From NCBI GenBank assembly GCA_963797095.1, contig CAWCNY010000002.1, positions 800,001-864,000 of the forward strand: 64,000 bases of DNA, in the 5' to 3' direction. The number at the start of each line of letters is the position of its first letter. Positions within the stretch are counted from its first letter, which is position 1. Shown here piece by piece: positions 1 through 64,000 of this stretch. Below the pieces are notes generated by a model. That model was not told the origin of the DNA. It was given only the letters and a program-made list of their open reading frames with translations, and searched no databases. The translations under genes were made by a program, and so were the position numbers. Source of the DNA: an uncultured Chloroflexia bacterium. GTDB lineage: Bacteria; Chloroflexota; Chloroflexia; QHBQ01; JADMIH01.

Positions 1-1
1 C

Positions 2-367
2 CTGTCGATTGAGTTGCAGGGTCTCTGCGGTTACACGGCCAATAGCCGTCAAGCCCACTATTTGTGTAAGGCCTGCACTCCACGCAAAGTGTTCCATCCA
101 TGCATGCGTTCTGGGATTATACAGAGGCGTTAGCACATCGGTAATTGGGCCATTTGCTGCTATCTTGTTGTATTTGGCATTGTTACACCCCTGGCAGGAG
201 AGTGCAAGATTGTCCAGAATGGTTTCACCTTCAAGGTTCTTCGGTATTATGTGTTCAGCCGAAAAAGGGTCAGGCGAAACGCTCATGGAGCTTAGGCAGT
301 ATTCACACAGCCCCTGTGCCCTGGCTACGACCACCCTTTTCTGCCGAGCCGTAACGCGTTCATTCAA
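2..367 (-). CDS. HNH endonuclease (3' end runs off the window)
   Basis: Not in the ORF track. Manual translation from TTG at 367: MNERVTARQKRVVVARAQGLCEYC...AEHIIP...DNLALSCQGCNNAK...LYNPR...WMEHFAW...GLTAIGRVT. It has the CxxC/HNH/CxxC pattern, and its start overlaps the stop of the upstream gene. Confidence 0.88.
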   Translation of the reverse strand, partial: MNERVTARQKRVVVARAQGLCEYCLSSMSVSPDPFSAEHIIPKNLEGETILDNLALSCQGCNNAKYNKIAANGPITDVLTPLYNPRTHAWMEHFAWSAGLTQIVGLTAIGRVTAETLQLNRQ

Positions 368-752
368 CGGGAGGTGGTACTATCCCCAGGGAAGCCATTA
401 CCTCATCCAACGACATATTGCGGATTTGCGCCAACTCTATGAGAGCTTCCAACCTCTCGACCTGATACTGTTCTGCCAATTCCGTCAACTTCAGTAACTC
501 TGTGTGTTCATCTTCTGTGAGGGAGTTTTGTCTTCTCCTTTTGATCAGTTCGCGATATCGCCGACGTACATCCGGCGCTAACCCTCCATTGATTGTGGCT
601 AACAATGCAGTCTCATCTACATCGAGGATGTGGGTCTTGCGATATGCTTGCACACTGTGCAGAGTGTTTATTAGTTTGTCCAGTTCCGCATCGCTAAGTT
701 GCTTAGCAGCCTCTACTAGAGCATGCGGTGTTATTTGCTTAGCAGTTGCCAT
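360..752 (-). CDS. Small helical protein coupled to the HNH gene (putative antitoxin/partner)
   Basis: ATG at 752 after a GGAGG RBS. Sequence ...RYRELIKRRRQNSLTEDEHTELLKL...ERLEALIELAQIR. The stop overlaps the HNH start. Confidence 0.7.
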   Translation of the reverse strand: MATAKQITPHALVEAAKQLSDAELDKLINTLHSVQAYRKTHILDVDETALLATINGGLAPDVRRRYRELIKRRRQNSLTEDEHTELLKLTELAEQYQVERLEALIELAQIRNMSLDEVMASLGIVPPPVE

Positions 753-849
753 AAATTTCCTCCACAGGCGTTGCATTTGCTACCTTAATACTAACATGCC
801 CTGACGGTGTGTTTGTGTAATTCGTAACCGCAATAGAAAGATCCGTACT

Positions 850-1536
850 CTAAGGTTTGTTGAAGTGCGCATCCTCCAACACGACATTTGCCTCCATCCT
901 CTCCCAGGTAAAGACCTCGTTGTGAGCGCCGTCCTTTGCCAGCTCTTGCGATTGGAACGGGAAAAGCACCCCTTCGACTTCTCTATAATCTCCATAAACA
1001 GTTTCGGTCATCAACTCATCGCCGCCATGGACGGGGCGCACAGCGCGTGTTCTTGTGACCAGCAGGGTTTCTGCGTCGAGGTAGTATTCCATCACGTTAC
1101 CGTCCGTGAGGATCACCGTGATCACGTGCTGCATGCGCCCTTCGATATCCTCCGCGCCTTTGTAGGTTGCCATGTGCCCCTTGTCCCGGTAGCCCACTAA
1201 AGGCCCATCGAACTCCGCCCCGCGCTGTAGGGCCAATGCAGGCGCGCCCGTGACATACTCGGCCTGCTTCATACCCTTCGAGGGGTTGAACTCCCAGGCC
1301 CGCGAACCATCCCAGCCTTCTTCACCTGTCACACCATTTACCGTGTACTTGATCCGAAGGAGGTTAGGCCGCATCCGCTCGCCTGAAATGAGCACCACGA
1401 AAGCCGGTGTCTCTACCCGCCCGCTCTGCGCGAGAGTGCGGATCGCCATGATCTTCTCCATACCTCCCCGCGCCTCGATATGGCGGGCGATCATGCAGTC
1501 AGCAACCTGGGTAGTGTCTTCTGAGGGGCCTGTCAC
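850..1536 (-). CDS. Hypothetical protein, LolA-like/lipoprotein-sorting-type fold
   Basis: 228 aa ORF with 'HIEARGG', 'YYLDAETLL' and 'YGDYREVEGVLFPF' motifs typical of that family. Start uncertain. Confidence 0.55.
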   Translation of the reverse strand: MTGPSEDTTQVADCMIARHIEARGGMEKIMAIRTLAQSGRVETPAFVVLISGERMRPNLLRIKYTVNGVTGEEGWDGSRAWEFNPSKGMKQAEYVTGAPALALQRGAEFDGPLVGYRDKGHMATYKGAEDIEGRMQHVITVILTDGNVMEYYLDAETLLVTRTRAVRPVHGGDELMTETVYGDYREVEGVLFPFQSQELAKDGAHNEVFTWERMEANVVLEDAHFNKP

Positions 1537-1563
1537 CGCTTCCGAACCGTGATGCTTGTTCTT

Positions 1564-1593
1564 TCTCTGTGCTCTCTGCGTCTCTATGGTGAA
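1564..1593. repeat. Short intergenic CTCTGTG/CTCTGCG-type repeat
   Basis: tctctgtgctctctgcgtctctatggtgaa, imperfect 9-nt periodicity. Confidence 0.35.
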
Positions 1594-1596
1594 ACC

Positions 1597-2772
1597 TTAC
1601 GCGTGTGCGTGGGCGACCGACTTCCTGGCCGCCTTCAATACCTCGCGTGCGATCACTAACCGCTGGATCTCCGACGTGCCCTCGCCGATCTCGGTGAGGC
1701 GTACATCTCTGTAGTATCGCTCGACGTGTGCTTCGGTGATGTACCCGAAACCACCGTGCACCTGGATCGCTTTGTGGCAGCACTCCTCGCCCACCTCGGA
1801 CGCGAACAGCTTCGCCATCGCGGCTTCCTTGGTGAACGGCTTCTTGTGGTCCTTAAGCCATGCAGCCTGGAGCACCATCAGCCTCGCCGCTTCCAGCTTG
1901 GTCGCCATGTCAGCCAGCATGAACTGCACCGCCTGGAAGTTGGAGATAGGCTGGTTGAACTGCTGCCTCTCGTTCGAGTAGCGCAACGCAGCCTCGAACG
2001 CGGCCTGCCCAAGCCCCACCGCCATCGCACCAATCGAGATGCGCCCGCCGTCCAATATCTCAAGGAACTGCCGGAACCCCAGCCCAGGCGTTCCCAGGAT
2101 CGCGTCGTCGCCCACTCGCACGTTCTCGAAGAACACAGGTGATGTGATCGAAGAGCGCAACCCCATCTTGTCCTCGTCCTTGCCGAACGACAGCCCCTCG
2201 GTGGGATTCTCTACAATGAAGCTTGTGATCCCCTTCGATCCCGAAGCGTGGGGGTCGGTCTTGGCCGTGATCACCATCACACCAGCGATGCGCCCTGAGG
2301 TCATATAGAGCTTGGAGCCATTGATCACCCATTCGCCGTCTTGCTTCACGCCTACGGTCTTTGTCCCGCCCGCGTCCGACCCGGCGTGTGGCTCGGTCAG
2401 CCCGAAGGCTCCGACCATATCTCCCTGCGCCAGCGGCATCAGGTACTTTCGCTTCTGCTCTTCGGTGCCGAACAATTGAAACGGTGCGCCTCCCAGCGAG
2501 GTGTGGGCCGCCAGCGTCAGCCCAAGCGAGCCATCGGCCCTCGATATCTCCTCGACGGCAATCGCGTAAGAGATAGTATCTCCTCCCGCGCCGCCGTATT
2601 CCTCAGAGAAAGGCACTCCCATCAGGCCCAATGCCGCCATCTTCTTGATCAGGTCATAAGGGAATTCGTGTGTCTTGTCGCGCTCCAGCGCGCCCGGAGC
2701 TACTTCTTTGTCGGCGAAATCGCGCACCGTGTCGCGGAATAGTCTGTGTTCCTGGGAAAGCTCAAAATCCAT
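1597..2772 (-). CDS. Acyl-CoA dehydrogenase
   Basis: Motifs FGLTEPHAGSD, W.INGSKLYMT, KMGLRSS, GRISIGA, QVHGGFGY, EIGEGTSEIQR; GAGG RBS. Confidence 0.95.
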   Translation of the reverse strand: MDFELSQEHRLFRDTVRDFADKEVAPGALERDKTHEFPYDLIKKMAALGLMGVPFSEEYGGAGGDTISYAIAVEEISRADGSLGLTLAAHTSLGGAPFQLFGTEEQKRKYLMPLAQGDMVGAFGLTEPHAGSDAGGTKTVGVKQDGEWVINGSKLYMTSGRIAGVMVITAKTDPHASGSKGITSFIVENPTEGLSFGKDEDKMGLRSSITSPVFFENVRVGDDAILGTPGLGFRQFLEILDGGRISIGAMAVGLGQAAFEAALRYSNERQQFNQPISNFQAVQFMLADMATKLEAARLMVLQAAWLKDHKKPFTKEAAMAKLFASEVGEECCHKAIQVHGGFGYITEAHVERYYRDVRLTEIGEGTSEIQRLVIAREVLKAARKSVAHAHA

Positions 2773-2907
2773 GCAGCGAAAGCCTCCTCATTGAGGTCAT
2801 TGGTAGGATGCTCGCCCTCATAATCACATTTTCCGATCATTACTTCCTGAGGGCCAATCATCCGATTATAGCACAGGGGCATAGCCTTGTCGAAACTGCC
2901 GCGCTGA

Positions 2908-4393
2908 GTAAATGTCCAGAGTTGCGGTGGGGCAATTTCCACGATATTGTATGAGGCATGAGCTGGGAAGAAGAAGTAATGGCTTTGCGGGCTGAAGTAG
3001 TCATCCTCAAAGAGCAGCTTGCCCAAGCATTGGCTGCGAACAGCCAGTTGCAGGCACAACTAGACAAGTACCGAAGCGAACCACCCTCTTTCGTCAAGCC
3101 CAACACTGCCAAGTCCAAAGACCAGGCTAACTCCGAGAAGAAACCACGCCGCAAACGAGCCAAAGACCAAAATGGTGCCAGGCGTAGAGAGCAAACGCCT
3201 ACCCAAACGGTGCAGCACCACATAGAGATGTGCCCTGACTGTGGATATGGACTAAGCCAGCCCCAACTGGCCTCCGGCTCCAGACGCCAGGTGATAGAAC
3301 TCCCTCCTCCCCTTCCTGTAGAAGTCACCGAGCACCAGTTGTTCAAGAGTTGGTGCGCCCGATGCTCCAAATGGCATTATCCTCCACTCGATTTGAGCGC
3401 TCAGGGGGAGGTGATTGGACAAAGCAGAATGGGGATACGCATCGCCTCCCTGATAGCTTACTTACGCACCACCCTGAGAATGCCGGTGCGTCTGATTAGA
3501 GAATACCTGCACATCGTGCACAACTTGCTCATCTCTACAGGTGAGGTTGCGGACCTGCTGCACCGAGTGGCCGAGGCAGAGAAGGTGAGAAAAGCAGCAC
3601 AAGATATCAAAGAGGAGGTAAGACAGAGCAGTGTGGTGCATGGGGACGAGACAGGGTGGCGAGAAGGTGGGCAGAATGGCTATATCTGGTGCTTCTGCAC
3701 GCCCCATGGTGAGCGATACTACGAGTACGACAAGAGCCGGGGAGGAGCAGTGGCCAGGCGTATCCTCGGCTCACAGTTCAAGGGTACACTGGTCACCGAC
3801 TTCTACGCGGCACACAATGAATTCCCAGGAGAACACCAACGATGCTGGGTGCATCTGCTGAGGGACTTACACGAGTTGAAGGAAGAGCACAAAGGGAATG
3901 AAGAAGTGGTGGAGTGGGCCAAAGGGGTGCGGGTTCTGTATGACACAGCCCAAGAGTGCCTGCGAGCTGAACAGTGCGAACAGGGTGAACACGGTCCACC
4001 TTCTGCGGTAGAGAGAGAAGTGTTGTACATTGAGCTAATGGAGGGTGTGAGAGAGTTGGGAGGCAAGTACGCCTCAGCCAAGCCTCACAAGGAGCACCCA
4101 TGTCATGCTCTGTGCAAGAGGTTGCTTCGCCACCAGGACGAGCTATTCCGCTTCGTACTACAAAGTGGCCTCTCGGCGGACAACAACCTGGCGGAGAGGA
4201 GTGTGCGGGCGGTGGTGGTGATGCGCAAGGTGTCGGGAGGGTCGCAATCAGCAAGGGGGAGTGCCACACGCATGAGGCTGGCTACATTGTTCGGCACCTG
4301 GCGAGCTAAGGGTCTCAACCCCTTCTTTGAGTGTTTCACCCTTCTCTCTCAACCCCAACCCCAGCCCCTCACACCCTAAATCTGAACGCTATC
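2908..4393 (+). mobile_element. IS66-family element (single-ORF type)
   Basis: 8-bp direct repeat CGCGCTGA at 2900-2907 and 4394-4401. Imperfect terminal IRs (GTAAATGTCCAGA / GATAGCGTTCAGA). Confidence 0.88.
2958..4379 (+). CDS. IS66 transposase (TnpC type)
   Basis: N-terminal coiled coil, CxxC zinc finger, and motifs HGDETGW, LVTDFYAAH, QRCWVHLLR, DNNLAERSVR. Confidence 0.95.
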   Translation: MSWEEEVMALRAEVVILKEQLAQALAANSQLQAQLDKYRSEPPSFVKPNTAKSKDQANSEKKPRRKRAKDQNGARRREQTPTQTVQHHIEMCPDCGYGLSQPQLASGSRRQVIELPPPLPVEVTEHQLFKSWCARCSKWHYPPLDLSAQGEVIGQSRMGIRIASLIAYLRTTLRMPVRLIREYLHIVHNLLISTGEVADLLHRVAEAEKVRKAAQDIKEEVRQSSVVHGDETGWREGGQNGYIWCFCTPHGERYYEYDKSRGGAVARRILGSQFKGTLVTDFYAAHNEFPGEHQRCWVHLLRDLHELKEEHKGNEEVVEWAKGVRVLYDTAQECLRAEQCEQGEHGPPSAVEREVLYIELMEGVRELGGKYASAKPHKEHPCHALCKRLLRHQDELFRFVLQSGLSADNNLAERSVRAVVVMRKVSGGSQSARGSATRMRLATLFGTWRAKGLNPFFECFTLLSQPQPQPLTP

Positions 4394-4496
4394 CGCGCTG
4401 ATCAAACATACGATGAACGGCGAGCAACTGGCCGTAGCTCGGCAGGTTATCCGCCACACAGGCGCACGCACTATTGAGCAGCGCGACCTTTAGCTC

Positions 4497-5222
4497 TTAT
4501 ATCAACAGGTCGTCCGCGTTATGCCACTCGTGCCTGATATTCCGCATAATCAATGCGTGGTCGAATTGCACGCTCCCTCGCGGGAACTTGCTCTTATCTA
4601 GGAAATAGCTCGATCGCACGTGGCTCACTTGGAGTGGTTCCACCTTCCATTCCGTCGTTTTCAGGCGCAGGCCATCCAGCCTGCCCCTGTCTCTCGTCAG
4701 CGAATAACCGAGCGAGCCGCATTCGAAGAAAGCTGATGATGCCTCCAAAGATGGGAAGATAGAAGTAATAGGTAGAGTGCGTGCGACCTCGCTATCTACT
4801 TCCACCGCCACCTCTCTATCAATTGAGCGCATTGCTAGAGATATTCCATCTCCCCATTCGCGCACTCGGAAGGCAGCCCGGTGATGCTCACCTGGAAAAG
4901 CACGACCACCCAGTAGCAAATTCACAGGAGAATTGGTATCCCTACGTGGGATGAAGACTCCTTCATGTGTTTTACCGTCCTCATCGTCCCATAGCATCGC
5001 GATCCTGTGTGCCGCGTTTTCGCTACTGAGCCCGATAAACTCCGGTGTCATTTTGGGCCGCAAGTGCTCAAGCCTGATCAAGCAAATACCTACTACTGCA
5101 TGTCCATTCTGCAATTTTGGCCTGAACCGTGCTGGTAGCTGATCTTGCACTACCTTCGGATCGGCCCGGAAATTCACCAGTACACGGCGCCTGATGACAC
5201 CTTGAATAGTTGGTAGTCTCAT
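4497..5222 (-). CDS. DUF2071-like protein
   Basis: 241 aa; motifs RRVLVNFRADP, GICLIRL, SENAAHRIA, FFECGSLGYS. Confidence 0.7.
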   Translation of the reverse strand: MRLPTIQGVIRRRVLVNFRADPKVVQDQLPARFRPKLQNGHAVVGICLIRLEHLRPKMTPEFIGLSSENAAHRIAMLWDDEDGKTHEGVFIPRRDTNSPVNLLLGGRAFPGEHHRAAFRVREWGDGISLAMRSIDREVAVEVDSEVARTLPITSIFPSLEASSAFFECGSLGYSLTRDRGRLDGLRLKTTEWKVEPLQVSHVRSSYFLDKSKFPRGSVQFDHALIMRNIRHEWHNADDLLI

Positions 5223-5286
5223 CGCGATATCTCACAATCTGGCGCAAAGGCCCTCGAAGTCATCCTGTATAACCTATTATACAAAG

Positions 5287-5317
5287 GAAGAGGCCCGCGA
5301 TTGACGCAGACCTCTTC
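5287..5317 (-). terminator. Intrinsic terminator after the giant acidic gene
   Basis: Minus-strand stem GAAGAGGUCUGCG/CGCGGGCCUCUUC (13 bp with GU pairs), followed by CUUU. Confidence 0.6.
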
Positions 5318-5344
5318 ACTAAATGACAACACAACCGACACTAA

Positions 5345-8300
5345 CTAGCGTATCTTATTGAAAGCCTCGATAGCCTCTTTGTGCCTGCCCATCTTCAGGA
5401 GAAGATCCCCTACTACCTGGTAGTACCGCGGCAGGTGCTTTGCCACCTCTTCAAAGTCGGCCAGGTCATCGCCGATAATGCTGAGCATAGTTTGTGAGGT
5501 GGTGCGCTTCCTTATGATTCTGCGGTATATGCGTAGGGCTGTATCGAAGTCCTCCGCCTGCACATAGGCAGAAGCCATCGCCATCTGGGCGCCTATGTTA
5601 TCCATATCCTGCCCACCCCACTCGCCCATATCCTCAAAGCCTTCGAGCGAAGGTAGAGGGCCGCTGGTCATCAACCCTCCATGTGAAGGAACCTTCGCAG
5701 CCCCTTCAGAATGTGGCACATGACTCGCAACCGGAACAGGCGTCTGCGTTACCCGGCCTTCGTTCCCCCTTCCGATGGTGCTACCTTGCATATCCTCACC
5801 CCCTTGCACTTGATCAGCTTTGGCGTTTGCGGTGTCGTAGTCGTATTCCCTCATATCGAATACGGCAGGCGTTTCCACCTCCTGTGGAACTGCTTCGGGC
5901 ACAGGTTGAGCTTTGGGTTGTTCGGCGCTTGGCTTCCCCTCTTGCTCCTCGGCAAAGGCCGCCCAGAGGCTGCGCGCCACTCGCGCTTTCACTTCCGGCT
6001 GTTCCACGGGCTGCTCAGGTTCACTTTCTACCGGTGCCGGCGCAGCCATTTCCCATATCTCCAGAGGTATCTCTGCCTGCTCTGCCATAGCCATTGGTGC
6101 GTACTCCTGATCGGGTTGCATGGCTTCAATCTCAGCTTCGTGCTCATAGATAAGGTAGCCTGTTGGCCTGTTGTCCTCTTCCAGCACGGCTTCTGCTAAC
6201 GACTCCACTGCCTCGTCAGAAGCAGGAGTGTCCGCCATCATAGCTTCTGCATTTTCCTTAGGTGCCTCAGGTGCCTTAGGTGTAGATACGCTCACAAAGA
6301 GTGAGGTATCCCCATCGGCTTCGCTCCAAACGTCATTCAGCGGCCTGGAACGCAGCATAATATCGTTTTCGTCGGGCACCGCCAGCTTGCCTGTGCCGTA
6401 ACTCCTCTGCATCTGATCTGCTTCCAGGTGCCCTGTGTGAGGCTCCTCTGTTTCCAGGTCAAGCTGGGCATAGTCGAAGGGTGCAACGTCCATACCGTCG
6501 ATTGCCAGGTCTATCTCGGTCGCCGGGCTGCTAACCTCGTCGACCATATCGTCCAAACTGGTATCAGTCAGATTGGTAGTAGCGCTCGCCATCCAACCGC
6601 GTGTTACGTGTGTATCCTTGATTGGAGCGGTATGCCTGGTCTCTTTCACTTCCGGCGATGCTGCCTCCCGCACAGCAGGCTCAACCTCCATAACCGGGGT
6701 TTCTGCCTCCATCACAGCAGGCTCAACCTCCATGACCGGGGCTACCGCTTCCATAACGGCGGGCTCGATCTCATCAGCGTAACCGGCTTCTTCACTCTGT
6801 TGTGCTACTTCCTCCATGCCATAGTCGCTCTCGGAAACCTCGGAAACCTCGGAAACCTCAACGGCATCAACAGGCTCAGGCTCCATGGCAGGCATTTCCA
6901 CAGGCATAGCAGGCTCAGGCTCCATGGCAGGCATTTCCACAGGCATAGCAGGCTCAGGCTCAATACTCAGCATATCCATACCTGTCACAGTCTCCATCTC
7001 CAGATCAGCCCCATGGGAAGCTACTTCCCACTCCTGTGGCTGCTCTTCCTCGGCCTGGACAACGGCTGCATCTTCTACATCCTCGTGAGATAGAATACCG
7101 GACGACATGACAACCTCTGTCTCCATATCGCCCATTACCGGCTCGTCGTAGATCATATTCGGCCCGGATTCCGGCTCAGGCTCAGGCTGGCCGCCCAGCA
7201 GGTCGGCTACAGCAGCCAGGTTCATCGTGATCGTCATCGGGTCGTGATCGTCTGGCATCAGACCGATCAACTCATCGGTATTGAAGCCCAGCGATTCCTC
7301 GACTTCATTGGCTGGTAGCAAAGAGAAATCGAACGGTTCGATTGGCGGCAACTGGCCGAAGTCTTCATCCGCATTCTCGTTGGACGCCTGCCCAGAGGCT
7401 GCGCCTGCATACTCAGAGGGCATGGGACGCGGCTCATTCAAGAACTCCTTTGTGCCCCAACCTCTCTGCGCTATATCCTGTATAAGCATCCCGGTTGGCG
7501 CTTCGTTTGCCGCTCCTTGTAGCCAGAACGGCAAATCTCCTGTGTTGTTGGCAACGTTTTGATCGGTCGGATCGGTCGCCTGCATCCCAATCGGGTCCCT
7601 CATCTCGGCGATAATTGACGCATCCAGGTCCTCGTAATCGCCCATTTCCTCGCTCCCGGCCACGGCTGCCTCGACATAAGGCGTAGGATCGAAAGCAGGT
7701 CCCATATCATTCTGGAGTTGGGCGATCTCTTCGGGGTTCGGAGCGGGTAGCGCCGACAATGGCGTGGCCGCACCCTGGTTGAACATGAAGCCCTCGAACT
7801 CTATTTCATCGCCCGTCAGATTGCCGCCCACGATCACCGGGTTCACACTCTTCAGAGCTTCGACTACCTCCGGATCGAGGTTGCTCGGTTCGTCTTGAGT
7901 CGTCTTTTGCCTGGTTGCTTCCAATTCAGCGATAGCTGCGCCCGCCGTCGCGGTGGTTGTGGTGGCCGTGGTGTCGGTAGCCTGTGGCGCTTCGCTCGTG
8001 GAAGCAGCCATCACGGGAGTTTCCTCCGCAGTTGGGGCTTCGGCCCCGGTCGCCTCATTTACATTTACTACAGGTTCCTGGACCTCATGTGCTCGGGCAG
8101 GACTGGCAGGCAGGTCCGGCTCCCACTGTCCCGCGAATTGCCCGGTGACCCATGAGAAATCTGGCCCCTGCTCAACTGCGGTTTCCTGTTCAACAGCCGG
8201 AGGAGCGCTCTCCTGCGCCATATGCGGCGCGTTATCGCCTGACCCCATTGTTCCGCCATCGACGGTCATTTCAGGGGTGTGGGCCTCTGCATGCTCGGCT

Positions 8301-9361
8301 ACATCCTGCATCGTGGTATCAGTAGCATTGGCCGTCGCTTGCGCTGCGTGCATTGCCCACTCAGGCATATCCATTACATCTGACATATCGGCGGTCGAAG
8401 AGATAGACGCGATCTGCGGCTCAGTTGATGGTGCAATATCATGTGACTGCTCGGTCTCAACATGGGCAGGTGCTTCCAGCGTAGCGATGGCAGCAGTTTG
8501 CGAGAGCATAGTCTCGTTCAAGGGGGTTGATTGTCTCAGCTTCTTCCCCGCTTGCATTGCGATCAGGATCGAGCTGAAATCTTCGATGGAAGCCAGCGAG
8601 CTATCGCTCCAGGAGGAATTGGGCGCGGCCACCCTGTCAGGAGGTAGTGGCCCCAACGGCCCGGTATTTCCTCTCGTGCGGCCCAGGCTTGTCACGGGAG
8701 AGGTGGCGGGAAGCGCGGTGGGCACGCTAGGAGACACCGCTACCGAAAGGGGACCGGTGGGTGTGCGTCCCGTCATTTGCTCGCTGCTGTCCAACGCCAT
8801 GGAAGGATCGTTTGCGGCGAGTGGTTAAATCGGCCCTGTAGGCAGCACAAGACCGGAGGTCGTTGCGTCGCCGCCTGTGTATGTTGTAGGCTGATCCTCA
8901 TTGACCCAGTGGGAAGGCTCAAGTGACTCGGTGGATTCAGACTGGCTGTCGGCCAGGTAGAAGGGTAGAGGTACGTCATCGCCTATGATATCAGCGTCTT
9001 CTGTCCGGGTATTGCTGGGTGCTCGTCCTTCTGTGGCGTTTGCACCAGGCTTCCCGCCTGGAATGGAGAATGGTTCGAAGCTGAATCCTGCCGGGGTGGC
9101 ATCCGTGCTTGCACCATTAGCGGGCAGTTGTTCTACTGCGCCCTGGTCAAACATGAACGGCTCGAACTCCATTTCAGCATCGCCAAACTGGCCCAAAGGC
9201 ATGTTGGGAAGGCCCGAATCCGAGGTTGTCCCTTTCTCTTTATTGCCAGCCTCCGGTCGCTCGGAGTCGAACATGAAAGGCGCGACTTCCACCTCTTCGT
9301 CTTTTACGCGGTTTGCCCGCGCCTCCTTGCTACCTGAGCCTTTGCTTCTCTGTTTCGCCAT
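5345..9361 (-). CDS. Giant acidic low-complexity protein with C-terminal TPR; one in-frame TAA at 8825-8827 (split gene or pseudogene)
   Basis: ORFs 8825-9379 and 5345-8800 are in the same frame (GPI*PLAANDPSMALD), are both E/A/P/D-rich and share PF/PFxF motifs. TPR-like helices at the C-terminus. Confidence 0.7.
6660..6965 (-). repeat. Intragenic tandem repeats (36-, 9- and 33-bp units)
   Basis: They encode EPAVMEAxxPVMEV, VSE x3 and EPEPAMPVEMPAM x2. Confidence 0.8.
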
Positions 9362-9418
9362 GAGTACCCCCTTATCCATTTTGGATTGCGTTATTAATCT
9401 GACATCCGCAATCCAAAA

Positions 9419-10684
9419 TCACGAGTCTCCCACTCCGGCCTGGGTTTCGCCGAGTGATGCATTTAGTCTGTCGTAATATTTGAGGAGCGTTGCTATCCGC
9501 TCCGGTGTGGTGTTCTTGTCTTCCAGGTATATCTCTAACACCTGGCGTGGGTTCATCTGCTCGACCACGTGGTCTCCCAGCCTCATTCTATGTGAACGTG
9601 CCGAGTTGGTCACCACCGAGCCGAACGACGGTTCTTTCGCGTTCAAGGCGCGTCTGATCTCGTCCTGGCGCAGGTCTCGTAGGTATTCGGGTGTGGTCTC
9701 TATTACAAGACGCACCACCGAATCTTTGATCTCGTCTTCGTGCTCTTCTATCCTTCTGAGCGCTTCCTCTGTGGGGAAGTCCCCTGCCGCGTTTACTTTA
9801 ATAGTAAGGAAGCGGCGGGCGGGTACTTCGTGGAATTCGTGCCTGACGGTGCGCACCCCATCAGGCCCAGGCTCTCCTATCTCCACAGAGACAAAGCCCT
9901 TTTTGTCGTTCTGTTCGCCGAAGTCTATCCTCTCCAGCGAGCCGGGATATACGATAGGTGGCTTGCCTTCGGAGAGCACTTGATACTTGTGGATGTGGCC
10001 CATAGCCACGTAGTCGAATCGCGGGTTGGCTACCACCGACTTGGGCAATATTATGTCCTGCCCAAGCATGATATCCCGCTCGCTGGAGAAGACCGCTCCC
10101 TGCACCGAAGCATGAGCCGCCAGGATCGCGGGCATCGATGGGTCGAGCTCCTCCGCCGAAGTATCTATGAAACCTTCCACCATTGTGAGCAATTCACTGT
10201 TCAACTCGTCCGGCGTAAGGTTGCGCATATCGATTTGGCTGAGCAAATACGAGCGCGACAGCCACGGCAAGGCCACGATCTGCACCTTGCCTGCTTTCGT
10301 ATCAATAGTATGAATGCCCGGCTTCTGGGCTACGGTCACATTTGGTACGGCCAGAGTCGAATAGATCTCCACTGTGTTGGCACGCTGCAAAGCGTTGGGC
10401 ACATCGTGGTTGCCTACCAATATAAATGTAGGCATGTTTGCCGACGATAGCTTGTGAATGCACTTGGCGAATTCGCGCTGCACTGTGGGGGTGGGATCGC
10501 GGTTCTTGAAAATATCTCCCGCGATCAATACCATATCAACGTCGTTATCCAGCGCCCAATCGAGCGCCATATTAAGCGTCTTGAGGAAGTCACCAAGGCG
10601 CGTCGACAGACCCTTGACAGGGTCCACCCTGCCATAGTTCTCCATACCCAGGTGTATATCAGCTAAATGTAAGATGCGTAGCAT
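9419..10684 (-). CDS. sbcD: SbcD/Mre11 nuclease subunit
   Basis: Metallophosphoesterase motifs HLADIHLG, IAGDIF, VGNHD, AMGHIH and YPGSLERIDFGE. Confidence 0.93.
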   Translation of the reverse strand: MLRILHLADIHLGMENYGRVDPVKGLSTRLGDFLKTLNMALDWALDNDVDMVLIAGDIFKNRDPTPTVQREFAKCIHKLSSANMPTFILVGNHDVPNALQRANTVEIYSTLAVPNVTVAQKPGIHTIDTKAGKVQIVALPWLSRSYLLSQIDMRNLTPDELNSELLTMVEGFIDTSAEELDPSMPAILAAHASVQGAVFSSERDIMLGQDIILPKSVVANPRFDYVAMGHIHKYQVLSEGKPPIVYPGSLERIDFGEQNDKKGFVSVEIGEPGPDGVRTVRHEFHEVPARRFLTIKVNAAGDFPTEEALRRIEEHEDEIKDSVVRLVIETTPEYLRDLRQDEIRRALNAKEPSFGSVVTNSARSHRMRLGDHVVEQMNPRQVLEIYLEDKNTTPERIATLLKYYDRLNASLGETQAGVGDS

Positions 10685-10806
10685 ATCTACTTCGTGGCGA
10701 TCATTGAACGCTTGTTACTTGTGCTCGCTACTTGCCGGTCATTTACCTTAACATAATATCAAGCCAAAAGGTACGCAAAAAGGCGTAGTACCCCCGCTCA
10801 ATTCGG

Positions 10807-10836
10807 AGTATAGCACCCGTGATTCAGGGGTGTCAA
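10807..10836 (-). promoter_or_regulatory. Sigma70-type promoter for sbcD
   Basis: TTGACA-18 bp-TATACT on the minus strand. Confidence 0.65.
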
Positions 10837-11022
10837 CCCTGACTTATGGTACAATAGGCATACTCCTAATGCGTATTGCGTACTATTCCGGACTACACCC
10901 AGACGAAGGACGATTGATGAAGGACGATGGATTAAAGTAATTCTTGGTTCTGATTACCGACTACCGACTACCGACGACCAGGAACTTTCGTCCTTCGTCC
11001 CCATAACAGGGGAGAACGTTCA

Positions 11023-12105
11023 ATGACTCACAGAGTTACCCTTATTCCAGGTGACGGCATCGGGCCGGAGATTTCGCAGGCCACCCAGCGCGTGATCGAT
11101 GCGCTTGGTGCTGGCATTGAGTGGGACGTGATGGACGCGGGCGAGGCGGCCATTGCGCGCACGGGCCAACCTCTTCCGCCGGAGGTGGTCGAATCGGTGC
11201 GCCGCAACAAGGTAGCCATCAAAGGGCCGATCACTACCCCCGTAGGCAAAGGCTTCAGGTCGGTAAACGTCGGCCTTCGTAAGTCGCTCGACCTCTACGC
11301 CAATATACGCCCCTGCAAGACCCGCAAGGGTGTCCGCTCGCGCTACGAAGGGATAGATCTGGTGGTGGTGCGCGAAAACACCGAAGACCTATATGCGGGC
11401 ATAGAGTTTGCCGAGGGCACGCCCGAAGTAGCCGAGCTTATACAGTGGATCGGCCAGAAGAGCGGTGCCGCTATCCGCCCCGACTCTGCCATCTCCATCA
11501 AACCGATCTCTATAAGTGGCAGCAGGCGTATCGCGGAGTTCGCCTTCAAGTATGCCGAGGAAAACGGGCGAAGAAAGGTGAGCGCCGTCCACAAGGCCAA
11601 CATTATGAAGGCCACCGACGGCCTCTATTTGCGTGTGGCCGAGGAAGTGGCAGCCAGTCACCCCTCGATCGCCTTCGAGAACGTGATCGTAGACAACATG
11701 TGCATGCAGCTGGTACAGAAGCCCGACCTGTATGATGTGCTGGTGCTACCCAACCTCTATGGCGACATCATATCCGACCTTTGCGCGGGCCTCGTCGGAG
11801 GGTTAGGGGTGGCCCCTGGTGCCAACATCGGCGGTGGAGTAGCCCTCTTTGAGCCGATCCACGGCAGCGCGCCCAAATACGCGGGCCAGAACAAGGTCAA
11901 CCCGATGGCGATGATGTACTCAGGCGTGATGATGCTCAACTGGATCGATGAGCGCGCAGCCGCTGACCGCCTCGAGCGCGCCCTCGATGAGACCATAGCC
12001 GAAGGCGTCGATGTCACTTACGACCTCAAGCAGCGCCGTGACGACCCCACCGCCAAGAGTACATCCGAGGTTGCAGATGCCCTAATAAGAAAGCTTCGCG
12101 GTTGA
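11023..12105 (+). CDS. Isocitrate/isopropylmalate dehydrogenase family, probably NAD-dependent isocitrate dehydrogenase
   Basis: Motifs [54 protein letters not shown]. Confidence 0.9.
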
Positions 12106-12133
12106 TATTTGCCCGTCACCCTTGCGCTAAAGG

Positions 12134-12164
12134 ATCCCGTCTTTCAACAGACGGGATTTTTCTT
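12134..12164 (+). terminator. Intrinsic terminator
   Basis: Stem ATCCCGTCT/AGACGGGAT followed by TTTTCTT. Confidence 0.85.
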
Positions 12165-12465
12165 ATCCATTATGTCTCTTGCTTGTTATGGGGAAGCGAT
12201 TGCGCAGTCTGACCCGCCCGTTTAATATCTTCTCCTCTATTCGGAATATGGTATAATTAACCCACAACTGAATGATATGTATGCATTGAATTGTAGTGCC
12301 GGGTCTTGCACGTCTGCTACAGATGGGCGTAGTCGGTGAAGATTCATTACTTCACCGGCTGTGAGTTTACCATATACAACCAGGACTTGGCTGCACTCTC
12401 CTGGCGGTGCATCCGACATTCTTGTTAAGCGTTCAACTGCTTGTCAGATGAAGGAGGGTTCGATC

Positions 12466-14775
12466 ATGTGGCATCAGAGAACTTTCTGGTGCAAGATAGC
12501 TCGCGCTCATACGTCGGTAAGCGTCTGGCGAACACGATATCCTCAATATATGCCTATCTCTGTGGTCGTGATAAGCCTGGTGCTATCGACCTTGTCTCTC
12601 ACGGTTCGTCTTTTATTAGCCCCCGCCAATGCAGGCATTGATGATGCCTGGTGGAGTGCAAGCGCATACATCTATCTTACCTCTTTCGCTGTTGTGCTCC
12701 TGGGTCTCCTCTTGAACAAGCGTGTATCAGCTTTCCGTCCCATATTGGCCGCCGGGTCTATATATGAGGACAACAGGTGCGCACCCAGTGATATGGTCCC
12801 GATAGTCGGCTCAGATGAGCAATCCGTCAGCGATACAGAGCGGCACAGCGCGCATGGCGATCACGAGAATATTGAAGAGGCGCTAAAGACCAGTCGTGCG
12901 CATCTGGCGGGCATCATCGGCTCTGCGATGGATGCCGTTATCACCATCGATGAGGAGCAACGCATTCTCATCTTCAACTCCGCAGCCGAGCGCATGTTCA
13001 GTTATAGCGCGAATGATGTGATAGGCCACCCCCTTGAAACTCTTATCCCTAAGCGCTTCAGAAAGGCTCATGCCAAACACATAAAGAATTTCGCGCTAAC
13101 GAATATCACCAACCGCAGGATGGGTTCCCTCGGCCAGCTAATGGGTCTACGCTCTACCGGGGAAGAGTTTTACATAGAGGCGTCCATTTCCCAGCTTGTA
13201 TCGGGCAAGCAAAAGCTCTTCACCGTTATCCTCCGTGATATCACCGAGCGTATACACGCCGAAGAAGCCCTGCGTGCTTCCGAAGCCAGGTACCGCGATC
13301 TTATTGAGCAAGCCGCCGACGGCATCATACTCTCTGATCGCGACGCAAACCTGATCGAAGTGAACAGAAGGGCTTGCGAAATGCTTGGCTACACACGAGA
13401 AGAACTCCTCGGCCTGAACCTTGCCGACTTGATACCTGCGGCAGACCTTGCCGCGCAACCTCTGGGCCATAAGACCCTGGCCACCGGTGAAACGATGTTA
13501 CAGGAGCGTAACCTGAGGCGAAAAGACGGCGCCCCGATCCCTGTTGAGAGTACCATCAAGAAGCTTGTCGATGGTACTGTACAATCAATAGTGCGTGATA
13601 TTACCGAGCGTAAGAGATCGGAGGAATTGCGCAAGGCGAAGGAAGTCGCCGAAGAAGCCAATAGGGCCAAAAGCGATTTCCTGTCTCGCATGAGCCATGA
13701 GCTACGCACACCCCTCAACTCTATCCTGGGGTTCGGGCAACTCCTTACCCTCGACAATATAACTCCGTCCCAGGCCGAGAACGTCAGTCAGATCCTGAAA
13801 GGTGGTTGGCATCTGCTCGACTTGATAAATGAGGTGTTGGACATTTCGCGGGTCGAGACAGGACGCCTCTCCCTCTCTCCTGAGCCGGTGCTGGCTTCAA
13901 CCCTGCTCAATGAATGCCTCCAATTGTCTCGTGTCATCGCCGACGAGCGTCAAATTATTATGTCCTCACCTGCCCCGGGCACGACCAACGTATATGTGCT
14001 GGCCGACCGTCAGCGCCTTACCCAGGTAATACTCAATCTGTTCGCCAATGCCATTAAATACAACCGCACGGGTGGTAGCGTAAGTGTATCCTGCACGGTG
14101 AACGCCGCAAAGACCCTCCGCATCAATGTCAGCGATACCGGCTATGGCATCCCAAAGGAGAAGATGCCCAGGCTCTTTACCCCCTTCGACCGCCTGGGAG
14201 CGGAAACCAGTGGAGTTGAAGGGACCGGCCTGGGGCTGGCGCTCTCCAAGAAGCTCATCGAGGCTATGCACGGGGATATCGGAGCAGAAAGTGTGAGCAA
14301 TAAAGGAAGCACTTTCTGGGTGGAGCTTCCCATAGCTGAAAGCCAGCTTGAGCGATTGGAGCGGGAAGAGATGCGGATCTTCCCGCAGGATATAGCGGCT
14401 ATGAAGACAAGCATCATTCTCTATATTGAGGATAACCTTGCGAATCTAAAACTGGTAGAGCGTCTCCTCGCTCGTTACCCGAACCTTACTTTACTTTCAG
14501 CGATGCAAGGCAGGCTTGGGATAGACCTGGCCCGGCAAGAGAAGCCCGATCTCATACTCCTCGATCTGCATCTGCCGGATATACATGGTGAAGAAGTGTT
14601 GCGTATGATGAAGACAGACCCTCTCACTGATTCGATCCCCGTGATCATAATCAGCGCCGATGCCACAAAGCGCGAGATGGATCTGTTGCGCACCGAAGGC
14701 GCTTACGCCTATCTGACCAAGCCTTTCGACGTCAGAAAATTCATCGATCTGGTGGAGGCTGTCCTGAAGCCGTGA
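12466..14775 (+). CDS. Hybrid sensor histidine kinase (2 TM, 2 PAS, HisKA, HATPase, receiver)
   Basis: FLSRMSHELRTPLN, NAIKYN, DTGYGI, GTGLGL and receiver ILLDLHLP. The first PAS resembles FixL-type domains. AAGGAGG RBS before ATG 12466. Confidence 0.93.
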   Translation: MWHQRTFWCKIARAHTSVSVWRTRYPQYMPISVVVISLVLSTLSLTVRLLLAPANAGIDDAWWSASAYIYLTSFAVVLLGLLLNKRVSAFRPILAAGSIYEDNRCAPSDMVPIVGSDEQSVSDTERHSAHGDHENIEEALKTSRAHLAGIIGSAMDAVITIDEEQRILIFNSAAERMFSYSANDVIGHPLETLIPKRFRKAHAKHIKNFALTNITNRRMGSLGQLMGLRSTGEEFYIEASISQLVSGKQKLFTVILRDITERIHAEEALRASEARYRDLIEQAADGIILSDRDANLIEVNRRACEMLGYTREELLGLNLADLIPAADLAAQPLGHKTLATGETMLQERNLRRKDGAPIPVESTIKKLVDGTVQSIVRDITERKRSEELRKAKEVAEEANRAKSDFLSRMSHELRTPLNSILGFGQLLTLDNITPSQAENVSQILKGGWHLLDLINEVLDISRVETGRLSLSPEPVLASTLLNECLQLSRVIADERQIIMSSPAPGTTNVYVLADRQRLTQVILNLFANAIKYNRTGGSVSVSCTVNAAKTLRINVSDTGYGIPKEKMPRLFTPFDRLGAETSGVEGTGLGLALSKKLIEAMHGDIGAESVSNKGSTFWVELPIAESQLERLEREEMRIFPQDIAAMKTSIILYIEDNLANLKLVERLLARYPNLTLLSAMQGRLGIDLARQEKPDLILLDLHLPDIHGEEVLRMMKTDPLTDSIPVIIISADATKREMDLLRTEGAYAYLTKPFDVRKFIDLVEAVLKP

Positions 14776-14899
14776 CCATTATATTACTAGGACCATCGCG
14801 TACGAAATCTAGGAGAATAGTAGGGCGGCCCACGGGCCGCCTCGTTGCTATAATTGAAACTGCAACGTATACAATACGCCGAATCCAACTCAGCGTCTT

Positions 14900-16240
14900 A
14901 TGGAAATCTCCTTCCCACAGGCAACGGCTGAAACAAGCAGCCCAAAGGCCGCCACCCAGCCGGCTGATATCTCATCGCAAAGCCTTCCTATAGAGGGGGC
15001 TTCGTCGCGCATCTGGCAGCGGCTCTTTGTGCTGGCTGTGTTTGCGATGGTCATGCTCATGGTGCTCAGGCCGTTCTATATGCCCGTAATCAACGGCGAC
15101 CATTATGTCTACCTGGCCGAGCACCTGGTCCATGGCGAATTGTCGGTAAACGACATCCCCGCCGGTTACTCCGACGTTATCACCTGGCAGGGCGATAAAT
15201 ATCTCCCCTTCGGCCCGTTGCCTGCCGTGTTGCTCGTTCCGTTCCTCCCGCTAATGCACCTGCTCGGTACACGCGAGTCTTCCCTGGCGGCCTACTTGCT
15301 CACCCTGCTCAACGTCTTGCTCCTCGCCCGCATCCTCAAGCAAATCGGCATCAGCGACGAGCAGCGAAAATGGGCGCTTCTGCTAATGTTTGGGGGTACA
15401 GTCTACTTCTCTATGGCAGTGGTAGCTGCTACGTGGTACTTCGCGCATATAGTTGCCACCACTTGCCTGTTGCTTGCGATTACCGAGGCGCTGGGCAAGA
15501 AGCGTATGCTCCTGGTCGGGCTATGCCTGGGGCTGGCCGAGGCGACCCGCTTCGACCTCTTGTTCGCGCTACCTTTCTTCGTGTGGGCCATCTGGCAAGG
15601 CCGAAACGTCACCCAGGATAATACCCAAGCCCATGTGAACTGGCATGATTATCTTTCCAGTTATTCTTTGATTCGTTATGCTGCCCTTCTTGGAGGTTTG
15701 ACAGTGCCTCTCTTGTTGGTTTTGGGTTACAACTATGGTCGTTTCGGCAGCCCATTTGAGAATGGTTATGGCTTGGCAGCGGTAACAAGCCCCATGCTGG
15801 CGGCGGCCTACGAGGGCGGATTCTTTAGCTTGGCGCACCTTCCTAAAAACCTCTTTGCACTCCTGCTCCAAGGCCCGCTCCCTTACCCTGCGGAAGATGC
15901 AGCTACCTTACAATTCCCCTATATGCAACCCTCACCCTGGGGTATGAGTATCCTGCTGACCTCACCTGCTATTCTCTACGCGTTTCGGGCTAAATGGAAA
16001 GAGCCTCTGGTACGTGCTTGCTGGGTAACCACAATCGCGATTGGTGCCACTCTCCTACCTTACTACTGGACGGGGTTCGTGCAGTTCGGCTACCGCTACG
16101 CCCTAGACTTCATCCCATTCTTGCTGTTGCTGGTTGCCCTTGGTCTACCGAAGCCGCTGACCGCATGGTCCCGCGTCTTGATCCTCATTAGCGTGGCGGT
16201 CAATATCTGGGGTGCTATTTTCCTGGCTAAGTGGATATAG
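14900..16240 (+). CDS. Multi-pass membrane protein, putative GT-C glycosyltransferase
   Basis: About 10 hydrophobic segments; motifs 'YNYGRFGSPFENGY' and 'QFGYRYALDF'; converges on a GT4 gene. Confidence 0.6.
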   Translation: MEISFPQATAETSSPKAATQPADISSQSLPIEGASSRIWQRLFVLAVFAMVMLMVLRPFYMPVINGDHYVYLAEHLVHGELSVNDIPAGYSDVITWQGDKYLPFGPLPAVLLVPFLPLMHLLGTRESSLAAYLLTLLNVLLLARILKQIGISDEQRKWALLLMFGGTVYFSMAVVAATWYFAHIVATTCLLLAITEALGKKRMLLVGLCLGLAEATRFDLLFALPFFVWAIWQGRNVTQDNTQAHVNWHDYLSSYSLIRYAALLGGLTVPLLLVLGYNYGRFGSPFENGYGLAAVTSPMLAAAYEGGFFSLAHLPKNLFALLLQGPLPYPAEDAATLQFPYMQPSPWGMSILLTSPAILYAFRAKWKEPLVRACWVTTIAIGATLLPYYWTGFVQFGYRYALDFIPFLLLLVALGLPKPLTAWSRVLILISVAVNIWGAIFLAKWI

Positions 16241-16312
16241 GGGCTACAGCCTCTTCACAACCCTACCCTGTAGACCGGCATAGCCGTCTTTTCCATAGCC
16301 GCCGTTTGCACC

Positions 16313-17593
16313 TCACCGGTCATGGTAGGTTTTCCAGCTTAACTTATCCCCGGTGCCATGTTCTTCCAGGCGTTCCTTCCGGCTCTTTACTGACCTGTGG
16401 GCCGTAGCGCGTTCATACACGCTTTCTATCCTGCCTGTAGCCTCTTCCCATGATAGCTCGCGTATTGCCTTCTCCCTTAGCCTCCGCCCGATCTCCCTGG
16501 CCTCCACCGGGTTGTCCACTACCGCGCACAACTTCTCTGCCAGCGCGCGCGAGTTGCCCCTTTCAGCATACACCCCCAGGTCGCCCAGGTATTCGTGGCT
16601 GATCGGCATCTCGAACGCCACCACGGGCAGCCCCATAGCCATATAGTTGCCGATCTTCCCTGCACCCTCGGTGGCCGACAATTTGGGTGCGACCGCCACA
16701 TCTCCCAACGCGAGGTAGCGCGGCGCGTCTCCGTACGGTATCCTCCCTGGAAAGCTCACCCACCCGTTCAGGCCAAGCTGATCGGCCTGGCTCCTGTACG
16801 TATCGACGCCAGGGAACCCCATGATCAGAAAATGGATGTCTCGCCGTCCCCACTCATTGATGATAATGGCGGCTGCTTCCAGCAGCAGGTCGGTGCCCTG
16901 GTACGGCGCGAGCAAACCCAGGTACGCCACTACTTTGTGGTCGAGTGGGATGCCCAGCGACTGCCTCAATGCCCTGCACGCCGCCCGTTCCATATCACTT
17001 GCAGGAGGCGCGAAACTGGCAGTGTTTACCGCGTCCGCCACCGTCGCGATCCTATCCGAATAATCGCCTGTAGCCGCCCGCAATGCGCTCTCCGCGTTAT
17101 GTGAAGAGGTGATCACGGCATCTGCCGCCCCGTCGATCCTGCGCTCAAGCCATGTAAGAGGCTTAAGGAATGAGGAGTTTTCGCCTATGAAATGATGATC
17201 CAGCATCTCCGCCGTCATGCTCCCCTGGTAATCGAACACCAGCGGCACATGGCGGATCTGCCTCACCGTCCACCCCAGCAACGCGCCCTCATGTATATGG
17301 GCGTGCACAATATCGGGCCGGAACCGGGCTGCCTCCCTTTGCACGGTAGCAAGCAGCGCCAGGTCGAAATACAATTTGTGGCGCGATGAACCGACCATCA
17401 CACCCCGCTTCCAGGGCACATCTATAGAGCGGCGTATATCTATGCCGTCAAGATTATTGCCCGTATGATATGTGCAGAGGAGGACAGAGTGACCGCGGCG
17501 CTGGAGGTGGGTGATCTCCTCCAGGATTCGGACGTGCGCGCCGTAGTCGGAGAAAAATGAGGTAGGTGCTATCGATAGTATGCGGTATGCCAA
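16313..17593 (-). CDS. Glycosyltransferase family 4
   Basis: RILSIAPTSF, DIVHAH, YLGLLAPYQG, YMAMGLPVVA. Start moved to TTG 17593 because a consensus promoter lies inside the longer ORF. Confidence 0.88.
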   Translation of the reverse strand: MAYRILSIAPTSFFSDYGAHVRILEEITHLQRRGHSVLLCTYHTGNNLDGIDIRRSIDVPWKRGVMVGSSRHKLYFDLALLATVQREAARFRPDIVHAHIHEGALLGWTVRQIRHVPLVFDYQGSMTAEMLDHHFIGENSSFLKPLTWLERRIDGAADAVITSSHNAESALRAATGDYSDRIATVADAVNTASFAPPASDMERAACRALRQSLGIPLDHKVVAYLGLLAPYQGTDLLLEAAAIIINEWGRRDIHFLIMGFPGVDTYRSQADQLGLNGWVSFPGRIPYGDAPRYLALGDVAVAPKLSATEGAGKIGNYMAMGLPVVAFEMPISHEYLGDLGVYAERGNSRALAEKLCAVVDNPVEAREIGRRLREKAIRELSWEEATGRIESVYERATAHRSVKSRKERLEEHGTGDKLSWKTYHDR

Positions 17594-17629
17594 TAATCTG
17601 TGCCCGGTGTCTGCTGGTTTCTGCCTGTC

Positions 17630-17659
17630 ATTATATGGCCCTCCATCCGCGAGTGTCAA
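17630..17659 (-). promoter_or_regulatory. Consensus sigma70 promoter for the GT4 gene
   Basis: TTGACA-18 bp-TATAAT on the minus strand. Confidence 0.7.
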
Positions 17660-17730
17660 ATTTGTTAGGACATAAGTGATCTGGAACAAAATATGCTTCC
17701 TCTATGTAAGCACCGCACAGGAGGTCCAAA

Positions 17731-18147
17731 GTGAACGCCACCAACCCAAAAGCCCCAATTCGCCGCTTCGACGTGTTCGCGGAGTACACCAAGCAGAAGG
17801 CTATGCAGGACGGAATGCCCGAAGACGAAGCTGAGGGCTACGGCCTGTGGGTCGCCAAAGTAGTTGCCTCGCGCCGTTACGGTGGCGGGCCACCTGCCCA
17901 GCCTCCTCGTAAAGGCGGCGGCCACAAAGGCGAGACCGAACAGGAACACGAGCAGCAGCCCAAACCCAAATGGCACGACCTCGGAGGTGAGCCGCAGACC
18001 GACGCCCTATTCGAGCGCGAAGTCGTTGGGCGCATGGGCCGTCAGTTCTACAACACCGTGTTCGCCCCCGCCATAGAAGACGCCCTGGCCCAGGGCAAAA
18101 GCTACACGGCCATCCGCGACACGATCCGCAAGGACTGGAAGCCGTAA
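17731..18147 (+). CDS. Hypothetical protein
   Basis: AGGAGG RBS before GTG; codon use matches the host; ends at a bidirectional terminator. Confidence 0.75.
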   Translation: MNATNPKAPIRRFDVFAEYTKQKAMQDGMPEDEAEGYGLWVAKVVASRRYGGGPPAQPPRKGGGHKGETEQEHEQQPKPKWHDLGGEPQTDALFEREVVGRMGRQFYNTVFAPAIEDALAQGKSYTAIRDTIRKDWKP

Positions 18148-18155
18148 AAACCCAG

Positions 18156-18204
18156 GTACAAAGAGAAAGCAGTAGGCATCGCGCCTACTGCTTTCTCTTT
18201 GTAC
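18156..18204. terminator. Bidirectional terminator between convergent genes
   Basis: Perfect 22-bp stem GTACAAAGAGAAAGCAGTAGGC / GCCTACTGCTTTCTCTTTGTAC. Confidence 0.85.
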
Positions 18205-18212
18205 TCTACTTT

Positions 18213-20609
18213 TCATGCGCCCCGCGCCACGTATTCCTGTTCCACAGGCTCCTTGCCATCCCACTCGGTGATGTGCCCGCAACGGATGCACTTCACCTTC
18301 TGTGGGCCTTCCTGCTTCTGCGTGCGCCCTACCACCGTCATGAGGCCGCCGCATTGCGGGCAGGGTAGAGGCACGGGCCTATCCCACGTAGAGAATTCAC
18401 AGTCGGGGTAGCGGCTGCACGAGTAAAAGATACGTCCCTTCTTGCTTTTCTTTTCGATCAACTGCCCTTCCCCGCACTGCGGACATTCCACCCCTGTGCT
18501 CACCACGATGGGGCGCGTGTATCTACACTTGGGGAAGCCTGAGCACGCTATGAACGGCCCGAACCTGCTCTCCCGTATCACAAGCTCGTGCCCCGACAGG
18601 GGACATAACTCCCCTATCTTCTCAGGCTCCGGCCTGGCGACCTCGATCCGGCCAACGCTCGTTTCGGCTGCTGCCAGCGCCCGTTCGAGCGGCCCGTAGA
18701 ACTCCGATATCACAGGCTGCCAGCGGCGGTCGCCCGATGCCACGTCGTCCAACTCCTCTTCCATATTAGAGGTGAAGCCGATATCCACTATGTCAGGGAA
18801 GTACTCTACCAGCAGATCGTTCACCGCGATCCCCAGGTCTGTCGGCAGGAATTTCTTCTCCTCCTTCACCACGTAGCCCCGGTCCTGTATGGTCGATAGG
18901 ATAGGCGCGTATGTAGATGGTCTGCCGATCCCTTGCTCCTCCAGCGTCTTGACCAGCGTGGCCTCCGTATACCGGGGTGGCGGTTGGGTGAAGTGCTGCT
19001 CAGGCCACAGCTTGAGCAGATCGAGCAACTCCCCTTCGGTCAGAGGCGGTAGGGCTGCCTGGTCCATCTCGTCCTCGGCGTCTCCGGCGTCGTGCCCCTC
19101 TCTGTACACGGATATGAACCCGGCAAACTTGATAACCGATCCGGTTGCCCTGAACGTATAGGGCCTTCGTCCCTCAGATTTTCCATTCTGGCCCTTGGCT
19201 TGCCGCCCATCGCCCGATGCCCACAGTTCATCGTCTGCCTTGCCTGCCCCCACATCCACCGTTGTCTGGTCGAATATGGCGTTAGCCATCTGCGATGCGA
19301 TGAACCTCTGCCAGATCAGCTTGTACAGGCGATACTGGTCCGACGAAAGATACTGCTTGATCCCATCCGGGTCTCGTCTCGCCAGCGTGGGGCGGACCGC
19401 CTCGTGCGCCTCCTGTGCGCGGGGGTTCTTGCGTGCATACACCGGCGGCGACCCAGGCACGAACTCTTTTCCAAAGCGCTCGGCGATTACCTCGCGTGCC
19501 TCTGCCTGTGCAACGCTCGCCACGTTGGTCGAGTCGGTCCTCATATACGTGATGAGTCCCGTGGACCCTTCTACTCCGATCTCTATCCCTTCGTACAACT
19601 GCTGCGCGATCAACATCGTCTTGCGCGCCGCGAAGTTAAACTTGCGTGATGCCTCTTGTTGGAGAGTAGATGTCGTGAAAGGCGGCGAAGGTCTCCGTTG
19701 CGCCTCGCGTTTCTTGACGCTCTCCACTACATATTCTGCGCTCTTGAGCGCGGTCATCACCCCATCCGCGTCCTCAGCGTTCTTCAGTTCGGGCTTCTTG
19801 CCCCTGATCAGCGCCAGTAGCGAATGGAATAAATCCTTCTTCTTGCCCGATGGGCGCTTGCTCAGGTCGGCCTCTATGCTCCAGTACTCTTCCGGTATAA
19901 ACGCATCGATCTCGCGCTCGCGCTCGACCACGAGGCGCACAGCCACGCTCTGCACCCTGCCGGCCGATAGCCCCCGCCGTACCTTCTTCCACAGCAGCGG
20001 CGACAGTTTGTAGCCGACCAGCCTGTCGAGCACTCTCCGTGCCTGTTGTGCGTCTACCATCCGCATATCGATCTCTCGCGGGCTGGATACAGCGGCCTGC
20101 ACCGCGCCCGGCGTGATTTCGTGGAACTCCACCCTGTACACCGGCTGCCCGCCGTTGCCCGCGCCCGTCACCTCGCGCACGTGCCACGCGATAGCCTCGC
20201 CCTCGCGGTCGGGGTCCGTCGCCAGGTATACTGCCCGCGCCGTTTGCACCCTCCCCTTGAGGTCCTTGACCGTCTTGCTCTTGTCTCGGGGTACCACGTA
20301 TTGAGGCGCGAATCCGTGCTCAACATCCACCCCCAGAGTCGACTTGGGGAGGTCGCGCACGTGCCCCATGCTCGCTTCTACAACGAAGTTGCGCCCTAAA
20401 TACTTCTTGATCGTCCTGGCCTTGGCGGGTGACTCCACGATCACGAGGTTGGTGCTCCCCCGTGTAACAGGCCCATTCCCCGACGCCCGTGTGGACCTCG
20501 CCGTGGTCGAGCGCGTGGTCGTGCTTTTGCCTTTAGAAGCTGCTGTGCTTCTGCTTTTACTTGTTGTTGTGGCACCTGTCGTGCCGCTGGTTTTTCTGGT
20601 GGTTGCCAT
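18213..20609 (-). CDS. topA: DNA topoisomerase I
   Basis: LVIVESPAKA, LATDPDREGEAI, SAGRVQS, ITYMRTD (catalytic Tyr), GIGRPSTY; C-terminal C4 zinc fingers; S/T/K-rich N-terminal extension. Confidence 0.97.
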   Translation of the reverse strand: MATTRKTSGTTGATTTSKSRSTAASKGKSTTTRSTTARSTRASGNGPVTRGSTNLVIVESPAKARTIKKYLGRNFVVEASMGHVRDLPKSTLGVDVEHGFAPQYVVPRDKSKTVKDLKGRVQTARAVYLATDPDREGEAIAWHVREVTGAGNGGQPVYRVEFHEITPGAVQAAVSSPREIDMRMVDAQQARRVLDRLVGYKLSPLLWKKVRRGLSAGRVQSVAVRLVVEREREIDAFIPEEYWSIEADLSKRPSGKKKDLFHSLLALIRGKKPELKNAEDADGVMTALKSAEYVVESVKKREAQRRPSPPFTTSTLQQEASRKFNFAARKTMLIAQQLYEGIEIGVEGSTGLITYMRTDSTNVASVAQAEAREVIAERFGKEFVPGSPPVYARKNPRAQEAHEAVRPTLARRDPDGIKQYLSSDQYRLYKLIWQRFIASQMANAIFDQTTVDVGAGKADDELWASGDGRQAKGQNGKSEGRRPYTFRATGSVIKFAGFISVYREGHDAGDAEDEMDQAALPPLTEGELLDLLKLWPEQHFTQPPPRYTEATLVKTLEEQGIGRPSTYAPILSTIQDRGYVVKEEKKFLPTDLGIAVNDLLVEYFPDIVDIGFTSNMEEELDDVASGDRRWQPVISEFYGPLERALAAAETSVGRIEVARPEPEKIGELCPLSGHELVIRESRFGPFIACSGFPKCRYTRPIVVSTGVECPQCGEGQLIEKKSKKGRIFYSCSRYPDCEFSTWDRPVPLPCPQCGGLMTVVGRTQKQEGPQKVKCIRCGHITEWDGKEPVEQEYVARGA

Positions 20610-20663
20610 TCTTTCTTGTTGTTATCCTTATTCTGTTACAGCCCAAATTGATGTGCAAGGGTA

Positions 20664-20693
20664 ATCTTACGCACATTATTACACACCTGTCAA
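20664..20693 (-). promoter_or_regulatory. Putative topA promoter
   Basis: TTGACA-18 bp-TAAGAT on the minus strand. Confidence 0.55.
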
Positions 20694-21670
20694 GCCGCAA
20701 AGCATGCAATATCCGGAATTTGCATTCGTAATTGCAAACTCATAATCTGGTGCAGCTACGTTTGTTTTCACACCATTCTCGATGCCGTTGGCGAATTGGG
20801 TTAGGCAGCAGCCAGGGCGGCGAAGGGTGATATGCGGGTAGTCGCCCTCGGTTTCTCACTCCACCACGCCGATAGTCGCCCCACATTTATCGCTACCGCT
20901 GTCAGTACATGCTGTAGATGTGTCTTTCGCTCACCCATGTACCTCGCCCGCCGCATCTCATGCCCCACCACTGCCTCTGATAGCGTTCCTTCGATATCTG
21001 CTCGCCCAGCATACACCGCTTTGAACTCTTGCGTCTGCTGCCTCATGCGCGCTCGCTCCAGAGCCTCATGCTCCGCTTGCCGGTGCAGCGTCAACTCCCG
21101 AGCCCAACTCTTGCGTCTGGTACACCGCTTCCGCACCTCACACACCCTGCACTCTGCTGCGTTGAACTGCACTTGGATGGTTGGTTTGCCCCTCGACCCT
21201 ATCTCCTCGTGCCAGTGGCGGCTGATGCGCCCTTGCGGGCAAATCGCTCGCTTGCCCGCCCAATCGATTGTGAAGGTCGTGATGTCGAAGGCCTCCGGGT
21301 CTAGAGCTTGCCAGCTTACATCGGGGCGTACCGGCCCCACCACATTCACCCCATATTCCTGCTTACTGCTTACCAGCACTTCGGCGGACGCATAGGTCGT
21401 ATCCACCAGATGCTCCCCTGGCAACCTCCCATCCTCATCTCCATCTGCGGCTGCAGCCAGGTCCCGGTGAATAAGGGACAGTGCCATGCTGTCATCCTCG
21501 GTGGCTGGGCAAGTGTGCACATGGGTTATCAAGTGCGGCATATCTGGCTCGCATGTTTCGGTAAGATGCGCTTTGTAGCCCACCCATGATACGCTGCGCT
21601 TGCTGCTGTAGCGTGCCTCTGTATCATACGGGGAAGTGATCCGCTCCGCTGCCATTGGGGTCAGTGTATC

Positions 21671-21715
21671 CTGGCTATTCTGGCTATTCTGGCTATTCTG
21701 GCTATTCTGGCTATC
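21671..21715 (-). repeat. 9-bp tandem repeat x5 (SQN) in the transposase
   Basis: (CTGGCTATT)5 on the plus strand. Confidence 0.9.
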
Positions 21716-22452
21716 AGAAGTACCCGGTTCCTCGCCTAACTTGGTCCTGGTCTTGGGCTTGGCCTTGGCCGTGCCCGTATCTGTTGCTGTAACTACGCTG
21801 CTCGTATCCGTTCTTGTGCCTGCGCCTGCGCCTGTGGTCGTAATCGTTCGCAAATGTGCCTGCCCATCGGTGACGATATACTGCTGTTGCCACACCTGCC
21901 GCAGAACCTTCACGGCCTCCAAGTCACGCAGGTGGGGTGGAGCATCAGCAGCAGGGTGCTCAACTAAGGCAAGCAGGTGTAACCCATTCGCTCCTATCTG
22001 CTCGGCCAACACAGTGCGCTTGGCCTCCTCCTTGGGCAGGCGATATTCATCAATGAGGCGGCTGTAGCGGTCAAACCATTCGGGTGGAGTGTTGACACGC
22101 AGCCAACCGGGTGCCTCTTTGGCCAGGGCATTGAGGGCATATTGGAGGGTGCGTCCCACCAGTTCGACCCGGTTGAGGCTACGCACTGCCGCTAGAATGT
22201 GAGTGGAGTCGGTGCGCTGGCGACCTCTTGTCTTGAGTAGGCCACGCTCCTGTAAGTGCTCAAGCAGAGTATCAAGCAACAGGTGTTCAGCGTGGTTGGC
22301 GAGCAGGCGGTCGCGGAACTCGGAGAGTACGGAGAAATCGAAGCCCGGGTCGGTGAGTTGGAGGCCAAGGAGATACTTATCGAGTAAGGGAGAGCGGGTC
22401 GCCCCGCCTCCCTCCTCACAGAACCGGACAAGACCGTCGCCGATCATCCGGC

Positions 22453-25400
22453 TCAGGCTTCCACCGACTTTACTGCGGGTCTTCTACCAAATGTTGCGCG
22501 GTGGCAGACTTCGTGTAAGATGCTGAGGTTTTCCTCCTCATCTGTTCCACCGTCTGCTACCGATTGCTCATGGTGAATATGAATACGCTCTTCATTGAAC
22601 AAGTGCATTCGGCACAGGGGACATCGCCAGTGCTGCTTTGCGGCTACCCGGTATAGCTTTGACCCCACAGCAAAATAGCTTTTGCCATATCTTGTCTGCC
22701 GTGCCGCCCAGTATTCGCCCAGCGTTGGGTCGTCTGGGGATGCTGCGCCTTTGACTTTGATGTGGCGAGTAATTGGCGTCTGCCCTATCCGATACAGATA
22801 GGTCTTCGTCATCTTACCGTGCCGGTTCTTTGTCTTGGCGTAGAAGACCCAGTTGTTCCCGCCTACTCTCGTGAAGTAACGCGGAAGTACCCACCGTGGA
22901 CCCTTACCCGGGTGTCGCCGTCTCGCCCATCGGATAAGTAGTAACACTAACCGGTGGCTGAAGGTGGCGAACATCTTCTTGCTCACCCCATGCTTGTAGT
23001 AGTTCGCCCAACCCCTCAGAATCGGGTTTAGCACGTCAATCACGTCGTCGGGACCAACGTTCGGATGCGTGACCAGCCACTGCTTGATTTCACGCAGTTT
23101 GGTCTGCACCTTTTCCTTCTGGGGCTTGATTAGGCATTTCGTGCCGTAGCGACGGATGTTGAAACCCAAGAAGTCGAAACCATCTGCAATGTTGCGGATA
23201 TGGGTTTTCTCGGTGTTGAGTTCGAGTCCGCGCTCGGCCAGCCAGGCTACCACATGAGGTTGAATAGCCTCGATTTCCTCCCTCGTGGCTGCTGTTATGA
23301 TGAAGTGGAGTGGGCGGCCAGCGAGGTGCTGCTTGCGCAGCTCTTTTCTGTCCGCCTCTCCCCGAACCGGGCTTACGCCTTTCGGAGTACCCGGCTCTCC
23401 AGTGTTTTCCTTCTCGCGGCTTTCACGGCAGCAGTTTGAGTGTTGCGACCAGCATGAATGCTATCGTGGCACTCGCGACAGACCACCAGCGTCTTGCGCT
23501 TGCGAGCTGCCATCACCTGCATCCAGAAAGGCGGTTCTGCGCGTCCTTTGGTCCGTAGATCTTTGAGTGCTCGTACATGATGCACCTCGATGTTTTCTCG
23601 TGAACCACAAAGCTCACAAGCTTGTGCCAAGAGGCGTCGTTCGAGTTCCGCTCTCGGTCCGCTGATTTGTAGGGGCGCGTCGTTCAGTATTGCCTTGGAG
23701 TTGCGTGCGAGTGAAATACCGCCCCACCGCGCTATCAACGGTTTTCTTCCTTTATCGCCCTTATCACGATCGCCCTCATCACGCTCTACCCTGACTTCGA
23801 GGATTGCACGTGTTCCCTGATCTGTCCGTACTAAGGTGTGGTATCGCTTGTAGATAGATCGGACACTGATCTTGAGTTTTGAGGCCAGTGTCTGTGCCAG
23901 GGAGCGTTCCATTAGCCATTTCAGTTGGTTGAGTTTGTGAAGGTTGAAGGCCAGTCGATAGTATTCCACGAGACCCCGGTACTCCTGCTGGTATTGTGCC
24001 ACGATACTGAAGACAGCATCGTGTTCAAGTTCCGGTCGGTGGATCGGTTTGGCGTGGCGCAGATAGCGTTTGCATTTCACTTTCACAACCTCTGCTGGTA
24101 CTTTCAGTCCGATCCCGCCGTTGATGCTGCGGTGACCTCGGCGATCCAGCTTGTGGTCGTTATTGAGCACCACGATATCATAGCCCAGGAAATGCGCAGC
24201 TTTGGTCCGCGCATGGGTAATCAGCGTCTTTTCCTCAGAGAGTTCCAACTTGAGATCCTCTCGTAAGAAGTCCCGGATTGCAGACTTGATTTCCTGGGCT
24301 TCTTCTCGTGGGCCGCTGAAACCGAGTAGCCAATCATCGGCGTAACGACAGTAACGCAGGCGTCGGTAGTTGGGGTCGTGTGTGTCCAAGGAGGGGACCT
24401 GCTGCATCAGACGACGCATTTTGCAGGCCTCTTTCTTGTCACCATGTTCCTTCAATTGCCGAGCAAGCTGTTGTCGCCGTTGCCATTCAGGATTGAGTCT
24501 ACGACGGTTTCCGCACGTGTACCTGGGAAGCAGTGTCTTCTCGACAAACTGGTCCAACTTGTCCATGTAGATGTTCGAAAGAACGGGGCTGAGCACGGCA
24601 CCTTGTGGGCTTCCACTCAGGGTGCAGTGATAACGCCATTCTTCCAGGTATCCGGCTTGCAGGAGGCGTTCGATCAAGCGTAAGAAGCGATTGTCGAAGA
24701 TCTTCTCGCGTAGGATTGATATCAGGACTGTGTGGTCCAGAGTGTCGAAGCACGCTCTGATATCGCCTTCCACCCACCATTTTGTGCCTACCCACTTATG
24801 TTGGATCTCGCTTAGCGCGGTGTGACACCCACGTTGAGGGCGAAAGCCGTGTGAGGCCGGGCTGAATTGCGGTTCGTAATATGCCTGTAGGATAAGGCGT
24901 ATCACTTCTTGCAACAGCTTATCCGACCAAGAAGGGATTCCTAGCCCACGCCTTTTGGTCGAGTTTCTCTTGGCGATGTACACGCGTCGTACTGGCGTCC
25001 ATCGATATCGTTCCTGTCGTAGTGCACCGATGATGGCTTCGATCTTGGCCAGCGACATCCCATCCACAGTTTCGTCTGTTACGCCAGGTGTCATAGCCCC
25101 GTTATTGCGGTAGATATGCCCATAAGCGAGTAGATACAAGTCTGGGTTGAACAGTTGCCGGTACACGTCCTCCAATGGCAAGCCCTTCTTGCCGCGTTCA
25201 TGGATGATCCCCAGCACAGTTTCGGCGTTTCGCATCTCGCGTACCTCCCTGATTGGGTCTCACAACACCTGCCACCCTTCCCCATTGGCAACTTATCTTC
25301 TTTGCAAGGCATTGCCATGTTGCTATGTTGCTATGTTGCTATGTTGCCATGTAGACGGCTTTCCCGTCCTCGGAGTAATATGGTGGCTCCGTCGCCATGG

Positions 25401-26723
25401 GGCTCGCGCCCTGTAGGCGATCCCACATTCCCAAGGTTATGGACGTATCGAGCGTGACGTAGGTGCCTGTTCCGTCTCCTTGAGTCAGGTCGTTCCTGAC
25501 CGCCCATTGTGCGAAAGGTTCAGGCGGCGACGACTTAACCGCCCTATCACAATGGCTCCGCCAATAGATGCTATGGTCGGAGAATATTCGCTTGCATCGC
25601 TGGAGACTAAGGTTTGGGCAGTTTGGCTCTCACCATATCACGCGGGTCTTGCAGAACGATACCCTAAGCATCTTCAAGTATCTTCCGCTTCAGCAGCATG
25701 CTACTGTTCCCTTCAGCTTTCGCTTCCAGGTAAGCTGTTGACCCGGAGGTCTTGTCTTCCGTACCTCCCCTTTCTGCGAAAGGAATCCATTATCTTGGTT
25801 ATGTGGCGCACGTCGTCCGCAAAACGGATGTAACCGTAGCGTGGATTAGCCTGTTTATGTACACATCCCACCTGTTTGCCGCGCTTGTTGGTGTAAGTTC
25901 GCTGGTTAGTCCATTGACCAAGCCAGCGTTCCATACCGTCCAAGGCAATGTTGGCGAGTAATGGTGAGACGACAGAGCCTTGTGAGGTACCACTCTCAGT
26001 GGCGTGGAAGATCTCGGCCTCTACATAGCCTGCCTTCAGCCATGCTTCTATCCACTCGCGTCCCGGCGTTTGGCCAATGGCGTCGAGGATATATTCCTGA
26101 CTGATATTGTCGAACGCACCCCGGATATCGGCGTCGAGCACAAAGCTGTGTCCGTTTGCGCCCTTAAACCAGTTCCAGCATTGCACGATGGCATCATGAC
26201 AATTGCGGCCCGGACGAAAGCCATAGCTGTTCGGCTCGAATTGGGCCTCCCAACTTGGTTCCAGTGCGTTCTTGATAACTGCCTGCGCGATGCGGTCTTT
26301 GAGAGTTTGGATGCCGATCGGCCTTTGTTTGCCATTGGCCTTAGGTATATATATCCGCCGGGCTGGTTTGACCTGTCGTGGTTTGTACTCCGGCATCTCG
26401 CGGATCACTTGCGTCCTGGTTTTGGCGGTAAGAGCAGTCTGACCATCAATGCCAGCCGTTTTCTTGCCGTGATTGTCCATGGTCACTCTTCGCGTTGACA
26501 GTAGCAGGTTTGCGTAGCTGCGCATCATCAGCTTCTTCAGGCTGCGCACCTGATTCCACTGACCCGCTGCGGTCGCACGATAAATCCTTTGTCTCAGGTT
26601 CCTGACCCGATTGTTAACAATAGCCCAGTCAATAGCGTCCCAATCAATGGGAGTGCCTTGTTTGGGTATCTCGCTGAAAGCAGATCCTGGCGTTCCGATG
26701 TCAGAAGTGACTCTATCTTGCAC
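22453..26723 (-). CDS. ltrA: Outer intron RT/maturase/HNH protein, two exons (26723-25812 and 23304-22453), about 587 aa when spliced
   Basis: N-terminal WDAIDW...LRQRIYRA, SYGFRPGR, DADIRGAFDNI, IRFADD|FIIT, GFDFLGFNIR, LNPILRGWANYY; C-terminal CPLC...HIHH...LHEVCH. Confidence 0.92.
23305..25811 (-). mobile_element. Inner group II intron (IIA/mitochondrial-like type)
   Basis: 5' GTGCG at 25811. Domain V GAGCCGGGTACTCCGAAAGGCGTAAGCCCGGTTC. Ends ...ACTCCAC at 23305. Removing it restores the outer RT frame. Confidence 0.93.
23373..25235 (-). CDS. ltrA: Inner intron RT/maturase/HNH protein (intact, 620 aa)
   Basis: SHGFRP, EGDIRACFD, GSPQGAVLSP, RYADDW; maturase X domain; CELCG...EVHHV...VCRECHDSIH; GGGAGG RBS. 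Confidence 0.95.
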   Translation of the reverse strand: MRNAETVLGIIHERGKKGLPLEDVYRQLFNPDLYLLAYGHIYRNNGAMTPGVTDETVDGMSLAKIEAIIGALRQERYRWTPVRRVYIAKRNSTKRRGLGIPSWSDKLLQEVIRLILQAYYEPQFSPASHGFRPQRGCHTALSEIQHKWVGTKWWVEGDIRACFDTLDHTVLISILREKIFDNRFLRLIERLLQAGYLEEWRYHCTLSGSPQGAVLSPVLSNIYMDKLDQFVEKTLLPRYTCGNRRRLNPEWQRRQQLARQLKEHGDKKEACKMRRLMQQVPSLDTHDPNYRRLRYCRYADDWLLGFSGPREEAQEIKSAIRDFLREDLKLELSEEKTLITHARTKAAHFLGYDIVVLNNDHKLDRRGHRSINGGIGLKVPAEVVKVKCKRYLRHAKPIHRPELEHDAVFSIVAQYQQEYRGLVEYYRLAFNLHKLNQLKWLMERSLAQTLASKLKISVRSIYKRYHTLVRTDQGTRAILEVRVERDEGDRDKGDKGRKPLIARWGGISLARNSKAILNDAPLQISGPRAELERRLLAQACELCGSRENIEVHHVRALKDLRTKGRAEPPFWMQVMAARKRKTLVVCRECHDSIHAGRNTQTAAVKAARRKTLESRVLRKA

Positions 26724-27861
26724 GTCAGTTTGGTTCCTTCACATTAGTTCTATCGTCAGAAGCTAGCTGGAAGTCAGCCGCCTTTCGGCGTGGGGCAAAT
26801 CTTGAAAAGAACCCCTATCCCGCGCATTACTGCGGGCCTTCGCTTGCTCCAGCGTCTTTTACCCGATGAGTAATTCTGCCTTCCTTACGGTCGGCTTACT
26901 CCGCATGCCAAGTGGAGAACTCAACGGGCTTACCGTAGTTCCAGATGTTGAGATGCGTCCAGGGAAGGTCCTGCCTATGCTCCGGTGGGAGTGTGTCCTG
27001 TCGTCGAGCAGCGACTGGATTTGCTCGACCACCCACTTACCATTTTGGTGAGAGTGTCTCAGCCTTATTGCACTCTTGCCGAATCACGAAGCTTTAGATG
27101 GCAGTTCACTTGCGTTGACCTATCTGACTTCCCCTTGCGCATGACCAGGTTTAGGCTACCAGTCAGCGGCGCTTGCGTGGCCTGCATTCCACCAGGTTCA
27201 TTGCTTACTACTGGAGTGGCCGGGGTCAGAGACCCTTTTACGTGGGGACAGTGGGACAGAATCCACTGGGAGAGGGCTAACTCTCCACTCGATGGAGTTA
27301 CCTCCTTACATCTAGCTTAGCTACGTCGCACCCAGTCAATCCGGCTGCGAACAGCGTCGGCAGCCTGGCGGTCGGTGAGGTTCTCTATGAACTGCATGAT
27401 CAGCACAAGAGCCAGTCGGGTAGGGCAATGGGCAGGCTGGCCACGTTGGGGGAAGAGTTGAGCAAACAGGGGGTCGGAGAAGATGGACCGAGCTGCTCAT
27501 AGATGCGCATGTACAGGTTGCCTTTTGGAAAAGCAGCCCGCGCCACACGTTCAGTCTCTTCGGGGATCTGGTATACGATCAACGGGTGCAGGCACATGGC
27601 AAGTTCCTCCTCTCGCACTCTCTCAGCGGACGGGACAAGTGGACACAGCGTACAAGGAACGGGTGAATAGGTGTGACCACAATTGTACAGATGCAAGGAC
27701 GCTGTGAAAAGGCGAGTTCCCGGACTGCTCTTTGGGAGGACAAACCTTCTGGGCGACAATTCGCCAACGGCATCATTCTCCAAGTATTGAGAAGTCCACT
27801 TCTTGCCCTCAAGCCTCTTATAGCAAAACAATATTGCGTAAAAATTCACCCATTTGGGTAC

Positions 27862-27890
27862 TTGAAATACGAACATAGGTTCTATATACT
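27862..27890 (+). promoter_or_regulatory. Sigma70 promoter with an embedded LexA (SOS) box
   Basis: TTGAAA-17 bp-TATACT. The spacer contains CGAACATAGGTTCT (GAAC-N4-GTTC) at 27870-27883. Confidence 0.72.
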
Positions 27891-27935
27891 CTGTGTACAA
27901 GCGTAGTGCTGCCATCACAAAAGAGAGAATTTGCC

Positions 27936-28244
27936 ATGGGAAGGCGAAGAATCAAACGCATCAAATCTATATCGCCGCCAACAGAGATCGACATCGGGAT
28001 GCTGACCCTGCGGCAGATCGAGGTCCTGAGCCTCATTGCCCTCGGCAAAAGCAACAAAGAGATCGCCCAGGCCCTCTCCGTGACCCCCAGCACCGTCAAA
28101 TCTCACATCACCAGGCTGCTCCATATATGCGGCAAACGCACCCGCACCGACCTCGCTGTGCTCTGGACCGAGATAATGCACAAACCAGGCGACAGGGACC
28201 AAGCCTCCGAAGATAATGATTACGGGCCTTACGCCGTTGGCTAG
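27936..28244 (+). CDS. Stand-alone LuxR/GerE-type HTH protein
   Basis: LTLRQIEVLSLIALGKSNKEIAQALSVTPSTVKSHITRLL; no receiver domain. Confidence 0.85.
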   Translation: MGRRRIKRIKSISPPTEIDIGMLTLRQIEVLSLIALGKSNKEIAQALSVTPSTVKSHITRLLHICGKRTRTDLAVLWTEIMHKPGDRDQASEDNDYGPYAVG

Positions 28245-28255
28245 CCCATGTAGCT

Positions 28256-29272
28256 TCAGCTACTGCCGGAGCCTGGAGCAACCGCAAGCACCGCTGCCCC
28301 GCGAATCTTGCTTTGCTTCAACTTGAGCAACACGCTGTTCGCCTCGTCCAACGGGTAAGTCTCCACTTCCAGGTGCAGGGGCACTTCAGACGCAATTGCA
28401 AGCAGTTCTTCCGCGTCCTGGCGTGTTGCATTCGCCACGCTGCGTATTACCCGCTCACCCCAGATGAGCGAATAATCAAACTGAGGAATTGGACTCATGT
28501 ATATCCCAGCTAGGGTCAGCACGCCACCTTTCCGGAGCCGCTTCAACGCTTGCGGCACCAGTTCACCCGCCGGGGCGAAGATGATCGAGGCGTCCAACTC
28601 CACGCCGGGGTAGTCCTCTGCACCACCGGTCCACACGGCACCGAGCGTCTCGGCCAATCTGCGATGCTCCGGGTTCCTGGTGAACACATACGCCTCGACG
28701 CCCCAGTGGCTTGCGATCTGTACAGCGATATGGGCCGAAGCCCCGAACCCGTACAACCCCAACCGTCGCGTTTCCTTAGCGTTCGCCAATCGCGATGCCC
28801 TGTATCCAATAACACCCGCGCATAGAAGCGGCGCTGCCTCTGCATCGGAATACCGTTCGGGGATCGGATACACAAAACGCTCGTCAGTCACCTGGTATGC
28901 CGCGTACCCACCATCAACATGATAACCCGTAAACTTCGCAAAATCGCAAAGGTTCTCCTGCCCATGCCTGCAATAGTAGCACTTCCCGCACGCCCAGTTC
29001 AGCCAGGCCACCCCTACCCTATCCCCAACCTTGTAGCGTTTCGCGCCCGGCCCAGGCTGCTCCACGGTCCCCACGATCTGGTGCCCTGGCACCACGGGCA
29101 GTTTAGGCAGCTCAATCTCTCCCTCGACGATATGCAGGTCTGTGTGGCACACCCCGCACGTATGCACCTTGATCAACAACTCGCCCTGGTGCAGTTTCGC
29201 CACAGGTATATCAACCTGCGAGAGTGGACCCTCTTCAACGGGCTTAGGTGCGCTCAGTTGCCATGCTTTCAT
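28256..29272 (-). CDS. Zinc-dependent alcohol dehydrogenase family protein
   Basis: CGVCHTDLH, PGHQIVG, CGKCYYC...NLC, GLYGFGASAH. Confidence 0.93.
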   Translation of the reverse strand: MKAWQLSAPKPVEEGPLSQVDIPVAKLHQGELLIKVHTCGVCHTDLHIVEGEIELPKLPVVPGHQIVGTVEQPGPGAKRYKVGDRVGVAWLNWACGKCYYCRHGQENLCDFAKFTGYHVDGGYAAYQVTDERFVYPIPERYSDAEAAPLLCAGVIGYRASRLANAKETRRLGLYGFGASAHIAVQIASHWGVEAYVFTRNPEHRRLAETLGAVWTGGAEDYPGVELDASIIFAPAGELVPQALKRLRKGGVLTLAGIYMSPIPQFDYSLIWGERVIRSVANATRQDAEELLAIASEVPLHLEVETYPLDEANSVLLKLKQSKIRGAAVLAVAPGSGSS

Positions 29273-29344
29273 CCCGAGTCCTTTCGATTCTTTTCTCCCA
29301 ATCATATTATCGACGAAATTGCTTCCGAGCGCTCGAAAAGGGAC

Positions 29345-29962
29345 CTAATAGATTATCGAAATGTGGCCTGGCACCCTACTGTGGGGCATGATAATCGGCT
29401 GCATCTTCACCAGGAATTGCAGGCGCGTTCTCTGGATCTCCGGCTCCGGCCCCATCAGGTACTCCTCTTCAAACAGGCCTGTGCTCTCATATCCATTTCT
29501 GGATACGAAATCTTTCAGGCACTCCATGGCTTGCAGTCTGCGCGCCCGACCTATGCTCAAGCCGGGCCCTCTATATGTAAGCTGAGCTATCGTGCCGTAC
29601 TCCCACATCTCGATTTCTACTTCGACGTGCGGGAACCTCTGGGGCAATGAACTTGTATCCTCAGGGATAGGCAGGCCCCAGATACTATGCAACTCCTCCA
29701 TTGGCGCGAATTCGGCATTGAGCCAGCGCGCTCGGAAGTGGTCCAGCTTGAAATCCTTGCCCTCTTTCCTTCGCTCGTACTTCAATCTGTAGACCGAGCT
29801 ATAAAGCGGCGGGAGTACAAGGTGCATACACTGGTCGGGGTCGCCAATAGTGTGAATTACAGCCATCTTCTGGCCTGGCAGTTGGACAATCTCAGGCTGC
29901 ATATCGTGCAGGTCATGCTCATTGTGGCTGTCATGTAAGAGATCTTCATCGAGCGTTAGCAT
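29345..29962 (-). CDS. GyrI-like small-molecule-binding protein
   Basis: GDP...LYSSVYRLK, WGLPIPE, AQLTYRGP, FEEEYLMGP; GGAGG RBS. Confidence 0.7.
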   Translation of the reverse strand: MLTLDEDLLHDSHNEHDLHDMQPEIVQLPGQKMAVIHTIGDPDQCMHLVLPPLYSSVYRLKYERRKEGKDFKLDHFRARWLNAEFAPMEELHSIWGLPIPEDTSSLPQRFPHVEVEIEMWEYGTIAQLTYRGPGLSIGRARRLQAMECLKDFVSRNGYESTGLFEEEYLMGPEPEIQRTRLQFLVKMQPIIMPHSRVPGHISIIY

Positions 29963-30476
29963 AGTGCCACCTCCCGTGTTCGTGCTGTTCTGCTGCTCGT
30001 TGCAGGTCCTCAAGCGAGATCACCGCGCAGGTATGTTCTGCTTGTTCGCAGACCTCTCTACTCCAGCTTGCTGTCCCCTCCATGAATAGAGCAGACTGGT
30101 AGTCATTTGCCAACGCCGCTCTGTAAGTCTCAAGCACGCCATATTCCAGAACGAAGCCGCAGACAACAACCATATCCACACCATACGAGCTTAGCAGCAA
30201 ATCTAATCTTGTTCCCAGAAAGGCATCCTGATGCATCTTACGAATCATGATGTCTCCTGGCCGATAATCGATCCCTCCGTACAATTCCCTCTCAAATGAA
30301 CCTGGCACGTTGCTGGCCGAGAAGTCTTGAATGAACACTATGAGCCAATTGCGGTCTCTGAAAAGGGAGATAGCCTCGTTAATATGCGGCACAACCCTCC
30401 GAAACTCGGCGAGTTCGCTGTTGTCGCCTTCAAAGAAGTCGTTCTGAGGGTCCAGGACAAGCAAGGCAGGCTTCAT
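29946..30476 (-). CDS. Isochorismatase/cysteine hydrolase family protein (catalytic Cys apparently missing)
   Basis: ALLVLDPQNDF, RKMHQDAFLGT, VVCGFVLEYGVLET. Confidence 0.8.
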   Translation of the reverse strand: MKPALLVLDPQNDFFEGDNSELAEFRRVVPHINEAISLFRDRNWLIVFIQDFSASNVPGSFERELYGGIDYRPGDIMIRKMHQDAFLGTRLDLLLSSYGVDMVVVCGFVLEYGVLETYRAALANDYQSALFMEGTASWSREVCEQAEHTCAVISLEDLQRAAEQHEHGRWHYANAR

Positions 30477-30901
30477 AGTACCTCCTCCTCCCATCTCCGG
30501 GGGACCGCCACAGAAGTGGCTTCCGACAAGATCACGGTCCGTGCGCTAGACGGCCTTCATCAAAATCAGCCGATTGATGCCGGAGGTCAATAAAAGCGGG
30601 ATCTCCCAGGAGCTTCCCGGCGGGTGCTTCTGTTCTCGGCAAGACTCGCAAGATAGAGTCCGCCTGCATATATGATAAAGCCCTGAAGTGGAAAATCAGG
30701 TATAGCTGCGTGACAGAATTGTAACAATCTCACTCTACGCTGTCGCGCACAAACAACTCATACCAAATAATGAGATGCCGCAACTTTCTGGTTCTTGGGT
30801 AAAGCAGATCGGGAGCACCCGGAGAGCATCCTCAACTCCCTCAATTGGGGAGGAGAACATACAGCTACCCAGCGTATTTGCAGATGCCGCCTGCCTCGCT
30901 T

Positions 30902-32812
30902 TTATTGCATTGATTTGGCTTCGGCCAGTAGTTGTTGGACTACTTTTTCGTTCTTGTCGTAGTTGCCTTCGCCGTAGTGGGTGTAGCGCAGGTGACCGTT
31001 TGCGTCTATGAAGTAGAAGGCGGGCCAGTAGTGGTTGCTGTAGGCTCGCCAGGTTTTGTAGTCGGGGTCGAGCACTACGGGCCACACTACACCTAGCTTC
31101 TTGGAGTTCTCCTGGACGTTGCTTAGTACGCGCTCGTAGGCGAATTCGGGGGTGTGAACGCCTATGATTTCGAGGCCCTGGTCGTGGTATTTGCTGTAGA
31201 GGTCTCGCACGTAGGGGATGGTGTTGATGCAGTTATAGCAGCCGAAGGTCCAGAAGTCTACTATCACTACTTTACCGCGCAGGCTTGCGAGGGTCAGCGG
31301 ATCGGAGTTGATCCAGTCGGTGGTGCCGGTAATCTCAGGGGCAACGCCGAGGTCTTTGAGGGCGATGCCGGGTCTGGGGGTTGGGGTCATTGTCATGGTT
31401 GGTTCCGGTGTAGAGGTGGCCGTAGCGGTGGGCTGCGGCCTGGGGGTGGAAGTGGCTGCGGGTGCGGCGGGTGCGGCGGGTGCGGCGGGTGCGGCGACCA
31501 TACCACCCATGTTTACGTTGGCGGTGTTCTTTGCTTCGGCCAGTAGCTCCTGGACAACGAGATCGTTGTTATCGTAGTTGCCTTCGCCGATGTGCTTGTA
31601 CCTGATACGGCCCGTGGCGTCTACGAAGTAGAAGGCGGGCCACCAGTGGTTATCGTAGGAGCGCCAGGTCTTGTAGTCGGGGTCGAATGCGACGGGCCAA
31701 TCGATATCCTGCGCCTGAATCGCGTTCTCTACGTTGGCGGGGACGTACTCGAAAGATAGCTCAGGTGTATGAACGCCTATGATTTCGAGGCCCTGGTCGT
31801 GATACTTCTCGTAGAGAGCCTGCACATAGGGGCGGGTGTTCGCGCAGTTGTAGCAGGCGTAGGTCCAGAAGTCTATGAGGACCACTTTGCCGCGCAGGTC
31901 AGCCATAGTCAGTGGTTCGGAGTTCCACCACTGGGTGATGCCTGTCAGTTCGGGGGCCTGGCCCAGGTCTTCGAGGGGAACGGCGGGTGTGGGCGTGACC
32001 AGAGGCTCGGTTACCTCGGCTCCGGGAGCGGTCGCGACGGTTTCTTGAGTGCCCTCGGCATCTCTCTGCAATTGATCCAGTTGCGCCTCGACAGCGTCGC
32101 TGCGCTCGAACGATTGGAGGAAGGTGCTGTATTCGGGCGGGAGACCTTGCAAGGTGAGGGTTTGGAGGGCAGTGTCGGCTCCGAGGAAGAGGGCCACGCA
32201 TGCCACTATGGTGAAGGCTCCGAACGCCTGCTTGATGAGGTTGGTACGCGGGCCTAGCTTGCGGGCACGTATCGCCAAACCGCGCCCGCCGTAAGCAAGC
32301 AAGAGCATGGGGAGGGCGGTGCCGAGAGAGTAGGCCAGGGTGATCAAGATCGCCTGGGGTGTGAGGCCGACGGTGGCGGTGAGGCCGATCACGGAGGCCA
32401 TGATGGGGCCAACGCAGGGCGCCCACAGGAGGCCAAGCCCACCGCCGATCAGGAGGCCGCCGTTGAAGCCGCCGCGATTGCGAGTGCCGGGGGCCAGCCG
32501 TGTGAGGGGTGAGAGAAGGCGGTCGACGCGGTCGCCTAGGGCGGGTATAAGGAGGGTGAGGCCGAACAAGCCGAGGAGGACGATAGAGGCTATTCGCAGC
32601 CAGGTGGCGGGTACGGCGAGCACTTCGGCGGCTGCGGTGACGGCCAACGTCACGACGGTGAAGGTGAGGGCGAGGCCGAGCACTATGCCAACCGGGCGCA
32701 TCTTACCGCCACCGGTGGAGGTGGAGAGAAGGATGGGAAGGACGGGGAGGACGCAAGGCGAGATGATAGTCACCACGCCTGCCAGGAAGGCGAAAAGGAG
32801 CAAAAGTTCCAT
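30902..32812 (-). CDS. DipZ-like protein: CcdA/DsbD membrane domain plus two TlpA-like thioredoxin domains
   Basis: ISPCVLPVLP and WAPCVGP in the TM domain; DFWTYACYNC and DFWTFGCYNC domains separated by an A/P/T linker. Confidence 0.9.
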   Translation of the reverse strand: MELLLLFAFLAGVVTIISPCVLPVLPILLSTSTGGGKMRPVGIVLGLALTFTVVTLAVTAAAEVLAVPATWLRIASIVLLGLFGLTLLIPALGDRVDRLLSPLTRLAPGTRNRGGFNGGLLIGGGLGLLWAPCVGPIMASVIGLTATVGLTPQAILITLAYSLGTALPMLLLAYGGRGLAIRARKLGPRTNLIKQAFGAFTIVACVALFLGADTALQTLTLQGLPPEYSTFLQSFERSDAVEAQLDQLQRDAEGTQETVATAPGAEVTEPLVTPTPAVPLEDLGQAPELTGITQWWNSEPLTMADLRGKVVLIDFWTYACYNCANTRPYVQALYEKYHDQGLEIIGVHTPELSFEYVPANVENAIQAQDIDWPVAFDPDYKTWRSYDNHWWPAFYFVDATGRIRYKHIGEGNYDNNDLVVQELLAEAKNTANVNMGGMVAAPAAPAAPAAPAATSTPRPQPTATATSTPEPTMTMTPTPRPGIALKDLGVAPEITGTTDWINSDPLTLASLRGKVVIVDFWTFGCYNCINTIPYVRDLYSKYHDQGLEIIGVHTPEFAYERVLSNVQENSKKLGVVWPVVLDPDYKTWRAYSNHYWPAFYFIDANGHLRYTHYGEGNYDKNEKVVQQLLAEAKSMQ

Positions 32813-32868
32813 GCTAATATCTTACCAGCATGGGGTTAACAAAATAAGAGAAGGATGTTACGAAAGTA

Positions 32869-33570
32869 TTACGGTTTCGCCCCGGCCTGTTTCAGGTTGC
32901 GAACCTCGAACCTGTAGACTTGCAGGCCGTGACGCTCCCAGTAGGATTGGTAGCGCGATCTTACCTCAGGCTCGAAGCCTGTCAGGTAGCGTTCGGGATG
33001 TGTCTTCTCGAACCGAGTGTCCTTTTCGATCAAGGAGAGCATATCCTGGAAAAGCTCTTCCTTGTCGGTGACTATGCTCATTTTACCACCAGAGACGAGG
33101 GCGATGTGCATGATATCCAGAAATTCAGGGGTGAAGAGGCGGCGAGTGCGGTACTTGGGGTGGAGGTAGGGGTCGGGGAAATGCATGTAAACTGTATGAA
33201 GGGAGTCGGGAGGCATGAGAGGGTAGAGGCTCTGGATGGGGGCTTTGATGAAAAGGATGTTGTCAAGGGCGAGGGACCTGGCGTGAGCGACCGCCACCCA
33301 GAGCGATTTGAGGTTGATCTCGACCCCGAGGAAGTTGTGGCTGGGGTTGCGCTGGGCGAGCGAGCAGAGGTATTCGCCTGTGCTACACCCTATCTCCAAT
33401 TCGAGAGGGTGGTCGTTGCCGAAGAGTTGGGGGGAGGTTAGGCGGGGGAAGGTGTTAGTGTAGTGCCAGAGGTCGCCGGAGTTCCAGGCGCGCAGGTATC
33501 TAGAGGCGGTGGCATCGTCGGGCGGCGCGATGCGCACGTGGCGGATCAGAAAGGATTTGCGGGGAGGCAT
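32869..33570 (-). CDS. trmB: tRNA (guanine-N7)-methyltransferase
   Basis: LEIGCSTG, NFLGVE, HFPDPY..K, IVTD. Confidence 0.85.
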   Translation of the reverse strand: MPPRKSFLIRHVRIAPPDDATASRYLRAWNSGDLWHYTNTFPRLTSPQLFGNDHPLELEIGCSTGEYLCSLAQRNPSHNFLGVEINLKSLWVAVAHARSLALDNILFIKAPIQSLYPLMPPDSLHTVYMHFPDPYLHPKYRTRRLFTPEFLDIMHIALVSGGKMSIVTDKEELFQDMLSLIEKDTRFEKTHPERYLTGFEPEVRSRYQSYWERHGLQVYRFEVRNLKQAGAKP

Positions 33571-33639
33571 GGGGGATTTTGGATCTTAGATTGCGGATTT
33601 TGGATTTGTTCGTTGGCAACCCGCAGCGTAAATCCGGGG

Positions 33640-34329
33640 TCAGTTTTCGTATTCTTCTAGCCAGAGGCGCTTGTCCTGGGCTTTGAGGAGTTGGAGGAAG
33701 TTGATCGTGTAGTGGGCAACCAGGGGTAGGAGGAGGCCGCCGGACCAGACAAATAGGAGGCCGAGCCAGAGGCCGAGCAACCCGGTGATGAGGATGCCGA
33801 GGTTGCCCTGGGGTGAGTGCATGAGGCCGAACACAGCCGAGAATAGGATCAGCAAGAGGGGCACGGGAGCGGCCTGGCCGAGCGCACCGATCAGTAGCGA
33901 CCTGAAAAGTAGCTCTTCGAGGATGACGGCGAGGAAAAGGGCGGCGGGGACCAGCAGCCATTCGATGCGGTTGCGCGGCATGATGTTCTTCATCACGACG
34001 GGCGAGTAGATCTGTTTGCCCCACTTATCGATAGCAAAGACGGTCACCTGGTTGGCTATAAGCTGCGTCAGGAGGCCGATTATTATGCCCAGCCCGATGT
34101 CTTGCCAGCCGTTGTCGAAGGTCCAGCCGAGGCTTTTGAGCGGCACACCGCTAAGGAGGCCAAGTCCTATACAGGCCAGGACAAGCACACCCTTGACGAC
34201 GTTTTCGACCGGGGCAAGGAGCAGGTTTTCGGTGATCGGGATCGAACGCAGGAGCCTGCCGCTTTGATAGGTGGCCCAGGCAAGCCCAACTGTGAGAGCT
34301 AGTGACCCGAACACGAACAGCGGGAACAT
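33640..34329 (-). CDS. CPBP/CAAX-type intramembrane metalloprotease
   Basis: EELLFRS, FGLMH and AHYTIN motifs; multiple TM segments. Confidence 0.9.
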   Translation of the reverse strand: MFPLFVFGSLALTVGLAWATYQSGRLLRSIPITENLLLAPVENVVKGVLVLACIGLGLLSGVPLKSLGWTFDNGWQDIGLGIIIGLLTQLIANQVTVFAIDKWGKQIYSPVVMKNIMPRNRIEWLLVPAALFLAVILEELLFRSLLIGALGQAAPVPLLLILFSAVFGLMHSPQGNLGILITGLLGLWLGLLFVWSGGLLLPLVAHYTINFLQLLKAQDKRLWLEEYEN

Positions 34330-34510
34330 ACGTATGTAATACTAGGTAGTATGACCGTTGTCAAGCAACCGCACGCGGGGAGGGCAATCGAGGAGGTCAG
34401 TGGAGAGATCAACCTGCTTATCAGTGCATGATTGGGGAATAACATACAGGCAGGCACATCGTCGGGCCTGCCTGTATGTTGGCTCTTATCTAGAGCGCAT
34501 CAAAGTCGGG

Positions 34511-34858
34511 TTAGCTGGCGTTTGGTTCGACCAGGAAAACCTCATAGGCCGATGCCAGGGCTACCAGCACACCAACAGCGATGCTCATCCACAAAGCCTC
34601 GGTCAAGGCGGTGAAGCCGAAAATGAAGGGCGCAGCAATTGCTGCCAATCCTGCCAGGCCGACCAGCCAGTACTCCCAATATTGATCTTCATCCTGGCTT
34701 ATGACCTTCCAGGCAGAGAGCACCAGTATGACCGCCCCGATGATTATGCTGGCCCACAGAGCACCGTCGTTATTGGTATAGTTGAATACCCAGGGCGCTA
34801 CTCCCAGTGCCAGTCCCAAAAGACCGGTGATCCAATACATCTTATTCATCTTAATCAT
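34511..34858 (-). CDS. SPW-repeat membrane protein
   Basis: Two repeats (LGVAPWVFNY / AIAAPFIFGF); four TM segments; GGAGG RBS. Confidence 0.75.
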   Translation of the reverse strand: MIKMNKMYWITGLLGLALGVAPWVFNYTNNDGALWASIIIGAVILVLSAWKVISQDEDQYWEYWLVGLAGLAAIAAPFIFGFTALTEALWMSIAVGVLVALASAYEVFLVEPNAS

Positions 34859-35029
34859 CTCCTCCCAATATTACTGAACAATGCGCTGTTGACTTAGCAC
34901 CGCTCATAGCTCATACATAGCGCGATATGATCCAGGCAAGCTCCAGCCGCGATCATTAACAGGAAGGAATTACTGTTCGGCGACCGGGGAAGCGCAACCT
35001 GTTGATGGGTCTTGAAAGCTGTCCGAAAC

Positions 35030-35128
35030 CTATGCGGCTGGGTGATGCTCTCCGCGCAGATTTCTGACAAAGAACACAGCCACCACTGTCACAAGTGCGA
35101 ACGCCATAACTCCCAGCACGATCTTCAT
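35030..35128 (-). CDS. Putative 32-aa single-TM small protein
   Basis: AAGGAG RBS, then MKIVLGVMAFALVTVVAVFFVRNLRGEHHPAA. Confidence 0.5.
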   Translation of the reverse strand: MKIVLGVMAFALVTVVAVFFVRNLRGEHHPAA

Positions 35129-35313
35129 TTCATGCTCCTTTCCTGATGGCATGCCCGCGCAGGGTTTCGAAGGAATACAGGCAGAGCAAGCTATCAGAAA
35201 TCTACTAACCGCACCACATAATGAGATGACGCCAATCTTATCGTAGCGCATTTAGGTGAAGTAACAGGTAAATGCAGGTTGCAGGTTAGTAAAAGCGAGG
35301 GCGAGGCCGCGCT

Positions 35314-35808
35314 TTAGCCTGCAAAGTGGAGGGCTTCCTCCATGGAGAAGGTCGCTACGATCGGTTTGACAAGCCATTCATAATCGGCGAAGCGTACGCT
35401 CATGGTATCGGTATGGGTGCCTACCTGGAAGTAGATCGTCTTTTGCCGGGCCAGGTCTTTGTCGACATATACCGGCACATTGTAGATGTTGCCGAAGGGG
35501 GGCATCGCACCCACTTCGCAATCGGGGAAGAGGGCAGCAAACTCGACTTCCTCGGCCAGCCTTATGTCTCTTGAGCTAAGTATGCGGCCAATCTCCGGCA
35601 AGTGCACTCGCCCCGGAGCGGGTAGAACCAGCATCACCATCTTTCCATTGGCAACCAACATTACCACCTTGGCAACCAGGCGGCCAGGCAGGTGCTCGCT
35701 GGCAGCCACGTCCTGGGCAGTAAATGCGCTGGGGTGGTGTTGCACCTCGTAAGGCACCAGATTATCGCGCAGATACGTCTCTAATCTATCTTTGCACTTC
35801 ATTGTCAT
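35314..35808 (-). CDS. YbaK/ProX-type aminoacyl-tRNA deacylase family protein
   Basis: H.AFTAQDVA, AKVVML, FPDCEVGAMPPFG, GTHTD. Confidence 0.88.
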   Translation of the reverse strand: MTMKCKDRLETYLRDNLVPYEVQHHPSAFTAQDVAASEHLPGRLVAKVVMLVANGKMVMLVLPAPGRVHLPEIGRILSSRDIRLAEEVEFAALFPDCEVGAMPPFGNIYNVPVYVDKDLARQKTIYFQVGTHTDTMSVRFADYEWLVKPIVATFSMEEALHFAG

Positions 35809-36036
35809 GCCTCCTTCTGAAAGCGGTAGAGTCATTCCACCGTGTACACTATAGCGCCCGAAGGTGGAACCGAAGGTAACGGCGGGTTACAGGCCGGTGA
35901 AAATTGCGGTGGAGATCGGCGGGTGCGAATCTCACTGATTTTTTTCCTATGTTTACCTGCGCTGTTACCTCGGTCTGCTACACTCACAGTGGAGGGATCC
36001 ACTTTCGCTCCTGCACCCATAAAAAGGAGGCACAAT

Positions 36037-38508
36037 ATGCGATCATCCTTACTAATCGGGCGGTTCGGGCCGCTGTCGGTGAGTTTGAACTATACATGGC
36101 TGTTTATCTCAGTGCTTGGCCTGTGGGGACTGGCGCTCGTGTGGCTCCCCGACAACTTCCCACAATGGTCGTCGGGCCTCTACTGGTTGGTGGCAATAGC
36201 TGTAATGGGCCTGTTCCTGCTCAGCTTGATCTTGCGCGAACTGGTGCGCGCCGCCATCGCGGGGTTCGACAGGCGCGGCATAACACTGTACCCATTTGGC
36301 GCTGCCACTCCCTACCGGCTGGATGAGATCGGAACGGGGCGGGCGTTGGTGTCGATGGTCGTGGCTCCCCTGTTCAATCTGGTGGCGGGCATAACGCTGT
36401 TGGTGTTGGCAGGAACCCTGGAAGGCGCAAGCGGTCTGGGCGAGCTTACATGGGCTATGTTGGTTCCGCTTGCGTGGCTCAACCTGTGGGTGGGGGTTAT
36501 CAATCTAATCCCCGGCATACCTTTCGATGGAGGCCGGGTGCTGACCAATACATTGTTCTGGTTTTCGGGGCAACGCGAACAGGGATTGGGCTTTACAAGG
36601 ACCGTGGGCGAGATCACATCGCTGGGACTGGTACTGCTTGGGGCCTGGATCGGACTCACTTCGCAGAACTGGATAGTGGCGCTTGCCCTCGTCGTGCTTG
36701 GCTGGGGCGCAAGAGAGGCCGAGGAGAAGGGGAAGCAACTGAGCATTTTGCGCACCGGGCTATCTGAGATAAAGGCGGGGGACATAATGGAGGAGGCCGC
36801 ACCTCAAGACCGAATCCCCGCCAACGCATCGGTAGCGCAGATGATGTATTCCCACCAATATTATGCTACCGACAAACCACTGCCGGTGATGAAGCGCGGT
36901 GATGAGGGTGGAGGAAGCGAAAAGATGGTGGGTGTGGTGACTCTGGCACAGGCCGAGGACTTATTGCAAGGGGATTGGCCTACTACGCCTGTGACATCTT
37001 TGATGTCTTCGCCCACGGAAGTAACATCACTCGCACCGGGTACACCTCTCGCCGAGGTGATTGAGCTCATAGAGAAACGAGGTACGAACGCGGACGAACA
37101 GGCCGCGGTGCCCGTTATCGCAGGTGGGGAGTTGCTGGGCAGCATTGACCCTGCCAGGTTGGCGGCATTTGAACAGGCGGAATTCGAGCTGGGAGCAGTC
37201 GAAGCGCCTCTCCCGGACGGAGACGGCGCTGGGTTCTTTGCCAGGATCAAGGGTGTACTGCCTGCTTTGACTGTACTGATCGCGCTTGCGATCCTGGGCA
37301 ATGTCGCGATCAGCTCTGATCCCTACAGCTTGCGCAATATAAGTAGGGCCGAGGCGGCGGCACCGATTGCGTTCGCGGATATGCTTCCGTCACCTGGGGC
37401 GCTCGTATCCGGTGACGTGATCAGCATTAACGCCATTGCGATCAGCGCGCAAACGATCACCACGGCTAGCCTCACGCTGGATGGGACCCCGCTGCCTGTG
37501 AGCCTGGCCGGGGCAAACCCGTACCAACAGGTCATAAGCGCACAGGCCCTTAGCCCCGGCGACGGGATTCATACGCTTGTGCTGGTGGTAGCCGATCGAA
37601 TTGGCAGGCTAGGGCGCACCGAATGGCAGTTCTGGGAGGGGGCGATTGGTACACCTACGCCAACGACCGCAGCAAGTGTCTCTACGCTCGAAATAGGAGG
37701 GCGCCAACCCGCGCCGGGTGGGCTTGTATTAGCCCAGAGTCCGGCGGAGAGCAGAATAGGGTTCGTTATCTCATGGGAAGAGCCAATAAGCGGGGTGCAA
37801 TTGCTCATTGATGGGATCGAAACACCTGCCGCCCTCGAGCCGGTTGCCGGCACAGGCAATCAATACAGAGTGACTGCCTCAACTGCCAACCTTACGGTGG
37901 GAAGCCACACAATCCGCGCCAATATCGCAGGGAATGGAGGCATCGTGTATGCCACCGATTGGACGTTTCAGGCTATCGTGCCCGACGACCAGAATGCCTA
38001 CTTTGAGCAAACCGGCTTGTTTGTCTCCGGCGCTTTCTATGATTTCTGGACAGCGAATGGCGGACTGGATATCTTCGGCTACCCAATCTCCGACCGAGTG
38101 AGCGAAACCGATCCGGACACAGGCGAGGTATACACAGCGCAGTATTTCGAGCGTGCTCGCTTCGAGTTGCACCCATCGCTCGGTAATACCGTGCTGCTCG
38201 GCAGGTTGGGCCTAAAAGTTCATATGCCGGACCCACCGGCCACCGCCAACCCTGACGCGAACTACTTCACAGAGACGGGGCATAACCTCTCCGGCCAATT
38301 CCTTGAGTTCTGGCAGACGCGAGGCGGTCTGGCAATCTTTGGCTACCCCATCAGCGAGGAGCTCACCGAAACCAGCCCTCAGGACGGCAACGAGTACGTT
38401 GTGCAGTATTTCGAGCGCGCCAAGTTCGAGCTTCACCCGGAGTTGGCAGGCACCCCTTATGAGGTGCAGATCGCGCAGCTTGGCACACTTGTTTACCAGA
38501 GCAGGTAG
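36037..38508 (+). CDS. M50/site-2-protease-like membrane protein (degenerate HExxH) with CBS pair, TM, Ig-like domains and duplicated YFERARFE surface domain
   Basis: AAGGAGG RBS. NLIPGIPFDGGR is retained, but the HExxH position reads RELVR. CBS-like region follows; C-terminal GGL.IFGYPIS...QYFERA.FE x2. Confidence 0.8.
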   Translation: MRSSLLIGRFGPLSVSLNYTWLFISVLGLWGLALVWLPDNFPQWSSGLYWLVAIAVMGLFLLSLILRELVRAAIAGFDRRGITLYPFGAATPYRLDEIGTGRALVSMVVAPLFNLVAGITLLVLAGTLEGASGLGELTWAMLVPLAWLNLWVGVINLIPGIPFDGGRVLTNTLFWFSGQREQGLGFTRTVGEITSLGLVLLGAWIGLTSQNWIVALALVVLGWGAREAEEKGKQLSILRTGLSEIKAGDIMEEAAPQDRIPANASVAQMMYSHQYYATDKPLPVMKRGDEGGGSEKMVGVVTLAQAEDLLQGDWPTTPVTSLMSSPTEVTSLAPGTPLAEVIELIEKRGTNADEQAAVPVIAGGELLGSIDPARLAAFEQAEFELGAVEAPLPDGDGAGFFARIKGVLPALTVLIALAILGNVAISSDPYSLRNISRAEAAAPIAFADMLPSPGALVSGDVISINAIAISAQTITTASLTLDGTPLPVSLAGANPYQQVISAQALSPGDGIHTLVLVVADRIGRLGRTEWQFWEGAIGTPTPTTAASVSTLEIGGRQPAPGGLVLAQSPAESRIGFVISWEEPISGVQLLIDGIETPAALEPVAGTGNQYRVTASTANLTVGSHTIRANIAGNGGIVYATDWTFQAIVPDDQNAYFEQTGLFVSGAFYDFWTANGGLDIFGYPISDRVSETDPDTGEVYTAQYFERARFELHPSLGNTVLLGRLGLKVHMPDPPATANPDANYFTETGHNLSGQFLEFWQTRGGLAIFGYPISEELTETSPQDGNEYVVQYFERAKFELHPELAGTPYEVQIAQLGTLVYQSR

Positions 38509-38577
38509 CTTAGAATGCATCCCACGATCCGGTTAGGATGCCCAACATGAGATATCCTGAAATCTAGGTGATTGCAG

Positions 38578-40380
38578 CTAAAGCGCCAGCTTCTCCAACC
38601 TATCCACGAACCCCTCAAACACCTCAAAAGCCTTCTCCACAGGCTCAGGCGAAGTCATATCCACCCCTGCCAGCTTCAACGCATCCAGCGGGAACACCGA
38701 CCCACCTGCCTTCAGGAAGTTCTTGTAATCCTCCGCCGCTTGCGGCCCCTGCGTCAGCACGCGCTGGGCAAGCGCATTAGCAGCCGAGATCCCTGTGGCG
38801 TACTGGTACACGTAGTAGTTTAGGTACATGTGGATCGAGAACTGCGCCCAGGTGATACCTACGCGCTCCTCATCCACTTCCACCTCCGGGCCATACCCCT
38901 CGCGGAACATGTCCGCCAGCAGCTTGATCATCCCGTCCGCCGTCAGCGGCTTTCCCTGCTCGATGCGCGTGTGTATCTCAAGCTCGAATCGCGCCAGGAT
39001 CGGCATAATAAAGAAGTAGCGATGGAAGTTATACATCGCCTCCTCTATTACCACGATCTGGAACTGCGGGTCGGGATTGCTCTTCAGCAGGTAATCGCGC
39101 ACCATCGCCTGGTTGAAGTTTGACGCCACCTCGGCCACGAACAGCCCATACCACGAATAGATAGGAGGCTGGTTCTTCCGCGTGAGATAGGAGTGCATCG
39201 AGTGCCCCAACTCGTGGGCCAGCGTGCTAACCGAAGTAAGCTTGTCGCTGTAGCTCATAAATATGAACGGGTTCGTCCCGAAAGCGCCGCTTGAATATGC
39301 GCCTGTGCGCTTCCCCTGGTTCGGGTAGATATCCACCCACCTGTCCTTCACAAGACCCTGCCGCATCGGAGCGGTGTACTCCTCCCCAAGGGGCGACATC
39401 CCCTTGCAGATGATCTCAACCGCTTCACTGTATGGCATATAAGGATCGCCCTTTGTCAGCGGCGCGAACACATCATAAGCATGCAGCATATCCAACCCCA
39501 GGATGCGGCGGCGCACGCTCCAGTAGCGGTTCCAGATAGGCAGCTTCCGCTTAGCCGTCTCCAGCATATTGTCATACACAGCCCTGGGAATATTGGCCCT
39601 GTGCAGAGCCGCCTCCACCGCCGTCTGGTAGTTATGAGCGCGAGCGTTGAACACGTCCTTCTTAACCCCACCGGTAATCAGGCTCGCGAATGTGTTCTTA
39701 TACCTGAGATACCCATCTGCGTACTGCTCCCATGCAGCTTTACGCACCTTGATATCCGCGTCGTGCAGCAGCGTCTCCATAGTGCCAGCCGCTACCTGCA
39801 CCTCGCCCTCGCTCGTCTGCACCTTGCCGTAATCGATCTCGGCGTCGGCCAGAATAGCATGTGTAGCCCGGAACAGGTCGAGCGGGTCGCCCGCCATCGC
39901 CAGCAAAGCCTCGATCTCAGGCGACCGCACGTGCCCTTCCCGCTTTCGCAGCACCTCGAAATAGTGCTCGTACTCCTTTAGCTCCGGTTTCTCCTGCATG
40001 AACTCCTGGATCTTCTCCTGCGGAATGTCGAGCAATTCCGGCTCCGCAAAAGCCGTGGCGGCCCCAAAGCGCGCCATCATCCCGCGCGCCTGGTCCCGCA
40101 TAGCAAGCCAATCCTGGTTGGCCGTGTCGGTGTCGCTCTGCATCGTGGAATAGACGAACACCTGGCTAGCCCTGATGAACTTCTCCTGGTAGTCGGCGAA
40201 CCACTCCATAAGCGTCTCAGCCGATTCGCCCAGCCGCCCCTTATACGCTGTAAGCGTAGGCAAACTCTCCAACACCTCGTCAAGCGCAGCGCGCCAATCA
40301 TCAGCACTAGCAAATATACTGGCAAGATTCCAGGTGTGCTCCTGTGGAACCTCGCTGCGTTTAGGCAATGCAATCGCCAT
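38578..40380 (-). CDS. pepF: Oligoendopeptidase F (M3B)
   Basis: GKRTGAYS, TLAHELGHSMHS, FVAEVASNFN, YYVYQYATG. Confidence 0.95.
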   Translation of the reverse strand: MAIALPKRSEVPQEHTWNLASIFASADDWRAALDEVLESLPTLTAYKGRLGESAETLMEWFADYQEKFIRASQVFVYSTMQSDTDTANQDWLAMRDQARGMMARFGAATAFAEPELLDIPQEKIQEFMQEKPELKEYEHYFEVLRKREGHVRSPEIEALLAMAGDPLDLFRATHAILADAEIDYGKVQTSEGEVQVAAGTMETLLHDADIKVRKAAWEQYADGYLRYKNTFASLITGGVKKDVFNARAHNYQTAVEAALHRANIPRAVYDNMLETAKRKLPIWNRYWSVRRRILGLDMLHAYDVFAPLTKGDPYMPYSEAVEIICKGMSPLGEEYTAPMRQGLVKDRWVDIYPNQGKRTGAYSSGAFGTNPFIFMSYSDKLTSVSTLAHELGHSMHSYLTRKNQPPIYSWYGLFVAEVASNFNQAMVRDYLLKSNPDPQFQIVVIEEAMYNFHRYFFIMPILARFELEIHTRIEQGKPLTADGMIKLLADMFREGYGPEVEVDEERVGITWAQFSIHMYLNYYVYQYATGISAANALAQRVLTQGPQAAEDYKNFLKAGGSVFPLDALKLAGVDMTSPEPVEKAFEVFEGFVDRLEKLAL

Positions 40381-40460
40381 ATATTTAGCCTCCCATCATT
40401 AGGAATGTTGAGATATTTATCTTACATACTCCCAAAAATGTCAATCAGTTCCAAGAATCA

Positions 40461-40498
40461 CAAAAGGGTGCCCCACAAAACCACTCGAGCACCCTTTT
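40461..40498 (-). terminator. Terminator downstream of tRNA-Ser
   Basis: Inverted repeat AAAAGGGTGC...GCACCCTTTT. Confidence 0.55.
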
Positions 40499-40503
40499 CC
40501 CTG

Positions 40504-40587
40504 CGGAGAGAGTGGGATTCGAACCCACGGACCTCATCGGTCATCCGTTTTCAAGACGGACGCATTCGTCCACTCTGCCATCTCTCC
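40504..40587 (-). tRNA. tRNA-Ser (anticodon TGA)
   Basis: GGAGAGATGGCAGAGTGG...TCCGT CT TGA AA ACGGA, long variable arm, GGTTCGAATCC, discriminator G; CCA not encoded. Confidence 0.95.
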
Positions 40588-40593
40588 ACACCA

Positions 40594-40622
40594 ATTCTAT
40601 CAAAAGCCGCCTACCCAGTCAA
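40594..40622 (-). promoter_or_regulatory. tRNA-Ser promoter
   Basis: TTGACT-17 bp-TAGAAT on the minus strand. Confidence 0.6.
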
Positions 40623-40641
40623 CACATAAGGGAGGATGCAA

Positions 40642-42115
40642 CAGGGCTGATGCAAAGTCATCTAGGCAGCCCCAGCAATAGATTGAGTGGGTACCAGACG
40701 CAAGTAGTGTGGCCGGTGGCGGCTGTGGGTGTGCGGGTGGCCATGGCGGTATTGATAAGACCATAGAGCGCGATCAAGGCGATAGTGGAAGGCACGCTGT
40801 GCAGCAGGTAGATTGGCAGCGCTGTCTGTTGCACAGCGTGCGTGGTGAACAACCAGCCCCACCACAACGCTATTGAGTGTAGCCATCACACGTGGGGCAC
40901 CACCCAATCTCACCTGAGAATGGTCTTCATCCAGGCTCACGTCCCTTCGGTGATGTAGACCATTCTCTATTCCCCAATGCTCTCTCACTACCTGTAGGAG
41001 CCTGTGTGGAGAGGCTGTCGTGCATGGCAGGCTGGTTACTCCATAATGCACTGTCTCACGTATCTGTCCCAGCCTGTCCTCCACTCGGCACTTGAGCTTG
41101 AACACTTGCTCCAGATAAGGCCAATCCGAGTAGCCTTTGAGCAGACTGCTCACCCATATCTGCCTCTCCTCCACTCGTCCATGTCCTTTGTTGGTGCTGC
41201 TTGCCCACTGCAGGTCGGCTGGCACAGGAAAGAGAGAGGCTTCAGTCTTGCTTGCGGGTGGCGGGTCGAACAGCAGACGGATATCTTCGAGCAACTGGGG
41301 CTGGTTATCCTTTACCTTCCACAGGTAGTCTCCCCCACCTTCTACCACCTCAACAGACAGGTTGCGCTGGGCAAACATTGGCTCTGCCAACATGGCGTCT
41401 CCTGTGATCACAGCACCATGCAGGTCGAGTTGAGCCAGTCCAGCAAAGTAGGAGCTACGGTTAGCTCGTTAGCCTTCTCTTGTACCTCTACCTGGGCCAG
41501 CACCACCCCTGCTTGTGGTAGGTAAGCGCACACCAGATGCACACCTTGCGTCTGCCCAAGTGGGATGGTATCTCGCAAGGTCTTGCCGTCTATGGCTATT
41601 ACAAGACCACCTCTGCGTCGGCGCTTCTTCTGTATACGTGCAGAGCACAAGCACAACTCCTTGAAGAACCCATTTACTGCCTTGTCCAACTCGCAAGGGT
41701 CGACAGCCGTGGCGAAGATGCGGCTCCATGTGGTGGGGTGTGGCAGGGTGCATCTTCCAAAGCCAAGCAGATCGCACAGTTGGCCGGAGCGCAGCCGCGC
41801 CCACTCTGCCACTGCTCTAAGCTTGCTGTGACCAGCCAGCTTGGCGAGCACTGCCACTGTGAGCACCACAGGCAGTGGGTAACGCACGCCTCTGGGACGG
41901 CGCAGGTCCTTTATGGTCTGGAACCGTTCAGCTAGAGCCTGCAAGCTGAAGGCAAACGGCTCATCGGGTAGTTGCACGTTCAAGGGCAGCATGGTACATT
42001 TCATGGCACATAGCACCTCTCTTAGGTTTGATGGTTGTTCGGTAACTCGCATCCTATCCTATGAAGGTGCTATTTGCTGCTCTTTCCTCACTATTCTGAC
42101 TTTGCATCAGCCCTG
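40642..42115 (-). mobile_element. ISAs1-family element
   Basis: Perfect 19-bp TIR CAGGGCTGATGCAAAGTCA. 10-bp target duplication GAGGATGCAA (40632-40641 and 42116-42125). Confidence 0.93.
40662..42005 (-). pseudogene. ISAs1 transposase, frameshifted near 41435
   Basis: DLRRPRGVRYPL, IAIDGKTLR, NEL, then a frame change, then ITGDAM, VKDNQP, HGRVEER, HWGIENGLH. Removing a 5-bp insertion restores LLAQLDLHGAVITGDA. Confidence 0.88.
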
Positions 42116-42155
42116 GAGGATGCAAAGTCGGTACTCGACACACCAAGATCGGATG

Positions 42156-42242
42156 TGTCATTCTGAACGACGTGAAGAATCTAAAATGCCAGGCACAGTA
42201 CCAGTCCAAGATCCCAGATTCTTCACGTCGTTCAGAATGACA
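42156..42242. repeat. 27-bp perfect inverted repeat (REP-like) inside the MITE
   Basis: TGTCATTCTGAACGACGTGAAGAATCT ... AGATTCTTCACGTCGTTCAGAATGACA. Confidence 0.85.
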
Positions 42243-42314
42243 AGGTGTAGATGGGCGGCGTTTCCCACCGCCTTAACTGACTTTGCATCCCCCCTGGTCA
42301 ACACACTCAAATCA

Positions 42315-42343
42315 TTGACACCTTACACCCCTGCTGGTATGAT
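42315..42343 (+). promoter_or_regulatory. Sigma70 promoter for DUF2087 gene and ispH
   Basis: TTGACA-17 bp-TATGAT with an extended TG. Confidence 0.7.
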
Positions 42344-42366
42344 CTATAGTAGGGAGGGATTGCCTT

Positions 42367-42987
42367 GTGATTACCAATGACGAACAAAACAACTCCGAAA
42401 CGGAGCCGGACGAACATACAGAAGATGATCTCGACACTCTCCAGCCACTGCTGGTGCTCGCGACCGCCTTGCTGGATACTGATCGCCTTCGGATCGTGGG
42501 CCTACTGGCCGGGGCCCATGCCAATCGCATGGAACTGGCCCAGGCAACCGGCCTCTCCCACAAAGAGCTACTGCATCACCTCGATACCCTCCAGAGCTTC
42601 GGCATAGTCAAGCTTCAGGAGCCCGCCCCCCGCGAGCCCGATCCCTACAGCCGCTACGAGCTAAACGCCGAGACCTTCAGGCAAGCCCGTCAAGCCATGG
42701 GCAAGTTCAAGGGCGTACGCAAGCGCCCCTCCGATACCAGGTTAATGATCCTGGAAACATTTATGCCTAACGGCAAGTTGACTGCTATGCCCTTGAAGCA
42801 ACCTCAGATAGTCACCATCCTCGAAGAGATAGCCCAGAAGTTCGACCCCGAAAGACAATACTCGGAGCGCGAAGTAAACGTAATATTAGAAGACGTCCAC
42901 GAAGACTACGTAACAATCCGCCGCTATCTGGTAGACTACGGCTACCTCAACCGCACCCGCGATGGCAGCGTCTATAGAAAGTCATAA
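42367..42987 (+). CDS. wHTH plus DUF2087 domain protein
   Basis: RLRIVGLL...HHL..L HTH; C-terminal YSEREVN.IL...DYVTIRRYLVDYG.L.R. Confidence 0.85.
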   Translation: MITNDEQNNSETEPDEHTEDDLDTLQPLLVLATALLDTDRLRIVGLLAGAHANRMELAQATGLSHKELLHHLDTLQSFGIVKLQEPAPREPDPYSRYELNAETFRQARQAMGKFKGVRKRPSDTRLMILETFMPNGKLTAMPLKQPQIVTILEEIAQKFDPERQYSEREVNVILEDVHEDYVTIRRYLVDYGYLNRTRDGSVYRKS

Positions 42988-43069
42988 CGAGTACCGAGTG
43001 CCGAGTACCACGAAGTACGCAATACGAAGTACGCAGTAAGCAGTAAAACCAGCGCCAACAGGATCACCA

Positions 43070-44050
43070 ATGGAAATAAAGCTAGCAAAAGAAATGGGCA
43101 TGTGCTTCGGGGTCAAGATGACCCTCGACCAGATCGATGATGCCATCAAAACCCGCGAAGGGATCGATACGCTCGGCACGCTCGTCCACAACCCTCAGCT
43201 TGTGGACAAACTGAGCGGCCAGCACATAGAAGTGGTGAACGGCCTTGAAGACGCCCGTAACAAGACCGTGGCGGTCACCGCCCACGGCGCGGCCCCCGAA
43301 GTATACCGCCGCGTGCAGGCCCAGGGCCTTGAACTGCTCGACACCACCTGCCCCCTCGTCACCCGCGTGCAGCAGCTTGCCAAAAAGCTCATGCAGGAAG
43401 GAGATTGGGTGATCGTCTACGGCGACGCTCCCCACCCCGAAGTCAAAGGCATCCTCGGCTGGGCCAACTCTATCTTCGACGAGCTACCCGAGGAAGGCGC
43501 AACAAGCGAAGACGGTGACAAGAAAGACACAAGCAAAGTGCGTAGCTGGAACGCCCGCCGCGCCATCTGCGCCAAGAGCATTGAAGAGATCGAGGCCGCC
43601 CTGGCCGCCGACGGCACCCCCGCCGCCAAGATACGCAAGATCGCCATCGTATCGCAGACCACCCAGAACACCGAGTGGTTCAAGGCCTTCGTGCGCGATG
43701 TGGTCTCGCGTTTCCTCGAATTCGGCTGCGAGGTCCACGCCCACAATACCATCTGCCTGCCCACCGCCAAACGCCAGCCCGCCGCCGTCGATCTCGCCAA
43801 AGAAGTAGACATAATGATCGTGGTCGGTGGCTACGAGTCGGCCAACACCCGCCATCTTCGCGATATCTCAGCCGAGTTCTGCCCCGCCTACCACATTGAG
43901 CGCCCTGAGCAGCTACATGAAGAGTGGTTCCACGGCGTCAAAACAGTGGGTGTAACAGCCGGAGCCTCCACCCCCGACTATGTAATCAAGGAAGTAGTAG
44001 ACGCCCTCGAAGCCCTCGATGAGCGCATGAAAGCCGCGCCCGCCTCCTAA
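43070..44050 (+). CDS. ispH: 4-hydroxy-3-methylbut-2-enyl diphosphate reductase
   Basis: GMCFGV, LVHNP, AHG, DTTCPLV, HPEV, SQTT, NTICLPT, SANT, GVTAGASTP. Confidence 0.95.
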   Translation: MEIKLAKEMGMCFGVKMTLDQIDDAIKTREGIDTLGTLVHNPQLVDKLSGQHIEVVNGLEDARNKTVAVTAHGAAPEVYRRVQAQGLELLDTTCPLVTRVQQLAKKLMQEGDWVIVYGDAPHPEVKGILGWANSIFDELPEEGATSEDGDKKDTSKVRSWNARRAICAKSIEEIEAALAADGTPAAKIRKIAIVSQTTQNTEWFKAFVRDVVSRFLEFGCEVHAHNTICLPTAKRQPAAVDLAKEVDIMIVVGGYESANTRHLRDISAEFCPAYHIERPEQLHEEWFHGVKTVGVTAGASTPDYVIKEVVDALEALDERMKAAPAS

Positions 44051-44059
44051 TACTACTTT

Positions 44060-44476
44060 TCATGATCCCGCTTGCGGGATCGCCCCAAGCTGCCTCAGCA
44101 TCCCCAGTTGATCCCAGTTATCCCAGTGCTCTGCGTACTTCCCGTTCTCCATGCGCACAATGTCGATCCCCGTCACCGACACCTTGTTGCCCGTCGGTGG
44201 TATCCCAAGTAGCTCACCTTTGTGCGTGGCCGCGAAAGACCAGCGCGCTACGCTCTTATCCCCCGACGTGATCAAGTCCTCAAGAGTAAAGTGCGCATCC
44301 GGGAAAGCGTTCAAAAGCATGGTGAAGAACTGCTTCGCCCCTTCACGCCCCGGTGGCACGCCCGGGCTGTGCTGAATATAGTGTGCCGCGATAATATCGT
44401 CTAGCGCATCGATATCCCCGCTATTCATAGCATCAATGAACCGCACTACCGGGTTCACATCTGTCGTAGCTACCAT
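44060..44476 (-). CDS. SnoaL-like ester cyclase family protein
   Basis: AFPD, THKGELLGIPPTG, EHWDNWDQLGMLRQLG. Confidence 0.9.
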   Translation of the reverse strand: MVATTDVNPVVRFIDAMNSGDIDALDDIIAAHYIQHSPGVPPGREGAKQFFTMLLNAFPDAHFTLEDLITSGDKSVARWSFAATHKGELLGIPPTGNKVSVTGIDIVRMENGKYAEHWDNWDQLGMLRQLGAIPQAGS

Positions 44477-44507
44477 CTTGATATCCTCCTATCACTGTTA
44501 GCGTCTG

Positions 44508-44975
44508 CTAAACAGCAGCCCCCGTGCGATCTCCTTCAAGCAACCTTGCTTCCATCAGGACCTTCAAGTTCTCCAGGTCGGTCTGGAACTGCCTCTTTGC
44601 TGCCTTCTGGAAGATCGGCGCAGTCAGCTTGAAGAAGCCTCCTGTCTCCCCTTCCACTATCATGGTCACCTTCGTTCCCTCGCCCTTCGTCTCAAACGAA
44701 TAGTGGAACTCGAACGGGAACGGTCCCCCCTCCGACTTGAGCGAAAATCTCATGGGCGCATCATATTCGCTGATCACCGAATCTGATTCCACTGTCCGCC
44801 CCAGGAATCGCGTTGCCTGGTGGAATCTGCTGCCTGCCTGCACAGGCTCGCTCGTCAGCATTCTGCTGTCAATTACGCCGGATACCCACTGTTTCGTCTT
44901 ATAGACCCTGCTGATGGCATCAAACACTTCCTCTATCGGCCTGTTGATGGCGACACTTGCTTCCACGTAAATCAT
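44508..44975 (-). CDS. SRPBCC/START-like family protein
   Basis: SVAINRPIEEVF...DLENLKVLME; AGGAG RBS. Confidence 0.85.
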   Translation of the reverse strand: MIYVEASVAINRPIEEVFDAISRVYKTKQWVSGVIDSRMLTSEPVQAGSRFHQATRFLGRTVESDSVISEYDAPMRFSLKSEGGPFPFEFHYSFETKGEGTKVTMIVEGETGGFFKLTAPIFQKAAKRQFQTDLENLKVLMEARLLEGDRTGAAV

Positions 44976-45145
44976 GACTTCTGTTCTCCTTGAAGATATC
45001 TGAGCTAAAAACAAAACGCCTCTGTGAGCCGCCGGCATTCACTACCGCCATTCTCAACAAAGGCATTTTGATCCTATCAGGTGTCCACCCGCAAGGTCAT
45101 ATTCTGCTCATTCTCTATTCAGTTGTATTCCACCAACCTACCCGT

Positions 45146-45640
45146 CTACATATGGCAGGACGACAGCCCGCGCTTCTCAAGGTACTGCTGGTGGTAATCC
45201 TCGGCGCGGTAGAACGGCCCGACCGCCACGATCTCAGTCACAATCGGCTTGCGCCACTTACCGCTAGCCTCAAGCGCCGCCTTCGATGCTCGTGCCTCCT
45301 CCTCCTGCTCAGGCGAATGGAAGAAGATAGCCGACCTGTACTGCGTTCCGATGTCCCAACCCTGGCGGTTCAGAGTGGTAGGGTTATGGTTGTCCCAGAA
45401 CACCCGCAACAGGTCTTCGTAAGACACTCTTGCGGGGTCGTAAGTGACCTCCACCACCTCGGCGTGCCCGGTCCGACCGGAGCAAACATCCTTATAAGTG
45501 GCATTAGGGTAGTTGCCCCCGCTATATCCGACAGCAGTAGCCACTACACCCTTGATCTGCCGAAAAGACGCCTCAACACCCCAGAAGCACCCTGCTCCAA
45601 ATGTAGCCTTCTGCAATGTACCGTTTATTGTATTCTCCAT
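45146..45640 (-). CDS. msrA: Peptide methionine-S-sulfoxide reductase
   Basis: [31 protein letters not shown]. Confidence 0.97.
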
Positions 45641-45662
45641 CTTCTAAATCTCCTATCTTACC

Positions 45663-45777
45663 CGGTAGTCGGTAGTCGGTAGTCGGAACTCAAATGCCTC
45701 TCAACCGACTACCGACTACCGACTACCGACTACCGACTACCGACTACCGACTACTGACTACTGACTACCGACTACCA
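45663..45777. repeat. Heptamer tandem repeats in inverted arrangement, (CGGTAGT)3 ... (ACCGACT)~10
   Basis: Directly visible between msrA and msrB; overlaps the msrB stop codon. Confidence 0.9.
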
Positions 45778-46172
45778 TCCCTATCCAACTTCAACGCCGC
45801 CGAATTGATGCAATACCGCAACCCTGTCGGTCGCGGGCCATCGTCGAATACATGCCCCAGGTGCGCATCGCATGTGCTGCACAGCACTTCGGTGCGCCGC
45901 ATCCAGAAGCTGTTGTCCGATTCCGTTTCCACGTTCTCCTCATTAATAGGCTTGTAGAAGCTGGGCCACCCGGTCCCCAACTCGAACTTCGCATCCGAGC
46001 TAAACAACTCCGCGCCGCAGCATACACACCTGTAAACTCCCTTGTCATGCGTGAAGGCATATTCGCCCGTAAAGGCGCGTTCTGTGCCCTTCTGGCGGGC
46101 GATCCGGTACTGCTCCGGCGTGAGCAACACTCTCCATTCGCGGTCACTCTTTACTATCTTACTCTTCTCCAT
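45765..46172 (-). CDS. msrB: Peptide methionine-R-sulfoxide reductase
   Basis: [34 protein letters not shown]. Confidence 0.97.
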
Positions 46173-46339
46173 ATAATTGCCTCCATAATTCGGACGTTAT
46201 AGTCCTCATAGTTATTGTATACCTTAATCATTACGCATCTATTGCGTACATTGGGGCATTATTACACTTTCGCACGCATTCAAAAACCGTGTGTAGAGGC
46301 GTTCTCTACCGCACCTGGCTGCGTCCCTAAATCGACCGC

Positions 46340-47248
46340 TCAAAGGATGAATTCACCCCGCCCCATGTAATGGCACTGCCCGCCGACGCGTGCCGCCGTG
46401 TACTCACCACCCTCGCTATCTACCTCTATATGAATATAGCTGGGGCGACCTATCTCCAGTCCCTGCTCGCTAACAATATGTGCGTCAGGCGCTGCTATCC
46501 CGTAATGGACAAGGTACGCACCCAGCGGGCCGCTTGCCGCCCCCGTCGCCGGGTCCTCCGTGATGCCCAGCCCCGGCGCGAACATCCGGCTGTGCACCGT
46601 CGATCCAGCCGTTTCCACCTCTTGCGTGAACGCGAATAGCCCATCCGCCTCGTACTGCTGCACCAATTGCCTGCAAGCCCCTGAGTTCAGACTTATTCCT
46701 TTGGTATCGGCCAACCTGTTTAACGGCACATACAGGAACGGCACGCCCGTCGAAACGACCTGCACAGGATACCGATCCGAAATAGCCTCTTCCGGCAGCG
46801 ATAACGCCTCCCGCACCAACACATGGTCCTCGATAATGGTCCCGAACTGAGGCTTCGGCTGCGTCATCCATATCATAGATGGCTCGTCCCCTTCACCGTC
46901 GTAATTTATCCTGACCGGGATGTCACCCACCACTTCCTCAAGCACCGCCAAAGTTGGATTGCCTGTCTTCGCAATAAGCCCCACTCGTGACAGCACATAG
47001 GTCGTGCCGACAGTGGGGTGCCCCGCCATCGGCAGTTCCTTGTCAGGCGTGAATATCTGCACCCGAAAATCGTTAGCCGCGTTCGAGGGCGGCAGCACAA
47101 AGGTTGTCTCCGACAGGTTTAGCTCTTTCGCCAGCCGTGGTCTCAACTCCGAAGGCACCTGCACCCCTTCCGTAAACACCGCAAGTTGGTTGCCTCCAAA
47201 CGCCCGCTCGGTAAACACATCTACTAAATGGTAAGGATAGCTCGACAT
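46340..47248 (-). CDS. PhzF-family isomerase
   Basis: VDVFT...[39 protein letters not shown]. Confidence 0.93.
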
Positions 47249-47291
47249 TTGTTACTCCCTTCAACCCGCAATAGAAACCAGGAACCAGGCA

Positions 47292-48014
47292 CTACTTACT
47301 CGCCTCATACAATCCTACAGCTACCGCCACCGGGAGGTTCAGCGAATCGATCTTCGTGCTGTGTGGGATGGTGACAGGTGTACCGATCTCCCTGTACGTC
47401 TCAGGCAACCCTGCTGACTCGTTGCCGAAAATAAGCGTGAATGGCCGCTCAAGCCGTGCTGTACTCAATCTCACACTCTCTCCCGTCATAAAGGGATAAA
47501 GCCTCCGCGAAGCAATCCCATACACGGCTCTATAACCCTCAAAATCCTCAAAGTACTGGAAGTCAATATCAAACAGCGCTCCCATCGAGGCCCTCACCAC
47601 TCGCGGGTCAAAAATATCGGCGGCAGGTCGCACCAACCCCAGGTTAGTAACCCCAAACCCCACCATAGTGCGAATGATCGTGCCCAGGTTGCCCATATCC
47701 GAAGGGTTCACCAGCAGCACATGGTCGGCCTCGTCCTTCAGCCTGCTCTCATACTTGCGGAACACCCCCACCACATAAGCATTCTCTTTAGGAGCCAACC
47801 GCTCCACGGCCCTTGTATTGATCTCAAAAGCTATTCCACGCTTACTACACAGGTCGTCCAGCTTCGCCACGCCCTTGTTCCGCAGTCCCGCCTCGCTCAC
47901 CAGCACCCTGATCACAACATCCGGCCTGTGTTGCACCAACTCCACCGTAGGAAACACCCCAAACGTATACGAGTGCCCGAGCTCCTTCTTATACGATTTC
48001 AGCGGAACATCCAT
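47292..48014 (-). CDS. TrmH/SpoU-family RNA methyltransferase
   Basis: DMGNLGTIIRT, VRASMGA, IFGNESAGL, SLNLPVA. Confidence 0.9.
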   Translation of the reverse strand: MDVPLKSYKKELGHSYTFGVFPTVELVQHRPDVVIRVLVSEAGLRNKGVAKLDDLCSKRGIAFEINTRAVERLAPKENAYVVGVFRKYESRLKDEADHVLLVNPSDMGNLGTIIRTMVGFGVTNLGLVRPAADIFDPRVVRASMGALFDIDFQYFEDFEGYRAVYGIASRRLYPFMTGESVRLSTARLERPFTLIFGNESAGLPETYREIGTPVTIPHSTKIDSLNLPVAVAVGLYEASK

Positions 48015-48357
48015 AATCACCAACCGCCCCTCGCACAAAGTCACCACCCACCTAAGCGGTATAACGCACCCCAAAATGGGTGTCAAGCCTCACGCGTCCA
48101 GGCGATAGTCTTCTTCCAAAACAGACGGGCGACCCCTAATTCCTACGAACGCTGATCTTGTTCAACGTGAGTTATCCCGCATACGCAATTATTGCATATT
48201 CGAAGACGGGCATCCGGCTCCAAACATGAGACATCCAGAATTTTCGCCGAATGCTCGCAAATATATAATCTGGTTCTAAAAAGAGCAAAATGGGATGAGT
48301 CTTTGTGCGCGAAGGACATAACTTCAGCCCTGCGTTACAATACACCGGGAGGAACCC

Positions 48358-48900
48358 ATGACCAACTCGGGAAACATGGTCTCAGTTGACATAGGCAACA
48401 CTCGCTTCAACTGTCGCGCCGTAGCCGTCATCCTCGACCGCGCCGAGCAGCGCGTTCTGATCCACAGGGCCGAGATCGATGACTTTTGGGCGCTGCCTGG
48501 CGGCAGATTAGAAATAGGCGAAACATCCGCCGAAGCCCTTGTGCGAGAAATGCGCGAAGAACTGGGCGTCGAAGTACAAGTTGAGCGCCTTCTATGGGTA
48601 TCCGAAGAATTCTTCGAGTATGTAAACATCCAATGGCACGGCATCGCTTTCTACTACCTGGCGCGCCTCCCCTCCGACTGCCCCTTCTACGACCAGGACG
48701 TCTGGTCAGGTTCGGAAGACTTCGTGGAAGACATTTTTGTGCCCGAACACCTTCGCGCTGAAGTCAACCATCTGGAATTGATCTTCCAGTGGTACAACCG
48801 CTACCATCTGCACGACCTCAACCTCTACCCGCGCTTCCTCCAAGATCACCTGCGTAACCTACCTGCCTCGCCTGAGCATATCATCCGCAAAGGCGACTGA
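48358..48900 (+). CDS. NUDIX hydrolase
   Basis: NUDIX box LPGGRLEIGETSAEALVREMREELG. Confidence 0.93.
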   Translation: MTNSGNMVSVDIGNTRFNCRAVAVILDRAEQRVLIHRAEIDDFWALPGGRLEIGETSAEALVREMREELGVEVQVERLLWVSEEFFEYVNIQWHGIAFYYLARLPSDCPFYDQDVWSGSEDFVEDIFVPEHLRAEVNHLELIFQWYNRYHLHDLNLYPRFLQDHLRNLPASPEHIIRKGD

Positions 48901-48936
48901 TCCCACAGGCAACAGCACGCTCTAGCCCGATTGCAC

Positions 48937-48987
48937 AAGGGGTGCAGGGGTACTCCCCTGACAGGGGGATTGGGGGTGTCCCCCCAA
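48937..48987. repeat. GC-rich double-hairpin intergenic element
   Basis: CAGGGG-tact-CCCCTG followed by TGGGGG-tgtc-CCCCCA. Confidence 0.55.
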
Positions 48988-49173
48988 CTCTACTTCTTCT
49001 TATTGTAAGATTCATGAGGAGAGGTTGGAGTGGGGTCCTTGTCCCCAAAACCGTCCTTAAAGTACACCCCAAAACCTGTCCCGTTTTGCCCCACCAAAAG
49101 CATCAACTTAATGAGGGGAAGTCCAACCACCCACCAACCACACCATCCGAAATCCGAATGAAGGATGTACTTA

Positions 49174-50315
49174 ACTCACCTTACGCAGCCAGGCGAACAG
49201 GTTGAAGTTGGCGGAAGGTATCAAAGGCAACCTGCATGGCACGCAAGTAGATAGTGCTCTTTAGAGCAAAGTGGTTGAGATGATTGGACAGCTTCAACAA
49301 TTCGAGCTTGACGTACCCACACAAAGAGGCAAACAAATGGTTGGTCTGGGTGCACACTGTGTGAGTTGGCGAGCGTTCCAAAGAAGCATTCTGCTTCAGC
49401 GACTTGTGATACTCTTCCACGTTCCACCGTCTCTGGTAGATTGTGGTGATTTGGTCGAAGGTGCATGTCACATCCGAGCACACCAGATACTGGGTGATTT
49501 GACCACCATCTTCGTTTGCGAAGAGTTGCTTGACCAATATCAAGGGGAAGTCTATCCCTTCAAGATAGACCGTCCGCACCTCACCCGTCTCCAGCGGCAC
49601 ACTGTCCACACGCATGTACCAACCCTGTCGTTTGTCTCCCTCGGTAAAGGCCACCTTGCGGTTGGTCTTGAGAGGCATGATGAAATCCCCCTCCAATTCG
49701 ACTTTGACGAAGCGCATATTGTCCGCCGAGGCATACCACACGTCATTGAGCACGAAGTTGAGTACGAAGCGGAACAACACTTGGTTGTGCTTGGCTTGCC
49801 GCAACAACGCCTGATAGTGCTCGTTCTTACTGACCGGATCACGCCGCTTGGTTTTGCCGTCTTTAGGGTCCACATACTGCTCGGTCTTTCTTACCAACCG
49901 AAAACCCACGGGCAGCGACACCTCCAACTCAGGCACATGGTACAAGGCCGAGAGGAAGTTTATCCCCTTGACCGTTGTGCCTTTGGAGTGGTCATAGTGC
50001 CAGGCGATGATGTCGTTCTCATCTGTGTACGGCTTCTCCGAGATGGAGTCGTCCACGATGATGCACCCATCTTCCTGCTCAACGGCTCGCACATGAGGCT
50101 TGACAAAATGCCACAGGTCAGCAGAGGTGAACTCTCCCTTGGAGAGGAAGCGTTGAATGGGGTCATGGCTCACGCTTCCACTCAGCAATGCGCTCAAGCC
50201 CGTGCCGGTGGTCAGACCGAAAGAGCTTATCAGGTAGTCAGTGTACAGATCAAGCAGTTCTTTGTTCGTCATCCCTTTAGTCTACCATTCAACACTTCGG
50301 CTGCGTAAGGTGAGT
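49174..50315 (-). mobile_element. IS701-family element
   Basis: 17-bp perfect TIR ACTCACCTTACGCAGCC (49174-49190 and 50299-50315); no clear target duplication. Confidence 0.85.
49181..50272 (-). CDS. IS701-family transposase
   Basis: SHD.I.RFL, IIVDDS..EKPY, NDVWYAS, YQRRWNVEEYHKSLKQ. Confidence 0.9.
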   Translation of the reverse strand: MTNKELLDLYTDYLISSFGLTTGTGLSALLSGSVSHDPIQRFLSKGEFTSADLWHFVKPHVRAVEQEDGCIIVDDSISEKPYTDENDIIAWHYDHSKGTTVKGINFLSALYHVPELEVSLPVGFRLVRKTEQYVDPKDGKTKRRDPVSKNEHYQALLRQAKHNQVLFRFVLNFVLNDVWYASADNMRFVKVELEGDFIMPLKTNRKVAFTEGDKRQGWYMRVDSVPLETGEVRTVYLEGIDFPLILVKQLFANEDGGQITQYLVCSDVTCTFDQITTIYQRRWNVEEYHKSLKQNASLERSPTHTVCTQTNHLFASLCGYVKLELLKLSNHLNHFALKSTIYLRAMQVAFDTFRQLQPVRLAA

Positions 50316-50337
50316 ACATAAGTACGCCTCATTCGAC

Positions 50338-53300
50338 CTAGATGGCGGTACGGGTAGCGTTCAACAAAGGCAGAGTCTGGACGGACGGATCGTGCGACTT
50401 GAGGTACTGAGCCATCTCCGTCGGCGGTAGCGGCGTAGCGAAGAAATACCCCTGACCCTGCTCGCAGCCCAGGGCGCGCAACTGCTCCACCTGCGCCTTC
50501 GTCTCGATCCCTTCGGCGGTGATACTCAATCTCAGCGCCTTGGCAAAACTGATCGCGGCATACACAACCGCCGTATCCTGGCGGTTCTTGCCCAGCCCCG
50601 ACACAAAGCTCCTGTCGAGCTTGATCGTATCCACCGGGAATCGCTTCAGATAGCTGAGCGAGGAGTAGCCTACGCCAAAGTCATCTAGGGCAAGCTTCAC
50701 GCCCAGCGCCTTCAGCTCCCGCAGCGTCTCCAACGTCTGGTCGGGGTCCTCGATGCCCACCGTCTCGGTGATCTCAAGCTTCAGGTTGTGCGGCGGCAAT
50801 CCGCTGATATCCAGCGCTCGCGCCACGTCCGCCACCAGGCCCGTGTGCCTGAACTGCCGTGCCGACACGTTCACGCACACAGTCAACTCCGTAGCGCTGT
50901 GGTACATCTGCTTCCATATCTGCGTCTGCGTGCAAGCCTCGCTGAGCACCCACCTGCCCAAAGGCATGATCAATGCGGTCTCTTCAGCCAGCGAAATGAA
51001 CTCAAGCGGCGATACTAGCCCGCGCTGCGGGTCTTGCCACCGGACAAGTGCTTCGATAGCTGCCACGTCGCCAGTCAACAGGTCAACCACAGGCTGGTAA
51101 TAGACGATCAACTCGTTGCGGTCAATAGCGCGTCGTAGCGCTATTTCAAGCTCAAGTCGTTTGAGCGCATACTGGTTCATGTCCTTGTCGAACACGGTGA
51201 CACGCGCCTTGCCGTTGGCTTTCGCCCTGTACACCGCTATGTCTGCGTTCCTGATCAACTCATCGGGTTGGAGGTCTTCGCCCTCGTTGAAGGCTATACC
51301 CACGCAACAGGCTATGCTGATCTCGTGCTGCTCAACAATGAAGGGTTCCTGGAGGTTCTTCTGAATTCGCTCGGCCACGGCCATAGCTACATCCGGGTCT
51401 TGCAGGTCTTCCAGGAGCAGCGTGAACTCGTCGCCACCGAACCTCGATACTATATCGAAAGGTCGGACCGACTCGCGCAGCCTTCCCGCTATCTCTATCA
51501 GCAACACATCGCCTGCCTGGTGGCCGAGGCTGTCATTGATCAGTTTGAAGTTGTCCAGGTCAACGAACATCACCGCCAGCATCGAGTTAGTTATCCTGGC
51601 TTCGTCCAGCGCATGCCCCAGGCGCTCGGAGAACAAGGCGCGATTGGGCAGGCTTGTGAGAGGGTCGTGTGATGCCTGGTGGATCAGCCGCTCTTCCAGG
51701 GCTTTGCGCTCGGTAATGTCGCGCATGTTCAAGATGATACCACCGACATTCGAGTCGCGCAGGTGATTGGTGGCTACGATCTCCACAAAGCGCCACGACT
51801 GGTCCATATGTCGCGTGCGCAGGATAGCCCGTCGCGCGTGGCCTGGGTTCTCCACAAGCTCGGCCAGCATCTGCCTGACCATGTCGGCATCCGCAGGGTG
51901 GAGGTTGTCGAATATGCTCAATCCCACCAGATTGCCTGTCTTGAAACCGAGCATAGGCTCTATAGAAGGACTTTGATAGCGTATCGAGCCATCCGAGTTG
52001 ATGATAGTGATAACATCCGCGGCGTTCTGTACCATAGCGCGGAATCGCTCCTCGCTCTTGCGGCGTGCTCGTTCCTCCTCGGCTTGCCTGCGCTCGGTGA
52101 GGTCGTGGGCGAGGAAACAGAGTACGTGGCTGCCGTTCCTGCGAATGGTAGCCGAGCTTTCCTCGACATCTACAGGCGTGCCGTTCTTGCGCAGGTACTT
52201 GCGCTCGACCTGCCGCGAGCGCCCTTCGTTCAGCACTTCGCGGATGTATTCGTCAATTTGAAGACCATCCTCCGCCAGCACGTCATAAATCGTGAGGTGC
52301 GCAATCTCGGCATCGGTGTAGCCGAGCAACTCGCGGAATGCGACGTTCGTTTCGATGAAATAGCCTGTAGCGGGGTCAACCAGGAACACGCTTTCTGCCG
52401 TTTGCTCTACCACCGCCCGGTAGCCCGCCTCGGTTTCCTTACGTCCCTGGCTGGCGTGCTCGAGCGCTTCCAGCATACCGTTGATCGCTCGTCCCATCCG
52501 GGCGATCTCGTCTTTACCGTCTATGGTCAGGCGGGCCAGTGGGTTGCCTCGCACTCCGATCTGCGTTACCTGCATGTTGAGCCGCGCCATGCGCGACAAT
52601 ATCACGCGCTCGATCAACAACAGAGCCAGCACCACAATCGCCACTATGATCGCTACCAGGGTGGCTATCAAATAGGAAACGGCATCGCGCCCATGCGCAT
52701 ATATGCTGCGAGGCTCCGTGACCGTCATCATAAGAGCAGGCTCACCGTAGAAGCTATTCAACATCCCTCTTGCCGTTATCGATTCTTCATCGATTGGCGT
52801 GATGATGGGCCCACCGTTGCCCACCAGCATATCTTTAAGGTTGCCATCGATTGCGGAAGCAGGGTCGAAAGTCAGCGTGAGGCGGGTGGTATCGGCCAGG
52901 CGATCTATTGTGTCGGCCCGCAAGAAGCGTCCCATGAGGAGCGTACCATGAGATGGTCCCTGCTCATCGTCGGTCAGGATAGGATATGTGACAAGCAGCA
53001 AAGGCCCATCTGGGAGCATCACGATCCCTCTGTTGGCCGTCAGCAGGTCTGAATACTTGAGGAGGGGGTCCTGGGCCATCTCAGGACGAGCGAAAGAGCC
53101 AGGTAGTGATTGCTGTGCAAAATTCGTGTAATCGTATGACTTGTCGGCTACGATAGCGCCTTGCTGGTCATAGATTATCACCACGTTCAGTCGGAAGTTC
53201 TGCATCAACTGTTCGGTGATGTTAGCATCCATGAAATCGGTATCGTGGCTGACGGCGAAGTTGTAGGTCTGGTCAGAGAAAGCATAGTCGTGCGCTACCC

Positions 53301-53649
53301 TTGCTATGGCGTCAATCTGGTTGTCGAACGCGTTCCTGGCGCGGTCGAAATCGGTGATCGCCTGCTCTGTCTCAAGACGTGCGAAGTTGTCGAGCAGGAA
53401 GGAGCGCACAGGGAGTACCAGGGTAAGCAGGAAACCGAGCAGGGCCGTGAGGATGATGAGGAAGGTTTTGGTGCGCATGGTGAGGCCGGTGCCCCACCAC
53501 CGGGCCAACCTTCCAGTCCTGGGCGAACCCTCCTGGAGATGTGAGGTGGTTAGCAGCCTCTTGGTTGTCCTGTTTTCGTCCTGAGTTTGTGTGGTGCCGG
53601 CGCTGCCCTGGTGAGTCATATTGCCAGGATGCGCTCTGTTGCCTTGCAT
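50338..53649 (-). CDS. CHASE4-HAMP-PAS-PAS-GGDEF-EAL diguanylate cyclase/phosphodiesterase
   Basis: Two TM segments around a sensor domain; HDPLTSLPNR, RFGGDEF, IEALVRW, LEITE, DDFGVGYSSL, AEGIE. Confidence 0.93.
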   Translation of the reverse strand: MQGNRAHPGNMTHQGSAGTTQTQDENRTTKRLLTTSHLQEGSPRTGRLARWWGTGLTMRTKTFLIILTALLGFLLTLVLPVRSFLLDNFARLETEQAITDFDRARNAFDNQIDAIARVAHDYAFSDQTYNFAVSHDTDFMDANITEQLMQNFRLNVVIIYDQQGAIVADKSYDYTNFAQQSLPGSFARPEMAQDPLLKYSDLLTANRGIVMLPDGPLLLVTYPILTDDEQGPSHGTLLMGRFLRADTIDRLADTTRLTLTFDPASAIDGNLKDMLVGNGGPIITPIDEESITARGMLNSFYGEPALMMTVTEPRSIYAHGRDAVSYLIATLVAIIVAIVVLALLLIERVILSRMARLNMQVTQIGVRGNPLARLTIDGKDEIARMGRAINGMLEALEHASQGRKETEAGYRAVVEQTAESVFLVDPATGYFIETNVAFRELLGYTDAEIAHLTIYDVLAEDGLQIDEYIREVLNEGRSRQVERKYLRKNGTPVDVEESSATIRRNGSHVLCFLAHDLTERRQAEEERARRKSEERFRAMVQNAADVITIINSDGSIRYQSPSIEPMLGFKTGNLVGLSIFDNLHPADADMVRQMLAELVENPGHARRAILRTRHMDQSWRFVEIVATNHLRDSNVGGIILNMRDITERKALEERLIHQASHDPLTSLPNRALFSERLGHALDEARITNSMLAVMFVDLDNFKLINDSLGHQAGDVLLIEIAGRLRESVRPFDIVSRFGGDEFTLLLEDLQDPDVAMAVAERIQKNLQEPFIVEQHEISIACCVGIAFNEGEDLQPDELIRNADIAVYRAKANGKARVTVFDKDMNQYALKRLELEIALRRAIDRNELIVYYQPVVDLLTGDVAAIEALVRWQDPQRGLVSPLEFISLAEETALIMPLGRWVLSEACTQTQIWKQMYHSATELTVCVNVSARQFRHTGLVADVARALDISGLPPHNLKLEITETVGIEDPDQTLETLRELKALGVKLALDDFGVGYSSLSYLKRFPVDTIKLDRSFVSGLGKNRQDTAVVYAAISFAKALRLSITAEGIETKAQVEQLRALGCEQGQGYFFATPLPPTEMAQYLKSHDPSVQTLPLLNATRTAI

Positions 53650-54030
53650 CGGTAGCTGACCTTACTCCTCGTTGAAGATTTGTCGGCATGTTGCCATTGC
53701 ACCGGCGCTACTGCGGGTTCATGCGCGTGAGGCCCCGGTAAGAGCAACAACCAAACGACAGGATGATGCCCGCTCCTACACCATAGCTAGAGTATTCGGA
53801 GCGGCAAGTATAGTCCGGCCATACGTAACAATGCTATCGCAATATAAGGCCGAGGGGAATAGGCAGGGGATACCAATTCGTAATGCCCACGGATGGACTT
53901 TGGTACTAACACCGCCTGCGTGTATAATCTCGAAGTCGGCAGTTGGTTGCCAGAACCAGGGACCAGGAACTAAAATCGTCCCCTGACTACCGGCTACCGG
54001 CCACTACCACCGACTACCAGGGACAATCAC

Positions 54031-55425
54031 TTGAGCAAGCAGTACGCAGTAAGCAGCACAGAATCGGCGCTCGCCACTCGTCACGTATCCTACCTTTCGT
54101 TACTGCTCTTCTATCTGCCGCTTGGCTTCAGCGGCCTCATGATGACGCTCGACCTGCCGGTGGTAAACGCCGTTCTCAACCGGATGCCCGACCCCGACAC
54201 GTCGGTGGCGGCCTTGCGGGTCGCCTTCTCTATAGCCCTTGTCTATGAGGCGTCGCATATTTCTATGATTGACATCTCAACGGCGCTGTCGGCTGATCGG
54301 CGTATGTTCGATATGCTGCGTCGCTTCTATGGGCTGGTCGCTCTTGTATTGCTGGTGGTGGTCTCAATCATCGCTTTCTCGCCCCTGTATGACCTGGTCG
54401 TGCGCGGCCTGATGAACATAGACGCTGGCGTTGCCGAGGCGGCGCGGCCCGCTTTCTGGGTCTTTCTGCTGTGGCCCATACCTATCGGCTGGCGGCGATT
54501 GTGCCAGGGGGCGCTGATCCGCCACGGCCACCCCAAGCCGGTGGGGGCTGGTGGTCTGGTGCGTCTTGGCTCGCTCGCCATTGGGCTGACGCTTTTCGGG
54601 TGGCTCGGCACGCAGGTGTGGCAGCTTGAGCCTGCGGCTATCGCGGTGCTCGCCATGCTGGTGAGCGTGACGGCGGAAGCGGTGGCGGTGCAAGGTTGGA
54701 CCAACAGGATCATAAACACCATGCCCGCCGAAACCCCTGGCACGGAAGCGCCTACCTTCGCCGAGATATGGCGCTTCTTCTTCCCTCTCGCGGGTACAGC
54801 CATCATGAACACCCTATCGAACCCCATCCTGACCTCCGGGATCGCCACCGCGGCCCTGGTGTGGGCCTCGCCCGATGGGCAGGTAGTTGACGTGGCGGCC
54901 TATTCTATCGCCTGGAGCATGGCTTTCCTGGTATTCGGCCCCACCCTCAGCATGACCCAGGCTTCCATAGCGTGGAGCAAGAGCAACGACCGGAGCGTAA
55001 GAGAGCGCGGGCCTCGCGTGGTGGTGAGTGTGGGGTTCGGCCTGGCCCTGTTGATCGCCGTCGCCTCCTTTACGCCCGTGACCCACTGGATATTTACCAG
55101 CCTCCTGATGGCCCCCGAACGGACGGCCCAGGTGGCCGAGGTGGTGGCCCGTCTCTTCGTACCGATGCCGATCCTCCATTCGATATCGTTCATGCTCAGG
55201 GGAAAGCTGATTGCGGCGGGCAAGCCAACCATAGTGCGCCGCGCGCAGGTCGTGGACCTGCTTGCGCTGCTGACCATGATCGTGATCGCCACCAACGGTC
55301 CTCTACCTTCGTGGCTGCACAGCCTGGCGGCTGCTCCTTTCGCGGCTGTCGCTTACGACCTGGTGTTGTGCGTTGATATCGGCATGCTTCTGTGGGCGCG
55401 GCGATCCGCAAACGCCCGATCCTGA
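54031..55425 (+). CDS. MATE/MOP-like multi-pass transporter or flippase
   Basis: About 12 TM segments in two similar halves (FYLPL / FFFPL). Confidence 0.6.
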   Translation: MSKQYAVSSTESALATRHVSYLSLLLFYLPLGFSGLMMTLDLPVVNAVLNRMPDPDTSVAALRVAFSIALVYEASHISMIDISTALSADRRMFDMLRRFYGLVALVLLVVVSIIAFSPLYDLVVRGLMNIDAGVAEAARPAFWVFLLWPIPIGWRRLCQGALIRHGHPKPVGAGGLVRLGSLAIGLTLFGWLGTQVWQLEPAAIAVLAMLVSVTAEAVAVQGWTNRIINTMPAETPGTEAPTFAEIWRFFFPLAGTAIMNTLSNPILTSGIATAALVWASPDGQVVDVAAYSIAWSMAFLVFGPTLSMTQASIAWSKSNDRSVRERGPRVVVSVGFGLALLIAVASFTPVTHWIFTSLLMAPERTAQVAEVVARLFVPMPILHSISFMLRGKLIAAGKPTIVRRAQVVDLLALLTMIVIATNGPLPSWLHSLAAAPFAAVAYDLVLCVDIGMLLWARRSANARS

Positions 55426-55467
55426 GATTGCGGCCTGAAGAATACTCGTCCGGAGGGCTAGCTGCTT

Positions 55468-56440
55468 ATGACATTCGACGAGATCATGGCTGAATTACAC
55501 AGCCTGGAGAGCAAGCACAACCGCCAGGGGATGGCCCGCTTCGGGATCAACCCTGCCCATGCCCTCGGTATTGCGGTGAGCGACCTGCGGCAGATAGGAC
55601 GCAATGTGCGGGGGAAGGACCACGCCCTTGCCGCTCAACTGTGGGATACCGGCATACACGAGGCGCGCATACTTGCCTCTATTGTCGAGGACCCAAACGC
55701 GGTCACATCTGAGCAGATGGAGCGATGGGTGGTTGGCTTTGACTCTGTGGGATGTGTGCGACCAGTGCTGCGGCAACCTCTTCTGGAAGACGCCATTTGC
55801 CTGGGATAAAGCGGTTGAGTGGAGCGAGCGCGAACGTGACTTCGAAAAGCGTGCCGGGTTCTCGCTGATGGCCTACCTGGCTGTACACGCCAAACGTGTG
55901 CCTGACGAGCGCTTCCTGCAACTGCTCCCGATCATCAGGCGCGAGGCGGGAGATAATCGCAACTTTGTGAGGAAAGCTGTGAATTGGGCGTTGCGCCAGA
56001 TCGGCAAGCGCGATAGCGTGCTCAATGAGGCGGCTATCGAAACGGCCAACGACATCCTCTCAGATGCCGAGGTCCAGGGCAAGCGCGGCGGTGGCAGGTG
56101 GGTAGCCTCGGACGCCCTCCGCGAGCTAACGAGCGAGCAGCTTCAGCGCAAGCTGGCAGGCAAGAAGCACCGTGACTACTTCGCGCCAAAAGATATGTTT
56201 GCGATAAGCGACCTTGCCCCCTATTTTGCCGATTTCTGGACCCAGTTCGGGAAGCAGGTCACAGGTAAAGCAGATCAGAAGGTCGCGACTCTATTTGTGG
56301 GAGGCATCAACGCACACATCCGGTTAGTACAGGACTACGACGACAAAAGCATGAGCGTCCAGGTCGATTACGACCCCCAAAGCGAGAGCGATATAGCCAC
56401 CTTCGGAACTTTCCTGACCGATATGGGGTTTGTCCTATAG
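55468..56440 (+). pseudogene. AlkD-like DNA alkylation repair protein with a +1 frameshift near 55747 and a C-terminal extension
   Basis: GMARFGI, LWDTGIHEARILA, FDS|WDVCD, DNRNFVRKAVNWALRQIGK split across two frames. Confidence 0.8.
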
Positions 56441-56479
56441 AGGACGAAAGACGAACGACTAAGACGACGGAGAAACAAA

Positions 56480-56540
56480 GAACCAGGAACTTGGAACCAG
56501 GAACTTGGAACCAGGAACTTGGAACCAGAAACTTGGAACT
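56480..56540. repeat. 14-bp (2 x 7) tandem repeat GAACCAGGAACTTG x4
   Basis: Directly visible. Confidence 0.9.
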
Positions 56541-56635
56541 CCTGGCCCGGCGACCACACCCACTCCCAAACGTTATACTATTGAGATGCTTGTTCGCCAC
56601 AAGCCTTTATGCATGGTTTCAGGAGGAAAGGTACA

Positions 56636-58159
56636 TTGGTCTTAAGTCAGAATAGGACGCGGAACAAAGCAGCCCAACCGGGCCGTTTACACATATCACG
56701 TATCACGTATCACATATCAATAATTGCAGTGTTGATCTCTCTCTTTGCGGCATCCTCGTCCGCAATAGCACGCTCGCAAGCGGCCCCAATCGTGCCCGAT
56801 AACCCTTACGGGGTGAACGTGTTCCTGGACAAAGAAGTTGAGGAATGGAAGATAGATGAGACCCTGCGTATGGTGCAGGAGGCCAACATCCCCTGGATCA
56901 AGCAGGAATTCCCCTGGCAGGAGATCGAGTTCCAGAAGGGTTACTTCTTCGACGACAAGTGGAACAAATCGTCCTGGGAGAAGTTCGACCGCATCGTCGA
57001 TTTAGCCGATAATTACGGCTTGAAAATAATAGCGCGCATAAGCCACCCGCCGGCATGGGCGCAGGCCACGGACGGCAGCGGACCTCTGAAGGACAACAAT
57101 GACCTGGTTGATTTCATCAACGCGCTTCTGGACCATTACCAGGGCCGTATCGAATACGTGCAGGTCTGGAACGAGCCAAATCTGTCGGCGGAGTGGGTTC
57201 CCGGCAAGGCAGTTGACCCCGCAGGCTACGCCCAGATGATGAAGAGCGTCTATCCGGCGGTGAAAGCCCAGCACCCCGATGTTACGATCCTGAGCGCGCC
57301 ACTGGCTATCACCCTGGAAGGGCCTGAGCTGCGCGGGAATATGGACGACCTGGACTACTGGAACGCCTTGTACGCTGCCGGAATCAAGGGCAACTTTGAC
57401 GTAGCTTCGGCGAACGCTTACGGTCTCGACCAACCACCTGAGGCCGAGCCTGCCCCCAAAGTGCTCAACTTCCGGCGCGTGGAATTGCTGCGCGATATCA
57501 TGGTCAACAACGGCGATGGCGACAGGGGCATATGGTTGAACGAATACGCCTGGAATGCCTCGCCTGAGTCGCTCTCCGAGGAAGAGAAGAACTACTGGCG
57601 GCATGTCAGCGAGGACACGCAGGCCCAATGGACCATACAGGGCGTGAACTACGCGCGCGAGTATTGGCCCTGGGTTGGGGTGATTTCGATATGGTATTTC
57701 CGGCAAGTGGGCGATGTGTCGCCCGACAAGGCCGAATACTACTTCCGAATGGTGAACCCAGATTTCACGACCGTGCCTGTCTACGACGCGGTCAAGGCCG
57801 ACGCCATGAAATACCCCGGCCCCGTATCTCCGGGTGTTACACCTACACCCACCCTTGTGCCATTAGAAACCCCAGCGCCTCCGACCTCCACCCCTGCACC
57901 CGTGCCCCCTACCTCTACCACCGCTCCCCTACAGCCGACGGCAACCCAGGTTACACCTACCATCACAAGCACCGTGGTAATCTCTCCCACCGCCACGAGA
58001 GCGGCCTCTCCCACAAGCACACCTCACCCATCCCCAACAGAGGTGGCAAGCGCAACCGGCGAGGGCTCTAACATCCTACTGCTGGTAATTGGCGGCCTAC
58101 TGGTGCTGGCGGGCCTGGGCGGCCTCGGCTATTACGCTATGAGGTCGAGGCGTGGGTAA
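56636..58159 (+). CDS. Exported clan GH-A glycoside hydrolase with P/T linker and C-terminal membrane anchor
   Basis: Signal peptide; VWNEPN (acid/base) and WLNEYAW (nucleophile); P/T-rich stalk; TM segment plus RSRRG tail. AGGAGG before TTG 56636 (alternative start ATG 56609). Confidence 0.85.
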   Translation: MVLSQNRTRNKAAQPGRLHISRITYHISIIAVLISLFAASSSAIARSQAAPIVPDNPYGVNVFLDKEVEEWKIDETLRMVQEANIPWIKQEFPWQEIEFQKGYFFDDKWNKSSWEKFDRIVDLADNYGLKIIARISHPPAWAQATDGSGPLKDNNDLVDFINALLDHYQGRIEYVQVWNEPNLSAEWVPGKAVDPAGYAQMMKSVYPAVKAQHPDVTILSAPLAITLEGPELRGNMDDLDYWNALYAAGIKGNFDVASANAYGLDQPPEAEPAPKVLNFRRVELLRDIMVNNGDGDRGIWLNEYAWNASPESLSEEEKNYWRHVSEDTQAQWTIQGVNYAREYWPWVGVISIWYFRQVGDVSPDKAEYYFRMVNPDFTTVPVYDAVKADAMKYPGPVSPGVTPTPTLVPLETPAPPTSTPAPVPPTSTTAPLQPTATQVTPTITSTVVISPTATRAASPTSTPHPSPTEVASATGEGSNILLLVIGGLLVLAGLGGLGYYAMRSRRG

Positions 58160-58193
58160 ACGTGATACGTGACCAACTGCGTACTGCGTATTT

Positions 58194-58221
58194 ACTCGCC
58201 ACTCGCCACTCGCCACTCGCC
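58194..58221. repeat. Heptamer repeat (ACTCGCC)4
   Basis: Directly visible. Confidence 0.9.
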
Positions 58222-58254
58222 CCATGACTTACGTTTTTATGTTACATTTTCTCT

Positions 58255-59136
58255 ATGCTGACTGTGCGGCCACTGGGGAACGATGACCTGGAAATGCTTA
58301 GAGGCTTGCTCGTGCAAGAGCCTAAGCATAACGTATTTCATTTGAGCGCCTTGCATGAGGTCGGACTCAGCGGCGGATCGTGGGCAGTGGGCGTGTTTCG
58401 GGGGTCCGACCTGGCGGGCACGGTAATGGCCTTGCGGGGCACTGGCGGAGTCTACCACACCCCCGGTGATGAAGAGGTCTTGCAGGAACTGGCGAATATC
58501 ATCTATGACCGTGTGCTAAACGGAAAGCTCGCCCTGCTGAGCGGCCATGCTTCGCAACTTGATCCCTTATTGACATTGGTCAACCGTTCGGTGAATGGAA
58601 GGCCCGATAGGTGCTATTTCAAAACCCTGGAACCGGATGACCTGACGCTGGCAGGCCAGGAGGACGAAGGAGCCTGGTTCGTGCCTGGCTTGTTCAGACC
58701 TCCGAGGCGCGCCGGTATGGGCGATATGGAGCGGCTGATCGATTTCTATCTGCACGGGTTTTATTCCCTGGCGCGGCTCCCCTCGCGAGAAGCCTGGCGA
58801 ACCAGACTCTCCGAGCAACTGGCCCTCCGCACACTATACTTGATCGAGAACACCGAGGGCGTTGTGGCTTCGGCTGCTCTCTCCAGCGCGGAAGGTGGCG
58901 GTGCGGCTATGCTGGGCGGGGTGGCGACCCTGGATACTTACCGGGGGATGGGGTTGTCTACCTGGTGCGTGGGAGCATTGTGCCAGGGGCTATTCGACGC
59001 CGGTATTGAAAAAATAGGGCTGTTCTACTTGAAGGATAATGACCCTGCCGGGCGAGTCTACGATAAATTGGGTTTTCACCCGGCTGGGGAGTGGCTGCTA
59101 GTGCCGATGGGCCTGGGTATATTGTTCGGAGGCTAA
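58255..59136 (+). CDS. GNAT acetyltransferase
   Basis: GGVATLDTYRGMGLS, NDPAGRVYDKLGF. Confidence 0.88.
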   Translation: MLTVRPLGNDDLEMLRGLLVQEPKHNVFHLSALHEVGLSGGSWAVGVFRGSDLAGTVMALRGTGGVYHTPGDEEVLQELANIIYDRVLNGKLALLSGHASQLDPLLTLVNRSVNGRPDRCYFKTLEPDDLTLAGQEDEGAWFVPGLFRPPRRAGMGDMERLIDFYLHGFYSLARLPSREAWRTRLSEQLALRTLYLIENTEGVVASAALSSAEGGGAAMLGGVATLDTYRGMGLSTWCVGALCQGLFDAGIEKIGLFYLKDNDPAGRVYDKLGFHPAGEWLLVPMGLGILFGG

Positions 59137-59141
59137 TATCC

Positions 59142-60803
59142 CTAGCTTCCGCCTCCGGTCACCACGAACGAATGGATCGTGCCCTCGAACGGGTAGCGGG
59201 CCGGTTGCATCATCGTCCTCTCATTGGCTAGCGACCACTCGTACAATCCACTGAGCACCGACCCCTGGTCGGCTTTCGCCTTAGTTGCTCCATTCACCAT
59301 CAATGTAACCGTAGAACCCACTCGCTGCAGAACCACCGAATAGCGAGTACCCGGTTTCGCGATCACTCCACTGTTTAGCGTAGCGGTTGCACCATCGCTT
59401 CCCATAATCCTGGCCTTTATGGATGGATTATCGCCGGTTGCATCTATCTGAACAGTGATACCAGGCCCCATATTGTAGTTCGGACCGCCGATGTGCGCTA
59501 CCGCATTGATAGCTCCCTGGTTGATCTCTGCCGGTGTGAAGTCCACCTTGAAGGTCAGGTCGGTGAGGTAAGCACCTGCCAGATAGCTCGCTACCCCGCC
59601 ATCATTGGCACCCACCACCAATCCCCCTGACTCCCATTCATAAGGCGTTTGCAGGATAACAGGCGTTATGCCAAGCGCCACCCCGAATCCCCGCGTCATG
59701 TCGAGACGCACAAGGTCTGTGGAAGTCCTCCCGTCCGTTGGCGTGACGCGGTCCGGCAGGTCAAGGATGGCTAAGGGGTAAACGGCGCTATCTGTCTGTG
59801 CGAAAATGCGGTCATGCTGCCCCGGAACAGATACAAGATTCAGGTCGGATGCGCCCGTAATTGCCAGGTCACGATGGGCCTCAGGGTCAAAGAGCACAAC
59901 AGGATTCCCTATAGCTTTGCCCGTGTTAATATCCACCTCCACTATGCCACCTCTCCAGGTAACCTCAGGAGGCTCAAGCGTAGTAGATTTCCCGGTAAAG
60001 AATATCCATGACCTCCCGTCCGGGGTGAACGCAAGGTTGGGGTCGGGTCGCGACGCATTGGCCCAGGGGGGCGCGCCCGTATCGCCGAACACCCCACATC
60101 CGCAATCATGATAGCTGCCCGGCTTGTAATTGAGCTTCTCCCACGGCCCGGAGGGGCTGGATGCCCGTGCCAGCAGCAGCGGCGAGTTGTTCCACGTCTC
60201 AAAGCCCACTGCGTACCAGTAACCATTGGTGGGGTGTTTGCGAACCGCGAAGTCTACCATCGGAGCGTCAGAAGAACCAGGGAAAGCCGCATCCGCGAAG
60301 ACGAAGCCTGTTGGATCTGCATTGGTGCTCACCCAGTGCTCGGTCCATTTCTTAGTTGGGTTCACCCCCCACATATGCCAGGTGTCTCCATCTTTCACGA
60401 CAGTGGGGTAGCGTATCGGCGCTACCTGGCTGAACGCCGGTGGCCCCTTCACCAGGTCTTCAGGCGTGTCGCCAACATACACATCTATCCGTGCGGGTTC
60501 TTCGCTACCCGTTGCGAATAGATAATACTTGCCGTTGGAATAGATAAAGTCGCTTTCCTGGTAGCCGTTTGCGTTATTAGGCCCGCTTGGGTCGTATCCA
60601 TGCCCAATGATGGGTGGAATGGCGCGCGCCGGCAAATACCAGGTTCCCAATCGCGCCCGGTCCAGCAAGCTGTTGCCTGTCGATACCACACGCGCAGTGC
60701 TTGTGCCGAATCGCAACGGGATGATCCATACCATCAAGATGATCGCTCCCAGAATGAGGGTGATGGTTAATGCGGTGATCGGTATGCGTGCTTTAGTAAA
60801 CAT
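59142..60803 (-). CDS. Membrane-anchored beta-propeller (GH43-like) protein with LamG/ConA-like C-terminal domain
   Basis: N-terminal TM; repeated blades (NGKYYLF, DGDTWHMW, NGYWYAV, SPSGPW, DGRSWIFF); C-terminal VTLMVNG...FEGTI. Confidence 0.6.
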   Translation of the reverse strand: MFTKARIPITALTITLILGAIILMVWIIPLRFGTSTARVVSTGNSLLDRARLGTWYLPARAIPPIIGHGYDPSGPNNANGYQESDFIYSNGKYYLFATGSEEPARIDVYVGDTPEDLVKGPPAFSQVAPIRYPTVVKDGDTWHMWGVNPTKKWTEHWVSTNADPTGFVFADAAFPGSSDAPMVDFAVRKHPTNGYWYAVGFETWNNSPLLLARASSPSGPWEKLNYKPGSYHDCGCGVFGDTGAPPWANASRPDPNLAFTPDGRSWIFFTGKSTTLEPPEVTWRGGIVEVDINTGKAIGNPVVLFDPEAHRDLAITGASDLNLVSVPGQHDRIFAQTDSAVYPLAILDLPDRVTPTDGRTSTDLVRLDMTRGFGVALGITPVILQTPYEWESGGLVVGANDGGVASYLAGAYLTDLTFKVDFTPAEINQGAINAVAHIGGPNYNMGPGITVQIDATGDNPSIKARIMGSDGATATLNSGVIAKPGTRYSVVLQRVGSTVTLMVNGATKAKADQGSVLSGLYEWSLANERTMMQPARYPFEGTIHSFVVTGGGS

Positions 60804-60957
60804 CGTTGTTGGCACTTCCCTCCGATGGTAAATGTGCAATATGCAACAGTCACGCCTCACGTATCACGTTCTGTGCCATGCTCTGTTTAGCTTAGCTTCA
60901 TTAGATTAAAGGAGGGTGTGAGAAGAATTAAGATATGCTTAATCCTGCGCAAGGAAT

Positions 60958-60986
60958 GAGCCATATCGAATTTGCCGATATGGCTC
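60958..60986 (-). terminator. Hairpin downstream of lepB
   Basis: Stem GAGCCATATCG / CGATATGGCTC. Confidence 0.6.
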
Positions 60987-61008
60987 TTGATGCTTCTTTA
61001 GCTTGTAG

Positions 61009-61767
61009 TTACTTCTTTATTTCGGCGTATGTTGGGTGAGGGAGGAAACCCCAATGGTCCTGGGGCCAGTAAGAAACAAACGCTGTGCCTACTATACTTT
61101 CAATAGTAATAGCGTGCTCAGGGAAGACGTGCGAGTCGCTGGAGTTGCGCCTGTTATCTCCCAGCACGAACACACGGTCTTTCTGGACTGTGAATGGCCC
61201 GAAGTTGTAGTCGGGCGTCTGCTTTATATACGGCTCGTCCAGTTTGACCCCATTGATGTACACCCCGCAGGCGCCGCAATCGCGCTCAGGGTTGCCAATG
61301 GGGTCGGGGTCGGCCTTGATCTCGACCGTTTCGCCCTCGACCGCTATCACCCGCTTGATGAAATCCTTATCCTCTATAGGCGCTTGAAAGACGATGATAT
61401 CGCCGCGCTGAGGCCCATGGAAGAGATAGCGCATATCAGGCTGGATGTCTTTGTTCAAGATCCGCGCCAGGAAATTGGCGTCGTAGCGATAATAAAGGCC
61501 GCTGTTTACAAGCAGGCGCTCCTCGGTGTGGAGCGTAGGGAGCATACTGTCGCCCTCGACCTTGAAGTTCTGGACGACCGAGCGCACCATGAAGAAAATA
61601 AGCAGGGTAATGAGAACCGTCTCGATAATATCGCGGACGGCGCTCTTGCCCATTCCTCTACCGGGATAAGCCAGGTCTTCGGATACACTATCGCTGTCAA
61701 AGTCGGGAACGTAAGGTAGGCGTTGTTCGGAATGCCACCACGTATCATTGTCACTTTCTATTCGCAT
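61009..61767 (-). CDS. lepB: Signal peptidase I
   Basis: GDSMLPTL (catalytic Ser), FIKRVIA (catalytic Lys), FVLGDNRRNSSDS. Confidence 0.95.
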   Translation of the reverse strand: MRIESDNDTWWHSEQRLPYVPDFDSDSVSEDLAYPGRGMGKSAVRDIIETVLITLLIFFMVRSVVQNFKVEGDSMLPTLHTEERLLVNSGLYYRYDANFLARILNKDIQPDMRYLFHGPQRGDIIVFQAPIEDKDFIKRVIAVEGETVEIKADPDPIGNPERDCGACGVYINGVKLDEPYIKQTPDYNFGPFTVQKDRVFVLGDNRRNSSDSHVFPEHAITIESIVGTAFVSYWPQDHWGFLPHPTYAEIKK

Positions 61768-61948
61768 CTTGATCTCTTTTTGTGCCGCGAGGAATTTGCT
61801 TTCCATTATATAGCATGGAACGGGCCAGGCCCTATATATAACGTAATTATATACGCTGAGTATTACATGCGCAATCGGCGGCTTGGTTGTACAATGAGCC
61901 CTGGATAGTACTCATGCCCGACTTGTGGGGTGAATGGGAGGGACAAAG

Positions 61949-63469
61949 ATGGTAAATAGAGTAATGGAAACGTATCCGGCCCCGCCGTTCCAGCCGGGGT
62001 TGGATTGGATCAATACGGGTGGAAAGGCGCTGACCTTAGAGGATTTGCGCGGGAAGCTGCTGTTGCTCGATTTCTGGACCTACGGTTGAATCAACTGCAT
62101 GCATATATTGCCGGTGGTGCACCGGCTTGAAGAAAAGTACGCAAATGATCTCACAGTAGTGGGGGTGCATGCCGGTAAGTTTATCGCCGAGAGGGTGACC
62201 GAGAACATCAGAACGGCCACGCGGCGGCTTGGGGTCGCTCACCCGGTAGTGAACGACAGGCATTTCAGAACGTGGCGATCCTATGGCGTGCAAGCATGGC
62301 CCACTGTAGTCTTAGTCAGCCCCGATGGGCAATATATCGGCCAGCATTCAGGCGAGTTTACCTTCGAGCAGTTCGACCAGATCATCGGCGGTCTGGCCCA
62401 GGCTTATCGACAGGAGGGCCTGTTGATCGATGGGCCTCTACACTTTCTTGTGGACCCTGATCCCACCCCATCTTCTCTATTGCGGTTTCCGGGCAAGGTG
62501 CTCGCCGATGCGGTAGGCGGGCGGCTATTTATCTCAGATACCGCCAACAACCGTGTGCTGGTAGCAGCTGTTAGTGAACCTGGCGGAGTTGCCACCATTG
62601 TGAGCGTGATAGGGGACGGGGTATCAGGATTTCAGGACGGAGCCCTTGCCGAGGCTCAACTGAACCACCCCGAAGGCCTCGCTTTGCAGGAGGATACGCT
62701 GTACGTCGCCGATAAGGAGAATCATTCGATCCGGGCGGCTAACCTGGCGCAAGGCACACTCGAAACTATCGCCGGGACCGGGCAGATCGGCTATAGCAGG
62801 GAAGGCGGGATGGGCCGCGATGTGGCCCTGAACTCGCCCTGGGACTTGCTTGAAAGCGACAACTATCTCTACATAGCCATGGCGGGCAGGCACCAGATAT
62901 GGAGGATGGTGCTCAGCACGGGGCGTGTGGACCCGTTTGTTGGGAGCGGACGCGAGAACATAGACGACAACCTGAACAGGAGCGCCACCCTTGCCCAACC
63001 CAGCGGGCTTACCACGGACGAACAGCGCCTCTTCTTCGCCGACAGCGAGTTGAGTGCGGTGCGGGCAGCCGATTTCTCGCCCGATGGCTACACACAAACT
63101 CTGGTAGGGAGCGGCCTGTTCGACTTCGGCGACAAGGAAGGCAAGACCCTCGAAGCTAAGTTGCAACACTGTCTTGGCGTAGCCTATTACGAGGGCGGCA
63201 TACTTATCGCTGACACATACAACAACAAGATCAAGAGACTTGACCTGAGTGCAAAGGAAATAATAACTCTCCTGGGTTCTGGGAAACCTGATCAGTTGTA
63301 CGAGCCTGGCGGCCTATCGATCTGGGATGGTCAGGACAGCGCACGACTGTACATCGCTGATACCAACAACCACCGTGTGCTGGTATCGGTGATCAACAGC
63401 GATGGTACACTATCTCCTCCATCGGTTGTGGAGATCATCTTTCCCGGTGCCACAAGCAACGAATCGTAA
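61949..63469 (+). CDS. Thioredoxin-like plus NHL-repeat protein, probable selenoprotein (TGA at 62087-62089 = codon 47)
   Basis: GGGAGG RBS and ATG 61949. Reads ...WINT...[19 protein letters not shown]...GVHAGKF...AWPT..., then NHL repeats ([33 protein letters not shown]). Confidence 0.85.
62110..62126 (+). promoter_or_regulatory. Candidate bacterial SECIS hairpin
   Basis: GCCGGT-GGTGC-ACCGGC. The G-led loop begins about 27 nt after the TGA. Confidence 0.55.
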
Positions 63470-63484
63470 GATTACATCCAGGAG

Positions 63485-64000
63485 TTAGTGCGCGGCGATC
63501 CCCAACCAGATCGCGTCGATCACGGATTGGAGCCATTGATCGTCTTCAGCCTGCCCCGCGATATGGCGTGCGAAGATTGAGCCCGCAATCATCTGGGTAA
63601 TAACTTCAACCTGTATATCGGATCGTACATCTCCGCGCTCGATCCCCCTGCGAAGTATGTCTGACATCGCTTCCATGCGTGGGTAGATGACCAGGCTCCG
63701 GAAAAGCTCAATCAGTTCTGGATCTTCGCGCTCTTTGACCAACACAGTGCCGAGCATTGAATAGAGATTACGCGCTTTCAGTATCCTATGAAATTGGCCC
63801 ACAAACTTGTAGAGGTCGGCACGCACATCGCCCGAATCTGCATAGGTCTCCAAAGTGTTAGCAAGCGACGACACGGCAGCCACCACAAGTTCACGCTTGC
63901 CGGGGTAGCGCCTGTAGATGGTGGTTTTGCCCACCCCTGCGGCTGCGGCCACCCCTTCCATAGACATAGCATCATACCCCTGCTCAACGAGCAACTGGAG
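63485..64000 (-). CDS. TetR/AcrR-family regulator (5' end outside the window)
   Basis: GYDAMSMEGVAAAAGVGKTTIYRRYPGK; GIERGDVR. Confidence 0.93.
   Translation of the reverse strand, partial: LQLLVEQGYDAMSMEGVAAAAGVGKTTIYRRYPGKRELVVAAVSSLANTLETYADSGDVRADLYKFVGQFHRILKARNLYSMLGTVLVKEREDPELIELFRSLVIYPRMEAMSDILRRGIERGDVRSDIQVEVITQMIAGSIFARHIAGQAEDDQWLQSVIDAIWLGIAAH

What the first reader, a model, noticed from the sequence alone, without database searches (positions are those of the whole stretch)
20781..27774. Three-level nested mobile element: IS1182 containing a group II intron containing a second group II intron
Seen: intact TIRs and a 6-bp target duplication bound 7 kb. Removing 23305-25811 restores the outer RT (RFADD|FIIT). 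Removing 22379-27331 then restores the transposase (SRIDW|KYLLG). Both insertions fall between codons and have GTGCG...AY ends with domains V and VI. Established: bacterial twintrons and introns within IS elements are known separately. Inference: expression needs ordered inside-out splicing, in which the inner maturase enables outer maturase synthesis, which then enables transposase mRNA. The whole unit could be mobilised in trans through the TIRs.
Basis: partly seen in the sequence, partly recalled or inferred. Interest (0 to 1): 0.8.

Follow-up and report, generated by a model that had tools for sequence, protein, structure and literature searches.

The report
Intron inside intron inside transposon
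A 7-kb jumping gene in a soil-type bacterium has its transposase gene split by a self-splicing intron whose own gene is split by a second intron; the nesting is real, but the transposase also carries a frameshift, so this copy is probably crippled.

Summary
An IS1182-family element (20781-27774, minus strand; 18-bp perfect inverted ends, 6-bp ATTCTC duplication) has its transposase split at ..RIDW|KYLL.. by a 4,953-nt group II intron (22379-27331). That intron's reverse transcriptase is split straight after its FADD (YADD-type) motif by a 2,507-nt LtrA-like group II intron (23305-25811). Rfam places domains V/VI exactly at both 3' ends. Pfam and NCBIfam profile positions run on across both junctions. 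Both introns carry exon-binding loops matching their flanks, each with one compensatory change in a relative. A metagenome DNA contig lacks exactly the 2,507 nt.

Additions:
- Transposase exon 1 is 1 nt shorter than a sister copy and frameshifted, so the cascade does not end in a full-length transposase as assembled.
- The outer intron lineage homes to this motif in at least four different IS1182-type genes; 11 of 11 relatives with both exon parts are uninterrupted there.
- The inner lineage sits at the same RT motif of a second, different intron in this genome.

Splicing is untested because no RNA run was listed. This is a new variant of known kinds (bacterial twintrons, introns in IS elements). 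Interest is moderate.

The parts
20775..20780 (.). Target-site duplication, left copy (ATTCTC)
   Evidence: Read; identical hexamer at 27775-27780.
20781..20798 (-). Terminal inverted repeat at the transposase 3' side of the IS
   Evidence: 18 of 18 complementary to 27757-27774. In the genome this 18-mer occurs exactly only here, at 27757-27774 and at the C4 remnant.
20801..22378 (-). Transposase exon 2 (525 codons plus stop)
   Evidence: NF033551 IS1182 family transposase 274.2 bits (cut-off 270). DDE_Tnp_1_6 E 6e-27. DUF772 from profile position 39.
22379..23304 (-). Outer group II intron, 3' segment: IEP exon 2 (22453-23304, RT end + GIIM maturase + HNH) and domains V/VI (22379-22456)
   Evidence: RF00029 47.3 bits ending at 22379. 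Pfam RVT_1 157-205, GIIM, HNH. TIGR04416 216-353.
23305..25811 (-). Inner group II intron (2,507 nt), IIA/LtrA-like. Its IEP is at 23373-25235 (620 aa, no internal stop), domains V/VI at 23305-23399, the EBS1 loop at 25529-25534 and delta at 25535
   Evidence: RF00029 54.5 bits. RVT_1 + Intron_maturas2 + AI2M-like HNH. LtrA 5g2x E 5.6e-121 over residues 24-593. EBS1 GTCGTC lies in a hairpin loop. X3 DNA contig skips exactly this stretch.
25812..27331 (-). Outer group II intron, 5' segment: ribozyme domains I-IVa (about 26724-27331) and IEP exon 1 (25812-26723). EBS1 is at 27013-27018 and EBS2 at 27078-27084
   Evidence: 5' GTGCGAC. RVT_N + RVT_1 1-155. 6me0_C (maturase reverse transcriptase) E 6.9e-61. 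EBS1 CCAGTC sits in an 8-bp stem with an 11-nt loop. EBS2/IBS2 compensatory change against L027.
27332..27597 (-). Transposase exon 1, 266 nt, frameshifted. The start codon frame covers 27490-27597; the DUF772 frame covers 27332-27484; one base is missing within 27485-27489 relative to the C4 copy
   Evidence: Alignment A1. The C4 copy translates to 89 aa in frame and matches NF033551 positions 6-86. The window piece 27332-27484 matches positions 35-86.
27757..27774 (-). Terminal inverted repeat at the transposase 5' side of the IS
   Evidence: Homology to the C4 remnant starts exactly at this end.
27775..27780 (.). Target-site duplication, right copy (ATTCTC)
   Evidence: Read.

Best explanation
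This is a genuine three-tier stack of selfish elements, built by two site-specific retrohoming events.

Structure:
- The host element is an IS1182-family insertion sequence, 2,041 bp without the introns.
- A IIB-type group II intron (2,446 nt without its guest) entered the transposase gene. Its IEP resembles the solved maturase RT 6me0 and has RT, maturase and HNH parts.
- The entry site is the conserved ..RIDW|KY.. codons, which the intron recognises by EBS1/EBS2 pairing.
- A IIA-type, LtrA-like intron with its own intact 620-aa IEP then entered the outer intron's RT gene, directly after the FADD (YADD-type) motif. It recognises that site by EBS1 and delta pairing.

Expression (inferred): all three genes face the same way, so one transcript can carry them.
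1. The inner IEP is translated and splices the inner intron.
2. That restores the 587-aa outer IEP ORF.
3. The outer IEP splices the outer intron.
4. That rejoins the transposase exons.

In this copy the rejoined transposase is still frameshifted in exon 1. The IS is therefore most likely non-autonomous, while the two introns look able to work.

What is shown: boundaries, family membership, target pairing, existence of the inner-free and intron-free forms, and repeated use of the same target motifs.
What is inferred: splicing, its order, and present-day mobility.
For: Boundaries and family matches:
- Rfam domains V/VI end exactly at both 3' ends.
- Profile positions are continuous across both junctions.

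Outer intron targeting:
- One search found one perfect 6-mer complement to the last six exon bases: CCAGTC at intron nt 314-319. About 0.15 is expected by chance in 620 nt. It lies in a hairpin loop.
- EBS2 ATTCGGC pairs with IBS2 GCCGGAT.
- In metagenome contig L027 the intron is 84% identical and lies in a different IS1182-type gene (55% aa) at the same codon. There a G-to-C change at exon position -10 is matched by T-to-G in EBS2.

Repeated use of the same site by the outer intron:
- C3:566597-573007 lies in an IS1182-type gene with 47% aa identity.
- The C4 remnant is another instance.
- X3 contigs are about 96% identical and run up to 42 nt into a 5' exon.

Empty sites:
- In 11 of 11 relatives with both exon parts, the exons are contiguous (13 loci were given to the script).
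- Two of them carry a perfect GCCGGATTGACTGG|A site.

Inner intron targeting:
- EBS1 GTCGTC lies in a 9-nt loop, and delta A pairs with T at +1.
- Inner B on C3:115831-118378 is 69% identical in nt. It sits at RYADD|FVVM of a different RT (42% aa).
- There the exon C-to-T change at -1 is matched by G-to-A in EBS1.
- The inner-free outer intron exists as DNA in X3.

Other support:
- The two inner IEPs give dN 0.22 and dS 1.89.
- Same-genus genomes G014 and G015 have the two flanks adjacent (2 of 11 loci had both flanks).
- X1 contigs bridge 25811/25812 and 27331/27332. X1 may be the source sample, so this is not independent.
Against: - No RNA evidence: no RNA run was listed, so no splice junction has been seen.
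- No Rfam model for domains I-IV matched at E<=0.1. The ribozyme cores were judged only from their 5' ends, EBS loops and domains V/VI.
- The transposase exon 1 frameshift means the cascade has no functional end product here. The site is not covered by any laid contig, so an assembly error cannot be excluded.
- The IS is single-copy. Its only sister is a remnant.
- The second twintron copy on C3 is 5'-truncated and hit by further IS elements, which fits decay rather than activity.
- Inner B's IEP has an in-frame TGA.
- The inner intron's proposed EBS2 pairs only 5 of 8 positions in inner B.
- The outer intron was not found in 60 relatives by DNA. Only 2 distant relatives (49% and 44% aa) turned up in genome contigs.
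Confidence: 0.85

Rival explanations
1. Fully working cascade. The 1-nt gap in exon 1 is an assembly error, and ordered splicing yields an active 614-aa IS1182 transposase, so the 7-kb unit can still transpose by itself.
For: - Exon 2 is open for 525 codons and scores above the NF033551 cut-off.
- The inverted ends are perfect and the duplication is intact, which suggests a recent insertion.
- Both IEP reading frames are intact.
- The frameshift site has no independent read cover.
- A same-genus relative has an uninterrupted 610-aa frame (G024).
Against: - As assembled, exon 1 is 266 nt, against 267 nt in the C4 copy.
- The gap is not in a homopolymer run.
- The IS is single-copy in 6.0 Mb.
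Confidence: 0.2
2. Inert fossil. All three layers are decaying relics that no longer splice or move, and the arrangement merely records past insertions.
For: - The transposase is frameshifted.
- The C3 copy is truncated and riddled with three other IS elements.
- The C4 copy is a 1.1-kb remnant.
- Inner B's IEP has a stop codon.
- According to the review PMC4424553 (passages read), most bacterial intron copies are truncated or inactivated.
Against: - In this copy both IEP frames are open (620 aa, and 304+283 aa).
- Domain V/VI scores are above gathering, and the EBS/IBS pairings are perfect.
- The C2 and C3 copies differ by 1 of 2,507 nt (inner) and 4 of 2,434 nt compared (outer), so copying was recent.
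Confidence: 0.2
3. Assembly chimera: the nesting is an artefact of collapsing repeated elements.
For: The genome holds several copies of each intron, and repeats invite misassembly.
Against: - The same inner-in-outer junctions occur in a second locus, in a different host gene.
- Both junctions are phase-0, with continuous profile positions.
- X1 contigs bridge two of the four junctions.
- X3 shows the exact inner-free form.
- The inverted ends and the duplication frame the whole element.
Confidence: 0.02

Closest known systems
RmInt1 in ISRm2011-2 of Sinorhizobium meliloti (PMC4238363, abstract and passages read)
   Same: A bacterial group II intron whose natural home is the transposase gene of an insertion sequence. 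Splicing is needed for transposase expression. The intron is argued to limit spread of its host IS.
   Different: RmInt1 is described there as IIB3/class D, and the paper's reference list places ISRm2011-2 in the IS630-Tc1 family. [quoted passage not shown] Here the intron has an HNH domain, the host is IS1182 family, and the intron itself is interrupted by a second intron.
Thermosynechococcus elongatus twintrons TeI3 in TeI4 (PMC2882425, passages read)
   Same: [quoted passage not shown] The inner intron interrupts the outer IEP ORF.
   Different: There the inner intron is ORF-less and depends on the outer intron's IEP for splicing and mobility. It lies between the first two ATGs, so the IEP can be made without splicing. 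Here the inner intron is of another class (LtrA-like in a IIB-type host), carries its own IEP, and splits the RT right after the YADD-type motif, so no bypass is visible.
Trichodesmium erythraeum T.e.I7/T.e.I8 twintron (PMC4649490, abstract and passages read)
   Same: Two distantly related introns, each with its own IEP ORF, nested inside a protein-coding gene. Sequential splicing was shown in vivo.
   Different: The inner intron interrupts domain I of the host intron, not its IEP. The host gene is a conserved cellular gene, not a transposase. That paper called it the only bacterial twintron then known in a protein-coding gene.
Methanosarcina acetivorans nested introns (Dai and Zimmerly 2003; known here only through the review PMC4424553 and the paper's title, since the paper itself is not held)
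   Same: [quoted passage not shown]
   Different: [quoted passage not shown] Whether any insertion lies at the YADD codons could not be checked.

Membership tests
Group II intron (outer, 22379-27331) | Domain V with catalytic AGC and domain VI with bulged A at the 3' end | tested here: met
   RF00029 47.3 bits (gathering 40), model positions 1-77 of 77, ending at 22379. AGC and the bulged A are visible in the alignment.
Group II intron (outer, 22379-27331) | 5' GUGYG and 3' AY termini | tested here: met
   GTGCGAC at 27331 and ..CGAT at 22379.
Group II intron (outer, 22379-27331) | EBS1/IBS1 and EBS2/IBS2 pairing with the 5' exon | tested here: met
   CCAGTC pairs with GACTGG and ATTCGGC with GCCGGAT. 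EBS1 lies in a hairpin loop. One compensatory change in L027.
Group II intron (outer, 22379-27331) | Intron-encoded RT/maturase in domain IV | tested here: met
   RVT_N, RVT_1, GIIM and HNH over two exons. TIGR04416 positions 3-215 plus 216-353.
Group II intron (outer, 22379-27331) | Six-domain ribozyme fold (domains I-IV) | tested here: inconclusive
   No Rfam D1-D4 family matched at E<=0.1. No full fold was attempted.
Group II intron, IIA / LtrA-like (inner, 23305-25811) | Domains V/VI, GUGYG..AY termini | tested here: met
   RF00029 54.5 bits ending at 23305. GTGCGCC at 25811 and ..CCAC at 23305.
Group II intron, IIA / LtrA-like (inner, 23305-25811) | LtrA-type IEP (RT, type II maturase, AI2M-like HNH) | tested here: met
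   Pfam. 5g2x LtrA E 5.6e-121 over nearly full length.
Group II intron, IIA / LtrA-like (inner, 23305-25811) | EBS1/IBS1 with delta-delta' next to EBS1 (the IIA mode; this feature is recalled, not taken from a call) | tested here: met
   GTCGTC pairs with GACGAC, and A at nt 277 with T at +1. The loop context is shown. Compensatory change at -1 in inner B.
Group II intron, IIA / LtrA-like (inner, 23305-25811) | EBS2/IBS2 | tested here: inconclusive
   The candidate at nt 159-166 pairs 8 of 8 positions here (two G-U) but only 5 of 8 in inner B.
Twintron | One group II intron wholly inside another, removable to restore the outer one | tested here: met
   Profile continuity across the junction. 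The inner-free DNA form is seen in X3.
Twintron | Sequential splicing in vivo | not testable with these tools
   No RNA run listed.
IS1182 family insertion sequence | IS1182-type DDE transposase | tested here: met
   NF033551 274.2 bits for exon 2 alone (cut-off 270), and exon 1 covers positions 35-86. DDE_Tnp_1_6 and DUF772.
IS1182 family insertion sequence | Terminal inverted repeats and target duplication | tested here: met
   18-bp perfect inverted repeats and 6-bp ATTCTC.
IS1182 family insertion sequence | Uninterrupted transposase frame after intron removal (autonomy) | tested here: not met
   Exon 1 is frameshifted relative to the C4 copy. This bears on activity, not on family membership.

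The most novel reading that the evidence does not exclude
This genome hosts a lineage of LtrA-like introns that live as hyperparasites of other mobile elements.

Evidence for the lineage:
- Its members home into the codons of catalytic motifs: the YADD motif of two different group II RTs, and an rve-type LDWHSR|YIV motif of an IS3-like transposase.
- In the window the result is an obligatory three-step dependency. The inner maturase licenses the outer RT/maturase, which licenses the transposase. The innermost parasite therefore gates the mobility of both hosts.

Evidence that twintrons also move as single units:
- A second full inner-plus-outer copy lies in a different IS1182 gene.
- A 5'-truncated copy of the second twintron type has a new 3' flank.
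Probability: 0.35. Interest if true: 0.65.

Novelty: new variant of a known kind. Interest (0 to 1): 0.5.

Why it matters
Bacterial twintrons are rare. In 2015 only one was known inside a protein-coding gene (PMC4649490), and automated intron pipelines miss the outer member of a nest (PMC8919778, passage read).

This locus offers three things:
- A compact natural test bed for hierarchical splicing control. The outer intron's own enzyme cannot be made until a foreign intron of another class has been removed.
- Two clean examples of introns that recognise conserved catalytic-motif codons of other mobile elements as safe, ever-renewed landing sites. This bears on how selfish elements partition a genome.
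- Two ready-made, sequence-defined homing sites with natural empty and filled alleles, usable for mobility assays.

It does not change what is known about how group II introns work.

Tried and rejected
- RNA evidence: no RNA holder was listed for the stretch, so expression and splicing remain untested.
- Read cover: the laid contigs leave 20600-21337 and 27488-27950 without cover, so the frameshift site could not be checked.
- Rfam: nothing beyond domains V/VI at E<=0.1.
- Outer intron in relatives:
  - The DNA search covered 60 relatives. 10 of the 60 (11 of 61 with the window's genome) had matches.
  - All were short (at most 280 nt, 65-93% identity) and lay within parts of the query. None was a full copy.
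- Genome contigs: 2 loci at 49% and 44% aa, not followed up.
- Pattern for the YADD|inner-intron junction in 400 genomes of the phylum: 2 hits with 2 mismatches each. Both were rejected because no RT lies upstream.
- Inner-intron EBS2 candidate: not upheld by inner B.
- Programmed frameshift in exon 1: rejected. There is no slippery heptamer at the site, and the sister copy is simply one base longer.
- Near-matches to the inverted end at C2:887251 and C4:229079 (2 mismatches each): treated as chance, because the reversed control gave 1 hit.
- Promoter scan: 4 sites against 4.1 expected. A 9-of-12 site at 27710-27682 (minus strand) upstream of the transposase start is noted only.
- Unit transfer against separate homing for the C2 and C3 copies: 1 of 2,507 nt (inner) against 4 of 2,434 nt (outer) differences do not discriminate.
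- The first dN/dS run used a 78-aa truncated frame and was replaced.
- Dai and Zimmerly 2003 is not held. Supplements of the papers were not consulted and may list insertion sites that bear on the novelty claim.
- The search of earlier findings returned nothing.


Full report
**1. What is there**

The window is G000:C2:800001-864000. Everything in the finding lies on the minus strand.

*Ends of the element.* The 6,994-bp stretch 20781-27774 is bounded by a perfect 18-bp inverted repeat, GATGCCGTTGGCGAATTG. It is flanked by the direct hexamer ATTCTC at 20775-20780 and 27775-27780.

*Intron boundaries.* Rfam's group II domain V/VI model matches twice in the 8.5 kb searched, and nothing else matches at E<=0.1:
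- 23305-23399, 54.5 bits;
- 22379-22456, 47.3 bits (gathering score 40).

The 5' boundaries read GTGCGCC (25811) and GTGCGAC (27331).

*Sizes.* The outer intron is 4,953 nt. The inner intron is 2,507 nt. The outer intron alone is 2,446 nt. The IS without introns is 2,041 bp.

**2. The coding parts fit across both junctions**

*Outer IEP.*
- Exon 1 (25812-26723, 304 aa): RVT_N, RVT_1 positions 1-155 of 205, and TIGR04416 positions 3-215.
- Exon 2 (22456-23304, 283 aa): RVT_1 157-205, GIIM, HNH, and TIGR04416 216-353.
- The break falls directly after ..IRFADD, the YADD-type motif.

*Transposase.*
- Exon 1 ends at DUF772 position 38 and NF033551 position 86.
- Exon 2 starts at DUF772 position 39. 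Alone it reaches 274.2 bits on the IS1182 equivalog (cut-off 270).

*Inner IEP.*
- The frame is 620 aa with no internal stop, carrying RVT_1, Intron_maturas2 and an AI2M-like HNH.
- It aligns to LtrA (5g2x) over residues 24-593 at E 5.6e-121.

*Class of the outer IEP.* Its exon 1 is closest to chain 6me0_C, a maturase reverse transcriptase, at E 6.9e-61. That this chain is the T.el4h IIB intron protein is my recollection, not a tool result.

**3. Target recognition**

*Outer intron.*
- One search found one perfect 6-mer complement to the last six exon bases: CCAGTC at intron nt 314-319. About 0.15 would be expected by chance in 620 nt.
- It lies in the 11-nt loop of an 8-bp hairpin.
- ATTCGGC (nt 248-254) pairs with exon positions -14 to -8.
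- Metagenome contig L027 carries an 84%-identical intron, starting at its nt 1. It lies behind a different IS1182-type exon 1 (55% aa) that ends at the same ..RIDW codon.
- In L027 the exon has C instead of G at -10, and EBS2 has G instead of T. A U.G pair becomes G-C.

*Inner intron.*
- GTCGTC (nt 278-283) lies in a 9-nt hairpin loop and pairs with GACGAC. The A before it pairs with the first base of the 3' exon.
- A second member of this lineage, inner B (C3:115831-118378, 69% nt), lies in a different group II RT (42% aa to the outer one) at ..RYADD|FVVM...
- There the exon reads GATGAT and EBS1 reads ATCGTC. Position -1 has changed on both sides, and position -4 forms a G.U pair.
- The proposed inner EBS2 is not upheld by inner B.

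**4. Empty and filled alleles**

*Inner-free outer intron.* A DNA contig of run X3 (sediment metagenome, 817 nt, 35 differences in 813 aligned nt) joins 23304 to 25812. So the outer intron exists without the inner one.

*Intron-free IS1182 genes.* 13 loci were given to the script. 11 had both exon parts, and in all 11 the parts are contiguous. Two same-genus loci (L062, L063) carry a perfect GCCGGATTGACTGG|A site.

*Insert-free chromosomal site.* In G014 and G015 the two flanks of the composite lie next to each other. Only 2 of 11 loci had both flanks, and the match is at synteny level, not base-precise.

*Junction support.* X1 contigs bridge 25811/25812 with no differences and 27331/27332 with one difference. 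X1 may be the sample the window was assembled from, so this is not independent.

**5. Other copies in the genome**

*Second twintron, C3:566597-573007.*
- The inner intron differs at 1 of 2,507 nt and the outer at 4 of 2,434 compared.
- It sits in a different IS1182-type gene (47% aa), again before ..KYLL.
- It lacks the first 27 nt and the 5' exon.
- It abuts an rve-type (IS3-like) transposase gene.
- It carries a 1,470-bp DDE_Tnp_1 element in the outer IEP.
- Its host gene holds an ISAzo13-type element.

*Remnant on C4.* It keeps the IS end, exon 1 and outer-intron nt 1-666, and then breaks next to a glycosyltransferase gene.

*The frameshift.* The C4 exon 1 is in frame (89 aa, NF033551 positions 6-86). 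The window's exon 1 is one base shorter within 27485-27489. As a result the start-codon frame and the DUF772 frame are out of register.

*Possible co-conversion.* The last 105 nt before the intron are identical between C2 and C4, while the coding sequence upstream is 138 of 162 identical. The pattern looks like co-conversion of the 5' exon during homing, or later gene conversion. This is inference.

**6. How it most likely works**

All three genes share one orientation, so a single transcript from the IS can carry them. A weak promoter-like site at 27710-27682 is no better than chance.

The inferred order of events:
1. The inner IEP is translated and splices its intron.
2. The outer IEP frame is thereby restored and translated.
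3. The outer intron is spliced.
4. The transposase exons are joined.

The inner intron sits in the ORF loop of domain IV. The outer ribozyme should therefore fold with it in place. Once outer IEP exists, the order need not be strict. An outer lariat that still holds the inner intron could retrohome as a unit.

Two observations fit unit movement but do not prove it:
- the second full twintron, in another IS1182 gene;
- a 5'-truncated copy of twintron B (C1:492589-495757, 99.94% over 3,172 nt) with a different 3' flank.

The end product in this copy is frameshifted, so the IS is probably non-autonomous. No cognate transposase was found elsewhere in the genome.

**7. Comparison with what is known**

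- Introns that live in IS transposase genes: RmInt1 in ISRm2011-2 (PMC4238363).
- Bacterial twintrons: T. elongatus, where introns are said to have evolved to insert at a conserved site in an IS or in another intron (PMC2882425), and Trichodesmium, where sequential splicing was shown (PMC4649490).
- Nests of up to five introns: M. acetivorans (review PMC4424553).

Three features were not found in the papers I searched (covering the held library only). These searches paired 'group II intron' with twintron, transposase or insertion sequence, IS1182, YADD, or M. acetivorans nesting, so none addresses the cross-class point directly.
- A cross-class twintron (LtrA-like inside a IIB-type intron) in which the guest splits the host RT after YADD and no bypass is visible.
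- An intron lineage dedicated to the IS1182 ..DW|KY.. site.
- The two stacked inside one bounded IS, with coding continuity at every level.

I file this as a new variant of known kinds.

**8. Verdict**

The structure is real and was formed by retrohoming. The splicing cascade is a sound inference but is untested. In this copy the transposase at the end of the cascade is broken as assembled.

Noticed in passing
G000 whole genome; pairs at C3:118378/119358, C1:494777/495757, C6:301502/300490, C1:29601/28312, C3:572081/573007 and the window: 22 RF00029 matches (19 at or above gathering) in 6.0 Mb. Six same-strand pairs lie about 1-1.3 kb apart, the spacing expected for an intron nested in another intron's ORF. 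The genome is unusually rich in nested introns.
   Followed up: partly
G000:C3:114107-119358 (L034) and C1:492589-495757 (L035): A second twintron type. Inner B sits at RYADD|FVVM of a different outer RT. Its IEP has one in-frame TGA where inner A has W. A 5'-truncated, 99.94%-identical copy on C1 has a different 3' flank, as expected if the whole twintron inserted and reverse transcription stopped early.
   Followed up: partly
G000:C6:301502-302231 (minus strand); empty homolog at C6:794048-795345: An ORF-less relative of the inner intron (same 5' end type, its own domains V/VI) sits in an IS3-like transposase at ..LDWHSR|YIVSWE... A second ORF-less intron follows about 1 kb downstream.
   Followed up: partly
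G000:C1:28312-32677 (minus strand): A third RT-in-RT nest at a different RT position (after ..VLDADIASCFD). The predicted 5' end of the guest is not a canonical GUGYG.
   Followed up: no
window 27332-27436 and L005 (C4) 6658-6762: The last 105 nt of transposase exon 1 are identical between the C2 and C4 copies, while upstream coding sequence is 85% identical. This looks like a co-conversion tract next to the intron.
   Followed up: partly
window 20609-20780: The composite lies only 171 nt upstream of the start of the topoisomerase I gene (18213-20609), on the same strand. It sits inside what relatives have as a short intergenic region next to a LuxR-type gene, so it may affect topA transcription.
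   Followed up: no
window 21667-21714 and 25312-25351: A 9-nt repeat in 5 copies encodes SQN repeats in the transposase linker. An 8-nt repeat in about 4.5 copies lies in the inner intron just upstream of its ORF.
   Followed up: no
L004 (C3:560001-579000): A pile-up of mobile elements around the second twintron: an rve-type transposase, two DDE_Tnp_1 genes and an ISAzo13-type transposase, the last inside the host IS1182 gene.
   Followed up: partly
L031 (metagenome contig, 1-129): A 93%-identical piece of the outer IEP region (nt 1094-1222 of the 5' segment) stops abruptly and runs on into unrelated sequence. This may be another insertion or a truncation.
   Followed up: no

Follow-up and report, generated by a model that had tools for sequence, protein, structure and literature searches.

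In Ll.LtrB, the IIA, mitochondrial-like group II intron of Lactococcus lactis that encodes LtrA, the target is laid out with IBS2 at positions -12 to -8 and IBS1 at -6 to -1. Twintrons have precedents, as does homing into intron ORFs. The TeI3-in-TeI4 twintrons of Thermosynechococcus elongatus are described as combining inner and outer introns that are independently mobile (Mohr et al. 2010, PMC2882425). In Methanosarcina acetivorans, group II introns also occur nested (Dai & Zimmerly 2003); of the earlier studies, this one has the greatest likelihood of overlap with ours, and a review (PMC4424553) describes the flanking exons as free of coding ORFs. In the Lycopodiaceae mitochondrial twintron atp9i87g2 (Zumkeller et al. 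2020, PMC7049729) and in Porphyridium plastid twintrons (Perrineau et al. 2015, PMC4476101), the ORF is reported to be restored only once the inner intron has been spliced out, and the passages of these two papers considered here mention neither a YADD-specific site nor a cross-host lineage. Published intron-finding pipelines are reported to overlook the outer intron of twintrons (PMC8919778). Among the papers covered by a literature search, none was found on homing into YADD codons, and an earlier description is possible.

Here, we describe a twintron found in a 64-kb stretch of DNA (the window). Judging from its sequence and from that of its relatives, the inner element is very likely a complete IIA (LtrA-like) group II intron that is probably mobile and belongs to a lineage that homes site-specifically into the DNA for [Y/F]-A-D-D-F in the reverse transcriptases (RTs) of other group II introns.

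Anatomy of the nested introns

All parts of the twintron have minus-strand coordinates (Table 1). The inner intron begins with GTGCG, directly after the codons TTT GCG GAC GAC of the outer RT, and ends directly before TTC ATC. Its match to the Rfam D5/D6 family (54.5 bits; gathering score, 40) stops exactly at the 3' junction, and it was the sole Rfam match over the inner intron at E<=1, where no family for domains I to IV was recovered. Both hallmarks of a group II intron, the GUGYG-type start and the terminal domain V/VI, are thus present. An intact RT/maturase ORF lies in domain IV and encodes the inner IEP, with Pfam matches to RVT_1 (7.2e-32), Intron_maturas2 (1.7e-11), and AI2M-like_HNH (1.3e-16). 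Its best match in the PDB was LtrA (5g2x; E = 5.6e-121, residues 24-593), while the next-best RTs aligned over the fingers/palm region only, at about 1e-35. On these matches, the inner IEP is classified as LtrA-type, of the IIA or mitochondrial-like (ML) class. The genome contains a second copy of the inner intron that is 99.96% identical (G000 C3:569575-572081).

The outer intron interrupts an IS transposase gene, the 5' exon of which ends at 27332, and its own RT ORF is split in frame by the inner intron, so that the exon translation reads ...YIRFADD and then FIITAAT.... The first part of this ORF (26723-25812) carries RVT_N and RVT_1 up to FADD, and the remainder (23304-22453) carries the end of RVT_1, GIIM, and HNH (Pfam). 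The D5/D6 of the outer intron were recognized at 22456-22379 (RF00029, 47.3 bits). Furthermore, the outer RT occurs without the insert. Specifically, metagenome run X3 yielded an 817-nt DNA contig of about 96% identity in which 23304 is fused to 25812, so that exactly 2507 nt (23305-25811) are missing. Its junctions coincide with the predicted splice junctions, which lends indirect support to splicing there. The joint came from run X3 only; runs X1, X2, and X4 gave just short contigs. The locus is therefore a twintron, in which a complete intron with its own D5/D6 and precise boundaries is nested in an outer intron (27331..22379). Splicing of the inner intron would restore the reading frame of the outer RT. 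For annotation, this matters because RT genes split at YADD resemble pseudogenes.

Table 1. Positions of the twintron parts, guide elements, and target in the window.
Feature	Position	Strand	Basis or detail
Inner group II intron, IIA/ML-type (LtrA-like), complete, 2507 nt	23305..25811	minus	GTGCG start, D5/D6, X3 joint, second copy
Inner intron domains V-VI	23305..23399	minus	Rfam RF00029, model positions 1-77 of 77
Inner IEP, 620 aa, RT + maturase + AI2M-like HNH endonuclease	23373..25235	minus	Pfam
Inner intron's own TAC GCC GAT GAT TGG (Y-A-D-D-W)	24330..24344	minus	
Predicted delta (AA, 25536-25535) + EBS1 (GUCGUC, 25534-25529), loop AAGUCGUC	25529..25536	minus	Complementary to GACGAC/TT; covariation
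Hairpin presenting delta+EBS1	25522..25544	minus	Atop 8-bp stem 25555-25548 / 25511-25504
Predicted EBS2 loop CAAGCGAA	25587..25594	minus	Terminal loop of GAUG/UAUU hairpin
Target in outer RT, TTT GCG GAC GAC (F-A-D-D)	25812..25823	minus	IBS2 25823-25819; -7 unpaired at 25818; IBS1 25817-25812
First 3'-exon codon TTC (Phe)	23302..23304	minus	delta' = TT (23304-23303)
Outer group II intron, 5' part, first letters GTGCGAC at 27331	25812..27331	minus	Includes RT ORF 26723-25812
Outer group II intron, 3' part	22379..23304	minus	ORF remainder + D5/D6
IS transposase gene hosting outer intron, 3' exon, DUF772 end + DDE_Tnp_1_6	20801..22378	minus	Pfam

Guide elements and the target they read

The first-pass annotation had drawn attention to a minus-strand hairpin, GGCGG-UUAAGUCGUCG-CCGCC (25543-25523), proposing that its loop is exactly complementary to GACGAC/TT and supplies EBS1-IBS1 plus delta-delta' pairing. 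Sequence, fold, and covariation all bear this out. In the minimum free energy fold, the loop sits on a 7-bp stem with an 8-bp stem beneath, and the covarying hairpin agrees with this fold in placing the loop at the EBS1 position. Across a 16-sequence alignment, with domain I modeled over positions 196-318, 99.0% of cells pair, versus 36-59% for slid partners, and 19 of the 24 pairs show compensatory changes, a result matched by 0/500 shuffles. Helices 3 and 4 (RNAalifold, pair counts) are 98% paired, with compensatory changes in 13/15 pairs.

Loop and exon also change together. Over 55 unique intron/site pairs (from 64 rows, with L013, L062, and L079 left out of the covariation table for poor pairing with their flanks), the EBS1 loop matched its own IBS1 at a mean of 5.36 of 6 positions, compared to a mean of 4.05 and a maximum of 4.38 in the shuffled control (0/2000 shuffles as high). 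The delta bases covary with +1/+2 across relatives (AA/TT, GU/AC, GA/TC, and AG/CT). Because these two bases lie immediately 5' of EBS1, the 3' exon appears to be read by delta, as in IIA/ML introns, and not by a separate EBS3. We assign the loop as the delta+EBS1 of a IIA-type intron.

The same annotation had nominated GCAAG (25595-25591) as EBS2. It chose the right terminal loop, but the exact 5-mer is more likely the overlapping GCGAA (25591-25587). Either candidate forms four Watson-Crick pairs and one G.U in this copy. Among relatives, however, the pairing 5-mer is GCGUA, located 3-4 nt further 3', in 8 relatives from the EBS2 comparison and in 5/6 metagenome introns; GCGUA faces UACGC, and GCGAA is its homologue here. 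Scored against positions -13 to -7, EBS2 loops reached 4.36 versus 3.61 for shuffles (0/1000 as high). For EBS1 and EBS2 alike, covariation and supported hairpins identify domain I loops that pair with the 5' exon. We had also considered GCGAA with TTT as a clean compensatory change, an idea weakened by another intron (L123) that has GCGAA yet sits at a TAT site; the GCGAA/TTT match is for this reason not a clear sign that this copy has adapted to a host with FADD.

We propose that three base-pairing elements of domain I recognize the stretch from -12 to +2. EBS2 (GCGAA here, GCGUA in most relatives) would pair with the Tyr/Phe codon and the first two bases of the Ala codon, EBS1 (GUCGUC) with both Asp codons, and delta (AA) with UU, the first two bases of the Phe codon. 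The third position of the Ala codon (-7), which is fully degenerate, would be left unpaired. The guide has G facing the third codon position of Tyr and of each Asp (-10, -4, and -1), where G pairs with C or U. With this arrangement and an unpaired -7, every synonymous spelling of the motif could still pair. If it behaves as Ll.LtrB does, the RNA released by splicing, together with its RT/HNH protein, would then insert into further YADD-F sites by reverse splicing, with target-primed reverse transcription making the copy, and the intron may currently be active.

Relatives at the same site

To place the insertion site in a broader context, we tabulated relatives found through the IEP, analyzing the best 80 of 394 loci. 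The loop AAGUCGUCG occurred in 8 of these 80, and the seven with a readable 5' exon (L006, L007, L008, L009, L011, L012, and L022) lie directly after TAY GCN GAY GAY (7/7). The eighth (L010) has masked flanks and was not counted, while other loci (L020, L023, L032, L046, L050, L064, L068, L074, and L085) come without a 5' exon, the contig ending at the intron. In the present genome, the window intron (A), its second copy, and an intron of 69% identity (B) are all at [Y/F]ADD. A loop-motif scan of metagenomes, independent of the IEP search, returned at least 119 stretches. Domain I homology was found in 7 of the stretches listed, and all six with a 5' exon (L143 has none) sit after R-Y-A-D-D. 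The 112 stretches in which nhmmer detected no domain I homology (E<=1e-5) were treated as chance. Altogether, the 16 loop-bearing relatives listed with a readable 5' exon, of which 3 come from this genome, 7 from other genomes, and 6 from metagenomes, are at [Y/F]-A-D-D (16/16), and none is elsewhere. The earlier reading, in which the target is the pair of catalytic Asp codons in the RT of another intron, thus holds for the lineage, and tabulating homologs with the same EBS1 by insertion site, as that reading had proposed, placed none of those listed at unrelated sites.

It could be argued that this match is trivial, since the EBS1 of any group II intron matches its own 5' exon, and that the window intron is a one-off insertion without target preference. 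Such EBS1-IBS1 matches are indeed generic to group II introns. Moreover, although AAGTCGTC (25536-25529) is present as a single copy in the 64-kb window, we rejected the 8-mer alone as evidence, because 1.38 matches are expected in 64 kb and 72/100 shuffles contain at least one. The weight of the guide-target match rests instead on position and covariation. A one-off insertion is contradicted by the recurrence of the motif in all of the listed relatives, which are spread over different phyla, genomes, and families of host introns, and we regard it as extremely unlikely.

Among 14 target sites, no variation was seen at positions -12, -9, -8, -6, -5, -3, and -2, while 13/14 have A at -11. Positions -10, -4, and -1 vary between C and T only, while -7 varies among A, C, and G. 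Both +1 and +2 are T in the 8/8 sites with a readable 3' exon. All four spellings of Asp-Asp were found with one EBS1, with T at -4 in 11/14 sites and at -1 in 5/14. Any T at -4, -1, or -10 may stem from synonymous drift after insertion, so we only infer that rG.dT wobbles are tolerated at the DNA step.

The host genes differ from one another, with N-terminal parts 36-70% identical. Six host RTs have C-terminal parts with GIIM+HNH (RVT_N confirmed in three) and one has Intron_maturas2+AI2M-HNH, representing at least two IEP domain families. The relatives at YADD span several bacterial phyla. In a quick-search IEP tree, from which six short or N-containing rows were dropped (L010, L021, L070, L075, L077, and L078), 8/9 YADD-homer rows fell in one clade (support 92), with L022 outside it (SH-aLRT support only).

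An alternative to repeated homing is that YADD was entered once, in a single ancient twintron, and that the inner intron has traveled with its host intron ever since. Consistent with this, the outer flanks of the two copies in this genome are 100% identical, nearly as the inner introns are, and L011 and L012 are likewise twin copies. Given such identical flanks, the pair in this genome may reflect the spread of one composite unit, not two independent homing events. However, the host RTs are far more diverged (N-terminal parts 36-55% identical) than the inner IEPs (65-72% identical to that of the window), GIIM-type and ML-type hosts have no detectable C-terminal similarity, and the outer RT is also known as an empty-site allele. 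We therefore consider a single ancient entry very unlikely. Occupation of the same site in non-orthologous host genes identifies a site-specific homing lineage, and since its members share this spot across several phyla, the window intron very likely belongs to a lineage that parasitizes other introns.

Possible self-avoidance, wider meaning, and known systems

The first-pass annotation had further suggested that the intron spares its own RT gene because the GAT GAT spelling of its YADD mismatches the guide. The spelling itself is as described, and the corresponding -1 is T in 9/10 YADD-homers. The mismatch, however, was an error: two G.U wobbles let GUCGUC pair with GAUGAU, GAT GAT sites are occupied by L022 and L134 (EBS1 GUCGUC), and T is common at -4 and recurs at -1 among the targets. 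Protection by spelling is thus unlikely. Self-avoidance is plausible only in an altered form, through the features in which the intron's own site does differ, namely +2 (TGG versus TTY) and -11 relative to this copy's EBS2, and even then the comparison is confounded by shared ancestry.

We hypothesized that the codon after YADD provides the escape. Where Phe (UU at +1/+2) has given way to Trp, Val, Ile, Leu, or Glu, delta-delta' pairing would be weaker, and self and host RT genes alike would thereby be protected. Phe follows the intron's own YADD in 0/11 YADD-homers, which have W, V, or I instead, compared to 53/63 other relatives (best 80 of 394, with L021 left out because its longest ORF has no YADD). 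In this genome, among 12 RT-like [Y/F]ADD sites (filtered), an inner intron occupies 3/3 of those followed by TT and 0/9 of the others, a count that involves few independent sites. Phylogeny confounds the test, because the YADD-homers form a single clade or two, and a sister clade that homes to domain V also has Trp. In addition, L061 and L062 carry Trp without homing to YADD, and Trp retains U at +1, so only a single delta pair is lost. On balance, escape through the next codon, including self-immunity of the homers, has close to an even chance of being correct.

Homing elements persist by targeting sequence that cannot change, and the target here is the active site of an enzyme system without which no autonomous group II intron can manage. 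As this centre is common to them all, a single guide could recognize introns of many classes and phyla. A natural nucleic-acid guide of this kind, which would tolerate synonymous codon variation, bears on how retroelements maintain a broad host range and on targetron design. The system also offers a testable conflict between parasites, with possible escape via the codon after YADD. More tentatively, there may be a cross-phylum guild of LtrA-like introns that hunt other group II introns. One lineage would read Y-A-D-D-F with a degeneracy-proof guide, while sister or neighbour lineages would target the sequences of other introns that specify domain V, RT motif 3 (D-I-x-K-C then F-D), and the RVT_N motif, in an arms race where hunters and resident RT genes escape by swapping the Phe after YADD. 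We consider this broader scenario possible but somewhat doubtful.

How does the locus compare with known systems? The inner intron is like Ll.LtrB in that its IEP aligns with LtrA almost end to end, with Intron_maturas2 and an AI2M-like HNH, and in that EBS2, EBS1, and a delta next to EBS1 would read its target. The archaeal nested introns of M. acetivorans come from a different domain of life, and the twintrons of Lycopodiaceae and Porphyridium are organellar, the inner introns of the former being described as lacking a maturase. In the TeI3-in-TeI4 twintrons, the inner introns are reported to have no ORF and to separate the first ATG of the host ORF from the second (PMC2882425), whereas the inner intron of the window encodes its own IEP and splits a catalytic motif. 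Finally, in contrast to Ll.LtrB, for which the natural target is a cellular or plasmid gene, the window intron sits in the RT active-site codons of another intron, and its guide has G opposite the synonymous third positions.

The nested introns and the guide hairpin

An intron within an intron occupies a transposase gene in the window (see the table). The outer RT gene encodes RVT_N and RVT_1 domains up to F-A-D-D and, beyond the inner intron, the end of RVT_1, GIIM, and HNH domains. Both Rfam D5/D6 matches stop exactly at the predicted 3' splice sites. Furthermore, a metagenomic contig that is ~96% identical to the outer RT represents the unoccupied site, joining 23304 directly to 25812 with exactly the predicted inner-intron boundaries. 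The intron-encoded protein (IEP) of the inner intron is intact (620 aa) and combines RVT_1 and Intron_maturas2 domains with an HNH domain of the AI2M-like type. Among solved structures it is closest to LtrA, the protein of the IIA intron Ll.LtrB (E 5.6e-121, residues 24-593). Just upstream of the IEP start, domain IV carries about four repeats of the 8-nt unit GCAACATA (25348-25313, minus strand), which are missing from the aligned sequences of intron B and a related fragment on contig C6 of the same genome.

Features of the nested introns and loci of introns inserted behind [Y/F]-A-D-D codons (YADD-homers)
Feature	Location	Strand	Remark
IS transposase gene (DUF772 + DDE_Tnp_1_6)	5' exon ends 27332; 3' exon 22378-20801	-	interrupted by outer group II intron
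Outer group II intron	27331..22379	-	splits IS transposase gene
GAC GAC before inner intron	25817-25812	-	
Inner group II intron, complete	25811..23305 (2507 nt)	-	splits outer RT gene between GAC GAC and TTC
GCAAG	25595-25591	-	
Loop AAGUCGUC	25536-25529	-	
Inner intron's own TAC GCC GAT GAT TGG	24344-24330	-	
D5/D6 of inner intron	23399-23305	-	Rfam
TTC after inner intron	23304-23302	-	
D5/D6 of outer intron	22456-22379	-	Rfam
Second copy of inner intron	contig C3, same genome		99.96% identical to window copy
Intron B	C3 115831-118378		69% identical to window's inner intron
L006, L007	Brasilonema		YADD-homers
L008	Chloroflexi MAG		YADD-homer
L009	Gemmatimonadetes MAG		YADD-homer
L011, L012	Ktedonobacter		YADD-homers
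L022	Chloroflexia MAG		YADD-homer

The first-pass annotation had placed the hairpin, its loop, GCAAG, and the intron's own YADD codons correctly, and had read the loop as EBS1 with an adjacent delta of the IIA type. Because the 8-mer alone could readily occur by chance in 64 kb (expected number of matches, 1.38; at least one in 72 of 100 shuffles), we tested its position and covariation. In a minimum free energy fold of the first 572 nt of the inner intron, the loop caps a 7-bp stem atop an 8-bp stem (z = -4.65). Across an alignment of 16 relatives, 99.0% of cells in the four helices around the EBS1 and EBS2 loops were paired, compared with 36-59% when partners were slid by one to three columns. 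Compensatory changes occurred in 19 of the 24 pairs, and none of 500 shuffles did as well.

To obtain relatives, we used two queries, the inner IEP and its 68%-identical paralogue encoded in this genome, and fetched loci from one genome per species. We confirmed 394 relatives and analyzed the best 80, setting intron ends with nhmmer profiles before aligning domain I. Among these 80, the loop homologous to 25538-25528 varied together with the 5' exon (e.g., ACUCGUG with CACGAGT, CGUCGUG with CACGACG, and UGAAGGU with ACCTTCA). Against its own IBS1, the best loop 6-mer scored a mean of 5.36 of 6 (64 rows had a readable exon, giving 55 unique intron/site pairs), while shuffling exons among introns gave a mean of 4.05 and a maximum of 4.38, with 0 of 2,000 shuffles reaching the observed value. 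The two bases 5' of EBS1 covaried with +1/+2 (AA/TT, GU/AC, GA/TC, and AG/CT), which is delta-delta' pairing of the IIA type.

An upstream terminal loop behaved as EBS2 (4.36 versus 3.61 when shuffled; 0 of 1,000 as high). The annotation had chosen the right loop for EBS2, but the 5-mer that pairs in eight relatives and five of six metagenome introns is GCGUA, facing UACGC. Its homologue in the window copy is GCGAA (25591-25587), facing UUUGC, and the two candidates tie there at 4.5 of 5 each. As an adaptation to the FADD host, GCGAA would fit neatly, a point we do not press because a related intron, L123, carries GCGAA at a TAT site.

A homing site in the catalytic codons

Loop AAGUCGUCG was present in eight loci among the best 80 of the 394 relatives. 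The flanks of one (L010) were masked; the remaining seven all lay directly behind TAY GCN GAY GAY, with a 3' exon starting in TTY wherever readable. The window's genome holds three introns at the YADD position: the window copy, its second copy, and intron B. The two copies may stem from the movement of a single composite element. As an independent sample, we looked for the loop motif itself in metagenome contigs and found at least 119 stretches, seven with domain-I homology among the matches listed; all six listed introns with a 5' exon followed R-Y-A-D-D. Across the best 80 relatives, the window's own genome, and the listed metagenome matches, 16 of 16 introns were at a [Y/F]ADD motif and none elsewhere. 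The homing site belongs to the lineage rather than to a single intron, bearing out the proposal that other introns' RT catalytic codons are targeted.

Several further derivatives occur in this genome. The C3 twintron copy (L004, C3:565000-575000) has the first 27 nt of its outer intron replaced and carries an extra ~1.47-kb insert inside the outer RT gene (about C3:567570-569040), which has terminal inverted repeats and a short target duplication. L005 (C4:273992-274657) comprises only the outer intron's first 666 nt, behind the same transposase 5' exon. L002 (C1, about 492590-494777) is a 5'-truncated intron B copy that shares its 3' exon with the C3 copy. L003 (C6, about 1003-1684, minus strand) is a ~680-nt ORF-less derivative of the inner intron's family that retains domain I and D5/D6 (Rfam, 43.7 bits); by eye, the loop at its EBS1 position does not fit the 5' flank.

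The YADD-homers do not share a single host element. The N-terminal parts of their hosts show 36-70% identity. Six hosts have GIIM and HNH C-terminal parts, with RVT_N confirmed in all three of these whose N-terminal parts were scanned. The Ktedonobacter host is a mitochondrial-like (ML-type) IEP with Intron_maturas2 and an AI2M-like HNH, and four metagenomic hosts resemble ML-type IEPs by eye.

Proposed codon reading and possible self-avoidance

In 14 sites, positions -12, -9, -8, -6, -5, -3, and -2 were invariant, and -11 was A in all except the window copy, which has T. Positions -10, -4, and -1 alternated between C and T alone, while -7 was A, C, or G; at these variable positions lie the third bases of the Tyr, Asp, Asp, and Ala codons. 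The guide has G opposite -10, -4, and -1 and therefore pairs with C or U, and -7 sits in the unpaired gap separating IBS2 from IBS1. Positions +1 and +2 were T in eight of eight sites. A single EBS1, GUCGUC, occurred at GACGAC, GATGAC, GACGAT, and GATGAT sites. We infer from these sequences that the guide would recognize the peptide motif under any synonymous spelling. The T's at target third positions could be later drift.

The same pairing contradicts the suggestion that the intron's own GAT GAT mismatches its guide: G pairs with either base, and GUCGUC is found at GATGAT sites. The own site differs instead by TGG in place of TTY after the DD codons, along with one mismatch (-11) to the window copy's EBS2. 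Phe followed the own YADD in 0 of 11 YADD-homers, which have Trp, Val, or Ile, versus 53 of 63 other relatives. A motif filter identified 12 RT-like [Y/F]ADD sites in the window's genome (contigs C1, C2, C3, and C5); all three followed by TT held an inner intron, and none of the nine followed by TGG, GTG, CTG, or GAA did. This pattern is consistent with immunity through delta', although it is confounded because the YADD-homers form one or two clades in a quick tree, the sister clade homing into D5 has Trp too, and two relatives (L061 and L062) have Trp without YADD homing. At the unoccupied sites, the next codon was never Phe but Leu (twice), Trp (twice), Glu, or, in the YADD-homers' own genes, Trp/Val. 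The unoccupied site at C2:711868 (Y-A-D-D-E) is similar to the host that L008 occupies.

Neighboring lineages and known systems

Related introns use other conserved sites. A lineage that is sister to the YADD-homers (Actinomycetota, Bacillota, and Gemmatimonadota) interrupts other group II introns in domain V (L015, L016, L017, and L024; L020 and L085 by loop only). When its flanking exons are joined, they fold as a canonical 34-nt D5 hairpin (4-nt terminal loop, 2-nt bulge), and the insertion lies 2 nt 3' of the hairpin loop. Cyanobacterial relatives (L038, L039, L041, L049, L053, L075, L077, and L078) interrupt other RT genes at RT motif 3, between L-D-I-E/A-K-C and F-D-R-I-x-H; their EBS1, mostly GCAUUU and ACAUUU in Microcoleus copies, likewise puts G or U opposite third codon positions (-1 and -4). 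Two Ktedonobacter introns (L030 and L031) interrupt an RVT_N-like motif, I-Q-K-R-I then Y-R-A. Dehalococcoidia and Tepidiformaceae relatives (L042-L045, L059, L084; L076, L080; L021, L026, L073) lie in further conserved protein motifs, namely a D-E-x-H-E box, a G-T-G-K-T P-loop, and a zinc-finger-like C-F-G-C-G. L076/L079 apparently hold two intron copies head to tail.

In the full-text papers searched, we found no description of a lineage homing into YADD codons. Twintrons, and introns that home into other introns, are already established: nested group II introns are known in Methanosarcina, according to a review (PMC4424553), and two other papers describe organellar twintrons in which a maturase gene carried by an intron is split (PMC7049729, PMC4476101).

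Follow-up and report, generated by a model that had tools for sequence, protein, structure and literature searches.

We can best explain a gene near the end of the window, by which we mean the whole 64,000-nt stretch of DNA that was analysed, as coding for a full-length selenoprotein of 506 aa, and we hold with good confidence that its product is a cytoplasmic redox enzyme of the NHLRC2/SOQ1 family with Sec47 as nucleophile. Judged from the comparison of orthologous sequences, the first step of this explanation, the recoding of UGA47 as Sec, is almost certain.

Reading frame and codon 47

The program-made ORF list of the window begins the gene only at 62099 (Table 1). The initial annotation had placed a ribosome-binding site and an ATG at 61949, followed by 46 TlpA-like codons, and translation of this frame agreed with it: a GGAGG precedes the ATG by 7 nt, 46 codons lead to a TGA as codon 47, and 459 further codons stay open up to the TAA at 63467-63469. 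A second in-frame ATG is located at 61934, 5' of the start ATG. As had also been claimed, the TGA at 62087-62089 falls exactly on the first Cys of CxxC (DFWTYG*INC). Of the 84 database proteins most similar to ours, 80 are without the DFWT/DFMT segment before codon 47, and the four full-length entries are Cys forms. DFMT is the form of this segment in six loci of the genus. Shortened entries are the expected product of a gene caller meeting a Sec codon.

Table 1. Features of the Trx-NHL gene, in window coordinates.
Feature	Position	Strand	Description	Basis
Shine-Dalgarno-like GGAGG	61937..61941	+	7 nt upstream of ATG 61949	sequence
Full gene	61949..63469	+	506 aa if TGA = Sec; Trx-like domain + six-bladed NHL propeller	
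Thioredoxin-like (Trx8/TlpA-type) domain	61976..62413	+	residues ~10-155	Pfam Thioredoxin_8 E 9.3e-14; model
In-frame TGA, predicted Sec47	62087..62089	+	DFWTYG*INC; first Cys of CxxC = second Cys of CCINC	
Cys50, predicted resolving Cys of UxxC	62096..62098	+	invariant, 114/114 aligned rows	
Internal ATG, false start in gene calls	62099..62101	+	456-aa database product P0001	
Bacterial SECIS-type hairpin	62110..62126	+	GCCGGUG-GUG-CACCGGC, 7-bp stem, 3-nt GUG loop closed by G-C, -12.5 kcal/mol	
Six-bladed NHL beta-propeller	62477..63394	+	residues ~177-482	Pfam, alignment, model

The homologues were then compared at the codon-47 column, for which the initial annotation had suggested a search for TGA/Cys alternation. 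Across 41 genomes, 32 of the 34 best orthologue places (E <= 1.6e-45) carry one TGA, or 28 of 30 without the four places in genomes marked unpublished, and all later claims stand independent of these four; each of the 30 fetched loci of this set carries TGA, TGC or TGT at the column. In an even draw of 401 genomes of the phylum, 77 gave a match (E <= 1e-35) and 58 of these 77, the host genome included, had a TGA. The column was checked in 27 of the 29 loci fetched from this draw (24 TGA, 3 TGC), and the two unparsed loci, L058 and L086, are outside all column counts. The named close relatives belong to Chloroflexia. Beyond this phylum, TGA forms were found in Gemmatimonadota, Actinomycetota and Armatimonadota among the best 80 of 351 loci in the named genome collection, which also contributed many Cys forms. 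De-duplication of the overlapping locus sets by sequence led to 55 distinct TGA (Sec) forms and 66 distinct TGC/TGT (Cys) forms, so that the suggested alternation was indeed found; Trp was never seen.

If the TGA were a true stop, caused by a nonsense mutation, a sequencing error or a split gene, the products would be a fragment of 46 aa and, from 62099 on, a propeller protein of 456 aa, and the in-frame ATG four codons on and the shortened form of 80 of the top 84 database matches could be taken in this sense. This reading is hardly credible, since about 55 distinct orthologues, spread over at least four phyla, share a TGA at this column and TGC/TGT are its only alternatives, the 46 upstream codons are conserved and the downstream frames open in these TGA orthologues, and a covarying hairpin goes with the TGA. 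A nonsense change from TGC/TGT, named in the initial annotation as the alternative to Sec, is excluded by the occurrence of TGA with intact downstream frames in at least four phyla.

On a tree of 114 proteins (quick search, SH-aLRT only, midpoint root, the site set to C in all rows) the Sec/Cys label switches at least 5-6 times. The sister pair to the clade of our gene consists of Cys forms nested among Sec genes. For the two nearest Cys genes a Sec-to-Cys reversion is read from the loss of the hairpin and the retention of selA in their genomes.

Some single loci deserve mention in their own right. A Chthonomonadia record (L119) has a TGA near locus position 3106 inside a Cys clade; its protein carries a lipoprotein-like leader and a CTD Cys pair, almost no SECIS-like hairpin is seen, and selA and selB are in the genome. 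This may possibly be an independent Cys-to-Sec gain in an exported subfamily, or else a nonsense change. One genome (G234) holds two equal-scoring copies of the TGA gene, inverted and about 5 kb apart (G234:C157:32174-32584 (-) and 37885-38295 (+)), which reflect either a duplication or an assembly artefact, and two TGA copies were also observed in G009 and G418.

The hairpin and the selenocysteine machinery

SelB with GTP and Sec-tRNA binds a hairpin 3' of the UGA and decodes the codon as Sec. A hairpin with a G-led loop about 27 nt downstream had been pointed out in the initial annotation, and the loop of the hairpin at 62110-62126 does begin 27 nt after the UGA. The element lies within all four constraints published for bacterial SECIS elements, which in the available text of PMC13188914 are given as a 3-9 nt loop, a 4-16 bp stem with G in the first two loop positions, a distance of 16-37 nt from the UGA and an MFE <= -7.5 kcal/mol. 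The single fold goes only modestly beyond chance, with 6 of 200 shuffles as stable for 62100-62140 and 42 of 200 for 62090-62140. A comparable G-loop hairpin follows 8,620 of the 168,298 six-frame TGA triplets of the genome (5.1%), in a crude screen whose 200 candidates are mostly spurious and which serves as a background rate only. As the lone fold is weak, the case for a SECIS leans on conservation.

A strong G-loop hairpin (<= -7.5 kcal/mol) was detected after 42 of 55 Sec codons vs 2 of 66 Cys codons, the remaining 13 Sec forms lying above this bar in a strict unbulged-helix test. Within the genus set (n=17), columns 24-29 pair with 35-40 around an N-G-U-S-C loop with 93.8% of cells paired, and compensatory swaps were observed at 27-37 (G-C/U-A/C-G) and 29-35 (C-G/U-A). 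The other families (n=28) have the stem in a different register around A-G-U-U, with 96.9% of cells paired and four pairs changed on both sides. For the cells paired, 0 of 500 shuffles were as high in either set and all slid controls were beaten, and two of five measures in the genus set failed to beat shuffles; as the structures were named from the same sequences and kin are non-independent, these shuffle results are not probabilities. There are only 5 phylogenetically independent Sec/Cys pairs; on average, hairpin and Sec go together in 3.8 of these (p 0.125), the reverse association being found almost never. Conservation of the hairpin, the further check put forward at the outset, has been observed with compensatory changes, and the hairpin is mostly absent from Cys forms.

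The shift of the SECIS register between lineages (62108-62126 and orthologues) is accompanied by a change of the encoded residues, with P-V/A-V-H/R/S in the host genus vs P-Q-L-R elsewhere. The protein sequence of the helix encoded there appears to be under constraint from the RNA signal.

The host genome assembly (6.0 Mb, 93% complete) was searched for the selenocysteine machinery, which the initial annotation had predicted as selA, selB, selC and selD. Its tRNA-Sec reached 69.1 bits vs the Rfam cut-off of 47, SelA, SelB and SelD were all found, and the long-arm tRNA-Sec is the sole tRNA with a UCA anticodon found in the genome. The selD gene has its own single in-frame TGA (G000:C2:243109), and a FdhA gene with one TGA is located at G000:C3:1030912-1034052 (-). 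The hairpin of selD has the apex G-GUG-C, the same as that of the Trx-NHL gene. A separate observation concerns about 25 tRNA genes densely arrayed on one strand at G000:C2:1272514-1283690, with anticodons that largely duplicate others in the genome; this is possibly a mobile tRNA array.

In the phylum draw, selA was detected in 55 of the 57 other TGA-form genomes, and in 17 of 19 Cys-form genomes; as a background, 304 of 401 genomes gave a match in a phylum draw made at identical settings. All five checked TGA-form genomes of Gemmatimonadota, Actinomycetota and Armatimonadota have it as well. As selA is present in 17 of 19 Cys-form genomes, the machinery alone cannot tell Sec from Cys genomes. 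Of the two TGA-form genomes of the draw that gave no selA match, one has selB, and the other (G359), a 160-contig draft with 93% completeness whose TGA form has a good hairpin, gave neither a selA nor a selB match, probably due to the incomplete assembly. This genome, together with the few TGA forms with weak hairpins, would fit a read-through of the UGA without SelB, by misreading as Trp or Cys or by a reassigned code. We consider such a read-through very improbable, as the homologues have Cys and never Trp at the column, the long-arm tRNA-Sec is the only UCA-anticodon tRNA found, and G359 is a draft in 160 contigs.

Fold and active site compared with SOQ1 and NHLRC2

With the TGA read as U, the Pfam families Thioredoxin_8, AhpC-TSA and NHL were found over cut-off, and an AlphaFold model with Cys placed at position 47 had a pLDDT of 92.3. 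Comparison of the model led to a TM of 0.90 with SOQ1 (7DJK; 38% identity) and of 0.89 with NHLRC2 (6GC1; 36% identity), two structures possibly within the training set of the predictor. Both were also the best solved relatives by phmmer, with E 2.2e-105 for SOQ1 and E 3e-89 for NHLRC2, and the homology to NHLRC2/SOQ1 stated in the initial annotation is thus seen in sequence and in fold.

Sec47 aligns with SOQ1 C431 and NHLRC2 C90, and Cys50 with SOQ1 C434. With Arabidopsis SOQ1 (7DJJ, 7DJK) the protein shares the Trx-like domain, the six-bladed NHL propeller and the R478/E859 interface pair, to which R93 and E452 (present in 52 and 49 of 53 Sec rows, respectively) were mapped by counting along the alignment. 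It differs from SOQ1 in that Sec replaces C431 and Gly replaces C430, in the lack of the HAD domain, the membrane anchor and the nDsbD-like CTD with C1006/C1012, and in its predicted cytoplasmic location, SOQ1 being lumenal. Human NHLRC2 (6GC1), the product of the FINCA disease gene, has the same two-domain core and cleft; it carries CCINC (residues 89-93) and a C-terminal domain, whereas the bacterial protein has GUINC and no such domain. Compared to the motif CC(I/V)NC in the available part of PMC6107167, the protein retains the redox pair in the form of U and C and has Gly for the first Cys. This first Cys is variable among the bacterial members: 24 of 55 Sec forms have CUINC, and GCINC is found in 58 of 66 Cys forms. 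A Sec form of NHLRC2 was not found in the available text of PMC6107167, where the passages with 'seleno' concern selenomethionine phasing.

The closest Trx domain outside the NHL proteins is that of DipZ (2HYX, 5CYY; E 1.7e-23), which has no NHL propeller. A DipZ-like gene is also present in the window at 30929-31936 (-), with tandem Trx domains and the motifs DFWTYACYNC and DFWTFGCYNC, both with Cys; the second, used for comparison in the initial annotation, was located at 31258 (-).

The 506-aa protein stops soon after the propeller and has neither a C-terminal nDsbD-like Cys-pair domain nor a signal-like leader. The same short form was found for 49 of 50 full-length Sec proteins, which have no C-terminal relay domain and no hydrophobic leader, and among full-length Cys proteins a C-terminal domain is present in 34 of 60 and a leader in 34 of 60, the leader call being a crude hydropathy test and the sample of forms being biased to close matches. 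In Cys forms the C-terminal domain carries a C-x6/7-C pair. The link between Sec and the absence of the CTD holds at clade level only and has no support from independent pairs. A profile of 35 bacterial CTDs gave no match in the host genome (best E 0.78); a stand-alone CTD partner was thus found nowhere in this genome, nor was a CTD match seen in a separate ORF beside the short Sec forms.

In UxxC redox proteins, Sec occupies the attacking position of CxxC, and from its place in the aligned motif Sec47 is very probably the redox nucleophile. C50 and H74 are invariant across the alignment. W117-P118 form a loop of the cis-Pro type, and both residues are present in all Sec rows (53 of 53) and all Cys rows (61 of 61). 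In Trx folds, a cis-Pro position is usually considered unfavourable for metal binding; the TlpA fold, for its part, can reduce or bind metal sites. A U-x-x-C site that chiefly binds a soft metal (Cu, Hg, Zn) with the help of cleft histidines would agree with the almost invariant H74, H315 and H407. We regard this as improbable, because the cis-Pro-type position is invariant, the homologous pair of SOQ1 takes part in disulfide exchange, with a measured midpoint potential of -274 mV (SOQ1 preprint, available text), and the motif cysteines of NHLRC2 are in the reduced state in the crystals (PMC6107167, available part). In the SOQ1 preprints, C431 and C434 are described as a redox pair required for the function of SOQ1 in vivo.

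Proposed reaction and place among selenoproteins

The reaction of the redox enzyme may be pictured as follows. With SelB on the hairpin that follows after 27 nt, UGA47 would be read as Sec, and the Sec47 selenolate would attack an oxidised sulfur centre of the substrate in the conserved Trx-propeller cleft. Cys50 would resolve the mixed intermediate to give a selenenyl-sulfide, and its re-reduction would be the task of a cytoplasmic thioredoxin or a low-molecular-weight thiol system. An outside substrate would receive the electrons, unlike in the intramolecular relay described for SOQ1, in which the Trx pair hands electrons to the CTD and the methionine sulfoxide reductase (Msr) activity of the lumenal domains is assigned to the CTD cysteines C1006/C1012 (preprint, available text). 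An external acceptor is required, as the protein has no CTD and the genome no match to the CTD profile, and the lack of relay domain and leader in 49 of 50 Sec forms makes it likely that the Sec attacks an outside cytoplasmic substrate. A substrate of the disulfide type, with a specific protein disulfide as first guess, has about even chances. Neither SOQ1 nor NHLRC2 was reported to be active in the insulin reduction assay (SOQ1 preprints and PMC6107167, available parts), and a role as generic disulfide reductase is thus not established.

The same selenoprotein might also reduce a sulfoxide or peroxide directly with Sec47, in the manner of an Msr or a peroxidase, with the selenenic acid resolved by Cys50 and the propeller picking the damaged protein. 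Such chemistry is rather unlikely here, though it comes second after the disulfide: the lumenal domains of SOQ1 do have Msr activity, MsrA, Prx and GPx appear with Sec in the published list, and a CTD that could perform Msr chemistry is lacking in the Sec subfamily. On the other side, the SOQ1 preprint, as far as available, puts this activity on C1006/C1012, which are missing here, and the motif is UxxC and not the TxxU/UxxT of peroxidases.

The surroundings of the gene give no pointer to a substrate or an operon, as no neighbours are conserved: an ORF cluster common to more than 5 of the 66 TGA loci was not found, some of these loci being the same gene fetched twice. This agrees with PMC6107167 on the bacterial homologues of NHLRC2, for which CTD-less forms without a conserved operon have already been described (section 17, in the available text). 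The gene is flanked by a divergent signal peptidase I gene (61009-61806 (-)) and a convergent gene for a TetR-type regulator (63485-64000 (-)) that runs past the window end, and neither neighbour is conserved beyond the closest relative. In a promoter scan no sigma-70-like site was seen, and 2 terminator-like matches were obtained vs 1.1 expected; a plasmid search gave one distant match (45%).

UxxC selenoproteins of the Trx fold are common, and the recoding itself is therefore unsurprising. Those catalogued are a Prx-like thiol:disulfide oxidoreductase, the thiol-disulfide isomerase-like cd02966, Redoxin PF08534, WAxxUGC TlpA and HUIPC, with which our protein shares the Sec at the first CxxC position in a Trx/TlpA fold and a SECIS shortly after the UGA. 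None of them is listed with an NHL propeller (Table 1 of PMC13188914; 119-family 2026 list). The representatives in the deep-Sep supplement (PMC12013277) contain no UINC, UVNC or DFWT, and the Redoxin representative has a different motif. No model of NCBIfam 20.0 reaches its cut-off, the best giving 50.4 bits vs 170 and WAxxUGC 20.2 vs 300. NHL is absent from the available main text of PMC13188914, PMC12013277, PMC9312934, PMC1976440, PMC2398784, PMC5029168, PMC13326102 and the 2022 Haft preprint. None of the papers found by literature searches describes a Trx-NHL protein with Sec, with Haft and Tolstoy 2025, BSepDB, preprint supplements and subscription papers outside the scope of these searches. 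Homology-based surveys may have filed such genes under generic Trx-like or Prx-like labels, and a sizeable selenoprotein family, with TGA forms in 58 of the 401 phylum genomes, appears to be missing from the readable catalogues. The active site is lacking in 80 of the 84 nearest database entries.

Human NHLRC2 is an essential protein linked to disease, and the available text of the 2024 SOQ1 preprint calls the biochemical function of NHLRC2 undetermined. That Sec occupies the second Cys position of CCINC speaks, as evolutionary evidence, for this residue as a catalytic redox nucleophile, and the swap likely marks the redox-active cysteine of the poorly understood NHLRC2/SOQ1 family. Tentatively, and at somewhat less than even chances, we see in these genes an uncatalogued multi-phylum Sec version of NHLRC2/SOQ1, whose CTD-less cleft would act alone on an outside substrate and so expose an ancestral activity. 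With a small, soluble, CTD-less enzyme, available in Sec and Cys versions within one genus, substrate trapping becomes practical. If this view is true, the natural Sec/Cys pair would be a sensitive handle, by 75Se labelling and trapping mutants, on the biochemistry of FINCA disease, and the ancestral, CTD-independent activity of the cleft would be one that C90 of human NHLRC2 may still perform.
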